Shown: in pieces, positions 1 through 64,000 of the stretch | How the letters are laid out: every line of letters starts with the position of its first letter | Numbering within the stretch: position 1 is the first letter of the stretch | Source: Podarcis filfolensis | Taxonomy: Eukaryota | NCBI GenBank assembly: GCA_964270895.1 | Contig: OZ185436.1 | Direction: 5' to 3' (one strand) | Length of the DNA stretch: 64,000 bases | The notes under the pieces: model-generated | What the model saw: only the letters and a program-made list of their open reading frames with translations | What the model was told of the DNA's origin: nothing | Database searches by the model: none | Made by a program: the position numbers and the translations under genes

Positions 1-209
1 TTCCCCGAAATGCAGCAATGGTCCACCAAGGGACCAAGAACAGAGACACTCTGAGTTCCTGGAAAGAAGTACATTCTCTGATCCTAGCTTTTCACAAAAA
101 GAAGCGTATACCCTTATTATTACAGATGGTCAAACAATGTAACGCTCCTCCTATCCAAACACAGCCCTTCTCGCTCGGGGCACAGGTTGTGCATCAAGAA
201 CCTACGTAC

Positions 210-302
210 CAAAGACGACACAAGGGCAGAGCTGGAGACACTGGGCACCTTGTCCACAATCGCCTGCTTCATGTAGCGCTCGATGGCTTGCAGCATGGTC
301 GT
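210..302 (-). CDS. COPG1: COPG1 coding exon 7 (93 nt)
   Basis: [31 protein letters not shown]; AG at 303-304, GT at 208-209. Confidence 0.97.
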
Positions 303-526
303 CTGAGGGGATGGCAAAGCGAGAGATGCTTGTGAGAGCAGAAACAGGAGGCCATTTGGCAGGAGGACTTCAAAGAAGGGGAAAAGTGAACAACAAAGAA
401 GCGAGTCAGGAAGCAAGGGAGAAGAGGGAGACTCAAGAGAGACAGTGATTGGAAGGATGGGGAAAGACAGCAGGGGTAGCCAGGAGAAAAAGATCCGCCA
501 GCAAAGAATTACACAGTGGCACTTAC

Positions 527-602
527 ATCGGTAATCTGGCAGAGGGCTCGTACAGCAGGGCCTCTGTAGTTGTCATCTTTCCCTGTCATATCTTTGGTTA
601 AA
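527..602 (-). CDS. COPG1: COPG1 coding exon 6 (76 nt)
   Basis: (S)[25 protein letters not shown]; AG/GTAAGT. Confidence 0.97.
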
Positions 603-1864
603 CTGGATTAAAATAAGGAAAAGTTTTTAGGACTGCTTTCATAAACAGTAGACAACGGTGGCGAGAGCTGTAAGAAAAACACTGGGACCTAATTTGATCA
701 GTAGAATGTTTGGTATCTGGTGGGCAGGGATTGTGTGTTCTGCTCCGGAATCAGCCCCTCTCTTCAGTGTGATCCGTTATGTTCAGTTAAGAATGTCCGT
801 TAAGAGGGACCAACTGCCTCTTCTTGTTTTCTTGCCTCAGACTCGACTCACAATGTTGTTTTAGTCTCGCTCATCATGTTATTTTGCTACAGTTTTCTCT
901 CAGTTTATTATTAAAGCTTGTTTACATTTACGTGAGCCACTTATTTTTCTCAAAGAAAAAGAAACTCCGCTGAAGAATGCTGGAATATCCTAAACTTGGG
1001 TGAGCGAGGGGATATTCCCAGTTTGCCAGGAGGATTAATTTTGTTAATCACCTCACCACCACCTCCTCCACAACAAGAGCTGCAGGCCAGAAGAAACAGA
1101 AGCACGTTCTCAACAAGATGGAAATGCCTTTGTGGGAGCGGCCCAAAGGGCCACAATAAGTATGATGATGTGTACCCTGTAAATCCTTGAGTGTGCTCCT
1201 AAGAGAGAAGTTATGGTACCCTGTTACTTTATGAAACTGATGATTTTGCAACATGTGCCGCCCTCATTGGGGGCAGGAAAACAGCTAATAGGTAAATCAC
1301 AAGATACAGCACAAAAGCTATAATACGAGTTGCTACACCTTAAGAATGTGGTTCGTTGTCTTTCAAAATGTGTATGCTCTCACACACTCAAAAGTAAGGT
1401 GCAACTACTGCTCAAATTTGCCTGCAAACATTGACAAGCATTGCTGTTAACAGTTTCTACTGAGTCAAAACATTCCTTATCTCCACGTATGCTAGAAAGA
1501 TTCTCATGAAAGTACCCACAGGATAAAAAAGCAAAAGGTTTTTTTTAAGAGGGGGAAAAGAAAAAAGGCACTATTATCTTGTTGTTTTGTCTTGATTTCC
1601 CAGCTGCAGTGAACATGCTTGGATTGCTCCAGGATTGGAGTTGTCCAACTGCACTGAGAAGACTTCAGCATCTGTCTTTCAATACCCTTTTTCAAGAAGA
1701 TCATTTCTTCCTCTCAAACACCCACCAACTTCATTGTTTCCTATAGGCACTGCTGCCAACCCTACTGGGCTAAAAGGGTCTCAGGAGATACACATACACA
1801 CACACACAACTTAAATTAAAAAAGGGGAAACAGTTGCATGGAGAACAGCTCAAGAAGGAATCAC

Positions 1865-1944
1865 CTGCTAGTCACAATGATGACATCCTCTGAGATGCTG
1901 GACATCTCTTTGATGGTCAGGTAGCACATTCTGCGGAGAGTTGG
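1865..1944 (-). CDS. COPG1: COPG1 coding exon 5 (80 nt)
   Basis: [26 protein letters not shown](S); AG/GTGA. Confidence 0.97.
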
Positions 1945-2045
1945 CTGGCAGAAAAACAAGGAAGATAAGTGTTATGACGCATAAAAAATGGACAGGGTAT
2001 AATATCACTGCCCTGGGATCCTTTGGGAGGAAGAGTGGGATACCT

Positions 2046-2079
<34 letters not shown>
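2046..2079. repeat. (ATCA)n microsatellite
   Basis: Direct tandem tetranucleotide run. Confidence 0.95.
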
Positions 2080-2080
<1 letters not shown>

Positions 2081-2159
2081 TTGCTATCATTTCTGGGGGG
2101 GAACAGGAGTCGCCAAACATTTTGCTATTGGCTCACCCAGAACATATTTTTGTATGAGT

Positions 2160-2345
2160 CATAGCTCAGTGACAGAGCATCTGCTTTGCATGCAGAAGGT
2201 CCAGGTTCAATCCTCAGCATCCCCAGGTCGGGCTGGAATAGATTTGTTGTCTGAAATCCTGGACAACCACTGCCAATCAGTGTAGGCTATACTGAGCTAG
2301 ATGGACTAATGGTCGAATTTGATATAAGACAACTTCCTATGTTCC
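2160..2345 (+). mobile_element. Old tRNA-derived SINE with LINE-like 3' tail
   Basis: A-box-like TAGCTCAGTG, B-box-like GGTTCAATCC, tail ...GAGCTAGATGGAC...TTCCTATGTTCC; related copy at about 4507-4685. Confidence 0.7.
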
Positions 2346-2409
2346 CATGACTGCACTTGACCAATAGCATATATCAAAAAATAAACTGTTTTGTCATGAG
2401 AAGAAAGGA

Positions 2410-2531
2410 GGCTGCATATGAGCAGAGGTTGGATAGCCACCTGTCATGGATGCTTCAGTTGAGATTCCTGCATTGCAGGAGGCTGCAGTAGATGACCCTT
2501 GGGTCCAACTCTGCAAATCTATGATTCTATG
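2410..2531 (+). mobile_element. CR1 LINE 3' end fragment
   Basis: TTCCTGCATTGCAGG...TAGATGACCCT...ends in (ATTCTATG)-type repeats typical of CR1. Confidence 0.75.
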
Positions 2532-2646
2532 AGAAACAAATGTAACAATGGCTTCAGGCCATTTTGGGAGTGGACCTGCCACCCCACCATTTTGCCAAAG
2601 TGGCTCTTTGGCATAATGATTTCTTGCCCAGGACTGCACACTAAAG

Positions 2647-2833
2647 CAGGCCTGTCCAACAGGTTGATTGTGATCTACTGGTCGATCGATCGTGGGACGT
2701 CTGTGGTCGATGCTAGGAGCCTCAACTCAACAACTCTAGCTCCCTAAAACATTGGGCAATCCAATGGGTAGATCACTGCCAGTTGTTTTATAGTGGGAGT
2801 AGATTGCAGTCTCTTGGAGTTTGGACAGCCCTG
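2647..2833. mobile_element. hAT (Charlie-type) MITE
   Basis: TIRs CAGGCCTGTCCAAC / GTTTGGACAGCCCTG; perfect 8-bp TSD CACTAAAG at 2639-2646 and 2834-2841. Confidence 0.9.
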
Positions 2834-2906
2834 CACTAAAGGATAGGCCTCCCGTACTCTTCCCCTCCCCTATGTGAACATATAGAGGCAGACTTGGCAT
2901 GCTTAC

Positions 2907-2978
2907 ATCATTGGACTGGAACAGCTTGGTCATTGCAAAGAAGGATTCTGTGGCTTCCATCACACCAAGGTGCTCCCC
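2907..2978 (-). CDS. COPG1: COPG1 coding exon 4 (72 nt)
   Basis: [24 protein letters not shown]; AG/GTAAG. Confidence 0.97.
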
Positions 2979-3657
2979 CTGGAATGCACGGAAGAAACCC
3001 ATCAACATTTATTAGCAACTAGAATCAATGGTGGAATAAACTGCAGTGAGCATTGCCGCAGAAATCACATCTACACTAGCTATCGCTTTAAGCAACAGAG
3101 GGAAGTTCATGTCAATAGTTTGCCAAGGCTGGGAGGTCAGAAAGAAGCAACTTTGTTAACATCATCTTTGTGGAAAAGGACCCCTGCCACAAGAGCTTCT
3201 TGCTGGCATCTGTTTGTCTCCATTGTCTCAAGAGACAATGGAGTGTGCCTCTGGGCATGAAGTCAAACTGTTGCATTAGCAGCACAGAAGTGACCTCCCT
3301 CTTGGCCTCACTGATGTGGTCAAAAGAAAGCAGAGCAATACCTTTGGCACCAGTTAGGCTACAGGAATTGCTGGAAGGAGGCTACCTTCCCAGGTGGAAA
3401 GAACCAACTACCTCTTCAAAAGAGAGTCACTTTGAGAACTGGCACAGGCTACTTGGTTGCTGCTTGATGACAGTACCTGCTTCATCAGCCTGGAGGGGGG
3501 AAAGGAAACACTACCAAGACAATTCACAACCCACTGCTATTGAAACAACCGTTCTTCCAAGCAGTACAGCACAAGCTCTACTCATGAGCAGTGGGGCAGA
3601 AAAGTTCTGGTTTAGCAGAAACCATTGCAAATGAAAAAATAAAAGTCTTCCCATTAC

Positions 3658-3738
3658 CTGGTTTATGAGATACAAAATCTTGGTGAGGATGTGAGCACAT
3701 TTCCGAGGGTTTATAGGTGTCTCATTGAATACTCGAGC
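3658..3738 (-). CDS. COPG1: COPG1 coding exon 3 (81 nt)
   Basis: [27 protein letters not shown]; AG/GTAA. Confidence 0.97.
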
Positions 3739-3828
3739 CTGGGAAGAAAGATGTGAATGAATGAGATCTCAGAGGTATGCCAAAATGTGTTTCCTTGAGA
3801 AAAAGACCAGCACTGTTAAAGAACTTAC

Positions 3829-3881
3829 TTCTTGCAGCACAGCACTTTTCTCTAAGTGTTGGAATGGATTGGAACCCCCAC
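3829..3881 (-). CDS. COPG1: COPG1 coding exon 2 (53 nt)
   Basis: (G)GGSNPFQHLEKSAVLQE; AG/GTAAG. Confidence 0.97.
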
Positions 3882-4506
3882 CTGCAACAAAAGAACATCG
3901 AATGTGATCATGACCAAGGATTTTTCACTATGTGTAAAATCCAGTAAGCTGGAAAGCCTGAATTTCAGCCACCATCAACTTTGCTGGGGTGAATATTTAT
4001 CTCCGTGGAATCCTCAAAAAAGAACTTTTAATGTAGATCTGGGAATTCCTCATATGTGATAGGCTAAGACCTCTACAAGTCATCCCATATATTGAGGCTG
4101 ACAAGCTATATGCAATTAAGACCATTGTAACCAACCCTGTGAAAGCGAAGGAAGTATTTCAAAAAGTTTAGATATATTTAGCTACTTGAGCAACCAGAAG
4201 CTTGGAAATTTACCAACTCTGTAAAAGAGTCTTACATACAGAAAAACTTCTGATGAGAGAAGATCTCATAACTCAGCGACAGAGCACATGAATTGCGTGA
4301 ACAAGGTCTCAGGTTCAATTTTTCTCCTCCCCCAGTTGCTATTAACCTCAAGATAGGTACACCCATTAACCCTATTTCTGATATTCTATGAATTCAAATA
4401 CCACTTCCCAGCCCTTTGCTCAAAAAGAAAGAAAAAACAATAGTGTACAACCAAAAACAAAACAAAACAAATAAAATTTATGCAGCCCTGTCTCATCTAC
4501 AGTTTA

Positions 4507-4685
4507 TAGCTGAGCAGTAAAGCATATGCACTGCATGTAGAATAAAACAGGTTCAAATTCCCAGCATCTCCCATCAGAGCTGAAAATGTCTTCTGTCTGG
4601 AAACTCTGAAGAGTTGCTGCCCACCAGAGTCAGCAATGCTGAGCTAGACTGACCAATGGTCAGGCTTGGTATAAGGCGGTTTCCT
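4507..4685 (+). mobile_element. Degenerate tRNA-derived SINE, same family as 2160-2345
   Basis: Shares the head GGTTCAAATTCCCAGCATCTCC and the GAGCTAGA...AATGGTC...ATAAGG tail. Confidence 0.6.
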
Positions 4686-5033
4686 TTGTACTCACAGCTT
4701 ACAAACAAAAGAAACTCAGTTGTAGGTGACTTAGTTATCCAACATATCTTGTCAACCAAATTCATTAGCTGTTCCCTCATCCACCCAAGGTACTGCCCTA
4801 AAATGAGCATCCCTATTGTTTCAAAAGAAGGGTGGCTTGCAGACATCTATCAACAAAGCTGTACCATATCTGAAATAAAGATGGAGAGAGAAACCACTGA
4901 TAGGCACTTGCCTTATACACACACAGAGAGAGGAAAGGAGAAGGTGTCATTTTGCTTTCTCTCCAAACATGCAAAAAACTCACCAGTCAAATGTAAGCAC
5001 TATTTATTTATAGACTGCCTAATGTCACATTTA

Positions 5034-5393
5034 GGGACGCGGGTGGCGCTGTGGGTAAAACCTCAGCGCCTAGGACTTGCCGATCAATGGTCGGCGGTTC
5101 GAATCCCCGCGGCGGGGTGCGCTCCCGTCGTTCGGTCCCAGCGCCTGCCAACCTAGCAGTTCGAAAGCACCCTCGGGTGCAAGTAGATAATTAGGGACCG
5201 CTTACCAGCGGGAAGGTAAACGGCGTTCCGTGTGCTGCGCTGGCTTGCCAGATGCAGCTTGTCACGCTGGCCACGTGACCCGGAAGTGTCTGCGGACAGC
5301 GCTGGCCCCCGGCCTCTTAAGTGAGATGAGCGCACAACCCTAGAGTCTGGCAAGACTGGCCCGTACGGGCAGGGGTACCTTTACCTTTACCTT
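5034..5393 (+). mobile_element. Full-length Sauria SINE (Squam1, lacertid type)
   Basis: Starts GGGACGCGGGTGGCGCTGTGGG, B-box GGTTCGAATCCC, ends (ACCTTT)n; 13-bp TSD TAATGTCACATTT at 5020-5032 and 5394-5406. Confidence 0.93.
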
Positions 5394-5984
5394 TAATGTC
5401 ACATTTGGAACTGTACAACTAAAACAGTCCAAGAGCACTTGCCTAGGGCTTTATAAGTTGCCAAGTGAGGCCCAAGAGATTAGGAGAGACGGGGAAAAAT
5501 AGTAGATAAATTTTCCAATGGAAATGGAACAGCTATGGGGTGGGAAAGTATACCACTGCTGAACCACCATACAGTAAAAGTATATTATGGTTGATCAAAA
5601 TAAACCTTGTACAGAAAGACCATAATAACAGTTTAAAGCCTTATTAAAATAAGATGTGAAAGAGATATAGATGCACTTCCTTTAAGATCACCTTTATTTA
5701 TCTGATGAATCGCTTCCCATGAAGCATCTTGAAGCAATTCAACAATCAAAACATACATGCCAACAAGAATTCCTATGTAAGAAGAATTTCACATATAAAT
5801 CGTAGAATTGCAAGGGACCTCGAGGATCATCTAGCCCAACTGTCTGCAATGCAGAAATCTCAAGAGGCGGCTCCCCATCCTATTCGAAACCATACTGGAC
5901 CCTGCTTAGCTTTGCAAACGTGCTAATAGTTTCATTGATGCCCAACTGGGACGACAAATGAGCTGCTATTTCCCATTAACTCAC

Positions 5985-6021
5985 CGGACTCCTCGTCCTT
6001 CTTATCGAACTTCTTCAGCAT
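5985..6021 (-). CDS. COPG1: COPG1 coding exon 1 (37 nt, start codon at 6021)
   Basis: ATG CTG AAG AAG TTC GAT AAG AAG GAC GAG GAG TCC G followed by GTGAG. Confidence 0.97.
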
Positions 6022-6611
6022 CCTGTCCTTGTGTTGCTGCAGGGGCCGCGGAGAAGTTTGAGAGCCCAGGCCGGCAGGCGACGCAGCCCGGCCAAGGGGA
6101 GAGGCAAGAAGCGCGGACCCCGAGCAGGGCTATCAGGCTACTAAGGTGGCCTGCGCCTCCCTGGGCATCCCTGGAGCTCCGACTTCCTGCAAAGGCGCCA
6201 CTTCCTGCCAGCATGTCACCGGGACAGCTCAGCACCACAGCAGCGCGCAGGCGCCCTCGTCGCCTCGCGGGCTGCCTAGGGCTCGACGTGGCTGCCAGCA
6301 GTAGGGCGGAGATGGAGGGGCGCGGGGGCGGGGAGATGACCGCGAGGCGTCCTTGATTCTCAAGCCAATGGCTGCGCCGGATTGGGAACCGAGAGAACGT
6401 GATCCTGACCAATCGCTTTCAAGGAACGCGGATATTTGAGAGGGAGGGAAGCGGAAGCGCCGCGGCGGAGGGGAGAGCTACGCGTGGGCAGCGCGGGAGC
6501 AAATCTCGAGCAGGACTGAGGGAATCGGGTTTATTCCGGACCCTTGCGGGCAAGAGAAGGGAGGCTCCGCCTCTTATTTTCCCGCCTCAGCCGCCGAGAG
6601 ACGCCGCCCAC

Positions 6612-7037
6612 ATGGCCACCTCGATGAACTTTAAAACCTATGTGGATCAAGCTTGCCGAGCTGCGGAAGAATTCGCAAATATTTACTATGAAACCATGGA
6701 TAAAAGGAGGCGGGCGCTGACCAAACTCTACCAGGAGAAAGCGACCCTCGTTTGGAATGGGAATGCAGTCTCTGGGCAAGCAGCCCTGGCGGAGTTCTTC
6801 GAAAAGCTGCCTTCAAGCGATTTTCAAATTACCACCTTTGATTGCCAGCCTGTTCACGAGCAAGCCACAGAGAACCACAACACGATCCTGATCGTGACAT
6901 ACGGGTTCGTCAAGTTTGATGGCAACGAGCAGCAGTACTTCAACCAGAGCTTCTTGCTAACAGCGCAGACCACAAACAACAGCACAGTGTGGAAGATCGC
7001 AAGCGACTGCTTCCGCTTCCTGGACTCTCCGAATTAG
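6612..7037 (+). CDS. NTF2-related export protein (NXT2-like), single-exon intact ORF of 141 aa, probable retrogene
   Basis: [36 protein letters not shown]...WNGNAVSG...[10 protein letters not shown]...[11 protein letters not shown] is clearly NXT1/NXT2 family; no introns; ATG in CACATGG context; TAG at 7035-7037. Symbol left blank because orthology (NXT2 retrocopy vs NXT1) is unresolved. Confidence 0.93.
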
Positions 7038-7169
7038 TGGGCAACCGCAGTTGGGTATATTTTCCTCTGGACAAGCTAATTGGCTTTCAGGATGGCCATA
7101 CTCTGGCTGTGGGAAAGTCCCTCCTCTTTGGAAGAACTGCATCTTGCCAGGAACTGTCAACTTCACAAA

Positions 7170-7175
7170 AATAAA
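7170..7175 (+). terminator. Candidate poly(A) signal for the NXT-like gene
   Basis: AATAAA about 130 nt after the stop codon; use not verifiable from sequence. Confidence 0.4.
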
Positions 7176-10100
7176 ACTTGAAAAGAAGGGCTGTTCCTTT
7201 CAGAACATTTGCATTGATGCTGTTTGGAGAGCCACCAGTGCTTAATTCTAATTGTTCCAATACGGCTGTTATCCTATGGTATCGTTTCAGTTGGTTTTCA
7301 TGAATAAGAGTAAAAGTCCTCTGCTGCTTATTCTTATTTGTGTTTTCTCTTGGTTTTTTTTCCTGACAAGGTTTCAGTGCCTTGATTAGCTGCCTAACAA
7401 GCAGAAGTCAGTCAAGGAAGTGTTTCCCCATTGTCCCATTCTGGGAGAAAGTTAGACCTCTCAAATTTATTTGTTACGTTGTTTTTTAAATTTCTATGCT
7501 GCCCTTCATCTGACGATCATAGGGCAGTTTACAATATAAAAACACAAAAATACATAACATAGTAACAAACAAAAATACCACCCCCCAAAGAATTTGTGTT
7601 ATTAAACTGTTAATAGGGGCAAGGAAAGGGACATATCATGCTTGGCTTAGTCATGCCTGTATGGGCCTATTTCTTCCAACATACTGTACTTTGTAAATAG
7701 AACAAACCTTAACAAAGACCCCATAAGCATTCTCTCAATGCCTAAGTACCCAGGGTTCTCTCATCCAAGATAACAATCCTGTAATTTTGTAATGTTGGCC
7801 TTCCATCACTTGGAAAAAGCAGGGATCACTTAACCGCGTAACAAAATGTTAGGAGTTAAGGTGTATTAGGTGGTGGAAATGTGAAGCATATCAAGGACAT
7901 ATACTAAACCAGCAGAGCTTGTTTCAACCTGGAACTGAATCGGCAGTAGAGACAAGCTTGCCAAGATACTAGTCTTAGATGAGCTACTGAGTAGTCCCAT
8001 GCTTTTGCATAATCATAGTGGAATATTCTATTCTGTTCCTTGAACTGAGCTTAAAAAAGAAACCCTTGAGTCAGAGGAATTTAAGCTTCTCCCTGCTCAC
8101 CAGACAAAAGAATGGCAATGGGACCAAATGAAAATTGTAATCCTAAATGTTCTTACTAAATATACTTACTCAGTGCAGCTTACTCCTAACAACATATGCT
8201 TAGAAGTTTGCTGTGAAAATGCTAACCTAACCAGCATGAGGACCAGAATCTTGACTATTGTGTAAAAACCGCTCCCCAAATACATTTCACCACCAGTCTC
8301 TTCAATTGTACCGTTGAGACCTAGTTGTAGATTCCATTCGTTTAAGAATGATAGTTATTATACGCTTATCAACACTTCCTGTTGTCTGCTGTGGAATGCT
8401 ACTTTGTCCTTTTCAAGGAGAAAGCAAGCAAGAAGCTCATTCAAAATACCCCCTCATACCAATCTCTTACATTCTGCAAATATTCAAAAAGAGAGATGTA
8501 CCTACTGTCGATCCAGTGGTCCTCAAAGAACATGTTGACGGTGGTCAGCTTCAGCTAGAGTACGCAGGGACGTCTTGTGGCGGCTTGTGCTGTACCTACA
8601 CTACACAAGTGGCCTGTGTACTTTGCACCAAGCTGCCAGCCGCTGTTATCTCAAAATGTTCACTAAAGAAGCTAGAGTCAGGGTCCAGCAACGAAAGGTG
8701 ACGCTTCAGATTTGCTCCCTGCTAGCTTTGCAGCAGGTGCCATCACTGCACTGCTAAAAACTTCGCTGTCAGGTTATATTTGTTTTCAATGTCTTACTGA
8801 TTTTATCTGTTTTTATTAAGGTTTTATTTCTGTTTTACATTGGTGTATGTAATTTAGTCAAATTTTATATTTAGATAGGACTTGTACACTGCTTGGATTT
8901 TTTTTTTTTTTGGTTGAGATAGCAGTTCATAAAATTTCTAATGGATACATTTAAAAAAACAGTCTTTCTGGAGAATAATACCCCAAGTAGTGATCTGGAC
9001 ATGTAAAACATAAACTTATTCCATCTTAGCTACACAATGTATCACCCATTATCATTTTCTACTTCAGTTTTCAAATAATAGTTAAGCTAGAAGGAAAATG
9101 CATATTGAATTGTCACAATATTTTTCAGTCTTATATGAGTTGTATATACAATCCAAACCAGGATGGCATCTTAACCAGAAACCTGGGAATTGGGGCTGAT
9201 TCCAAAGTCAGTCTTTATATCCAAGAAACTCTGGAAGCCTGTTTAATATGCAGTGAGTAATTTCAGCTTCTTTTACATCAGGGGTAAGGAGATCTGTTGG
9301 ACTCCCAATTCCCCATCAGCCCCCAACCAACATGGTCAGAGATCTAGAATGACCGAGGAGTCATAATCCAAGAATATCTGGAGGGCTATACAGTAGATCC
9401 CCCCAATGCCTACTTTCTTTAGCTACTCTACTGCAAGCATAAATTTTGTTGGAAAGTACAAAACCAAGCACAACAGGCAACCTCCGTGTGGGTGTGCATG
9501 CGTGTGGGTGTACATGCAGTCTCAAAGCCCAAGGTAATACACATTTCAATCAAAATGTTTGTTTTTTAAAAAAATAAGCAACAACACCACTTATACCTTA
9601 TTTAACTGAACTCTAGCTGCCCAGATGATACAGTGAAAACTAGGACACTTCACCTTTGGATGCAGTTGCATGTTTTTTTGAAAGCCCAAGGTCCATAGTG
9701 TTGTTACATCAAGGGTGGGTGGGAGGCATGACCTTACAGCTTTTTCTGATGCTCTTTTTAGCTATTGTTATAGAAAGTTAACTATGGTGTGAGTAAGATG
9801 TCTACCTCTACATACATATGCTTCTCATTTAATGAGGTTTATTTATAATATTGCGGCAGGGGAGGAAGGCAGGAAAAACTACTTTGCAGGGGACAGTGCC
9901 TCACTGCATTGCTGTAGTGCTGATGAGATGAAAGAAATGATGAGTCTAAAGGAGTTCTGTCCTCAGGTTAAGAAGCCCTATGTAAGGGCTGCCTCAAAAC
10001 ATTATTTTCCATGCCAAGCCTCACAGAGCAAGGTTCAGCTGATGCCCTCACCACTTCATGCTCTGGTCTTCCTCGTGGGTATCCCATAGGCGTTTGGTTG

Positions 10101-10497
10101 GCCAGTGCGAGAATGATATGCTGGTCTAGATGGGCTTTTGGATTGATTGATCTAGCAGTTCTCTCCTTCTGTTCACTGCAACTGGTAGACGAGAGCATGT
10201 GCTGGTGCCCATTTGAGCCAAATCCATTGCTCTGCTCCCAAATTCATGGCTGCATTGACCTTCAAGAGCAGCAGCGCAAACAACAGTTATGGTTTGTTGC
10301 TTTCTGCTATCCACAGCCATTAGGGGAGGAAAGCAGGGAATCAGGTTGGCACGTGGACAGCCAAGAATAAAGTTTAGACAAAAGGGATTGGCTGTTACAA
10401 TGCCTCTGAAGCCACAATGGCCAGCGCCACTCACAATGCGTGAGCCATTGTGATGTAATGGAGTGTTGAGGCTTGAGTCAGGGGCTCAAACTGCACA

Positions 10498-10656
10498 CTT
10501 CTGAATACCACTTGCCAGAAAGCCACAGGAGGGGAGAGGGCTCTTGTGTATAGGTCCTGTTTGCAGGTTTCCTGCAGGTATTTGGCTGACCACTTTGAGA
10601 ACAGGATGCTGGACTAGATGGGCCATTGGCCTGATCCAACAGGCTCTTCTTATGTT
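10498..10656 (+). mobile_element. CR1-group LINE 3' end fragment
   Basis: GAGAACAGGATGCTGGACTAGATGGGCCATTGGCCTGATCC...TTCTTATGTT; homologous copies at about 10080-10165 (+), 18271-18452 (-), 47525-47680 (+), 50771-51056 (-). Confidence 0.75.
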
Positions 10657-10875
10657 ACAGCTTAAGACAACACATAATAGCTGCATCAGGACCGCCCAAA
10701 ACGTTTTGCTACCTGAGGCAAAGGACACGGTGGTGTACCCGCCCTCCCAACTGCACTCCACATGCAGAAACCAACCAGACTGTAAGTTGAACCTTCAGCA
10801 CTGACGATGGGACAGGGTCTTACAACACAACAGAAGGTAGCAGGCTATTTTAAGGAGCATAGGAAAGGTGGTGTG

Positions 10876-11242
10876 GCTGATCTTGTGATTACTGTGGAAG
10901 ACCCGAGGAGCAGCATACCGAGGGTCTTGGATAGGATCCAGGAGTTTGGTCAGGTGGCAGGTTTCAAATTAAATCAAAATAAAATGAAGGTCTTGGTGAA
11001 AAACGTGACAGAGCAATATAAAAAAGACTTACAACGAACCATGGAATTATCTATAGAAAAAAAGTTAAATACTTAGGTGTATGGCTGACATAAATATTTT
11101 TAAAGACAATTATATAACTACTTGGAAAGACATAAAGAAAAATTTAGAGATTTGGGGAAGGATGAACTTATTGCTATGGGGAAGGATTTCTGTAATAAAA
11201 ATGAATGTATTGCCAAGAATGTTATTTTTATTTCAGTCGGTA
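10876..11242 (+). mobile_element. L1/Tx1-clade LINE ORF2 reverse transcriptase fragment (frameshifted)
   Basis: ADLVITVEDP..LDRIQEFGQVAGFKLNQNK..YLG..WGRMNLLLWGRISVIKMNVLPRMLFLFQ matches the RT C-terminal region of L1-like elements. Confidence 0.85.
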
Positions 11243-11656
11243 CACCACCCAAATCTTCCATCAAGAAACAGAGGGAAAAGTGAATGAGGACCCTTGGGAT
11301 GGGAACACAGAGAAGTGGTTCCCTTTCACAGTGTTTCTGAGGAGATTAGACCTTCAGAACCAGCTTCAGGTAGAGGCTGATTTCTTGTGGGATTAGAGGT
11401 AGGTGATTTGTTCTGTTGTGGGTTCTAACAAAACAGCTGACAAACACACTTGACTGAATGAGGTAAAACAAACTTTTATTCATTTACTGCATTTGGATTT
11501 TGCACCATACATATTTAGAGGCATCTTACAAAAATAAGAAACAACAGTTATTTTTGCATCTCTATTCTGCAGCCAGCATCTTGGGAATAAAATAGTGATT
11601 GATGGCAGCAAAGATCATATGTACACCAAGGGGGTGGTGCTCTTTGATCAAAATAC

Positions 11657-11659
11657 TTT

Positions 11660-11707
<48 letters not shown>
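11657..11707. repeat. (TTTC)n microsatellite
   Basis: Direct tandem run. Confidence 0.95.
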
Positions 11708-13213
11708 TGCAGACACACTGGACAGAGGACAAAATGCAAGGAATATGTTGAGTTCCTCCATACAGTTCATCCAGTGGTCTAGCTAGGTACAGTCAAGATG
11801 GAATGGCTGTTTTTTGACAGCTTGAATGACTAAGCAGTGAGATTCATATACCGGGTCTATGAAAGGTCATGTTGGAATACCCTTGTTAGTCTTTTAAGGT
11901 GCCATGGGACTCTTTGTTGTTTCTATAAAAGACTAAACTTGGCTACTCTTCTGGAATTTGCAAGGTACTGATAGTATAGATGAAGAGCTATAGTGCAGTA
12001 GTAGAGCACATGATTTCTTTGCAGGGTTGAAGCCCTGCCATCTTTTGTTAAAATGGCCAGGTTCCTATGATCATGCTTTTTCCATGATGGAGACAATGAA
12101 CACTAGATAGCAGATAGCTGGTTCTTTCTCATGTAATTTTACATTGACAGTGACTTTCCCTTTGTTCAAAGGAACACAGAGCTGGTTAAGGCACAGGTAG
12201 ACAACACAGTGCCCTCCATAAGTTGCAGATTACAATTCCCATCAGTCCCGGTTAGCATGGCCAACAGTCAAGGTTGATGGAGTTGTAGTTCACGGCATCT
12301 GAGGTGAGGCATCAGGTTGGCTAACAATAAACCTATGGTAGTCCATTCGAAGCCATCCTGTCCAAAGTCAGCAACATCAAACTACCAACCCCAGGCAGAT
12401 AAACTACTGTAATATAGTCAACTGTGTCCTATGGACAGGAGGGTTCCAAATGAACACTTCTAGCTGATGCCACCAGAAACTGTCCCACAGATCCCAGTAC
12501 TAAACTATTACCTGAGTCACCTGTTGCACTTAACTTGCTGTGCTTGTTATGATCTGCTTCTCTGATTTTCAGAGGCCATCTTTACATTTGATTGCATTTG
12601 CACACCAGAAATACAAAAGGCAAGCAGCATCTCTTCAAGGACTGGGAAAGGGCTGGGATTATCGTCAGAGTCCCTCTGGATTAAAGAGTCTCTCTGGAGC
12701 TAGCAAGTAGCATTACAGTTTGGTGGCATAACACCTGACGTTCTGCAAACTCAAGAGAGCTTAACAGGAAAAAGGTAGCCTTAACTATGAAGTACCGCTC
12801 TAAGAAACCAGTGGGTTTGGCTACCACCTTAAAACTTTCACAGGTTCTGGTGAAATCCAACAGGAATTGAGACAACAACCCACCAGTTAAGTGTGCTTAA
12901 GCCAATTGATTTCGAATGGTGTGCATATGTGGTCAGGTACTGTGTACTTGAGCCAGGGGACTTAGGCATGCGCAATGGTCTCTGGGTGGTGCCCAAAAGG
13001 TGGAAGCAAATTCCACTAAAAAGTAAAGGTACTTCTACAAACACATTTAAGATTGAGGTGTTTTAATAGCCACCCTTCAAAGGCAACAACCCACAACTTG
13101 TTTACTCCACACCAGATCCAGTGGGTTATAAATTGCTGCTTTCCTATATACACAATGACTAAATAATTACTGTAATAGCACCAGATAGCATCCACAAGGA
13201 CATCAGTGGGAAA

Positions 13214-13413
13214 NNNNNNNNNNNNNNNNNNNNNNNNNNNNNNNNNNNNNNNNNNNNNNNNNNNNNNNNNNNNNNNNNNNNNNNNNNNNNNNNNNNNNNN
13301 NNNNNNNNNNNNNNNNNNNNNNNNNNNNNNNNNNNNNNNNNNNNNNNNNNNNNNNNNNNNNNNNNNNNNNNNNNNNNNNNNNNNNNNNNNNNNNNNNNNN
13401 NNNNNNNNNNNNN
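13214..13413. other. Assembly gap (200 N)
   Basis: Exactly 200 Ns; a round number suggests a scaffolding placeholder of unknown true size. Confidence 0.99.
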
Positions 13414-14399
13414 AGCAGGACTGAGCAGAGGAGATAGCAAGCTTAGTTGTTGGGAAAGGAAAGGGTGATAACAAAAAAACAAGGTTGAAATGCACATGAT
13501 TGCCAAGCTTTTTAAAATGCCCTGTAGTGGTAGCAACATAATAACAGCATAGCACCATTCTCAGCATTTCACTGATTATTTCCATAATATTGTTCAGCAG
13601 GTAAAACATAAAAACAAGTGTTTCATACAGAATCCCCTCATACAAAATACATGTGCTCTGATTTTTGTTTGGAGTCTTCCAAAATGCTATTGTTTATTGG
13701 AGACTATTGCTTGCTGTTCAGGATTAAGGTGAAACTTCTTCAAATGAATTCATTTTTTTAAGAGTGATATTTACACAGGAGGGTGTTTCCCCATAGGTTC
13801 TGACAAAAAAAAATGTTTACAACCACAACAGTATTTTAGAAAGTTTCTGGCCAAAAATAAAAATCAAAATCAATTATACTTTTTGGTGGGATCTGAATTG
13901 GTTGAGTAAGTACCTCGGAAAGAGATAACTGAAAACGTTGGCTTAATGTGCAGCAGCACTGAAAAAACATTGCTAAGTATAGTTGCAATTTCTTTCCTAA
14001 TAATTCCTGTCAGTTTCATCATGCTTTTATTTAAATATGTGGCACAGCCACATTTGGAAGACTGCTTACTATTCTGGTTGCCCAATCTCAAAAAGAATAG
14101 AATAGCATTAGAAAAGGGATGGGAAAGAACAATCAAAGTGATCAAGGCACTGAACAGCTTCACCTATAAGAAAAGGTTTAGCATTTGACTCTTGTTTAGA
14201 AATCAAGCCATTTAAAGGATGATGAAGGTTTATAAAATAAGTAGTGTTATTTAAAATATGATGAAATACTATGAGGTTCAGAACAATCTGTAGGTTCAGA
14301 ACGGAAAAAGGAAGCCTCTTTTGCCACAATGCAGTTAACATATGGAATTCACTGCCACTGGATGTGAGAAGGGCTGGACAAATTCACAGTGAATGGGTC

Positions 14400-14484
14400 T
14401 ATTAATGGCGATTAATCACAAGCTAAATGGAACCACTATTGTTTATTAATGGTGATTAATCACAATAGCTAAATGGAACCACTA
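14400..14484. repeat. Local duplication of an approximately 40-bp unit
   Basis: TATTAATGGCGATTAATCACAAGCTAAATGGAACCACTA (14400-14438) and TATTAATGGTGATTAATCACAATAGCTAAATGGAACCACTA (14444-14484). Confidence 0.9.
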
Positions 14485-14679
14485 ATTTGCCTGGAAACTC
14501 AGGTTCCAGTTTTTCAACTCCCTGTTTTTCATGGAGGTGACATCTATAGGGGTCTTGGTAAGATTGGACTTCATCTGCTTTGCATACGATTTCTTGTGCA
14601 GTTACTTTGCCCAAAGCAGATTTTAAGCCTAAAGCTGAAAAACGAAGAGGTGTACGTACACTGCAAGCATTGGAAGATT
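14400..14679 (-). other. COL7A1: Candidate terminal (3' UTR) exon of COL7A1, exon-118 equivalent; 3' end not defined
   Basis: Strong acceptor CTAATTAGCTTTTCCTCTTTCTCAG ending at 14680; AATAAA on minus strand at 14442-14447; other weaker acceptors exist in the intron. Confidence 0.45.
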
Positions 14680-16027
14680 CTGAGAAAGAGGAAAAGCTAA
14701 TTAGAAGATTCTTCCTCCTGGTCATGTCCTTAAGAAACACTCCATAAGAATCATTTTACCCTATTAGTCCATCCCAAGTGACAAACTCTCCGACCAGATT
14801 TGCAGATGTGGCAAATCATAGGTGTACTCATCAAGCCTCATTTGACAAGCTGGGGCAGGTGGGATGGGTGGGGGTCAAGTTTCACAGAAGAATTGCAGAA
14901 ACAAACCATTTGGAGCATCGCTAGAACTGTAGCTTTGGCAATGCATCATGGGACTTCTGAATTCAGATACTCATAGCACTTCTTATTGCAACAGAAAGGG
15001 CATACAGGGGACCAAGAGGAAAAGCTCATAAAGGATGCAAACCTGAATTGAGAGAATCAGTTTGGTGTGGCTATATATAATACATTCCATGTGTCATCAG
15101 TCGGCCAGCATCAAATAAGTTAAGAGAGCTCTAATTAAAATATGTCTTTTCTTTTTCTTTTTATATTATATATAAAAGAGGTTATGCATATGTTTTTCAT
15201 TTGATAAAAATTTCACCTTAATTTAAAAAATAAACCAAGAGCAACCAAAATACTTTTAAAAAAAGAATAGCACCGTTTCTCTGCTCCAGCTGAAGCAGCC
15301 CACACACGCACACATACACATAGAAAATACACACACACAAACATGCGCAACTGTGCTGCAGGCAGTAGAAATGGCTGCAAGATGAGTCTCAGACCAAATG
15401 TACTCTGTAACTCTAAGACCTTTTGCAGGATAAGAATAGTTTGGGAGCCTCAGGAGCCAGAACTCTTCTTTTGGTCAGTTCTCCCAGAATCCAAAACCCA
15501 CTTCAGAGTTTATACACGTCTGTTCTGATCCAATGTGTTGCCACCTACCAAAACGGGGGGGGGGGGCAGGAGAGAAAGAGAGAACCCAATCAATTTTTGA
15601 AAACAATATTTATAACTGATCCTGCTTTGAACATGTTGGTTTAGGACAGACTTCCCAAACCTGGGTGGAATCTACACACATATAAAAACCGTTCTGAAAA
15701 TGCTTTTTTAAAAAGCGTTTTAAAAAAGACCTTGAATTTTCCATAAGGCTCGCCATCGCCATCTAGTGTCACATTGTATATTGCACTTAAAACACACTTA
15801 AAATGTTTTATTTGCAGCTGTATAGCTGAGTCGCTGGTGTCCCCCAGATGCTGTCAGGCTACAACTCCCATCACCCTTGACTGCTAGCCATGCTGGATGA
15901 GGCTGATGGGAGTTGTAGTACAATAGCGTCTAGAGGCACAGTGTTGAGGAAAGATGATCTAGGAATTGCTAAAAGATGGAGAAGCAGCTCCCAGGCCCCT
16001 CTTTGAACCAATCTTACCTGCAGCAGC

Positions 16028-16197
16028 CTATGACTTGCACTGAAGCTCACAGTCCTCCTTGGAATGGAAGCGGTTGCTATTCCCCCTGCAACCGCTGTAG
16101 ATGAAGGGCCGGCACTCAGACACTCTTTGGTTATAGTACCACCTTAGCGTGTATTTGCTGCAGTCTCCCTCGTCCAGGGGCAAGGAGCATGGCTCAG
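16028..16197 (-). CDS. COL7A1: COL7A1 exon-117 equivalent: Kunitz domain and stop codon (exon continues to donor at 16018)
   Basis: (A)EPCSLPLDEGDCSKYTLRWYYNQRVSECRPFIYSGCRGNSNRFHSKEDCELQCKS*; six Cys; acceptor CCTTCCAG; donor CAG/GTAAG 10 nt after TAG. Confidence 0.96.
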
Positions 16198-16928
16198 CTG
16201 GAAGGCAGAAGAAACAAACCTATACATTAGATTTCCTAGGGCTTAAGCATCCACTCTCAGGTGTTCCACTGAGAAGCACCTCAACAGAAAACACTGCAGA
16301 CCTTCTATTGTGCCTAAGACAGTGCCAGAGTAGGGTGGAAAAGAGCCACACAGGGTTGGTAGTTAACACATCAGCAGGTTATGCTAGGATGTTGTCATTC
16401 ACGTACTTCAGCCTACAGATTTCCTTCTAACTTCTGTCACCTCACAAGGAGCTAAGTTTACTCATCCACAGTATAGACATAAGGCTTATACTGGAAACAT
16501 GCAGCTGCGGACACATGTCATTATTTTTATCTACAGAAGTTCGAGCAACATGCCTTCCAAGTGCCATCACAACTAGATTTGAGTTCTTCTAAAAGGAGTC
16601 TGAGGACTGGCCCTGCCAGAAAATGCCACCTCTACAAAGAATACCAGGCCACCTCAGGATCCAAGCGGAGCAGAGCCATATGCAGCCTGCCGATATTCCC
16701 ACCATCTTGGTTGACCCTGATGGTAATGGTGCAGGTGGTGGTGTTGGGGACTGGCAGGCCACATGCACCCCACAGTCTCCATGTTCCTTATCAGATAACC
16801 TGCTTTTTACAATTTATAATACCGGAAGCGGGTGGAGCGAATGGCTCGTTATTCATTCCAAGAGGACGGAAGGAAAGGAGACGACAGCTCCTTTGAGAGA
16901 AAGGTCACAAGGCAGGTCTGCTGCTTAC

Positions 16929-16991
16929 CTTCCTCAGAGGGAGCTCTCTTTTGCCGTTCATGCTTGGAAGCTGCCCTGGGGCTCAGTACCT
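16929..16991 (-). CDS. COL7A1: Additional COL7A1 NC2 exon (63 nt, phase 1-1) with RQKR furin-type site
   Basis: Acceptor CTCTGCTCCCTGTTTGTAG, donor AAG/GTAAGC; reads (E)VLSPRAASKHERQKRAPSEE in frame between the exon 116 and 117 equivalents. Confidence 0.75.
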
Positions 16992-18049
16992 CTACAAACA
17001 GGGAGCAGAGTACTGGTTTAAGAAGTCATGGCCACAGGAGAAGCTTCTAGTGTCTGTATTGGGCTTCTCCCCGTCCTCCCTGCCACCCCAGAATGGGAAG
17101 AAGGAATGGGATAGTGAGGGCATGAAAGGTGTTTCAGGAGACCCAGAATTTATTTCTGGCCAAAAACAAAACCCAGAACCAAAGGCGATCACAGTGTAGC
17201 ACCATCTTATCTACACACACAATAAAACAAAAAAGGGAAGTGAACTGTAGCTGTTATATCATCCAAGTCTCACTATTCCCGTGCCCCTGCAGATTAAAGA
17301 TCAAAAACGAAAAAAACTGGATCTTATATACTATGGATACAGTTTGCACAGTGCAAAAATTTAAAAATCCTTGAGACTCGCAAGGAAAAGAAGTATGGGA
17401 GTAACAGAATAGGCCTAACTACTGGCTTCCTAAGGAGTCTTTTTTATTAGTCCGCTACACTCCTTCTGTTAGAAAGCTCTGGTCAGTGATATGCCAGCCC
17501 AAGAGGCAACTTTAAGGTCTACCAACCTTGCAGGGGCTAGTTCAGCTGTGGGGGGGGGTGTTACTTATAAAAATCAATAATGTGTTTGCTGGATGCTGAA
17601 GCTTCTTTCTGTTCTCAGTCGGGGCATGGGATCTTCCTTGCTTACTAGTGATCTCTACTTTGTAGCTTACCACAGGTGGGAGGCAGGTCTACCAAAGCTC
17701 TCCATCTTTCAAAGCTCATTCGTCCTATGGCCAAGGAAAGTGACTTCTCCAGCTAGCTGCTTTTTAATTACAATATTACTTGCCAAGGCTGCCAACTAGT
17801 GGTCATGGAGGAGTATGCAGCACCAGTAACTGCAGTGGTTTTCTATTCAATATAATATATGCTATGGGGCAGGGGATACCCAAAGCCAGTAATTCGTTTC
17901 ACACAGATTCCCACAGATGACCAATCACTTTCATTGGGCTTCAGTAGGAGCCAAGTGCTCCAGCCTGCTGCTACCCCCACCCAAGGGGCAACTGCAGGAG
18001 AGCATGTCCCAATTCCGTCAAACGTGTTCTGCAGACCAATGGAGCTCAC

Positions 18050-18163
18050 CATCCCTCAGCATAGGGCTCTCTGTCCCATCTGCTCCCTCTTCATAGTCCT
18101 CCTCTGTGTAGATGTACTCATACTCAGGGTCATCTACGTTCACTATGTGTCGTGTCTGGCTCC
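18050..18163 (-). CDS. COL7A1: COL7A1 exon-116 equivalent (114 nt, acidic Tyr-rich NC2)
   Basis: (G)SQTRHIVNVDDPEYEYIYTEEDYEEGADGTESPMLRD; TTTGTAG / GTGAG. Confidence 0.92.
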
Positions 18164-18270
18164 CTACAAAACAGGAACGGCTGCTTCAGAAGGAATCCAA
18201 GAATGATGAGGAATGGATGGCAAGGAAGGAAGAACAAATGGGTAGGTCTCATTCTGAGCACACTTAAAGT

Positions 18271-18452
18271 GAGAAGAGCCTGCTGGATCGGGCCAATGGT
18301 CCATCGAATCTGGCATCCTGTTCTTACAGTGGCCAACCAGATGACTGTGGGAAACCAGCAAGCAGGATCCGAGCACAAGAGCACTCTCTCCTCCTGTGGT
18401 TTCCAGAAACTGGTATTCAGAAGCTTTGCTGCCTCCAACTGTGGAAGCAGAG
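18271..18452 (-). mobile_element. CR1-group LINE 3' fragment
   Basis: Reverse-complement homolog of 10498-10656. Confidence 0.75.
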
Positions 18453-19349
18453 CTCTTGCTCCAGACAAAGCAGGAATTGTATCCAAAGTCTGTCTTGGCT
18501 TACCACCCATGGCTGGTCTGCGGGAGACAAACCAAAAGCTCGGGTTTGGATGTAATGCTAAGCCAACCCATGACTTAGCCCTGGTAGCATGGTAACCTGC
18601 GCATTTGCTTGTTCACAGCAAACCATAGTTTGGCTTAGTTTTATGCATGAAATGAAGAATTGTTACATAGCTTGTTGTTGATCTATGCCATATCGGTTAA
18701 TTGCCCAAAGAAAAGCCCCACAATATAAGGGCATAGCAACTTTATGTATTTTGGGTGATCAAATGGCAACTTTCCAGCAAAGGGTGGAATATACTTATCT
18801 GGTATATTCTGTAGCCATTGGTCCTTTCATGGTGTGTCACCATGAGAAGGATCTGCCAGTACTTCTATCCTTATTAGCACCCTAAATGCAATATTATCAA
18901 CTCCATCTATGTTTATCTGTTGTAGCAAAGCCAACAAAAAGGACTGCTAGTCTTTAACAAGTTTATTACGGCACAAGCTTTTTGCTGGCTAGACTGCACT
19001 TTGTCAGATAAAGAAAGCCTAATCCTCCTCAGCTGACAAATGGATAAGCTAAGGAGACCATACATTTGACAATGAGGGCTCTGGTCTGCAAAGCTATATA
19101 CTGCAATGAATGTGTTAAGTCTTCAACATCCCCATAGGATGCTTTGCTGTTTTCACTTTATTACGTTCGTTATGCAGAAATGGCCCTGCCCTCAAAAGAT
19201 CCAAGCCTATCACTGAATCCTGCCTTTGAAACGGCTTGGCTTTATAAGGGAAGCGAAAAGACAAGGAAAGGGGAGGCTGGTGGCAGAACCTCTGTGCATG
19301 CTAGCAGAGGTGATGCTGTGCACATGAAACAGCAAGAGACAAGACTCAC

Positions 19350-19445
19350 CTTCCTCTTCCTCAGCGTGGGACAACTTAAGCACAGGGACTATTTGAGCAT
19401 TGACAGATGGGAACGGTTGGGTAGATGGATAGTTGGGGAGGAGAC
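19350..19445 (-). CDS. COL7A1: COL7A1 exon-115 equivalent (96 nt)
   Basis: (R)LLPNYPSTQPFPSVNAQIVPVLKLSHAEEEE; AG/GTGAG. Confidence 0.95.
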
Positions 19446-21013
19446 CTGGGAGGGGCAAGGTCACAACACAAACATAAACAAGCACGTAAGAGTGACTGAC
19501 AAGCTGTACTACCTCCCACTCCAGACATGAAACACAGGCCCCCGCCCACCCCACAGCCAGAGTTCAAGAGCCGCACCCGGTGTTGTCCTCTTCCACAAAA
19601 GTCAGCCATTAAACACCTCAGACAGGGAAAATCCTGACCTAAGGTTTGCATGATGGGCCGACTGTTACAGAGAGAACGTTTTGACCCCAGCAGCCCAATC
19701 CAGTGGCATTTCCAATTCAGCCAGGCATATCCTCCTGTAGTGGCAGAGGACCCTTCTGCAAAGCAGACCAGAGTCTGCACGGCTGAATTGTGTCCCAGTT
19801 TTGCATGCTGGAAGCGGGACTGTGCCCTTGAGCCCTGGCACATTTGGGTGGATCAATGTTTCAGCACTACACAGCAACACATGGAAAGCTTCTACTAGCA
19901 AAACAGCAGAAAGTACACGCCAGGGAGACGAATAAGAACAGCACTGGCTGCTCCCAGGTATGCAGCATTTATCTGTGAGATATTAGGAGGAGGTGAAGGC
20001 AGGTGGGAGCCCTGAGAAGTCCCTCGAGTCCTCCCAGCACCTCTGGAAATCCAATTCTGACCACAAGCTCCTGAGCACAGGTGACTGAGGGGTGTTGCCC
20101 TGCTTCAGAGCCTCCCACCCCTGATGCTGGCACTTCTGGGGATGCTTTTTATATGCATGCTATTGAGACTCCCTGTGCTGTTGAGATCCTCATGGTCTCC
20201 CACAGCCCCTCCAAAATTCTTCCTCTGCTTGCATGCCTCTGCTTCCTCTCCCTGCACACACCATTCTCCATTGAGAACAAAGAGGAAGATAATTCGTGCT
20301 AGGTTTTCCCAAAGCTTTGCTGCTCATTTCACTATGTTCCCATTCAAGCATCAAACTCAGCACTATAACACTATAACCCATTTCCGGATGCTGCCATTGA
20401 ACAGCTTGCTAAAATGGAGGCCATTGGAAAGTTCTGCCCTGTATTGTTCCCCACCAAAATGAACATGATAGTGCTATGAAAGACTCACATTACAGGTCAC
20501 TAATACTTTGATATTTACAAAATATAGCTGGAAACGCGCTAATTAATAAATTGATTAAAAACACAAATGGGGTGATAAAAACAGTGCCCATTACAAAGGA
20601 TGTAGGGAGCTGATGAAGCCTGCTGCATACCTGGAAGCACAAACCATATTCCTGTATCCATGAGTTACAGGATGCTGCTCTTTATTGCTGACTGGCCGGA
20701 GCAGCTGGCATGGTGGGGTGGTGCTGAGGAGCTGCCCTCCTGACAGCAGCACTGCTGCTGCTTCCCTGGAAGGTGCTGGGGTGGGGCTAGGCAGCAGCAA
20801 GGTCAGCGCAGAGCCAATCAGATGCTGCCGCTGGTGCCCCCCACACCCCAAACTTGCTGCCGTTCTGCCCCACCCCATTCTGGTACAAGGCAGCAACGCA
20901 GTTGTGGAGAGGGCAGGTCCTTGGCAGCGTCCCACCATGCCAGTCGCTCCTGCTGGCTGGGATTTTGATTACGGCAAAGAGGAAGCTGATCCATCAGAAA
21001 CAAATATACTCAC

Positions 21014-21046
21014 GTCGATCAGGAGGGGAGAACTGGCCTCCACAAG
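21014..21046 (-). CDS. COL7A1: COL7A1 exon-114 equivalent (33 nt)
   Basis: (A)CGGQFSPPDR; AG/GTGAG. Confidence 0.92.
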
Positions 21047-21656
21047 CTGAAATGAGAAATAGGCGATTAATTCATCCAGGCACCCAGTTTTGGGTCTCAG
21101 GCACCGAAGGCCAAACTACATGCTACGTGGAAGATTTGAAACCAACTGAAACATAGCCATGGGGTGAGGGGCTGTCAATTTCTTTGGCGCAGCAGCAAGT
21201 GGGAGGAAGCAGAATTTAACCATTTTAGCGCCTGCCTTTCCCCCTGTGCAACTTATTCCCCCGCAAAAAAACCCCCCTGGAGGTGGATTTTGATTGAGAC
21301 AACAGCACTTGGGGGAAGAGTTGAACACCCCACAACCCCCCATGCCTGCTGCATCTCCCACCCACCCACAACTGCAGTTCAATTAAAAAAAGAAGGCACC
21401 AGCCGATAATCCAGTCCCAGATCTTTTGCACGACAAGTGTAGTTTGGCTCGAACAGAACACTCCCAAAGGGACATCCTGAGAAATACATGGGTATCTATC
21501 ACCATGGAACAAGTATGTTTCAGGCCCAGTTAGGGTACCTGTAAAACTAGGAGGAGAAGGGCACTCAGAGAGACAGAATAAGGCAGAAGAGTCAAGGGAG
21601 AAAACAGCAGGATGGAGGTGCAGGTGGTCAAAGGCTAGTGGCGGGTGGAGCCTTAC

Positions 21657-21705
21657 CACAGTGCTGACTCATCTCCTGCCTGACGAACAGACGGACCTCT
21701 TCTTC
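21657..21705 (-). CDS. COL7A1: COL7A1 exon-113 equivalent (49 nt)
   Basis: EEEVRLFVRQEMSQHC; AG/GTAAG. Confidence 0.96.
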
Positions 21706-21887
21706 CTGCAGAGGAGACAGTGCATAGCATTATGTGTTCTATTACCCCTGCATGAGTCTTCCATGGCTGATGCAGCAATGTGAGATATACACAGGGAATG
21801 TTAAGAGCGCAAACTTCTGTTGCCTAAAGACATTCCAGCGCAAGAGCAGAGTCAAAATGGATGAAGGAGCAGGGAGCAAGTTTAAAG

Positions 21888-22019
21888 TAGGGTTACCAGA
21901 TTTTTTTCAATGAATCTGGGGACACTTTTCAACTTCAGTAGGAATGATAGGATTTTGTCATGGGACTGATTTGTAAATCCGGGGACTGATTTGGGAAACG
22001 GGGACGTCTGGTCACCTTA
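21888..22019. mobile_element. hAT MITE
   Basis: TIRs TAGGGTTACCAGA / TCTGGTCACCTTA; perfect 8-bp TSD GTTTAAAG at 21880-21887 and 22020-22027. Confidence 0.9.
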
Positions 22020-22195
22020 GTTTAAAGGACATCAGGACCAAGATTTTGACTGAACTTGACTTCCTGCTAAAGGAAGAAACTTGGCTGCATTGACCACCAT
22101 TGGCCACTATAGGACTAGCCATATTGAAATGGCCATCCTATCCTAGAGTTTTTATTCAGAATGTCATGCCAGAGAACTTAGGTCTCTCTCCTCAC

Positions 22196-22249
22196 CGTCA
22201 TTCCAGGATCTCCCTTCTCTCCTCGGAGGCCATCAAGCCCTGGACTTCC
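22196..22249 (-). CDS. COL7A1: COL7A1 exon-112 equivalent (54 nt)
   Basis: GSPGLDGLRGEKGDPGMT; AG/GT. Confidence 0.96.
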
Positions 22250-23744
22250 CTGTCAACAAAAACCAAAGGAATTCAGCAAGTGGATGACAGAAGACAATAC
22301 ATTATAATGCTAAGAAACTTACTCAATTTCTGGAAGATCTGCAATATAAGCTAGAGAAGGTGCTCAGTGTCAGAATTGGGAAGCCTCTGAATATGAATTG
22401 CTGGGAACGAAGAGCAGGAAGTGACTGCTACAGTGCTCATGTCCTGCTGCGAGCTGGTTGGTCATTGTGAGAAAATGACGTAAGCCTTTGGCCCTTACCT
22501 AGCCCAGGTGAGCTGCACCTTATTCAGAACCTATGGCCCTAATTAGTCATTTTCTGCTACCTGCTCTACACCTGCTAACAGCAGCACTGCTTTCAAAAGC
22601 AAGCGGCTCTGCAAGCGCCACCAATCAGCTGCTTGCCAACCCCGCAAGTGCTGTGCCTTTTACCTGCAAAGTCTGATTTCAAATGGTGAAGGCAAAGGAA
22701 AACATGTCACCGGACACCATCGTGATGTCAGGTGACCAACAGGGGTGCCCCTCCCTGCCAATCTGGCATATAAGGGTGTGGGAGGGGAGGATCCAGTCTG
22801 CCAGCTAGTTCCAGATCTGTACTGCTGAGAATACAGCCTAGAGAGCAAGGATCCTATGGCTGAAAGAAAATGCATCTGGCTGATGGCCAGAGAGTCCCTC
22901 GCTCCCTTCCCTTTCCTCCCCGCTGTGCCTAATATATTTTTCTTTCCTGTATCTTCCTTGCAGCTACAGCTAATGTACCCACCACAAACTCCTTCCACCT
23001 ATGGTTCTCAACTCCTCTACAGAACTTGCTCCTTTGCCTGACCCTGTCCAGTCTTGGCCTGCTCAGTGTATGGATCCTTCCCCAGCCTTCCTCGTGATCC
23101 CTGGGAAACTTCTGCACTGGGGCTCCATCAGCTGGGCACTGTTGCTGCTGTTGTCTGGAGCCCGTCGGTTCCATTTTATTGGCTTGGAGATACTAGTGTG
23201 ACCAAAGTAACTACTGATCCTGAAATAGTTTTTTATGTGTTCTTTTATCTATTAAAGCACTTACAAGTTGCCGCTCCAAATTAAAACCGAGGTTTCATGA
23301 AGATATGTAGCAAATAGATATAAAGGTGCAGCATTGTGAGAGGCTGAAATGAGCTTCCTGTCAAATTGAGTTTTCTCACTTTGCCAGAAGACTTGAGGTA
23401 TGATGAGGTTTCTGTTCTAGGGTTGTGGCTTAAACACAGACAGAGAGATTTTGGTGGCAGGTTTTAAAGCCCAGCCAGATGAAATCTCCAGTGAAATTTG
23501 GAGTGTGTGTGTGTGTGTGTGTTTTGTGCAGAAAGGACTTACCAGTTCCACAATCCTACAGGCCCTTGGACAACCTAGCTCAATAGCTCAAACTCTCTGC
23601 AGAGTAGCCTGTGCACCTTGAATAAATCTGAATAAGACCAAACCAGAACTGATGGAATTCCTTCACCCTTACTTTATTTCAAAGTAAATGAAGCAACCTG
23701 CCAGCTAGTCTTCTCCAAAGGGACTTACAGACATATTTACAAAC

Positions 23745-23822
23745 CTGCTCCCCTCTTTCTCCTGACAGACCAGGGACTCCACGGGCTCCTACAACGGACT
23801 CTCCTGGTGGCCCTCTCTCACC
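23745..23822 (-). CDS. COL7A1: COL7A1 exon-111 equivalent (78 nt)
   Basis: GERGPPGESVVGARGVPGLSGERGEQ; AG/GTTTG. Confidence 0.96.
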
Positions 23823-24132
23823 CTAAAATGGGGAAATCAAACACACCAAGACAATTGCTTTATTTCGCTTCTTCTTTTTTAGCACTTCTTGCATTGCCTC
23901 TCCAGCTCAGAAGTTATGTGGCCCTTTAAAAAGAAGAAGAGACAGCAGGTTTGGGGGGACACGGGGCCTCCAGATCATCACTATTTTGTGGGAGGGATTC
24001 AAGCGCAAAACCGGAGATTTAGATTTGCACAAATGAAGCGGATCAAAGCCCTAGCGCAACAAATCAACCTTTTTTTTTTTAAAAAAAAGCACAGACTTTC
24101 AGGAAAGTGGTGTGGAAATTATGGGCACTTAC

Positions 24133-24249
24133 CTTCTGCCCTTGAATCCCTTCTGGGCCTTTTGGGCCAATGCTGCCAGGGGGTCCAGGGGGCCCTGGTG
24201 GTCCATCACTGCCCCTGGGTCCTGGAGAGCCAATAATGCCTGGAGCACC
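24133..24249 (-). CDS. COL7A1: COL7A1 exon-110 equivalent (117 nt)
   Basis: [39 protein letters not shown]. Confidence 0.96.
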
Positions 24250-24936
24250 CTATGAAATAAGGAACAGAGGATAAGAATAGGAACATGGTATCCCTAACCT
24301 GCAAACAAAACTGATTGCCCCTTGCTTCTGCATAAGGCCAATATTATGCAATGCTGACATGGACTAAAATAGTTCAAATAATAAGATGATTTTCTCCATG
24401 CCTTCAAAAACAAAATGCACTTCACCGATAGGAGGATTCCAGTGTTATCACAGCTGCTTACAGCCCTTTACAACAGTGCTCTTGCTATCAGATGGGAAGT
24501 ATTTATCAGTTGCCTACTACACGTTGTAGTATACTGGCCCACTGTTCATTTTCACTTGATGCCAATACCATTCTTTCTGGGTTATGGAGCAATTCTTTTT
24601 GCTTTCGTCATGCGCTTGAATGAAATACGTCTACCATAGTTCTATGTAGACAATGTGATTCCCGTTTCACACGCCACACTTTTTACTCAAAGGGCCTTGC
24701 AATTTTTGATGGAAACAGCTTTGCTTAGCAATTAATGAGGTTTCACAAGCGTCATCCTCAAAGTTGCCCAACAGACGCACAGAAGATGAAGCGCATGTCC
24801 GAAGGCATCGCACTGTGTGCCAGAGCACAGAAAAGGGACATGCAGGGATGCTCTCAAATTCTTCAGCAGTCTGAGACTACCTTTGATCCCGATGAAACCA
24901 GAAACCTCACCACTTTCCAGGGAAATGACAACATAC

Positions 24937-24999
24937 CCTGTCCCCCTTTTCTCCTTGGTCTCCTTTGGACCCCTGTTGGCCATCAAATCCTCTGTCGCC
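24937..24999 (-). CDS. COL7A1: COL7A1 exon-109 equivalent (63 nt)
   Basis: GDRGFDGQQGSKGDQGEKGDR. Confidence 0.96.
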
Positions 25000-25119
25000 C
25001 TAATAACAAAAAACATATTGATCAAGTATATAACTTAAGTGGACTTTCTAGATGTGTCTGTAAGAGTAAGCATTTCATAAAGACCACCCCCCCCAAAGAA
25101 AAACCAGACCCAAGAACAC

Positions 25120-25166
<47 letters not shown>

Positions 25167-25340
25167 TTATTTATACCCCGCCCATCTGGCTTGGCCTCCC
25201 TAACATTAAAAGCTTCCCTAAACAGGGCTGCCTTCAGATATCTTCTAAAAGTCTGGTAGTAGTTGTTCTCTTTGACATCTGGTGGGAGGGTGTTCCACAG
25301 GGCGGGTGCCACTACCGACAAGGCCCTCTGCCTGGTTCCC
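25120..25340 (-). mobile_element. L2/CR1-superfamily LINE 3' fragment with (TTA)n tail
   Basis: Minus strand encodes RALSVVAPALWNTLP...FRRYLKAALFREAF (LINE ORF2 C-terminus), then GATGGGCGGGGTATAAAT and the microsatellite at 25120-25166. Confidence 0.75.
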
Positions 25341-25438
25341 ATCCTTGGTACTTCCATCTTGTTGGGATGCAGCTTCATATTCCTGGCCATCCTCCAGCCC
25401 AATTAACTGAGTCCACATAAATGTTCTCTAGTCCATAC

Positions 25439-25501
25439 CTTGGGTCCAATGAGGCCCTCTTTCCCGGGGATTCCGGGGGTTCCAGGCAGGCCCACCTCAC
25501 C
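25439..25501 (-). CDS. COL7A1: COL7A1 exon-108 equivalent (63 nt)
   Basis: [21 protein letters not shown]. Confidence 0.96.
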
Positions 25502-25590
25502 CTAGGAAAAGAAAGCACAAGGTAGGCTGACCTCTCTAAACACATGTCTTGCCACACACTGCTTCATTGGCATGTGTTGGGAACACTTAC

Positions 25591-25644
25591 AGGGTCACCC
25601 TTCCTTCCGGCAAGTCCCATTCGGCCTGGCAGGCCTGGCTCTCC
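25591..25644 (-). CDS. COL7A1: COL7A1 exon-107 equivalent (54 nt)
   Basis: GEPGLPGRMGLAGRKGDP. Confidence 0.96.
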
Positions 25645-26328
25645 CTAGAAGAGACAGAGGGTCCAATAGTGAGAAAGGACACAAGAGAAGGACATGCTGG
25701 GTGGAAATGCTAGCATGGCAGTGTGATCACACAGTCTTCATAGGAAGAGCGGTTGCTCTCTTGGACAGAGGTGGGCAACCGTTTTGCCCTCAAGGGCAAC
25801 AAGAAGTGATGGGCAGGCACAGTGGTGGGCAGGGGCATAAGCACAACCACACACACAGACATCCTCTCCTGCTGCTGTGCTGTCACACATCGCTCACACA
25901 CAGCCACATGTTACACATGTACGCAGAATGATCTCAGCTGCATCAGGATTGCTGGAGAAAGGGGAGGCTAAAGATTTGAATACCTAGTGATCCTGATGCA
26001 GCAGTGGTTGCTATCCCTGTGCTGCTGACAGCAGTGCAGGGACAGCAATCCTTTTGAGGCTGGGATCGCTGAGGAACAGGAACAGCAACCCTCCCCCCCC
26101 CATTGCTCAGCTGATTGGAGTTTCTGTGCAGTTACACATACAGATTCTGTATCTGCCCAAAGCAATGTTTTGAAAACTTCTAGTGCTTTAGAGAGGGGGG
26201 TGGAATCCCCTTGCACTAGAGCTAATCCTTACACTGGCATTATTTATTTAAGTACCACCCAATGTGTCATACATAATGCAAAAAAAAAGAAAAAGAAAAA
26301 AGGAACCAAGAGAAACTTTGGCACTTAC

Positions 26329-26382
26329 TTTCTCCCCCTTATCTCCATCCTGGCCACAGGCTCCTTTCATCCCTCGGTCCCC
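26329..26382 (-). CDS. COL7A1: COL7A1 exon-106 equivalent (54 nt)
   Basis: GDRGMKGACGQDGDKGEK; contains the conserved GAC Cys. Confidence 0.96.
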
Positions 26383-27011
26383 CTACAACAGGTAGAAGAG
26401 AAATAGAAGACCACAAATGAGTCTTAAACTATTTTTATAGTACTGTTCAGTGTACACAGCTCGTGGCCATTCTTTACAAAAAATTATTAGGATTTTAGTA
26501 TACATTTCCTGACCCCTTCCCAGACAAAACAACAGCAAGCCCATTGGTGACAATAGCATAATAACCATCTGGTGAAATGGACCAGGATGAATAATACAGA
26601 ATTTCCCAATAAGCTGCATGATTGAGGAATGATTTGAACATGGATCTCCCACATCCAATCCAAGGTTTTTACCCACTGTGCCAGGCCAGCAGGGGATGTA
26701 TTCTGCCAGTATAATCCAAGGATCTTCACACCCATTTCTGATGAGCCACAGGGGCAGCTTTTACATGCAACCATTGATTACAAGATGAAGAAACCTTTTC
26801 TTGATAATGCAAGCAGTCTTGGGCTATAAGAAGCAACAGCACACCCCACAACCACCAAAAAATCTGAACTTCCCCTTTGATAGTTCTCAAGTATATTAAA
26901 ATAGCTTTGCCAGAGAGGTTCAGCTCACTCTGTTTCGTGACAGGGCTCACATAGTACTTCCTTGTCTGGAAAGTATCCATACAAAAGAAAGCAAATCACG
27001 CCATGCCACAC

Positions 27012-27092
27012 CTTTGGACCTCGCATCCCAAAAGGACCCATGTCTCCTTTCTCCCCTCTGGTGCCCGGGATGCCATCCTTTCCGGGTTGGCC
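27012..27092 (-). CDS. COL7A1: COL7A1 exon-105 equivalent (81 nt)
   Basis: GQPGKDGIPGTRGEKGDMGPFGMRGPK. Confidence 0.96.
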
Positions 27093-27186
27093 CTGGAGGG
27101 ATAAAGAGGAAGGCAAGTCACTGTGAATCTCAGGCTGCGATCTGCATAAGACAGAGCAGAAAGAGCAGCAAAGGACAAGTCCTCAC

Positions 27187-27222
27187 CGGCTCTCCTGGTT
27201 CTCCTGAGGCACCAACTTCTCC
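27187..27222 (-). CDS. COL7A1: COL7A1 exon-104 equivalent (36 nt)
   Basis: GEVGASGEPGEP. Confidence 0.95.
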
Positions 27223-27804
27223 CTGTGCAAATACACAATATGGAAATGCTTAATACAAAGGTGAGAATTCAAGTGGGCAGGTATGCTAAAGAAGAAACCT
27301 GCACACAGATCTGCATGCAACAAAGATCAAAGGCTGGGAGATGGCCATTTCAGCTTCACAATCTAAATTAAAACTTTTGCTGGTCTCAATGAGAGTCTCT
27401 AAAAACAATGAAGACTACAAAAGGGCATCATTCTGCTGACATCTTTGAACTTTCTAACATGCACAAGCCACTCCAGAATGACAGCCTTCTTGCTAGCAGA
27501 AGTTTCAAAGCACCTGCAATGATATCTGAAAAGAAGATGAGATTGCATCGATATCCTAGCTGCTGTCAACCAGCCATATTACCAATACTGTAGATTGCAA
27601 CCTTTGAGTACGGCCGTCCTATATTTTTAGACGTGAAACCTGCGGGGTCATTTGTGCAGTAGTCTTTAAGAAAGCAGGTGTCTCCTAAACCCACCCTAAA
27701 CGAAAAAGTGTTCTTCACACCCAACATCCCCACCAGTCAAACGGTGTCATTCCTGAAGTCATATAGGACAACAGTAATCAGTGAACTATGAGATAACCTC
27801 TTAC

Positions 27805-27876
27805 CTTCTGCCCACCAGGACCACGTGCTCCTGGGAATCCTGCTGACCCCTTCTCTCCCTGCTCACCTCTCGCTCC
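27805..27876 (-). CDS. COL7A1: COL7A1 exon-103 equivalent (72 nt)
   Basis: GARGEQGEKGSAGFPGARGPGGQK. Confidence 0.96.
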
Positions 27877-28397
27877 CTATAGGTTATAAAAGTGAACGTT
27901 AATGAAAAATATGGGCAACAGAGAAAAGAAGTTGGTAGTCCCATCCTGGTGCTGAAGGGACAAAAATCACTTTCCAAAATTACTATAGGCCAAAGCCAGA
28001 GTTTAGGAGTCATGTGTTCAACTTATTCCTAGCCGAGATCAGACAAGCTTCCTCCCTGTTGGAACTTGGTGAAGACATTTTTAATTCAGCAAGCACTTTA
28101 AGCTTTCTGAAGTTATGGTTAATTTTAATTGATTGTACCGTTATTATATCTTTTGGTAACCTTATTGTACACCAGTTAGAATTCAGAATTTGAACCTACT
28201 TCTTTCAGCCTGCCTTGCTGATGTCCTAGTAGTGTTTTGCAGCCCCCCCAACCCCCACCACCACTTGTACTGAGTTGGCAACTTTATGATGTGTGTAAAA
28301 TATGGCCCCATATCTGCTCATTGCCTTCAGACACAGGTATGCAACCCCAATCCAATGCAAGTCATGTATGCAGGTACCCAGGGATTTGCTCTGGTAC

Positions 28398-28469
28398 CTT
28401 CTCTCCAGAGATGCCTTGGTCTCCTTTGTCACCTTTGTCACCTTCCATCCCTTTTAGGCCACGGTCTCC
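28398..28469 (-). CDS. COL7A1: COL7A1 exon-102 equivalent (72 nt)
   Basis: [24 protein letters not shown]. Confidence 0.96.
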
Positions 28470-28687
28470 CTAGAAAAGGATGGGAAAGAGGGATTATCAG
28501 TAAATAACCAGCAGTGCAGTCGGAAGAGTACAAATGGTATATATGATATGATATTGGGTGAAACGTCAACAGGTACAAGGAAAGAAAACTAGTTGAAAGG
28601 ACTAGGGATGCAGACTTCAGTGCAACATGTCCCCCCCCCCCAGCCACATGGCAGAGGTTTTTTTAAATATAAAGCCAAGACACTTAC

Positions 28688-28744
28688 TGGTTCCCCTTTG
28701 TTCCCCCGAGCACCTGGTGGGCCCTCCACAACGGCAGTGTCACC
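28688..28744 (-). CDS. COL7A1: COL7A1 exon-101 equivalent (57 nt)
   Basis: GDTAVVEGPPGARGNKGEP. Confidence 0.96.
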
Positions 28745-29442
28745 CTGCAATTGAGAGAAAGCAATTGCCAATCAGATCATACGTCTGCATCCCCCACTCC
28801 TGTTGGTCATGTGAGCAACAATCACTTTCTCCCGGGCAAATTCAAATTTTCAGTCCAGACAGCATCAACAGAAGCAAAATCCAAGGCACAAACCCAAGAG
28901 AGAGCACCAGCTTACTTCATAGCTACAGAATGATTAGAGCAATTGCAAGGTCAAGAAAAAACTTGCAGTTTGGGGATAACACCACATACTGCTAACTAGA
29001 CCAATATCGGAAGCTGCCTTATTGTGTGTCAGAACATGGCTGTATCCAGTTCAGTATGGTCTATAATGAAAGGCAGTAGGTCTCTTTTAGGCAGGAGTTT
29101 CTTTCTCAGCCCTACCTGGTGATGCTGGGGCTTGTACCTGTTACCTTTTGCATGCAAAGAATGTGCTCTACCTCTCAGCTACAGCCTTCCCCATACAGAC
29201 ACCACCTGACTCTCTATAAGCAGAGCTACTGCTGTATGTGGATGGAAGCTCATCAGTGAACGCCCTGATATCTTCTTTCCCAAGGCCAGACTAATGTGCA
29301 TCAGGCGGAAACATGGTGTTTGCAGAAGTAGCTCTGCCAGCAGGGATGTGTTTTTTTCCTTCCTTGCTTTGAAGGGTTTGGGCTTGGAATCCCACAAGGT
29401 TGCGTTCAATCATCACAATCCTGCCACGGATGGAGCTCTCAC

Positions 29443-29478
29443 CTTGTCTCCCTTCAGCCCCATGAGCCCAACATCTCC
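29443..29478 (-). CDS. COL7A1: COL7A1 exon-100 equivalent (36 nt)
   Basis: GDVGLMGLKGDK. Confidence 0.95.
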
Positions 29479-30256
29479 CTAGGAGAGAAGAAAGTAAAGG
29501 TGAAAATAAGTCGGTTGAATTCATCATTCTCAAGATTCCAGTCTCAGGTTATTTTCTACTCCTCAGACTAGGCCAACTGCAAGCATATTTGGGGAATTGT
29601 CAATATAATTTCAAATATTTATAATATTGAAGGGAGCGAGACTTTGTGCTGGCCATCAGGCAATGGCTTTTCCACCTGCCTTGCCCCACATTCCAGCCCT
29701 AGGAACCTTCTGAACCATGTTGCCACCACAGACATTATGTGTAGGTGTCTTTTGATGAACTGACTGGAAGATTATGAGTCCTGGGGGTGGGGAGTGCTTA
29801 GTTTGTTTTTGGTTGCTAGTTTGTTCATGTTGTTAATATTGTTTTGTGGATTATGAGTGCTGTAGCGCTTTGTGAATTTTATAGTAAGACTTTTGTTGTG
29901 GGTGTGTTGCTTAGCTTATTGTTTTAGTCATTTTGTAAAATAAAAATTTACAGAATAAGCTAAAAAAGCCAGCTGTTTTCATTGTCTCAAGTCACTTAGA
30001 GGTTGACTCTCAGTCTCTGCAATATAAGTTTCCCTTTGCTCGTGCGCCCAAGAGTGATTACACCAGTGGGTAACACTAGGAGACAAATAATCTGATTTAG
30101 CCTTCCTTCAGTGGTCTTGATCCAGAGTTTTATTCCTAAAAATATTGCTATTTCAATGGTCAGCAGGAAGGAAGGGATGACACGAAGGCAGCCTTTACCT
30201 CATTCATTTCCTTCTTACAATTCCCCAGCCCAGCCCACAAAGAAGACTTTACTTAC

Positions 30257-30292
30257 TTTGTCACCTCTCTCCCCTCTGTTTCCTGGAGGCCC
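30257..30292 (-). CDS. COL7A1: COL7A1 exon-99 equivalent (36 nt)
   Basis: GPPGNRGERGDK. Confidence 0.95.
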
Positions 30293-30394
30293 CTAAAGAC
30301 AAAACAGAAGGGAGGTCATTTCAGAATGACAACCAACGCTTATGCTCAGGTTTGAGGAAGCAAAGAAAGAATGAAGGGGAGTCAAGATATTTAC

Positions 30395-30439
30395 AGCAGG
30401 CCCACGATCTCCTTCCATCCCTGGGCGACCATCTTCACC
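30395..30439 (-). CDS. COL7A1: COL7A1 exon-98 equivalent (45 nt)
   Basis: GEDGRPGMEGDRGPA. Confidence 0.95.
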
Positions 30440-30592
30440 CTGAGGAAAAAAAGAAGAGAAGGGCATTGAAGCAGGTGAAAGGAAAGAGCACAGGATGGGG
30501 AAGAGGTTGCGACTGAACCTAACATGATAACCTATCACAACACTCAGCAGGCAGATGAATCCTGAAGATGCCACATCAAAGTTAAGCTAAGG

Positions 30593-30730
30593 CAGGGGCA
30601 GCCAGCATGACATCCTCCAGAGGTTGTTGGAAACCAACTCCCATCAGACCCAGCCAACATGGCCAGTGTTCAGGGATGATGGGACTTGTAGTCAAGCAAC
30701 ATATGGAGGGTGGCAAATTGGCAACCCCTG
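30593..30730. mobile_element. hAT (Charlie-type) MITE
   Basis: CAGGGGCAGCCA...TGGCAACCCCTG termini; perfect 8-bp TSD AGCTAAGG at 30585-30592 and 30731-30738; more degenerate relatives near 9280, 12200 and 15840. Confidence 0.88.
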
Positions 30731-31054
30731 AGCTAAGGAGATCTTCAGAAAATATCGAAGTAGGGTTCTGCTTGGGTTTCTAAAGGTTTATTCTACAGAA
30801 AGACAAAATGGTGCCAGTCGTTTTTGTTGCCTGATGGCCATGAATATCTGTTCCTCCTCCTCATGGAAACCAGAAACTAAAAGGTTGCTACAGACTTTTC
30901 CTTCAAACAGTGCAAAATCCCACATAGCCACCTGCTCTGTCTCTGTTTGCTGCTTGTCTGATACAGATAGACTGCCACACCTATATATTGAGGTGAGCTG
31001 ATTTCACCCCACAAGTTTGGGCCTAAGTCTGAGAAGCAGAATCAAGATACATAC

Positions 31055-31114
31055 CCGGGGTCCTGGATCTCCTCGCTCGCCTCTAGCGCCTGGCTGCCCA
31101 ATACCTATGGCCCC
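31055..31114 (-). CDS. COL7A1: COL7A1 exon-97 equivalent (60 nt)
   Basis: GAIGIGQPGARGERGDPGPR. Confidence 0.96.
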
Positions 31115-31687
31115 CTAAAATAAATAAATAAATACATGAGGAAAATGAAAATCCATCCATCATCCTGTTGCTATGTGCAACCTTTTCTCAATGAATTTAA
31201 GGAGCCAGCAACTCAGCAAAGCTTTGCCTCTATTTAAAGATCCTCAAACTTTGTCAGAATATTTCCAAGGAAAAAATAGGCTTGATATAACTTAAGTAAT
31301 AAGGTATTTTTTTAAAAAAAAAAACAATTCTCTGAATAATGCAAAAAACTAAGTCTCATTAGTGCAGCAGTTCATTGGTTCTTCTTTTTTCGGTTTATAT
31401 AGTGTGATATTGGGCAGAAACAAACTTCCTGCAAGATCTTAAACGGATACTATCTGATCTGAGACTATAGGGGCTAAAACCTGCCTTTCTTACACTAGAA
31501 ACTGATATATATATTTTAGATTTCTTAACCAGTTGCCAGATTCTACCAAATTCTATGCACCAAGTTTCATAAGGACCAGCAGCCCTGAGCAACAGCACAC
31601 TGTACAAATTAAGCAGGTGGGGCCATGTGTGCATCACCATCTTTTTTTCAGAGCTTCTGGAGGCTACTGGGCAAAATCAGGGCTTAC

Positions 31688-31723
31688 CTTGTCACCTTTC
31701 ACTCCTGGAATGCCTTGTGTACC
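31688..31723 (-). CDS. COL7A1: COL7A1 exon-96 equivalent (36 nt)
   Basis: GTQGIPGVKGDK. Confidence 0.95.
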
Positions 31724-31907
31724 CTATAATAAAAAAGTGATGGGGAAAGGGGGGGGGGAGGAAAAAAGAACCCAGGTGAATATTGCAGCACCCACACAGG
31801 AATACACACAAGGAACACTGTGGCACATGGGATAGGATCCAGCTAGAATGCATCTATCTATCTATGCAATCCTCACCATACACCCACATTGAAAATGCTG
31901 TACATAC

Positions 31908-31979
31908 CGCTGGTCCTTGTGGTCCAGGTGGACCTGGAGGTCCTGCAGTGCCCTCCCTTCCAGGAAAGCCAGTCTGACC
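31908..31979 (-). CDS. COL7A1: COL7A1 exon-95 equivalent (72 nt)
   Basis: GQTGFPGREGTAGPPGPPGPQGPA. Confidence 0.96.
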
Positions 31980-32350
31980 CTGGTGAGGAAAACAGCTGTC
32001 ACTGCAAAAGCTTTTATTAAGCAGGGCTAGAAACGATCCATCCTTTTCAGTGAACCCAAACCCAGAACCACATGATGTCCCTCTTTGTTTAGAACCAGGC
32101 TGGGTTGCTCAAAAGCTACAAGGAAGCCCAAATAAACTAGGACAATGTTCATTGCTATGGACAACTTCAGAATCACATGCCAATCCTGGGGCAGCTATCA
32201 AAGCATCCGACAAAAGAATAATGTTCAGTCATGGAACAGCTACACACCTGAAGCTCCTTGTGGCTCCTAAAGACTACCATTAATTTATCTTGGCAACAGA
32301 GGAAGGAAGAGCATAGGAGTTTGAAGGGTGGTGGTGGTGACCTCCCTTAC

Positions 32351-32476
32351 CCTCTCTCCTGGAGGTCCTGAAAGGCCAGCTGGTCCGTTTTCTCCTCTCA
32401 GACCTGGCTGGCCTGGAATCCCAGCTGCGCCTGGTGAACCTGGAGGCCCTGGAGGTCCAGGCAAGCCAGGGTCTCC
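32351..32476 (-). CDS. COL7A1: COL7A1 exon-94 equivalent (126 nt)
   Basis: [42 protein letters not shown]. Confidence 0.96.
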
Positions 32477-33048
32477 CTGAAAAGAAACCGCATGACATTA
32501 TGTCAGATCCAGAAATAGGTAATCCTTATGGCCACACCCCCTTCTTCCCCCATCCCAAATATCTGACAACCATTTTCACTACAAATTCATAAAAGTGGCT
32601 AAGTATGAGGCTTGCACTCATAGTTTTATAATTATTATTCTAACCTTTCGAATACACCTAGACAATAGAACTGAATAGATTATGTGCCTTTGAAATATCT
32701 TTTTTATCTGGCTAAAACTCAAAAGGAACAGAAACCCAAAACCCAGGCTTAGAGTATAGTACTGAATGAAGCAATTTCCAAATTTACAATCTCAGCTATG
32801 GAACATTAACATTCCTCTGTATTTGGTTCTGTATTCTAAGACGTAGTACTTTGATGTTACTTTTTCCTGGTTCTGATTTGCAAACCATAAGAAGAATAGC
32901 AAAGTTTCTTCAGCAGGAGCTGTCCACCAAAGGCAGTGCTGAAATAGTTTGAAGAGGCTTATGCATCCTGAGGCTAAAGCTGTGTAAAGGAGCAAAATCC
33001 AAAAAGCTGCATACCATGGGGTCACAGAAGTAACAGGAAAGGGATTAC

Positions 33049-33108
33049 CTTTAATCCTGGAGGTCCAGTTTGCCCAGGAGGTCCCTGTTGGCCAATCCCA
33101 AGTGAACC
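33049..33108 (-). CDS. COL7A1: COL7A1 exon-93 equivalent (60 nt)
   Basis: GSLGIGQQGPPGQTGPPGLK. Confidence 0.96.
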
Positions 33109-33292
33109 CTGAATGATGCAGATGAAAGAAAAAGCAATTGTGTACCTAGATAATGAATAAATATTAAGATCTGGTTGCTTATCTCCCAATAGACTGCACT
33201 GAGAGTGCTAATGGTGGGTCGTTAGCTCACATGGAAGGGATGGCATAATTTAGTTCATTTTCAGGTGGCTCACTGACTGGGAAGCAAGCTGA

Positions 33293-33600
33293 TGTTATGG
33301 TCCCTACCTTGGGGTCCCAGTGTCAATCTCAGGCGGATGTAGATGGTGCATTGGCCGTCCCCCTTGAAGGGGATCCCTCAGCACTTACTTCTACACTGTC
33401 CTGGGATGAGGATGTGGTTCTCCTATCATCTCCAGTGTCTGAGGTTGAGTCACCTGCAGCTTCTCCTATTCCCCAACCACACAGAGCCATGCGACTGCAG
33501 AATAGCTACAGGCCTTTTAAAGGCTGCTCACAGCTCTTCCAAGGGGATAGAACCCAAGATGACTCTGGGCTCTGGTTGAGACAACAACTTCCCTAACTCA
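33293..33600 (+). mobile_element. Possible degenerate LTR fragment
   Basis: Starts TGTTATGG; carries an acidic, then Pro/Arg-rich short ORF resembling the element at 36252; no 3' end or TSD found. Confidence 0.35.
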
Positions 33601-33895
33601 GCAGGCTCAGTGGGGACTGGACTGGACTGGGCAAACTTCCTCTGTGGGCTGCAAACTGGACAAGAACAGGATAGTTCAGATGAAATATAACATGGATGCT
33701 CTCAGTCCCCATTTATCAGCACCATTTTGACTGCTACTGAGTTCCTGGCCACTAACAGATACTTGGGACAATGCAGAGTTAGGAACATCTAAGAATATTG
33801 TACATGGACAAGAAAAGCACACTTAAAAGATTTAATAAACATTTGGACTTTAATCAACAGAAGCTTCAACAAAACACATGAGAACCACTGTATAC

Positions 33896-33931
33896 CTTTT
33901 CTCCCTTGATTCCAGATGATCCTTTGGCTCC
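33896..33931 (-). CDS. COL7A1: COL7A1 exon-92 equivalent (36 nt)
   Basis: GAKGSSGIKGEK. Confidence 0.95.
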
Positions 33932-34476
33932 CTATTAAAATCCAAAAACAGAAAAATAGCAAAAGGTGTTAGGTGCATTGATGTTAAGAGTGATGTTAAG
34001 GTGGCAGGAGAGAAAAGAATGAGGCAACACATTTTGAATACAAAAAAGGCAGTATAAAAGAGACGGGGTGAGGGGAATTGGCCATCATATGCTCTGAGGA
34101 TAGGCAGTAAAATGTTAGCAAGTAATAGGTTTAAATTACAGGAAGGCAGATTTTGTTAAGCATTAGTAACCATTGAACTAGTTGCTTGGGTATGTTATAG
34201 ACTGAGTTCTGTTTTGGGGGTTTTAAAGAAAAGGTTGCCCAGTTTTGTTGGTACTGGGTATCCTCCCCAGGGTATTGCACTAAATTACGAATAACCACTC
34301 TAAAAATAAAGTCATTTCAATCTATCACACTTTACAAGGTCTATTTTTCGCCTATCCAGGACTTGCCTCAGGTTCTTTTGTCACTGCCTAGCCTTCCACA
34401 TATTTTCATCTAGGATTGTGTTGCTTCATGAATATCAGGCAGCTATGTTTTTACATAGCCTATTGTCCCTCCAGTC

Positions 34477-34480
34477 ACAC

Positions 34481-34515
<35 letters not shown>
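34477..34515. repeat. (CA)n microsatellite
   Basis: Direct tandem run with one interruption. Confidence 0.9.
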
Positions 34516-34518
<3 letters not shown>

Positions 34519-34688
34519 GTTCAATCGTTCACCCTAGGAGGTTGCCTCCGTAGGGAAACAGGCACCCCATTTTAGGAAATCAGATGATGCATGGCTACTC
34601 TTCCAACACCCAAGTCACATTCATTGGACAGGGATCCCTCCATGCCAGTGGTACTTTGATCATGCATTTCATTTTACATAGTACGTAC

Positions 34689-34733
34689 ATCTTCTCCAGG
34701 ATCTCCAGGATCTCCTTGATTCCCAGGTTCACC
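34689..34733 (-). CDS. COL7A1: COL7A1 exon-91 equivalent (45 nt)
   Basis: GEPGNQGDPGDPGED. Confidence 0.96.
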
Positions 34734-34821
34734 CTAGCATGGAGAAAGGAAAGTTATCTAGAGGTATCTACACTGAAAATGAGCCAAGGCTTCAAGGACT
34801 TCCATGAAGTCCTCAGCTTCC

Positions 34822-34856
<35 letters not shown>

Positions 34857-34907
34857 CGGACTCAGAGAGAGTGCACCAAGGCTCCTTCCTGGAAATCTGT
34901 TTCTTAC

Positions 34908-34952
34908 CTTTTCTCCTCGAGGGCCTGGAATCCCTCGATCACCTTTGGGACC
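34908..34952 (-). CDS. COL7A1: COL7A1 exon-90 equivalent (45 nt)
   Basis: GPKGDRGIPGPRGEK. Confidence 0.96.
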
Positions 34953-35048
34953 CTGTAAAGTAGAAAGATCAGCATTGATACCTGGCTTGGGAAACAAGAG
35001 TCTGAGAAACAGAAATGGGGAAAAAGGTAGTAAGAAAGGCCAACGCAC

Positions 35049-35090
35049 CGGTTTCCCAAAAATTTCCCCATCAAAGTCACCTGGTGAACC
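35049..35090 (-). CDS. COL7A1: COL7A1 exon-89 equivalent (42 nt)
   Basis: GSPGDFDGEIFGKP; AG/GTGCG. Confidence 0.93.
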
Positions 35091-35845
35091 CTAAAACAGA
35101 TAATGTAGATTATCAGTACTTCTGAAGCTTCCCTTCAAATCCAGTCAACCTTCCCACCGCACCCTCAAAAGTTGGTATTCTCTTCTCCCCACACTTCCAG
35201 AAAGTAAGTGGCAGGCACATTTGTTTTATCTGACTGAATTTAGTTCCCTCTTTAGATTCCATGAAGACTATGGAACACAGAGAGAGTATGCTCCTTTTTC
35301 AGTCTTGCTGGAAAATTTTTGAAACAGAAGAGCCATAGCTCACGGCGCTAGTGAACAGGCAGCACAGTTCTGACAAGTTATGGCATCCGAGTTCCATGAT
35401 ACAGTTTGAAAGCTCTACATGAGGTCACCACTATGCGGAAGCTCAGCAGGTCTGGGTCAGTGGCTGGATGGGCCACCACCTGCGAACCAGACAAACATGA
35501 CCTTGGATTGCATGACAGAAGTATGGTTAGCTATAAGTGTAAGAAAATATAAAATAAATTAGCACTGATCTGCACCCACTGCAGACACCACCACTTTTCA
35601 AGGGGTAATATTTGTACGGCAAGCAGATTTCGAGTCATAATCCTGAAACTGCTTCTACAATCCTCACTGAGCTGCCAAAGGACCCAGGTCTGCTGTATTT
35701 CTGTCAACTTGTGCCGCCAGAATGCATCATACTGTTGTTCAGTACACCGTACCAGGCGGGCCCAAGACATTTGGGCATCAGAGGTGACCCCCAAATTGGT
35801 GCCCCTCACCTTGTTCTCTATACTGTTTTCCTGTTTTTAGCTTAC

Positions 35846-35881
35846 CTTCTCGCCTTTTGCTCCAGGAGGCCCCACAACACT
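35846..35881 (-). CDS. COL7A1: COL7A1 exon-88 equivalent (36 nt)
   Basis: SVVGPPGAKGEK. Confidence 0.95.
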
Positions 35882-36251
35882 CTATAGACAGTCAGGGAGA
35901 AAGAGAGATGGATGCTTAAAAGCAAAGTGAGACAATTACCTTTATTGGTAATTTTAATTTAATGTTCTTGCTGTTTTGTAAGCCGCTTTGAGGTTTTACT
36001 AGAATTGAACGGTATATTGAATTTCATTAAATAAAATAAAACAAAACAGAGACAATGCTCATTGTAAAAAAAAATTGTAACTGTCTTTTTTTTTTTTTAG
36101 TTTGCAAGTCATCTTGAGTCCTTCCAAATGCAGTGATAAAAATATTTTAAACAAATAACCATTAGAAACAATGTATATTTGGAAAATTCAGCCAGTATTT
36201 ACTAGAACAAAAATATTTAGTAGAACAAATGTGAGAAAGATAAAGCATATG

Positions 36252-36686
36252 TGTCAGGGAACTGACATCGGAGCCAGAAGTGGAGGCAGGTCTCCCAAGC
36301 GATGCCGGAGAAGGGCCAAGCAGGGAGAGAGGGGACTCATCAGCTGGGGAAGGAAATCAGTGTAACACCAGGGATAAAGGGGGGCGGAGGGGGGAATCGG
36401 AGAGAGGGCTCCAGGACTCTTCGCTGGAGACCAGCGGGGAGAGCACAGGTCCTCCGCTACCCACACCCACCCTGCGCAGAAGACTTCCGCGCAGGGAAAG
36501 TAGGCGTAGACTTGGCGTCAAAGAACTTCTTTGCTGGAAAAAGTTCAAGAAACGCCCACTGAGGGATTCTGCTAGCGACTGAACAGCCACGAAGTGAAGG
36601 GCTGTCCAGCCAGGAAAGGTTTAACCAGGCTACCTAGCCAGGAGTGGCGGCAACTTACGCACGAGCAACCCCATATAACCATTACA
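36252..36686 (+). mobile_element. Solo LTR (probably Gypsy-like)
   Basis: TG...CA termini (TGTCAGGG...CCATTACA); perfect 5-bp TSD ATATG at 36247-36251 and 36687-36691; CpG-rich. Confidence 0.8.
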
Positions 36687-36721
36687 ATATGCTCCAGAAG
36701 AAAAAGAAGATTGTTACTCAC

Positions 36722-36790
36722 TTGTCCTGGGAGCCCAGCATCCCCAGGTTCTCCTTTGGGTCCGGCAGGTCCTGCTGGTCCTGGGACACC
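36722..36790 (-). CDS. COL7A1: COL7A1 exon-87 equivalent (69 nt)
   Basis: GVPGPAGPAGPKGEPGDAGLPGQ. Confidence 0.96.
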
Positions 36791-37399
36791 CTGAAAAGCA
36801 GTTAATAACATGTAAGACTTTAGGTAGGCTCCCTTGCCCCACAATGACAATGCAATTCTATGCATATTTACTTGGAAGCAAGTCTCATTGTGTTAAATGT
36901 TTCTTACTCCCCTGGGCTGTGCAATCAGGATTGCAGCTAGCAACTCTCAAATGCCTGGGAGCAGTGGCTTCTTTGAAGAGGAGGACTTCACATAAAAGGT
37001 GGCCTCTTTGACCATAAAGTATGGCTACTGTAATTCATTTTCAAACCACTGCCCTATGTCTTGAATTCAGCTTCAAAAATGGCAAACTTGACCCTATCAA
37101 AAAACGCGATCTGAACCACTACAGGAAATACTTTACTGCTGTCTAACCTGCAAGCTTAATCCTTGCGCTTCATACAAAACGATAGAGTTAGGTGGCTTAG
37201 AATATTTTTTCTGTTCTGCATATGATGCCACAGAGGTATTAAGAATGCAAAGTTGATGAATCAAGTCCGTTTTCTGTAACCAAACCTTGGTTGCACAGGC
37301 AAGGCGAGATCATGTAAGTGGAGTCTTGGTGTCTTGCCCAGTCTTGAAAAGAATCACAGTTTAGATAGGAAGCTTACAACCTCACACTGCAGGCCATAC

Positions 37400-37480
37400 C
37401 ATTTTCCCAGGCAGTCCAGGTTCCCCGTCTTTCCCTGGCACTCCATCCCTTCCTGGCACACCTAGCTTCCCAGGTTCACC
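37400..37480 (-). CDS. COL7A1: COL7A1 exon-86 equivalent (81 nt)
   Basis: GEPGKLGVPGRDGVPGKDGEPGLPGKM. Confidence 0.96.
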
Positions 37481-37879
37481 CTAAGACATGGAGAGAAAAC
37501 AGCTGGAATTATTGCCTGCACTTGTCTGTACACGGGGGACAACAGAGGCAATATATTTTGCAACGAAATCATTCCGTATTGTTTTGGACAAACAGGTTTG
37601 CTCAGAGGGCACGGTGGCCAGGGAACCAGTTGCATATTGGGTGTGTTCGGCTAAATGGGCAACGAGAATGAATCCCACCACACAGGAAGAGGAGAATTGG
37701 TTAGTGAAGCTGCTCTTTGTCAAAAAGACAAACACAAGGGCATTAGGCCCGAAATGTACCAATGGGGGTTCAACTCAAGCAGGCACCAAAGCCTGAATCA
37801 TTGAAGAACGACCATTGGTTGCGTAAAGTGGCATGGCGTGTGGAGGAGTTTGTTGGCATATGGTGCAAAGCAAGCTTAC

Positions 37880-37915
37880 CACTTGTCCTGGCAACCCTGG
37901 AGGGCCCTGTTGACC
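37880..37915 (-). CDS. COL7A1: COL7A1 exon-85 equivalent (36 nt)
   Basis: GQQGPPGLPGQV. Confidence 0.95.
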
Positions 37916-38026
37916 CTGAAAATAAACACAAACAAGAAGCATCAATAAACATGAAGGAGGAGACATGAACTTCCCAACCTAATTCTCCAATAGCTCTGAA
38001 GCTAGGGAAACATATTGGTCACGTAC

Positions 38027-38089
38027 TGCAGGTCCCGGTGGTCCTACTGATCCTGGGAGTCCAACATTCCCCTGGAGACCCGGTAAACC
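38027..38089 (-). CDS. COL7A1: COL7A1 exon-84 equivalent (63 nt)
   Basis: GLPGLQGNVGLPGSVGPPGPA. Confidence 0.96.
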
Positions 38090-38330
38090 CTGCAATGAAG
38101 AGATGAGAAAGCTCTGATCAAACTTACACTCAGCCGGACCAATGGTACTGAATTCCCAACTAACAGGGCTTTTCAAGAAACACTGAGATATCAACAGTCA
38201 GAAAGGAAAGGTCAAACTCATGAGAACCACTTAGGCAATGGGCGAAGGCCCTGAAATGACATCTGTTAAGCTAGGAGACTAGGAACCAGCAGGAAAGCTG
38301 GGCTGGGGAGGGAAGGCTAGAGGTACTTAC

Positions 38331-38363
38331 TCGGATGCTGGAGCCAGGCTCTCCTGCATCGCC
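38331..38363 (-). CDS. COL7A1: COL7A1 exon-83 equivalent (33 nt)
   Basis: GDAGEPGSSIR; AG/GTAAG. Confidence 0.93.
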
Positions 38364-38678
38364 CTGTAAATAGGAAGAATAAAATGCAACAACTCACTAT
38401 TATGAATCTGTGTCGGTCAGATACGTAAGTTTTAATTGCTTCCTTTTCTGCAAAGGTGTGGGCTAACCACCTGGCATAATAGGGTTCCTGTGCCACTTTT
38501 TATTATTATTATAGAAACAGAGTTCTCCATGGGAATTCAGAGATGTGTTTGTGGTGTTCCCAGCAGGCAATGGTGAAGGCTGGGAGTATAAGCCTCCAGC
38601 TGTCACTGGTTTGGGTAGAAAGTAGTTCTAAAAGCCCTATCATTCTTTGGCTTCTTGGTGATCAAATCAGATACATAC

Positions 38679-38723
38679 CTTTATTCCAGGTGGACCTTGA
38701 GCGCCCGGAGGGCCAATAGGACC
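38679..38723 (-). CDS. COL7A1: COL7A1 exon-82 equivalent (45 nt)
   Basis: GPIGPPGAQGPPGIK. Confidence 0.96.
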
Positions 38724-39020
38724 CTGAAAAGAAAAAAGGCAATTATTTTCAGTAACCAAAGCACAACAAGGTTGATACTGAATGAAGGAAGCAACTATTG
38801 CCAGAAATCTCTTGTGCAATACATCATATTCTGTCTCCGATCAAGTCGGAGCTGGTGTCTCCTGTCAGAACTTAGCCTACTAGATAATGGAACAATCCAG
38901 ACTGCACACACTACATATCCTTACCCCAAACACTGAGGACCCTTATTTTTCTATGCATGGTTGGCTAAGCGGATTTTAGGATGCAATAGCATCTCATGGA
39001 AAAAAGCCAGTTTTACTTAC

Positions 39021-39056
39021 AGGAGGGCCTGGTGGTCCAGTATCTCCCTGGTTGCC
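39021..39056 (-). CDS. COL7A1: COL7A1 exon-81 equivalent (36 nt)
   Basis: GNQGDTGPPGPP. Confidence 0.95.
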
Positions 39057-40225
39057 CTGAAATGAATGAAGAAACATAATCAGTACTGCAAATGGAGCAC
39101 TGAAACCAAAGCTCAGTATATGAATTTCTCTTCCTGGAGAGCTCTCCACTTTGGGACAGTTCAGAGATATTTTCACCACTGAATTTCCAAAATGCAATCA
39201 AGCTTCTTCATGCTCGCAGACACTTAGGGAAAGGATTGTGTGAACTGGCAGGACACAGTACATTTCCCAGTGATTCTCCACAAACCACACCTGTACTTTT
39301 TTGGGTGTTGCAATGACTGCGTAAGTTCCTGTGAAGCATACTTGTATACTTGCACACCTCCAGTTCACAAAATAAATTTCTTTGTACTCATCACATCTCT
39401 CAATTGGTTCACAGGGAGAGGAAAAACAACCTCTAAATTATTGGGGTAAGGGAGGAAAGCCTGAGGCAGAGAGATGGTCGTTTGGTCTATTGCAGAGATC
39501 TTTAGCCCCAGCCTGGGGGTCTGACCTGACCCTCCAAGCACTTTTGATGCCACCTGTAAGGTCCCACTTATTTTAGTAGTGGCAGCAAAAAAGGGGGGGA
39601 AGGGACGACAAATAAAGTCAACACAGCTCAGCACCCGGATGCAGAAGCAAATGACTCCTTCACTTGTCACCAGATGAATCATTTGATGAGCAGGGAGTGG
39701 GTGATAACCCTTCTTCCTCAGCTGATATGCATGGGTCACCTGAGAAGAGCTGTGAGTCCTTTGAGTGGCCACACCCACCACTGATACACAGGTGCTAGAG
39801 GGTTGGCTAAGGGTGAATATGGTCCTCAGGCCAAAAAAACATGGTTAGCCACTCCTGGTCTACAATCACCCAGTGACCTCATGGTTTAATTGCTATTAGT
39901 GCTGTGGACTCTCCCTCATGCATTTACTCCAACAACATCAACAATGGTTTACAAATATTAACTGCAAGCTTCATTAACTTGAACCCCCATTCAACAGGTA
40001 CAGAGAGAGGTAAAAATGGCTTCATTTCTTCTGGACCCAGGCCTCTGCTTTGACCGCTCTGCCAACGACTTCCCCCTGCCCCGACCTTCTCCCCTACAAA
40101 GCTTATAGCGCAATGTGAAGACAAAAATACTCCATAGACTGTTAGCAAGAGGCATATTGCTATATGCAAGGTGAGGGGCAAGTGAAATACAGCAAGCAGG
40201 TGGGAGAAGCAAAGGGAGCACCTAC

Positions 40226-40261
40226 CGGTCTGCCCAGAACTCCGGGGAAGCCTGGCAAGCC
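40226..40261 (-). CDS. COL7A1: Additional COL7A1 Gly-X-Y exon (36 nt) between the exon 80 and 81 equivalents
   Basis: GLPGFPGVLGRP, four perfect triplets, phase 0-0, TTTGCAG / GTAGG. Confidence 0.88.
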
Positions 40262-40494
40262 CTGCAAAGATCCAATTCAAATATCCAGAGAGTTAGCAAG
40301 ACCCAGAGCAATCCCTCAAGCAAGCCTTGCTTGGCCCTTGCCTTATCTCACAACACAATGCCAAGGCAGAGCTGCTCCTACTGCACCAGAGACAGACAGA
40401 CAGAGAGAGAAAAGAGAGACAGCGAACAAGCGGAGGAAGCCAACCACAGCCAATGACTCAGGTCAGCTGAGGCCTACCAAGAAAGGTTACTTAC

Positions 40495-40530
40495 AGCTGG
40501 GCCGGAGGGCCCTCTAACACCCTGCAGGCC
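40495..40530 (-). CDS. COL7A1: COL7A1 exon-80 equivalent (36 nt)
   Basis: GLQGVRGPSGPA. Confidence 0.95.
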
Positions 40531-40635
40531 CTGGATGGGAGGGAATGACACAGAAAACAGACGCACATGAACCAGCAATATAAAGCACTCCGACAAAGGG
40601 GACAGGCTGTCCTCTGAATGGCCTGGAAACATACA

Positions 40636-40822
40636 CCTTGGAAGTCGAACGGAATCCGTTCTGGAAGTCCGTTCGACTTCAAAAGCATTTGGGGACCAAG
40701 GCTCCTGCAGCCAATCAAAAGCTGTGTCAGACTTTTGGGTTCCAAAGAACGTTCGCAAACTGGAACACTCACTTCCAGGTTTGTGGTGTTCAGGAGCCAA
40801 AACGTTCAAATTGCAAGGGGGG
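40636..40822. mobile_element. Truncated Tc1/mariner (Tigger-like) MITE
   Basis: Perfect 13-bp inverted repeat GAAGTCGAACGGA (40641-40653) / TCCGTTCGACTTC (40668-40680); family assignment is from recollection of squamate MITEs. Confidence 0.55.
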
Positions 40823-42071
40823 CGGGAGATTTGAGGCTGCTATCCTGTTTCCTCTTGGCTGTCTGAAGTGCCGAGTTCTGTCCCAAAAGGGAGCTCCCCT
40901 GCACAAAGGAGCTCTACTGAGGCAGATTTAAGGCTATGGCTTCTGTGAACACCACACAGACCATTCCACTGGGGCTCCTTAGGCCTTAAGAAAGTGAGGA
41001 CATGACATCACAGACAGTGTGCGGAAGCTTCCAGTCATTTGTCTGGATGCTTGAATGCTTCTGAACATTCTTATGGAGCAGGGCTGCTCCACTCAGTAGA
41101 AGAACCGGGCTGAACTGTTGAACAACCCTCACTGCAGGTTTTGGAGAATAGGAAGCTCCTTCAGTTGAGTCCTCTTCAGTAGGATGATGGCCTGCAAGGG
41201 ACAGCATCGATGGAAGGTGGATTCCCGCAAAAATCCACTGTGTTCTCAAGGCAACAGGGTGGGGTGGGGAGTGTCCTAAAAATGGTTTGTTACATCAGCG
41301 TAGAACACTCAACACAAAAGGCAAAGCACGTTATTACTGTGGGGAAGGAAGGAGGCACACTGCAACACAGAGATGGATTCCAACCAGGTGTGAAAGGAAA
41401 ATGCATTATGAAGAGAATCCTCTATCCCCACGCTATCTCTTCTCCTTGAATCTCACCCTTGCTTTCTGCTGCTGGTAAAGCACTGTCTGCCCCACAAGCA
41501 GAAGGATCACCCCTTGCCCATCACCACTCAGGGCTCCTAGTGCCTCAGGGATTCAACCCAGACTCCATGGGTCAGAGTGAGGAGCATCACAAGTGCCCAG
41601 CCTAGCAGACACTACTATTATCAATATGTAAAGGGGAAAATAAGAGCAACTTATAAATTTTGAAAAACTGAAGAAAAAATCTCTTTGGAGATCTGGTACA
41701 ATTATGTCTGGACTATGACGCTAGCACAGATGTTAAGAAAGTGGAGAAGAGGTAGCATGAAGTACTTCTACAATGGATGACTTTGTGGAACAAGGCTGCT
41801 ACTGCAGCTTCAGAGCTTGTAGTAACCAACAATCTGGTCAGATAAAACCACCAGCTACACAGACAACCTCTGGAAGAACATATTCAGATGGACAAGTTCT
41901 GCAAAACAAGTTCTGCAAAATATGCAGAATATGAAACAAACCTCAAACACAAAGCATTCAGAAAGTAACAGTGTGTGCTTCTGTATGTAATTGTATTGCT
42001 TCTTATAAAAAGAAATAACAAGTTGAATATTATAATATAATATAATAAATATAAAAATATTGTCTCTCTGC

Positions 42072-42313
42072 CAGGGTGTCCCAAAAGTAGGTATACTGCT
42101 TTAGAATCCACTTTCTTTGTTCTTGACTCAAGTTCGCTGTCATCATTTCACAGTATCAGTAAAGAAAAATAATCCTTTTATCTGACTCCACTATACTTTC
42201 CAACTGCCAGCCTGAAATTTAACTGCCACTTTGTTGTGTGTTAGTTATGTGTACCCATATAATCCGTTGTGATGAATTTCACTGATTCAACTGTAAACTT
42301 TTAGGCCACCCTG
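42072..42313. mobile_element. Possible old Tc1/mariner MITE
   Basis: CAGGGTGTCCCAAAAGT / ACTTTTAGGCCACCCTG, 15 of 17 match; TA flank only on the right. Confidence 0.45.
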
Positions 42314-42599
42314 TACTATACAGATTTATGTGTGGCAGATGGAAAGCCTTGAAGCAAGACTTATGTTCCTGGAATGCCAGTTTAGCAACTGTTTTCAGAA
42401 GGCTATGGAGAGAAAGCCTAGGCTGGACCTGGGGAATACGACTTGTGGATTTCAATAAGCCCACCCTCCACCTTTCCTCCTAAAATTTGAGCTCTGAATC
42501 TTTCTCTTTGCTCTCTCTTTCCTGCCTTCTGTCCTACTCCCCAAATCACACACATTTCCCACCCCAGTACTGAGGCTTCCTCCCCCCACTTTTACTTAC

Positions 42600-42644
42600 T
42601 GCTTTCCCTTCTGGGCCAGGGAGGCCTCTTTCTCCTGGAAGGCC
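42600..42644 (-). CDS. COL7A1: COL7A1 exon-79 equivalent (45 nt)
   Basis: GLPGERGLPGPEGKA. Confidence 0.96.
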
Positions 42645-42889
42645 CTAGAGCAAAATAAAATTCAAGGTCATTGAGAGAAAACAGAAGGCCAACAAGGCAT
42701 CAAATACCACCTCTGCAGCCACAGCGTAATACAGCATCAAATGCAGGTGGGTGTGGAATATGTCCCCAAACCCCACTGCTCCTCAAAGCAGGGTGCTGTT
42801 TATTATTAGAAGAAGCAGTGGCAGCTGTGATTTCAGAACTATGTTCCCCCTGCCACCATTTCCAACAGTGGTCCATCACCAATACTTAC

Positions 42890-42952
42890 TGGAGCGCCAT
42901 CCCTGCCTCTCTCGCCGGCTTCACCTCTCTCCCCTTTCTGCCCAGTTTCACC
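42890..42952 (-). CDS. COL7A1: COL7A1 exon-78 equivalent (63 nt)
   Basis: GETGQKGERGEAGERGRDGAP. Confidence 0.96.
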
Positions 42953-43837
42953 CTGCAATTCAAAATGTTGTTTGTTGAAAGGCAAGTAGGCGGGCCCTTT
43001 GTTCCAACGTTCCATCCCGAGGGCCAATCCATATCCAGCTCTCCTTGACTGCCCACTATGATGCGTTTGTCTGCATTGCTTCCCCAGGAGACCAGGATGG
43101 GACTTGGGCTCAGTTCAACCGAGGACATGGATGGAGGCTGCCAATGTTTTGGGACAGCCCTGGCTCACCACCACCCCTGAGAAATAGTGAGAAGTGTGGG
43201 GATGCACACATCAAGAGCAAACCTGAAAAAAGTAAGCACGTGAAGTCTCACTGGAATCAGTTTATTTTGATATTATTTAGTACATTCATGTCCCACCTTT
43301 CTTCCAGGCCCTTGAACCAGAACTTTATGCTATCCTGGCATAAAGGAAGTTTAAGACCATGAACCCAGAGAGAGCCGAGACCCTAACCCTCGAGGAATGG
43401 AGTGCCAGCAGTCATTATCCATGGTTTCCACCCCAATTCTGGGAGTGGAGTAGGATCCTTTGGTACTGGAAGGGGATGCGGCGGGGAGAATAACCATGGG
43501 AATAAGCAAGCCAAGCTCCCAAAGCTGAGTTCTGAAGGAAAGCATGGCGAGGCCAGGAAATTCCTGCTTTGGTGAACAGGGATACCCCACTCTTAGTCAT
43601 AGCTGCTGTTGCACCCCTGCTTGGGTGGAGGGCAAGTAACCCCTCTTTTGGCTCAGCACTGCTGAGTTCTTCATGAAACCCATGAAAGGGATAGAGAAAA
43701 AGAAGAATTTTCAAAGCAAGATAAAAGCCAAACACTCGGCAGGAAAGAAAAGGTCCCCCTCTTGGCAAGCGAAGGCACAGAGCAGGCACAGGGGAAGCCG
43801 GAGAGATGCAGGGGCGGGAGACTTACTATACTCAGAC

Positions 43838-43882
43838 CTTATCGCCTCTAGAGCCTTTCTCGCCATCTTCTCCTGGCTCTCC
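43838..43882 (-). CDS. COL7A1: COL7A1 exon-77 equivalent (45 nt)
   Basis: GEPGEDGEKGSRGDK; donor AAG/GTCTGA. Confidence 0.93.
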
Positions 43883-44828
43883 CTGTACAAGCGGAAGGAA
43901 AAAAGGAATTGTTTGCTGCAAGCCTCAAAGAAGTGTGTTCTAGTCCATGGATGGGGAATCTGTGGCCCTCTGGGGAACTGCTGGGGTACAGCCCTCATCA
44001 ACCCAATCACTGGCTATGGCAGAAGGGATCTGGGAATCCATCATACGGAGGGTCAGGGATGCTTCATTCCTGGTCTAGTTATTTTTCATCACCCATAATG
44101 CCCAAGTAGTAACAAATGCCATCATGTGAAGCTCAACAATGATGCCTACATTGCTACCTTGCTCCTCCCAAGATTGTGTCTATCACATGGTTCACACCTT
44201 TGCTGTTGTTTTCATTTTTCAAATTACTAAGGCTGTAATTTACTAGGCAAAGATTTAAGACAGCCATCCTATGCACACTTATTTGGAAGCAAGTCTCAGT
44301 GAACTCAAAAGGACTTACTTTTGAGCAGACCTATGCTGGATTGTGATGCAGTTAACTAATGTTTAAGTTAATCTTTTAGCAAATTTTAACAGATGAGTGT
44401 TAAAAGGGAAGCAGAAAGAACATATTGAAGATTTCTAATATAGTCTTTTTATGTTGTCTCATCACATTCTTCATTATCTCAAAATGGCAGATAAATTGAG
44501 GGTGTGCTATTCAGCAAATCTGTTTATATTTTATCAACTGGTTAAAAAACCCCGATGCCCCACTAAAGGGGGGAAAGTTTACAATACTGCAGTCTCAGAT
44601 TCTGTTGTGGGTTGAAAGGCTCCCTGATTTGGGGAGCTAAATGCCAGTTCTGTTATCATTCATGGTCAGAAAAATACAGGACTCAGATCTGAAATTATTA
44701 AAACCACTAGAAGAGTGGAGCATAGCCCTATTCCGGGGAGGAGGGGGGAACTTCCCTAAAGCCGCTCTGTGCATAGGTAGGGAAGTCTCCATTGGCTGAG
44801 AAAAGACTGGCATGGAAAGGGCACTAAC

Positions 44829-44900
44829 CTTGCTTCCCTTGGGTCCTGTAGCCCCACGCTCTCCTGGAAGCCCCGGGAGGCCCCCTTCCGCTCCATCCAC
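44829..44900 (-). CDS. COL7A1: COL7A1 exon-76 equivalent (72 nt)
   Basis: VDGAEGGLPGLPGERGATGPKGSK. Confidence 0.95.
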
Positions 44901-45156
44901 CTGGAAAAATAAGAAGAATTGCACATGGGGTTTCTCCTCCTGCACAGAGACAAGACCTTGCACACTGTCTGTACTCCGACAGAAAGTCACATACTGTTCT
45001 CCACTACATGCAAAGAACATTTATGTGGATATTCCAATACTTGGATAACCTCTCAAGAACTAACCGCTAATAGAGCTGTAGGAATTGCTTGACTTAATCA
45101 GGGTACCTGTGTCTGTTCCACATGCAGTTTAGGATCCATCTTTCCCTGGGTATAAA

Positions 45157-45302
45157 ACTGTAGAGTTGGAAGGGACACTGAGAATCATCTAGTCCAACCC
45201 CCTGCAATGCAGGAATATGCAGCTGTCCCTAACAGGGATCAAACCTGCAACCTTGGCATTATCAGCACCATGCTGTAACCAACTGAGCTATCCAAGCTAT
45301 CC
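45157..45302 (-). mobile_element. tRNA-head SINE with CR1-derived tail (Squam2-like)
   Basis: Reverse complement starts GGATAGCTCAGTTGGTT, B-box-like GGTTTGATCCC, tail TTCCTGCATTGCAGGGGGTTGGACTAGATGA...CCCTTCCAACTCTAC. Confidence 0.75.
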
Positions 45303-45342
45303 CTCATGCTTGATTAAATCTGTTGATTTTTCTAGGCTATGA

Positions 45343-45589
45343 GAGCCAGTGTGGTGTAGTGGTTAAGAGCGGTAGTCTCGTAATCTGGGGAACCGGGTTC
45401 GCGTCTCCGCTCTTCCACATGCAGCTGCTGGGTGACCTTGGGCCAGTCACACTTCTCTGAAGTCTCTCAGCCCCACTCACCTCACAGAGTGTTTGTTGTG
45501 GGGGAGGAAGGGAAAGGAGAATGTTAGCCGCTTTGAGACTCCTTAAAGGGAGTGAAAGGCGGGATATCAAATCCAAACTCTTCCTCTTC
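45343..45589 (+). mobile_element. Full-length Squam3-type SINE
   Basis: GAGCCAGTGTGGTGTAGTGGTTAAGAGC head, (CTT)n-like tail; 13-bp TSD TTCTAGGCTATGA at 45330-45342 and 45590-45602. Confidence 0.9.
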
Positions 45590-45651
45590 TTCTAGGCTAT
45601 GACCCAAATTCAAAAAAGTTCACACAGAATCAAACTTAAGCCCAGGAGCAG

Positions 45652-45654
<3 letters not shown>

Positions 45655-45689
<35 letters not shown>
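45655..45689. repeat. (TG)n microsatellite
   Basis: Direct tandem run. Confidence 0.95.
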
Positions 45690-45691
<2 letters not shown>

Positions 45692-46494
45692 GGGGGTGTG
45701 TGAGATTGACCTCACATTGATGGGCATTCATAACTTACTCATTGAGCTTTTTCTAGTTAACTAAAGTGGACAGCGAAATTTGAAGACCCTGGACTCAGCT
45801 GGAAGACGGGCAATGCTTAATACTATCTTCTGAGGCTTGGTATCAATTTAGAGCAGCATGTGTTAGGAAAAAGCTTTAATTTTTATTCCCATTAGAAATC
45901 TAGCCAGTAAGTAGGCAGGGCAAAATAGCAACAGAGGAAGGAGTAAAGGGATGGGATCTGTTTGAGCTTCAAAACACTGAATTGCCAGTCCAAGGAAGCA
46001 CACAAGGCTGTCTAGGGCAAGGCATTCATGGCCACAGGGTACAATCCACAAGGACCAGAAGCAGAAGAACATGTCTATGTCTCCCCTTTTCTTGGGTTTT
46101 CTCACAGGGATTTTCTCACAGAGTTCAAAGAATTCAGGATATAACTCAACACCATTTTACATTGACTTATTATAGGTCTTCCTCGTGTTACATTCAATAA
46201 GTGTACCATTTGTGCTCACAAGAGCTGGGCTGTACAAATCAAACTATGTGCATTCTTTTACAAAAATAAAAAAGTGTACATTCTTTTACAAAAATATATG
46301 CGCTTGTGTAGAAACAGCTTTTAGCTGTGTTTAGTACAATATGTGAACAAGCTTAATATGAGTTCAGCATCTAAGGGACGGGGACACACACACACACATG
46401 CGCGCGCACACACACACATGTCCCCAGATGCTGAGCTCATATTAACCCCCCCCCCCCACACACATATATATATATGGTTGAAGGAATCACTCAC

Positions 46495-46530
46495 CCTGGG
46501 TCCTGGTGGCCCTTGTAAGCCATCTCTGCC
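46495..46530 (-). CDS. COL7A1: COL7A1 exon-75 equivalent (36 nt)
   Basis: GRDGLQGPPGPR. Confidence 0.93.
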
Positions 46531-49005
46531 CTGGGGACAAGAGAAACAGGGTAATGATCAAATACATGGAGGATTTGCCAAAGAAGTGATCCAAGTCTTA
46601 CTCACCCCCACCCACAATGTGTCACAACAGCATTGTCCAGTAACTCCTAAAGGCATGGGATGAATGAGGAATACAGAGAGATAGGCCCACCACAGGTATA
46701 TCATTCAGAACTATACTTTACAGGCAAAACATCTGTAACAGGGCCCAGATGCCACTTTTTAAAAAGAAAGAAAGAAAATTACAGAAAATAAACTTCCTGA
46801 AAATGGGATTCAGAACCAAAAAGCAGTATAGGGGAGGGTTCTTAACCGTGTCCTTGTCTGCTTGTCTCTCTGTTTTACTTCCCTCCCCCAAGTGATTTCT
46901 CCCTGACCTGAGCAGAGTTCCAAACTTGGGTTGAGGTGTTGGCTTTAATCTTCCAGTTTAAATATTTTAGTGTTATTTACATGTGCTTAGGGCTTGGTTT
47001 ATGATTGTACATCACTTTTGAGACTTCTTACTAGAAAAGTAACTCATGAATATTTTAAACAAGCAAAAAAAATAAATAAATAAACATGAGTTTAGAATTC
47101 TCTGGTGGAGAAAAGCCACATGAGGGTGATTTGGAGCAGAAAAACAGCAAGCACAAAAAGTAGTACACATCCGCTTCCCTCCTCCGATGCTTATCTGCAG
47201 AATTGTGGGTTTTCCTTATCCCACATGTATTTCATTATTCAAGAACTGTCTACTTTCTCTACTTTGTTTTCAAGTAAGGCAGCCCTCAGTGCCTGCTCCA
47301 GACTGGACTGACACCAATTACCCTGAGGCAAATATCTTGTCTCAGAAGGATTTATATCCTCAAAACAAGTATATAATCTTTGTCCTGAAGCTGCATTTGT
47401 AAATGCACACTGTTCTCAGAGATAGATGCAGAGAGACAGATTGGCAATCACTCTGAAGTCTAATAAATTAAAATTTTCAGTGACTACTAGTCATGGAGGC
47501 TATATATTATTCAGAGGTCGAGTGCTTCAGAATATCATCTGCTAGGAGGCAAACAGCAGGAGAGAGCTATGGTGCTCATGCCCTGCTTGTGGGCTTCCCA
47601 TGGGCATCCGGTTGGCAACTGTGGGAACAGAATGCTGGACTAGATGGGCCTTTGGTATGATCCAGTATAGCTCTTCCTATGCTCTTGCCTATACACAGAA
47701 TTATAACCACCAGACCCCAAAAGCAAGAGAAGTATATAGTTGTGTTCATACTGAAACCTGTCTACAAGTGCCCTTTCTGGTTGACAGTTTTCCTGAAGAC
47801 TTTTTCTCCTTAGACTTCAAGAAAGGAGTTTCTCTACTTTAGCCAAAGCAGCAATTTTTATTCCCTTCTCAAGACCACATGATAGACCCCTTTCACAAAT
47901 CTCTCCTTAAGCTTTCTGATTGGGTCCACAGCTTCGTTTGATTGTTGCTATCTATTTGCTTCTGAAACCTCTTCAAACCCCAAGCATATTTCCCTTAAAC
48001 TTCCTGTACACCTCTGAATTCTGGTATATAGTTTCAGCTTCAGTTAAACAGGATGTGCATATCAAACATGCACTCCAGTCTTCTAGAGATTTGTTCCACT
48101 GCCTCCTTTTCATTTTCCGGCCAACAAGGCACTCCCACAGTTGCTGTTTCTCCCCAGTGAACCAATTAAGACCTGTATTTTCTTGTGCAATTAAAGCAAT
48201 CTAAACATACCCTTCCTATCCCCACCCCCTGCAAATTTAGGTAAGCAGGAGCATCCAAGATCAGTGGAGCTTGTATCCATGATAGTTGGACATGACCTTA
48301 CCCTTTACCCTCCAAGGTAGTTTCATGTTGTCTCTTAAGAATAAAAGTCGGTTACAGTTTGTGGTTTGTTTGGAGTGAGGCAAACCATGAGTCTGGGTTC
48401 AGATGATATGTGAAGCTAAACTTAGTGCACAGAAGTGCAGCAGTATGAGAACCAGAGGAGAAGCAAAGTTGCTGTGATCTGATTTCTGGGAACCCATATA
48501 TACATGCATTTATGCTAAGTCATGGTTTGCCTTAGCATTATGTGTGAACCAGATCAATAGGTTGGATCCCAATTAGTTGTACAGTACTTTAGCCCCACTG
48601 TAATCAGTGGAGCATTAGTCATGCTGTATATAAATACAACTGATCTCAACGGGAGTAAAGTGTGACTAACTTAAGTCTAGAGCCAACCTAATGTTTATCT
48701 TGACAAAATTGTAACATGGAGGGGGTGTGTGAAACCAATTAGTCACAAAACATCCAGGTACACACACAGCTAATGATCACATAACACAACCTCACATCTC
48801 ACTTAAGAGAATGCAGCTGCCAATATCAAAAGAAGTTAATTTTCCAGACTTCAGTTTACACTACAAGTCATATATCTTTAGTGTGAACAAATAATTGGCA
48901 AATTCCTCCTTCTATGAATGGATAATTTTAAAGATGATTTATCTAGCACCTGTCCTAAGATGGATAGCTTTGGACTCAAAGTATAATAAAAAAAACCCCA
49001 CTCAC

Positions 49006-49041
49006 CGGCTCTCCCTGTCCACCCTTCTCACCCCGATCACC
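49006..49041 (-). CDS. COL7A1: COL7A1 exon-74 equivalent (36 nt)
   Basis: GDRGEKGGQGEP. Confidence 0.95.
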
Positions 49042-49458
49042 CTGGAGAAAGAAAATGATGAGTTTTAGAAAGAACCACAAAACTGTTGCAGGAAAAGAAG
49101 TACTAATGAGCTATCCAGGAAATGTGAAAGCATGCATAGTTTTATTGCTGCTGTGCCATGAGTCTATTGTTAACACATGACTTTATTTTGGTTTAACTGT
49201 ATAACTTTTCATTGTTTTAAATAAACAAATAATCTGATGTTCAGACATGTTTCCCTCAGATAATCCCACTTAGGAGAACCTCTCTTGCTCTGCCTCTATC
49301 CAACTCATGCAATGACTATGAGGAAGTGATGGATTCGGAAACTGTGGTCACTGGAGGGATAGGCCAAGGTTACTTGGGGGCTTTTGAGCTCCTGGTCACA
49401 CTAGGTGCCTTCCCAGTTAATGGTGTCCCTTTCTGTTCCCACCTTTTGATATGCTCAC

Positions 49459-49659
49459 CTTTTCTCCAGGCCTCCCAGCCTCTCCAAGTTCTCCTGCCCG
49501 GCCTGGCACCCCTGGTATTCCAGGTTTCCCAGGCTCCCCTGGCTGGCCAGATGGTCCTTCTGGCCCCCGCTCTCCAATGGCACGCCCTGTTGGGCCTTGG
49601 GGGCCTTGGTCTCCTTTGTCTCCCTTTTGGCCTCTTTCTCCAGGGAAGCCTATGAGCCC
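49459..49659 (-). CDS. COL7A1: COL7A1 exon-73 equivalent (201 nt)
   Basis: [67 protein letters not shown]; same length as human exon 73. Confidence 0.97.
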
Positions 49660-50096
49660 CTGTAAAAAAACACAGAGCATCATCCAGCGGGCCTCAGACC
49701 AGCTTTTTCTACAAAAGGAAGCTCAGAAATTTCTATGAGCAAAGTGCCTCTGCAAATGCTTTTCATCATGGAGACTGGTAACTCCAACAGGATGGATCCC
49801 TCCACAAGGAGCTTTGAACCAGGTCACAGCAGCTACAGCTGCTATTAACCTCCCATGTCAAATAATCAGATTCTGGACATTAAAGCTGAATTTTGGGTAC
49901 TTCTAGCTCCACTATATCCTTCAGTTCCGAAAGGGCATTCCTGATAGTGGCGCCACCACTGCGGAATACTCCCCTCCCCTGAAGTTGGACTAGCACCAAT
50001 AGTGAACAGCTTTTGGCACCGAGTGAAATTTTTTTTGCTCCATCAGACCTTTGCATGAACATCAGAGCACGATAGCTAGGGAACTGTAAACCTCAC

Positions 50097-50228
50097 CTCT
50101 CTGCCTGCTGGCCCTCTCTCTCCTGGATCCCCTCTGTCACCCTTCGTGCCTTTCAAGCGGACAGGGGCGGGCAAGAATTGATCAGAACTCCCTTCAAAGG
50201 CACCAGTGATTTCCCGCAGTAAGGAAAT
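50097..50228 (-). CDS. COL7A1: COL7A1 exon-72 equivalent (132 nt, hinge)
   Basis: ISLLREITGAFEGSSDQFLPAPVRLKGTKGDRGDPGERGPAGRE. Confidence 0.95.
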
Positions 50229-50770
50229 CTGTAAAGGAAGGAGGGAGAGTTGAGTTTGTCTGCTAAGGAAATGAAAAGAGGCAGAATTGGTCCACCACAA
50301 ACCTTTAAGCACAAACCTCAACAGCATGATCTCCACACACACCCAATTTCCAGACCATCCCTTCCTCCATCTGGAGCAAAAGGCAAACTTAATACATGCC
50401 CTGCCCTGTGTGCCGGACCAATGATAACTTGAGAGAGCCCTATGGTCATCATGGAGGGCATGAAGCTGAACCACCAGAGGCAACATCAGCATGGATGCTA
50501 AAAGCACCCAAAAAATAACATTCGGGGCAGCAGAGTAGAAAGTACACCAGCATTACTTCTAGTTTACTTCCTCCTTAGGCCAGCACCAGCTGCAGGCCCT
50601 CCTAGAGGAATTCCTTGGTGATGGAGATCAAAGGACAGTGGGCCACAGCAGCTCCCTCCACCATCCCTGCAGCCTGTGCTGATGCTGTACCAAGTACCTG
50701 CATCAGAAACCTTAAGGTATACTGTAAGATGCATCCGAGAACCTTCATTTGTTTATGATGTTCATGATGT

Positions 50771-51056
50771 ATAGGAACCTTAAAAAAGCCTGTTAGATCA
50801 GACCAACGGCCCATCTGGTCCAGCAACCTGTTTTCACAGTGGCCGACCAGATGCCTTTGGGAAACCAGCAGCAAGCAGGATTCAAGCACAACAGCACTTT
50901 CTCCTCCTGTGGTTTCCAGCACCTGGTATTCAGAAGCATTGCTGCCTCCAACTGTAGACGCCGAGCATATCCATTACGGCTTGTAGCCCTCTCCACCATG
51001 AATTAGTCTAATCCTCTTTTAAAACCATCCAAGTTGGTGACCATCACTGCCTCCTA
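50771..51056 (-). mobile_element. CR1-group LINE 3' fragment
   Basis: Longer reverse-complement homolog of 10498-10656. Confidence 0.75.
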
Positions 51057-51266
51057 AGTGAACCCTAAGTAAGATGGTCCTTAAGGTACCATGGTGCTAA
51101 TTCTTTAAGGGCTTTAAAGCTTAATTCTAGCACTTTGGACAGAGCCTAGAAACGTTTCCCTTCATCTGCCTAGTTATTCACCAGAAAGAACCAGGTCCCA
51201 CGATGGATGTACACTGGAAAGGATAACCTGGGAGGCAAAATGGCAGATGAGGCTGCCAACTCATAC

Positions 51267-51302
51267 CTTAATTCCACTCGCTTCTAAGACACGTTCAACA
51301 TT
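51267..51302 (-). CDS. COL7A1: COL7A1 exon-71 equivalent (36 nt, hinge)
   Basis: NVERVLEASGIK (human, as recalled: NVDRLLETAGIK). Confidence 0.94.
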
Positions 51303-52151
51303 CTAGACAAAAGGAGGAGGAAACCCATTAGCAAAAAAAAGTAGGCAGGGGGAGATAAATTACAAACAAATATCAAACTCTCTACTCCTTGCTTTGAGGG
51401 TTCTGGCCGCCCTCCTGTATTCCTTGTTGTCAGGGAATCTTGCTGCTCCCTATGGTGATCAGCTCTATACTGTATTGTGACATCACAATACAGCACAACT
51501 GAACCATCAAGAAGTCAGAGCAACATCACAGAGCTAGGTGAGTCCATACCTGATAGATCCCTCTGATGCCGTGCCTATATATAAGCTGCTCTCTGCAGAA
51601 GGGAACTCCCAACTGGAGACACACAAAGGAAGCTATACCAGCAGATGGTTGTCTTAGGGCAGGATTCCCACTGAGACAGTTCTATATTTCACCAGTTTGT
51701 TGCTGGACAAGTTCCCTAGCTTCCATTACTAATAAATTTTTACACATGTGAGTTTCTTTTCCAAGTAGTGCTCCAGAGAAACACACCAGAATACTCCAGT
51801 TATGGGAATGAGGTTATGGGAATGAGGAGGCACAGTAATGCCATATAATTGAGAAAACAAAAACCATCTCTTATACATTGTCAGGAACATCCATCAGTCC
51901 CCCCTCCGATCCACCAGTGGGAACCCAGACCACAGTGTGCCACAAGTGGAAAGCAGAGGTACTGCAGAAAGGTACCTACAGAGCAAATACTTCCCTCCAT
52001 GACTCAAGCCACAAGGCATATTTGGGAGAAGGCAAACACCACCACACCCTCTCCCAGGGTCTATAGTTAATTTAAACAGAGAGCAAATCTGTACATGTGT
52101 CATGTCCCCCCACCAGACCCTCAAGGTGAAAGAGCATGTCTGTTAACTCAC

Positions 52152-52199
52152 CGGTGTTGTTCCAGGTTCACCTCTAAGCCCAGCTTCCCCTGGTCTTCC
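52152..52199 (-). CDS. COL7A1: COL7A1 exon-70 equivalent (48 nt)
   Basis: GRPGEAGLRGEPGTTP. Confidence 0.95.
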
Positions 52200-52742
52200 C
52201 TGTAAGTGATGGGGTGGTGGGGGAGAGAGAGAAGGAAAACCAAATAAGGCTCATTGTGTATAGCTATAGTACTCAATAAGTGTGCATTGTACACCATGTA
52301 ACAGCCCCCATCAATGGTCATTAGACTGCATTTCATGTGGGCAGAAGCCTCTGGTGTGTTGCGCATGACAATACCCCCATTAATATGCATCGCTGCATGA
52401 TATGCCAAAGGGCCTCATGTAGCCCAGTGCAGACTGGGGATGGTCTAGAACCCAAGTGATCTGCCAATAAGATTCCTTTAAGTCCTGGTTCCAATGTGCT
52501 TTGAGTCCTTTGAAAATCTACTCTTTCTCAAAGTGGGATGCATATATATTATCACAGTTTTACATGACAAAAGGAAAAGTGATTGCTGTGGCAGGTGGAA
52601 CTCACTGCAAACTGCAGCTAATAATAAAACAGGGATTCCACAAGACTGAGTCAACGACCCCTCTGTAAGGGGCTCCAACACTTGGGGCCACAATGTCATT
52701 CTAATTTTTTTCAGGTGCTTTGTGGCTTTAAGAGATACCCAC

Positions 52743-52778
52743 CTGATCACCTTTGGATCCGGGCTCCCCTCTGTCTCC
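52743..52778 (-). CDS. COL7A1: COL7A1 exon-69 equivalent (36 nt)
   Basis: GDRGEPGSKGDQ. Confidence 0.95.
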
Positions 52779-53195
52779 CTGAAACACAATGCACACAAGG
52801 GGTTAGTGCTGAAGAGAGAAATTCATTTCTGACTAAGGGTGCACAATACGGTAGATCTCTGGCTCTACATATAGGGTACTTTGGGTCTAGGGGCCTGGAG
52901 TTATGGAACATGGATTGTGGCACACAGGGCAATATATCCTGCTACTGCCAGTAGGGATTCAGATATGCAGAGAACTCCAGTCCACAGCATGCCTCCTTTG
53001 CAGCTACCTCGTTTATTTTCTGGCCATAAGCTCATCTGATGAGAGTGGCCATAGGAGGATGCCCCATACTTTCAAGGCTGAGTTTTCAAATCCCAGAGAG
53101 AGTTCAGCCGACACGGAGGCAGGTTTGCAATGTGAAAGCTATATTTTCTTACTCCGTCAAACTGCGTGCAAGCTGAAGCAGAAGGCTTTGCTTAC

Positions 53196-53231
53196 CTTTT
53201 GTCCTGAAATCCCTGGGAGGCCTGGCATGCT
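53196..53231 (-). CDS. COL7A1: COL7A1 exon-68 equivalent (36 nt)
   Basis: SMPGLPGISGQK. Confidence 0.93.
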
Positions 53232-53927
53232 CTGAAAACGGCAAGACAGTGGTGAGCAAAACAGCAACTAAGCAAGGACACTCAACACAAATGAATCCTT
53301 AACCACATGGGCTCTGCCGGGACTCCCAGTATAAGGGATACCAGGGTTGGGGGCTGCACAGTCATGTGTGTGTATGCTCACGTATGCAAATACAGACAAC
53401 TTTTCCCATTCTCTCTCTTACACACATTTTACTCTCCAGCCAACAGAGCCAAGACTGCTGTGTGCAGTGACCTTGGCTGTTATCCTGGGGGGAGGGGGAG
53501 CTTCCTCCCCAGCACTTCTAGTGAGCTATTAGGAGTGCAGGGACAGAATTCTTGACTGTATGAGGAACTTAAAAAGACTTCCAACCCCTGTGTTCCCGAG
53601 GGACAAAAATCCCTATCCAGTGGAATGTGGCCTTGACTGAATCAAGCGTGCCAGGGTGGGGGAAGTTGAAGCCTCTCCCCCAAACCTCCCAATGTCTGAC
53701 CAGCTAGGCAGTGAGGCGAAGTGGGCAAGGTTCCCCAGGACTTTGAAGCAGTGGTGCCCATTGGGACTGGTAGGGCAGAAGGCAGAGAGACCAACTGTGA
53801 CTTGCCTTTCACACTAAACAGCACTAATTCTGCTCTTGGTTCAGCATCCTGGGAGAGTCCGCCCTTTTCTGCTGGTGAAGTTGGCAAAAATAATGTGGTG
53901 CTTATTATGCATGAGGAGGCTACTCAC

Positions 53928-54032
53928 CTGGCCTGGAGGACCAACTTGCCCTGGCATGCCAGGAATACCCGGTGGCCCTGGGGGGCCTGAAGGCCCAATG
54001 GTCCCTCGCTCTCCTTTCACACCTTCACGACC
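53928..54032 (-). CDS. COL7A1: COL7A1 exon-67 equivalent (105 nt)
   Basis: GREGVKGERGTIGPSGPPGPPGIPGMPGQVGPPGQ. Confidence 0.96.
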
Positions 54033-55429
54033 CTGCCAGCAGAGAACATATGCAGTGACACGTAATACAGAAGAGGGTGCCTTAAACAGAGTCCATCTGG
54101 CTTTTCCTGACTGGCAGTGGCTTCGCAGGTTTCTCAGCCCTGCTGCCTGAGGCCCTTTTAAGCTCATTGGGGCTGGGGATTCACCGGGGATCCTTTATTT
54201 ATTTACTATTATCATCATCAACAATCTCACTGATTAATTTCTTCTCATGAGGCATCCAATAGCAATTTACTACACACACACATATATTGTGCTTTTCTTG
54301 GGGGGAGGGTGAATGAGTTGCATCAGTACTCGTATATTGATTGAAGTGCCATGGGTGTCAGCACAAAATGGCTGCCAGGGGCAGCAAAAAAAGAGGTACT
54401 GGTACTTCATATTGTAGAGTACGTTGCCAAAAAAGGGAGAAAAGCCCAATGTTTGCATATTTTACACACACACAATTTTTTAAAAAAGAAAACGAAGCTC
54501 TAGTAATTAACTACAGCTTCCCCTCAGTAATTTTCTAGTACTCTCTCTAATCTGCACTGCTTGACAGCCTGTATTCCTTCAGAACGTAAGAACCCTCCTG
54601 GAGCAAGCCCAAGACCATAGCTGTCAATGTTTCCCTTTTTTAACAGGAAATTCCCTTATTCCGAATGGGATTCCTTGCAAGAAAAGGGAAAAGTTGACAG
54701 CTATGCCCAAGACCCATTTAGTCCAGAGTAGCAAACAGATGCCTGGGGGAAGCCTGCAAGCAGAGTCCAAGTGCGACCTAACTCTCCCCATATGTAATTC
54801 CCAGCAACTGGGGTTCTGAGGCAGACTGCTTCTGGCAGTGGAGGTAAAACCTCTGAATGCCAGTGCCTCCAAATACCTGTCTAAAGGTCCCAGAAACCCT
54901 GTAGTTTCTAATGATTCCTTTTTAGGTCCCCCCCCCCCCCGCCAAATCTGGAAGATGTAGCTATATCCTCAGGGTCAGGTTGTGCCTCAAACTCAGATAG
55001 CATCTTAAATAAAAAATATCGGTCAGGTCACAGTGACATGAAAAGCAGTGAGTTTTGAGCAATAGAGAAGCTGAGGCTGACAATCCCACCCAATGCCCAG
55101 CTGCAGTCACAGGGCTTTTTCTATACTGTCAGTGTGTAAAGAATAAGCACATGAACAAACAGAGGCTTAAGTATTGCATGGGGAGGAATTCAACATTGCG
55201 CTGCTATGATTGTTCAGTCACCACGAGCATTTCTGCTTGCTAGATAGAATAATCTCCCTGTGATGCCCCCAAGTTGTCTTCTCTCAATCTCCTAAAAGTG
55301 ATTTGGTGGGAGAAGGGTGCACACAGGAAGGAAAGCCCCATTGCGCTATTGGGACTCGGGGTGATGCCTCCCAGTAGTGCAACTTTTTAATTGAATCGGG
55401 CCCATGGGATTCAGACACCTTCCCCCAAT

Positions 55430-55865
55430 AATATTGTTATCATTGTTGTTATCATTTAAATTTGTGTACCACCCTTCATCCAAAGATCCCAGCGCAGTTT
55501 ACAACAGAAAAATACAATGTGAGAACACAAAATACATAATAAAACAGACACAAACCAATAATTCCTCTTCCACAAATACATTTTAAAAAGCCACAGAATG
55601 TTAATCAGCCAAAGGCCTGTTTGAAGAGCGACATTTTCACCTGGTGCCTCAAAGTGAATAAGGAAGGTGCCAGGTGAGCCTCCCTGTGGAGAGAATTCCA
55701 CACGTGGGGAGCTACCACAGGAAAGGCCCGTTCTCATGTTGTCACCCTCCAGAACTAGCATGGGGGAGGCACACAAAGAAGTGCCTCAGGTGATGATCAC
55801 ATGATCCGGGTGGGTTCACATGGAGAGAGGTGGTCCTTGAGGGCACTGCGTTCCTGAGCTCTTTA
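55430..55865 (-). mobile_element. L2-type LINE 3' fragment
   Basis: (AT-rich)n tail then ATTTGTGTACCACCCTTCATCC; upstream region resembles the reverse complement of LINE ORF2 C-terminus (GAATTCCAC...GCTACCACAGGAAAGGCCC). Confidence 0.65.
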
Positions 55866-56310
55866 TGGGAGATCTACCCAGCATGCAAAGCATATTGTTC
55901 ATTTATTGCTGGGAAAATACAATTGCATTTTGTAGTTGGCAGCACTGCCTGTGATCTAGTTGCCCAAGAGTCACAGGCACCTAATGGATACTGCTAGCTG
56001 AGGTGGAGATACCGACAAACTTGTTTTATGCTTATGATAATATTTTATCCTCTTGTTAATTATGTTGTTTTAAATGTACATTTTATATTTGACTTCCTTT
56101 AAGTAATGTTTTCTTTTGAAATGTTTAATGTTTTAATTACGCTGCTTGGAATATATACTTCATATTTGACATTCTTCAGTAATGTTTTATGTGGTGTTTT
56201 AATGTGCCGTAACCTGATGTGAGATTCTTTTCTTTAAAATATAAAGTTGTTTGGGAATAATAATAATTATAATAATAATAATACCACCTTTCAAAGGCAT
56301 CGGTACTTAC

Positions 56311-56346
56311 ATCCCGGCCGGACGCTCCAGCTTCACCTTTGTCCCC
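56311..56346 (-). CDS. COL7A1: COL7A1 exon-66 equivalent (36 nt)
   Basis: GDKGEAGASGRD. Confidence 0.95.
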
Positions 56347-56940
56347 CTGAACAGGAAAAATGAAAACAAGATTTTATCATTAAAATCAACATTGTGCAGT
56401 ACAGAGAGGGTTAAGCCATGCCTTCCCACTCTTGTATTCCTTAAACAGAGAGGTCCAAGCTTCCTTGGATCCCTACACCTAGTAGCAGTCCAGGTAGTGG
56501 AGAGTTGCTGCACTCTCCAGACTAGTATCCCTGCAGCACACCTTGGGCAGGGCTGGGGTGGTGGCAAGGTCAGGGTTGTGGTGGGAGTGCCAGATTGCCT
56601 CTGCCCATGTATCTGTACTGTCCCAACCTCGCTGCCAACCTGCCTTGCTTCAGCCCAGTCCAGGTAAGCTGCAGCAACACCAGTGTTGGAAGGGCAGCTC
56701 TGCCCCACCGCATCGGCGGCTGCTGCCTTACACTCATCACTGCACAGCTCATTGACACTCTTAATGTAAAGTGGCTGCTATGAGCTACAGCAGGATAGTG
56801 GTCATGCTGGAAATAATGGTACCTCTGATGAGGGGTTTGTTTCATCATAAAGCCCACCCTGCTTTCTGATAGGCTGCAAGTAGGCTGGCTATCAGGAGGA
56901 GGTTTGGCTAACATACTAGGAAAACATATAGGGCATTTAC

Positions 56941-56976
56941 CTTCCTCCCATCTTCTCCTGGAGTCCCATCTTCACC
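56941..56976 (-). CDS. COL7A1: COL7A1 exon-65 equivalent (36 nt)
   Basis: GEDGTPGEDGRK. Confidence 0.95.
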
Positions 56977-57180
56977 CTGGAAAATAAAATGTCACATCTA
57001 TGTTACTGCTCCAAGGTCTGCTTAGATACCAACCGCTCTGATCTTCCCATTTGCTGCAATATCTGATAAAAAGTGCTCTTTCAGTCTCCCACACTTCCAC
57101 CCCACCAATACAATCCCTTGCCTGTCAGGCCTGAAGCCCCACTTCTCCAGCAGGGGGTGGGGGTCAGGCCCATCACTCAC

Positions 57181-57225
57181 ATTCTTCCCATTCAGCCCAG
57201 GTTTGCCGTCATCGCCAGGCTTGCC
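57181..57225 (-). CDS. COL7A1: COL7A1 exon-64 equivalent (45 nt)
   Basis: GKPGDDGKPGLNGKN. Confidence 0.96.
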
Positions 57226-58003
57226 CTGGAAAAGAAATGCAAGTTGTGAGCCAGGAGAAGGAACCGAGACACTGAACTGCCCAAGATCACCGTAAACAAA
57301 CCGGGATTTGAAACTGCATCAACCGAGCACAAGATCATCCTTCTTTCTTTCTACCCTGGCTTTCATCCTTCAGTGAAAAAATATTTAAACATAACAATTT
57401 CAAAAGGAGGAAGAGGCAAGGGAGACCTTTCCAGGAGATGTTAAAACGTCCCAGTTTCTGTACGGGCCATGCTGCTCAGAGAATTGCATTTCAAGGCTGC
57501 GATTACACGATGTAAAACTGTGGGTTGGCCAAATGTTGGCTGGTAGGGTTGATGTGCTATCGACCAATGCAATCTGCACTGCAGCCTGTGCAGATACATA
57601 ACAGAGGCAATCTAGTACTATTATGCTGCAGAAGGTTGCATTCAACCCAAAGCAATGCCAGGGTCGTCTGAAAGCACACCTTTCCTCCTTTCAGAAGAAC
57701 TACGCACTTCCATCACCTGCCTCTTGGGAGTGCCCAGGTGCACGTCCAGTCTTAAATGTACCACCCATTGACTGTCCTTACAAACAGCAAAGCTGTTTCT
57801 CTTTGATCGTCCTGCAAACTCACTATTCCTCTTATCAAATCATGTAAAATTGACATTCAGGTTGGGACACAGAAGAAGAGCAACTTCATAACAAGAGTCA
57901 CTACAGGGAAGTATGATGTTGGGTGTGTATTATCAGGGATCAGCTTCACGATACTATCAGTGGGTGCAGAATACCATCCTTCATGCTTAAGCACATTACT
58001 CAC

Positions 58004-58075
58004 AGGCAATCCTGGAGGTCCTGGGGGGCCACTTGCTCCAGGAGGACCCTGCTCGCCACGCAGACCTGCGAGACC
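58004..58075 (-). CDS. COL7A1: COL7A1 exon-63 equivalent (72 nt)
   Basis: GLAGLRGEQGPPGASGPPGPPGLP. Confidence 0.96.
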
Positions 58076-58480
58076 CTGCAAAAAGAGGGGGGGAGGCAAA
58101 GAGGTGAGAAGTAGACCCCTGTTAGTCTGCAAAGCAGAAGAGAGACCCAACTCTTCATAAGATACTTAGTAGCTGAGATTAAGAAATCTCTCACAGTGTG
58201 GAAAGAGAATGCCAAGCACCCTTTAGGATGGGTAAGACAATGGGACTCTATACAGACTGCACTATGATCAGCAAGAGGAAAATTAAAATAGAGCAGGGTT
58301 TTCTGTAGTCCCCGAAGACCACACTAAGGTGCTTAAGTGTTAATCACTGACAAGAAGAAAGGCCAGGAGCTTTGCTCAAGCAGACTAAGGAAATGGAGAA
58401 ACAGTAAATGATGGACTTGCTGTAAGATTTCAGCTTCTAAGTAGCACCTCACTTTTGAAACAGGATTGCAAGAGAAAGTA

Positions 58481-58722
58481 CAGTGGTACCTCGGGTTACA
58501 TACGCTTCAGCTTACATACGCTTCAGGTTACAGACTCTGCTAACCCAGAAATATTACCTCGGGTTGAGAACTTTGCTTCAGGATAAGAACAGAAATCGTG
58601 CTCCAGCGGCGCAGCAGCAGCAGGAGGCCCCATTAGCTAAAGTGGTGCTTCAGGTTAAGAACAGTTTCAGGTTAAGAACGAACCTCCAGAACGAATTAAG
58701 TACTTAACCCGAGGTACCACTG
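58481..58722. mobile_element. Tc1/mariner (Tigger-like) MITE, 242 bp
   Basis: Perfect 18-bp TIR CAGTGGTACCTCGGGTTA; TA target duplication at 58479-58480 and 58723-58724. Confidence 0.93.
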
Positions 58723-58777
58723 TATCAGCATTTGAGCTCAAAACTCACATAGCCTGATGTGAGGTACCCATACTTAC

Positions 58778-58813
58778 ATCTCTGCCAGGATCTCCCTGCT
58801 TCCCAGGATCACC
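58778..58813 (-). CDS. COL7A1: COL7A1 exon-62 equivalent (36 nt)
   Basis: GDPGKQGDPGRD; acceptor is a C homopolymer plus AG. Confidence 0.95.
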
Positions 58814-59616
58814 CTGGGGGGGGGGGGGGAAATAAGACGTGGATGTGATTGAGAGCCAAGCATACAGCAAACTTAGAATCTAGTGTGCAGGAGATGCAAC
58901 ACCATTTTATTTATTTATTTCATCTCTAAGATGGTAAGATACTTTAAACAAGCCCCAGAGGCAGGTATAATCACATCATTGTTATTTTATTTGCAACAGC
59001 TAATATTTATTGGTACCCGACCCCTGACCCCCCCACCCCAATTTCTCTACACACAGTGCTGGAGAGGCAAAAAGTCTGTTTTTTTCACAGAAACATCTCT
59101 CTTCTTACATTTAAAGTCAGGTCTGGTTCTAGAGCAAAACAAGAGGTTCATTTAGGAGTCTATAAGAACACATTTACTACTTGGACAAATGTGTTTAATT
59201 CCCTTTTTAAGGTGACACAATGTGATCCAATTAAAACTAAATTAGGCTTGTTAATGAGTGTACAAGCTTTCACATTACAAAGCTCTCATCACTAGTCAGA
59301 ATCACATTCCGCCTAATGAAGACTGCTGTGAAAGTCAAAAGTTTTCTCCTGCACCAACTAATCTGGCCCAATAAACACTCTGAGGACTTCTTCTAATTTG
59401 GGGCCAAAAGATCAACCTCCATCAACCCAGCTTCCATATTACAGACATATTGCTAAGGCAGACAGCAAATGCTACAAAATGGCTGCCTGTCCTAATCACT
59501 CTGTGTATGGTCTTTAGAGCAGCTCACAGGACAGCTGACTGTGCTGACAATGACACAGTACCACTGTGGCTTAGCTATACCTGCAAATTGTATCTTTTAC
59601 CAAGCATTACACTTAC

Positions 59617-59697
59617 CCTTGGGCCTGCAGGTCCTGTTTGACCAGGCTTCCCATCTAACCCATTCCGGCCATCTTGCCCTGGAGGGCCTCGGTCACC
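59617..59697 (-). CDS. COL7A1: COL7A1 exon-61 equivalent (81 nt)
   Basis: GDRGPPGQDGRNGLDGKPGQTGPAGPR. Confidence 0.96.
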
Positions 59698-59891
59698 CTG
59701 GAGGAGAATTAAATGAGAGTGAGTGCCCAGTGTTCTGGACCACAGTGCTCTGGAAGGTGGTAAGCAGGAAGAATGGGAGCTGTGGGAAAAGTTTTCTATG
59801 CTCTGGATCTTTGGAAAACCTTTAGCCCATGGGCTTAATTGTGCAAGCCATGCCCATCTGTCAGTCACCTGACATTACACATGAAGCTCTG

Positions 59892-60101
59892 TTATCTCTG
59901 GTCTAAGCACTAAGTGCTAAGATTGGAGACAAGAGATCCTTTATCTCCAGTCTCAGCACTAAGCACCACAGCACTAAGACAAGACATTAGCTTATCTCCA
60001 ATCTTAGCAGTGTGTTGCCTAGCGCTAAGATTAGTGATAAGCCTCTGCCCGCTCTTTGACAGTTGTATCTCCCATCACTAAGACTGAAGATAAGCCTCTG
60101 C
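59892..60101. repeat. Array of about 19-bp units in alternating orientation (consensus TTATCTCCAATCTTAGCAC)
   Basis: Units at 59892-59910, 59941-59959, 59992-60010 (one orientation) and 59914-59932, 60022-60040, 60075-60093 (opposite). Confidence 0.8.
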
Positions 60102-60538
60102 ACAGTCTTTAAAAGGCAGGTGTGAAAAAGCCTCTGATCTTTAAGAGGCAGTAGGAAGAGGCATATCTGCAGAATTAAGGCTGTGGGATCTCTGCCACTA
60201 TTGTTTATCATCAGTCATAATTTCAGTGGCTCCATAAAGCTCCTGAGGTACTGAGCAGTATCAGAGACAGTGGTAGAAAGAACCACGAAAGAAGTGCACT
60301 ACATTAGTGTATAAAGTTGTAGCTATTTTATAATTTCCCCATTTATATCCAAAATTTGCTATCCGAAACAAAAATTGGCATCAGAGAAAACCTCAGCTTT
60401 CTTTTTAAAAAAGTAAACAAGCTGTTGCTATTGTGGATAGAAGTGGGTGCAGCATTTACTTGGGGGAATGATAAATACAGTGGGTTTCCATGGTTCTCAC
60501 CCTCACCTCTAGCATCCTAAATGTCAGAGCTCTCTTAC

Positions 60539-60574
60539 CTTCTCTCCCACAGGACCTCGGTCTCCAGGGTCACC
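60539..60574 (-). CDS. COL7A1: COL7A1 exon-60 equivalent (36 nt)
   Basis: GDPGDRGPVGEK. Confidence 0.95.
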
Positions 60575-60696
60575 CTGCAAAATGAAAGAGATGAGCACAT
60601 GCTCAGTTTGCAAAGAACCACGCAGAGCTGGGAATTAAGCTCTCGAGAAATCATACAGGGAGCAGGACACATCAAGGCAGAGAGAAAAAGACTTAC

Positions 60697-60732
60697 ACGA
60701 ACTCCAGGGAGACCTCTGGAGCCTTCAATTCC
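60697..60732 (-). CDS. COL7A1: COL7A1 exon-59 equivalent (36 nt)
   Basis: GIEGSRGLPGVR. Confidence 0.95.
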
Positions 60733-61555
60733 CTGCAAGAGAGGGGCAAAAAAAGGAGGGTGTGAGAAGGGTGTGTGGCTGATGTTTAGAAATTTTTAGG
60801 CCATTTACGCCAACAGCCCTTGTCTTTCCATCCAAGGGTTCTCAGTCATACAAATATAATAAAATGTGATAAATAAAACAGCAATATAATACACTCAGAA
60901 ACAAGGCAGGTTAAAACATCAACAGGACTCCAGTTTAAAACCAGTTCAAACGTATTTACAAATCAGCTTGTGGGCTAGGGACTTGTCTAAATAAAAATGC
61001 CATTGACTGCCGCTGGAAGGTCATTAGAAGTAAGGCTAGCCAGGGCCCAATTGACAAAGAGAAATACACCCTTGAAGCCACTTGCTATCCACTACAAAGT
61101 CACTTACCCCTGAGATTATCCCTCATTACCCTCTCCAAGGCATGATGATCTTTTGCTTTGATGCACCAACCCTTCCTACTCAAAGCAATGTACAGAGAAC
61201 CATAAACACGAGTGGCCAACATGGCCCTCACAGGCACCCATGTGCCCCCACAGGCCCTCCCTGGCCCCCACAGTGGTCTTCTGTTGAAATTGGAAGAAGC
61301 ATTCTGCTGTAGCCAATAGAACAGATTGCGGTGTGTGGTTTCTCCCGATATAGATGAGACACAAGCCCCAAAAAGTTCAGCAACCCCTGCCGTAAACAAC
61401 AGGAGATGAAGCCATTCCAAACCTAGAAACCTGTCCTTCATCCCCTTTATATCCAAAGTTTGTTTCTTCTCCAATGGCTGCTCTACATTGCCTCAGTCTT
61501 AGCTTGATGAGGTTTTGGGTATCCTCAGATATAACTCCAATGAACTGGCACCTAC

Positions 61556-61636
61556 TCGTTCTCCTGGCAGGCCAGGTAAACCAGCATCTCCTTTGACACC
61601 TTTCATTCCATCTTCTCCAGGGTCCCCTGGCTCCCC
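61556..61636 (-). CDS. COL7A1: COL7A1 exon-58 equivalent (81 nt)
   Basis: GEPGDPGEDGMKGVKGDAGLPGLPGER. Confidence 0.96.
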
Positions 61637-62024
61637 CTGTAAAGGAAACAGTGGTGCAGTGAGTGAGGAAACAACAACGGCATGCCCTCGCTTCTCATTA
61701 ACCAATATCCACAGAACTATTTCTGAAGAATGCCCAAGGGTGATTGATTTCTCTGAGGGTCAGACTGGACATGATGCTCAAACGCCCATATGGGATCTCC
61801 TTCCTGTGTAAAGAGCAGAGGATTGTAGTACAGGGGGAAGGGGGAGGGTTAATCCCACACACACACACCTCCTGTGATCTTGATTATTTATCAGCTCCCC
61901 CCATTGATTCTATTTGCATTTATTTTATGAAAAACACCCTTCATGCGTCAGGTTAGCACTTCTCTCACACAAGACATGGAACACTGGCAGTTTCACTAGT
62001 TGAGGTTTATTTAGCAATAACAGG

Positions 62025-62081
62025 TGGTCCATGGGGTCACGAAGAGTCGGAGACGACTAAACGACTAAACAACAACAACAA
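62025..62081 (+). mobile_element. BovB (RTE) LINE extreme 3' end
   Basis: TGGTCCATGGGGTCACGAAGAGTCGGAGACGACTAAACGACTAAAC(AAC)n, the characteristic BovB terminus. Confidence 0.85.
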
Positions 62082-62641
62082 GGTTTTCAGCAGTCCGAGC
62101 TTTTCACAACTCATTCCTCACTGTCAGAGTCAGTTGACTTGACTGACTTCCAGCCCCTCCCAAGGCCAGATATATGCCTTCCTGCTGGTCTTCCTTTGTT
62201 CTAATCATTTGCTCCGCCTCCTACTTCTTGGAGACTCAGGTGCAGCCAATTCCTCCTCCTCTGGAGTTGAATCCAACCCCCTCCTACCACCTGCCTCCTG
62301 CTCCTTCATCTCTGTGCTGCTGCAAAAACATACAGGCAGCATTCCAGAGCGAGGAGGGCTTATCTCCCTTTCGTTGTGAAAAAGAATCAAGCTTCTGTTT
62401 TCCTCTGCCTCTTCCTCCCCTTCTGCGGATTCCTCTCTGCTGGCCATGTCTCTGACACCATGTTAAATGCAAAGACATTCAATGTTCTGTCTAGTCTAGC
62501 CCCTAAGCAGCATCTCTTTGCAGGACATAACTGTTGGGATTTCCGCTCCCACCAAGAATGCTGGCAGTCCAGAGGTCGCCATCTTCCCGCCACAGTTCCC
62601 AGCAGGTGGGGTGGATGGGATCTTGGAGCCAGATCACTCAC

Positions 62642-62683
62642 CTTCTCGCCTTTTTGTCCTCCTCCTCCAGGTCCTGTACCAAC
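62642..62683 (-). CDS. COL7A1: COL7A1 exon-57 equivalent (42 nt)
   Basis: VGTGPGGGGQKGEK. Confidence 0.93.
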
Positions 62684-62777
62684 CTGCAGAGCAGAAAAGA
62701 GGAGGGGTATGTTAGACACTTGCAAAGTCAGAGCCAAAGCAAAATACTGCCTCTGGGGAGGAAAACATGGAACTTAC

Positions 62778-62804
62778 TGTCTGGCCTGGGGGTCCAGGCT
62801 GACC
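62778..62804 (-). CDS. COL7A1: COL7A1 exon-56 equivalent (27 nt)
   Basis: GQPGPPGQT. Confidence 0.94.
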
Positions 62805-63849
62805 CTGCAAGGGGAAGGGGGTAAGTGGGAAGAAGAAAGGAAAACAAAGATTCAGCACTATGTCCCAGGCAAGAGCAAAGATAAACATCACATTTGTTAG
62901 TAAGGAGGATGGGGAGTCCCTGATGCACACCATAAAAAGCACACATTCCTGTATCTCCAGCGGGCATTGAGGGCTCCAGGTTTCTTTCAGAGAGGTAATG
63001 CTGAACATGTAGTCAAGAAGGGCTGGGTGTTCAGAGATGGCCAGCTAGTTCAGCCTCCTCTGCTTGGATGATTAATGACATTTATATCCTGCCTTTCTTC
63101 CATTTTAGGATTTTAGGAAGCTTTCCCAGGTGATTTCCTATCCAGGCACTGATCAAATATTGAGCCCCAGCAAGGCTGCTGCATCATTAGCCTTCAGAGT
63201 CATTTCCCTGGGAGGCAGGCTGCCAACTCCAGCACCATTGCCAGGATTTGCCCTTACTAGTGTAATGTGAAGAAGCGCGACAGCATCTTCAGTGCCAAAA
63301 ACCTTTGGGATGTGACCACAAACAGATGGCACTGGAGGATGCCACACTGGGCGCTCAAGGAAACAGAACGGAGCCAGAACTTGTGTAGGCCAAGAGCTTG
63401 GGGGCACAGGAGACTCGGCTTGCCAGTGTGGACACAAGGAAGGGAAATAGATTTGAACGAGGAGTGTGGAGAGCAAAAGCCAGCCCCTGTAAAGGCACTG
63501 CTGGGAGGTTCTGAATGTTCACTGCATCTATTTTATACAAGGATCTGTGTGTCTGGAAGTTCCCATGGTCAGGAAGAAACATGGAGGCAGCTTGCTGTTG
63601 TAATAATACTAATACCAATACTAATTTTATTTGTACCCCATCCATCTGAATGGGTTGCCCCAGCCATTCTGAGTGGCTCTGTATTAAGATAATATGTTTG
63701 TTTTCCAGCCCTGTTTGGTGCCAGTAACCATGCTCCTGTCCGTTCTCATCTGGAGCCCCACAGCAAGGTCTAGGCCTCTGGGCAAGATCTCAAGCAGACA
63801 ACATAGATTGGCTAGAGCAGCCCTTAGTGGGAAAAGCACAGCTACTCAC

Positions 63850-63894
63850 AGGATCTCCTCGGTCGCCCTTTGACCCTGGTGCTCCAGGACTGCC
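63850..63894 (-). CDS. COL7A1: COL7A1 exon-55 equivalent (45 nt)
   Basis: GSPGAPGSKGDRGDP. Confidence 0.96.
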
Positions 63895-63982
63895 CTGCAA
63901 AGGGAAAAAGCAACATAGTAAAAGCAAGCCTGGGGTAGGTGGGTGCTGCAACCGAGTCAAGGGGCGCACAATGGGCTCTTAC

Positions 63983-64000
63983 ATTTCTCCCGTCTTCACC
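63983..64000 (-). CDS. COL7A1: COL7A1 exon-54 equivalent, 3' end only (cut by window edge)
   Basis: GEDGRN then GTAAG. Confidence 0.9.

Follow-up and report, generated by a model that had tools for sequence, protein, structure and literature searches.

Introduction

Functional retrogenes are familiar, as is the borrowing of bidirectional promoters, and male meiotic X silencing is the usual explanation of retrogenes that have moved out of the X chromosome. Mammalian NXT1 (p15) was treated as a retrogene, hsa_retrop25503, by Carelli et al. 2016 (PMC4772013). According to the same study, recruitment of a bidirectional promoter is a known and sufficient route by which retrocopies become expressed, with 11 human and 12 mouse retrocopies placed head-to-head within 2 kb of a neighbour, HTR7P1/HEBP1 being an example (PMC4772013). 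Human NXT2, in turn, is X-linked, testis-enriched and tied to male infertility (PMC12234887).

Here we describe a lizard gene that resembles these systems in several respects. Like mammalian NXT1, it has an intron-free CDS, is autosomal and encodes an NTF2-fold protein of ~140 aa; the partner gene, NXT2, is X-linked in humans and probably Z-linked in the lizards. The two differ in that the origin of the lizard gene is independent, in the locus, which in the lizard is COPG1/COL7A1, and in the promoter route: NXT1 gained a new 5' exon (PMC4772013), whereas the lizard gene apparently shares the CpG island of its neighbour. The likeness extends to therian out-of-X retrogenes, where the parent lies on a differentiated sex chromosome derived from the chicken 4p linkage group (as is presumably the case in the lizard) and the daughter is autosomal and constrained. 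However, the lizard system is ZW, so that the explanation by male meiotic X silencing cannot simply be carried over. Finally, retrocopies of the HTR7P1/HEBP1 type have the same head-to-head layout, which in the lizard is combined with a TATA-less CpG island containing CCAAT and GC boxes. In contrast to those cases, the lizard retrogene is protein-coding, strongly constrained and conserved in at least three genera, its co-expression with COPG1 being presumed.

We put the probability at about 0.85 that this is a functional and constrained NXT2 retrogene of the lacertid lineage, located beside COPG1, whose parent has been kept and is most likely Z-linked. The gene itself is already in RefSeq, by automatic annotation only and under an uninformative name; what is new here is its history. 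A literature search found no account of its retrogene nature, its age, the selection on it, the sex linkage of its parent or the parallel with NXT1.

The gene, its product and its orthologues

The window, that is, the whole 64,000-nt stretch of the Podarcis filfolensis genome that was analysed (contig OZ185436.1), contains on its plus strand an uninterrupted, single-exon ORF of 141 codons followed by a stop, with MATS as the first residues of the product (Table 1). A single NTF2-fold domain fills the ~140 aa of the protein: Pfam NTF2 (PF02136) spans residues 18-136 with E = 8.5e-28, and the matches to NXF_NTF2 and Mtr2 are weaker. In a search against solved structures, chains of human NXT1/p15 (1jkg and others) were matched with E = 5e-63, far ahead of NTF2 proper (only E = 1e-8 to 1e-9). 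All 70 of the 70 columns that are invariant over 19 vertebrate NXT sequences are kept, and the top database matches, among the matches listed, are all NXT2. ORF, Pfam and structure matches thus uphold the initial annotation, which had read from the letters an intact, intronless 141-aa NXT ORF starting with MATS; its estimate of roughly three-quarters identity to human NXT2 fits the 72-75% identity to primate NXT2.

Orthologues were found in Lacerta agilis (XP_032996911.1) and Podarcis raffonei (XP_053233929.1), each 99% identical to the protein of the window, and in Zootoca vivipara (XP_034962323.1; 98%), all three bearing the RefSeq name 'NTF2-related export protein 2-like'. They are orthologous to the gene of the window and like it in both locus and single coding exon, which in all three species is one 426-nt coding block. 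All of a 138-aa UniRef entry is identical to the protein as well. A chance ORF is excluded, since the ORF recurs at this locus in four other independent assemblies or annotations of lacertids.

Extra proteins named 'NXT2-like' also occur among the listed matches from the mammals Ochotona, Nycticebus, Physeter, Jaculus, Ctenodactylus, Antechinus and Petaurus. The NXT2-like gene of Antechinus shares one 86.6-Mb contig with NXT2. NXT2 seems to be prone to repeated duplication.

Table 1. Positions in the window of the retrogene, its flanks and the neighbouring COPG1 exon
Feature	Coordinates	Strand	Details
COPG1 (coatomer gamma) first coding exon	5985..6021	-	ATG 6021-6019; donor just below 5985
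CpG island, presumed shared bidirectional promoter	6022..6551	.	between the two start codons
Candidate target-site duplication, 5' copy	6552..6568	+	abuts start of 5'UTR homology at 6569
Parental 5'UTR-derived segment (exon 1)	6569..6611	+	43 nt; blastn
NXT2-like retrogene CDS	6612..7037	+	ATG 6612, stop 7035-7037; 141 aa
Parental 3'UTR-derived segment	7038..7179	+	142 nt; AATAAA 7170-7175
Candidate target-site duplication, 3' copy	7181..7197	+	A-rich start may include 3-4 nt of poly(A) remnant

Parental NXT2 and the marks of retroposition

An intron-containing parental NXT2 had been supposed at the outset, and it is present in lacertids, with four coding exons. We took it from P. muralis, P. 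lilfordi, P. raffonei and Zootoca, handling its exons singly by coordinates and summing counts over exons. The lacertid gene is ~4.8-5.3 kb long and adjoins a KCNE-type channel gene, as does human NXT2 at Xq. Its CDS is divided by three introns into exons of 15 (18 in Podarcis), 87, 145 and 179 nt, and the intron positions are the same in three lacertid loci (two of Podarcis and one of Zootoca) and in Anolis. Compared with the parent by blastn, the window yields four collinear blocks that meet without gaps at 6626|6627, 6713|6714 and 6858|6859, so that all three CDS introns are precisely absent from the retrogene at the former junctions.

Homology to the parent is limited to the mature mRNA including its UTRs and spans positions 6569-7179. 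At the 5' end, blastn aligned 6569-6619 with the P. lilfordi parent and 6584-6622 with the Zootoca parent. The alignment shows no parent homology upstream of 6569, and the CCAAT box of the parental promoter has not been copied. At the 3' end, the segment past the stop codon is 82-83% identical to the corresponding part of parental exon 4, and local alignment against three parents ends at 7179. A MAFFT alignment had hinted at homology beyond this position; this was rejected, as local alignment gave it no support in the two Podarcis parents and no more than a weak, gappy extension in the Zootoca parent.

The homologous segment is flanked by a candidate 17-nt direct repeat, the copies of which match at 14 of 17 positions, a score reached by 246 of 5000 shuffles (~5%). 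In Zootoca, the repeat is a 16-mer with 2 mismatches, and of 5000 shuffles of the 42-nt flanks at matched composition, only 5 reached its score. Upstream, the copy stops 0-1 nt short of the 5' limit of homology. The downstream copy begins 1 nt past the 3' limit in the window, P. raffonei and Zootoca, and in Lacerta the best downstream match begins 5 nt past it. We regard the repeat as a candidate target-site duplication, now decayed; its position and the closer match in Zootoca are what chiefly make it convincing. The initial annotation had seen no such duplication; on this point it needs revision, given that a candidate lies at both limits of homology. Of a poly(A) tail, only a G followed by 3-4 A's precedes the core of the repeat, and these may be letters of the target-site duplication itself.

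The AATAAA of the retrogene stands oddly close to the end of homology, just 4 nt from it. Over positions 7170-7179 of the window, the three lacertid parents have AATCAA or AATCAG at this place (15484-15493 in one of the loci). Two accounts are conceivable: loss of a proximal poly(A) signal in the parent after copying, or gain of the signal in the copy through one substitution.

Intron loss, homology limited to the mRNA, the flanking repeat and location on a different chromosome from the parent together show that the gene arose by retroposition, not by DNA duplication. A segmental DNA duplicate of NXT2 that later lost three introns would have to have lost them exactly at the junctions, and would not be expected to stop at both limits of the mRNA, to lack the parental promoter with its CCAAT box, to be flanked by a direct repeat and to lie on another chromosome; we consider the probability of such an origin practically negligible. 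The first proposal of an RNA-mediated copy of NXT2 is supported by the seamless removal of introns and by homology to nothing but mRNA.

Genomic neighbourhood and putative promoter

In Zootoca, P. raffonei and L. agilis, the gene order is COPG1 (minus strand), retrogene (plus strand) and a collagen gene encoding 3004 aa (minus strand), and the window agrees with this order. The first coding exon of COPG1 in the window translates as MLKKFDKKDEES-G and is followed by a GT splice donor. The minus strand of the orthologous loci encodes an 874-aa Adaptin_N/COP-gamma product, which ends just upstream of the retrogene. The start codons of COPG1 and the retrogene are thus arranged head-to-head and diverge from each other at a distance of 591 bp.

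Most of the intervening sequence is a CpG island with GC content of 0.66 and CpG observed/expected ratio of 0.85. The ratio is 0.80 over positions 6612-6980 of the retrogene CDS and falls to 0.19 at 7200-8200. The island contains CCAAT boxes at 6365 and 6409, an inverted one (ATTGG) at 6381, and GC boxes at 6304 and 6326; no TATA box was found in it. This architecture suggests that the retrogene may have borrowed the bidirectional promoter of COPG1. The CDS of the retro copies contains 18-22 CpG dinucleotides, compared with 4-5 in the lacertid parent and 21 in Anolis NXT2. Such CpG retention fits a long residence in an island unmethylated in the germline and would thereby point to promoter activity.

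Possible hints of expression come from public sequencing runs, among which those containing the stretch include none on record as RNA. Fourteen small runs (54-138 million letters; four studies, two related organisms) contain the stretch and cover as large a share of it as do the big runs of the same organism. Coverage of this kind, hard to obtain from unenriched shallow DNA, hints at transcripts or capture data.

Annotations of COPG1 differ among species. The range annotated for L. agilis (906-aa product) and for Zootoca runs ~1.9 kb past the retrogene to a short upstream exon starting with ATGTTC, the equivalent of which on the minus strand of the window would lie at ~8300-8540 (11700-11916 in the L. 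agilis locus and 11700-11930 in the Zootoca locus). In this predicted long isoform, the retrogene would be antisense within the first intron of COPG1. In P. raffonei, the COPG1 range ends short of the retrogene. On the other side, ~14500-64000 of the window (minus strand) is occupied by a large collagen gene of COL7A1 type, ~3000 aa, whose counterpart follows the retrogene in P. raffonei and L. agilis too.

Phylogenetic position and age

To place the gene, 37 vertebrate NXT2-type proteins were put into a maximum-likelihood tree; mammalian NXT1 is absent from it, as it is from the 120 database matches listed. The four retro copies group together with support of 100/100, they form one clade with the four lacertid NXT2 (100/99), and this clade lies within squamates (100/98). 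Lacertid NXT2 proper is 87-89% identical to the retrogene protein, and the NXT2 of other squamates (the teiid Salvator, geckos, a skink, a cordylid, iguanians and snakes) is 72-81% identical among the matches listed. Nested inside lacertid NXT2 in a tree without NXT1, the retrogene would not be an orthologue of mammalian NXT1. The independence from NXT1 claimed in the initial annotation is borne out by this nesting, whereas the designation as a squamate retrogene turned out to be too broad, the gene being sister to lacertid NXT2 only.

The taxonomic limits of the event rest on the 141-aa tree and a rough clock. They would date retroposition, along the lacertid lineage, to between the split from teiids and the divergence of Podarcis, Lacerta and Zootoca, the latter bound following from the insertion being shared by all three genera. 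In the tree, the retrogene falls inside the NXT2 of crown Lacertini to the exclusion of Zootoca NXT2 (96/93, branch 0.008). We rejected this nesting as a dating signal because one residue supports it and the shared synteny in three genera contradicts it.

Under the codon model, the neutral branch lengths are 0.20 for the stem and about 0.10 for the crown of the parent, and 0.40 and 0.19, respectively, for the retro copies (Zootoca, Lacerta). The ratio of stem to crown is ~2:1 in both paralogues, and the event should therefore be ~3 times as old as the split of Podarcis, Lacerta and Zootoca. In the literature, the crown of Lacertini is dated to 37.6 Ma (15-47 Ma in other estimates) and that of Lacertidae to 86.6 Ma (PMC6733905). 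By this rough clock, and with rates that clearly differ between lineages, retroposition may have occurred on the order of 100 My ago, on the lacertid stem or near the crown of the family.

An age of ~3 times that of the Lacertini crown, together with an intact ORF and the lack of a clear poly(A) tail, would also suit an old retrogene common to all squamates that has been lost or gone unannotated outside lacertids. We find this highly improbable, given that the retrogene and lacertid NXT2 have lacertid-specific residues in common, with the gap in identity described above, that the tree puts the retrogene in the lacertid clade, and that a second NXT gene is lacking from the listed matches of every non-lacertid squamate. 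An origin within the lacertid lineage is thus preferred.

Selection and sequence evolution

Pairwise comparison of the four orthologues by the Nei-Gojobori method (NG86) gave dN/dS of 0.02-0.08 at dS of 0.07-0.30, dS being 0.07 between the window and the P. raffonei retrogene. In addition, a GY94-type branch model, written as a custom script, was applied to 140 codons of 9 sequences; codon 83, which is split by an intron, was dropped, and the parental NXT2 of L. agilis was left out of the codon analyses. The estimates of omega were 0.097 for the NXT2 background, 0.345 for the retro stem and 0.064 for the retro crown. For the crown, omega = 1 was rejected (2dlnL 55.5, p = 9e-14), which agrees with the view, put forward from the sequence of the window, that the gene has been kept under selection. 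Omega of the stem exceeds that of the crown (p = 0.009) and does not differ significantly from 1 (p = 0.11). Polarised against Anolis, the fixed nonsynonymous site differences include 13 on the retro stem and 1 on the parental stem, and the changes within the retro crown are 30 synonymous and 7 nonsynonymous. Replacements on the retro stem include C97Y, S99F, M65K and K106E. Judging from these codon comparisons, the retrogene went through an early burst of replacements, owing to either relaxed or adaptive evolution, and then came under constraint as tight as that on the parent. Parental NXT2 is likewise intact and constrained, so that both genes have been retained.

Could the gene be a functionless processed pseudogene, its ORF having stayed intact by chance? 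Its expression is presumed, which leaves some room for this reading, but the excess of synonymous over nonsynonymous changes in the crown and the selection test contradict it; in addition, the ORF is intact in five of five sequences and CpG content has been kept as in an unmethylated promoter island. The pseudogene explanation is hardly credible, and we proceed with a functional retrogene.

At silent sites, all retro copies evolve 2-3 times faster than the parent. The neutral branch of the Podarcis retro lineage is 0.46, compared with 0.19 in Lacerta/Zootoca, and GC3 over positions 6612-6980 is 0.65 versus 0.55. The fast silent evolution of the Podarcis retrogene suggests either biased gene conversion or a CpG-island effect peculiar to Podarcis. 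Lacertid NXT2 has lost the majority of its CpG (4-5, compared with 21 in Anolis NXT2), and GC3 is 0.46 in the former and 0.74 in the latter. At nine silent sites, the state of Anolis is kept by the retrogene and changed in the parent; for part of the ancestral sequence, the retrogene is thus the more faithful record of the two.

Proposed history

We propose a scenario where a mature NXT2 mRNA would have been reverse-transcribed in the lacertid lineage and inserted in what is now the largest autosome. The insert would have been nearly full-length, comprising 43 nt of the 5'UTR, the CDS and 142 nt of the 3'UTR, and the target would have been the edge of the CpG island, ~530 bp ahead of the ATG of COPG1, with the insert in opposite orientation to COPG1. 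Transcription was probably gained from the housekeeping promoter already present there, which would have been bidirectional. About a dozen amino-acid replacements would have taken place early on, to be followed by purifying selection as strong as that on NXT2. Going by family membership, the product should be a working NTF2-fold cofactor that pairs with mRNA export receptors of the NXF1 type. The intron-containing parent would have been retained beside the KCNE-type gene, most likely on the Z chromosome.

Probable sex linkage of the parent

In Zootoca, P. raffonei and L. agilis, the retrogene lies on chromosomes of 120.8-127.3 Mb, the Z being ~45-51 Mb; the chromosome belongs to the largest size class and is therefore an autosome. 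Parental NXT2 is found on chromosomes of 47.4-51.5 Mb. In P. raffonei, this is CM049769.1 (51.49 Mb), the 19th chromosome record counting from CM049751.1, in a species with 18 autosomes. The Z of P. lilfordi is 50.7 Mb long (PMC10214862), and Podarcis Z chromosomes measure 50.7-51.4 Mb, that of P. raffonei being nearly equal in length (PMC10214862, PMC12860763). By homology, the lacertid Z corresponds to two parts of the chicken genome, 4p (the ancestral therian X) and chromosome 17; it is ~85 My old, and teiids and amphisbaenians are without it (PMC6534595). Moreover, nxt2 is listed among the genes of chicken 4p, and in Furcifer chameleons it is Z-specific (PMC10901801). Taken together, the indirect evidence of record order, chromosome length and the literature makes it very probable that lacertid parental NXT2 resides on the Z. 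No W copy of NXT2 occurs among the listed matches of L. agilis or P. raffonei, a weak hint that the parent may lie in the Z-specific part.

The lizard retrogene looks like an independent replay of the path from NXT2 to NXT1, on a homologous sex chromosome and with opposite heterogamety. Whether sex linkage was the reason for its retention is a separate matter. We give about even odds to a functional retrogene whose retention had nothing to do with the sex linkage of the parent and followed from sub- or neofunctionalisation after a lucky landing at a promoter. NXT2 readily spawns copies, many mammals carrying extra 'NXT2-like' genes; recruitment of a bidirectional promoter is known to be enough for expression (PMC4772013); and a chromosome-wide trend cannot rest on one gene. 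On the other hand, in two lineages in which the same linkage group has turned into a sex chromosome, the same gene has exported a retained autosomal retrogene. The ZW pairs of Paroedura and Furcifer derive from this linkage group as well. The chicken-4p linkage group became the therian X and the lacertid Z independently, and it is possible, if doubtful, that sex linkage drove the retention of the lizard copy. If this were true, the causes might be the dosage of a hemizygous gene in ZW females that lack global compensation, or female meiotic silencing of the ZW pair. The case would then be one of replicated gene-for-gene traffic off sex chromosomes and the first of its kind in a ZW vertebrate. 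Lacertids would serve as a system for movement out of the Z, which retrogene-poor birds cannot offer.

Implications

The favoured history, in which a lacertid NXT2 retrogene beside COPG1 is functional, would be a second, independent retroduplication of NXT2, a member of the gene pair that includes mammalian NXT1. As the Z of this lineage is homologous to the mammalian X, it would provide a natural replicate for the question of why essential housekeeping genes leave sex chromosomes, and would allow one to ask whether XY and ZW systems differ in the cause of gene departure. For the lizards themselves, it means that lacertids have two constrained genes for the NXF1 cofactor, the partner role being assigned by family membership. 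Any division of labour between the two, one ubiquitous and the other tissue- or sex-biased, could be compared with that between mammalian NXT1 and NXT2.
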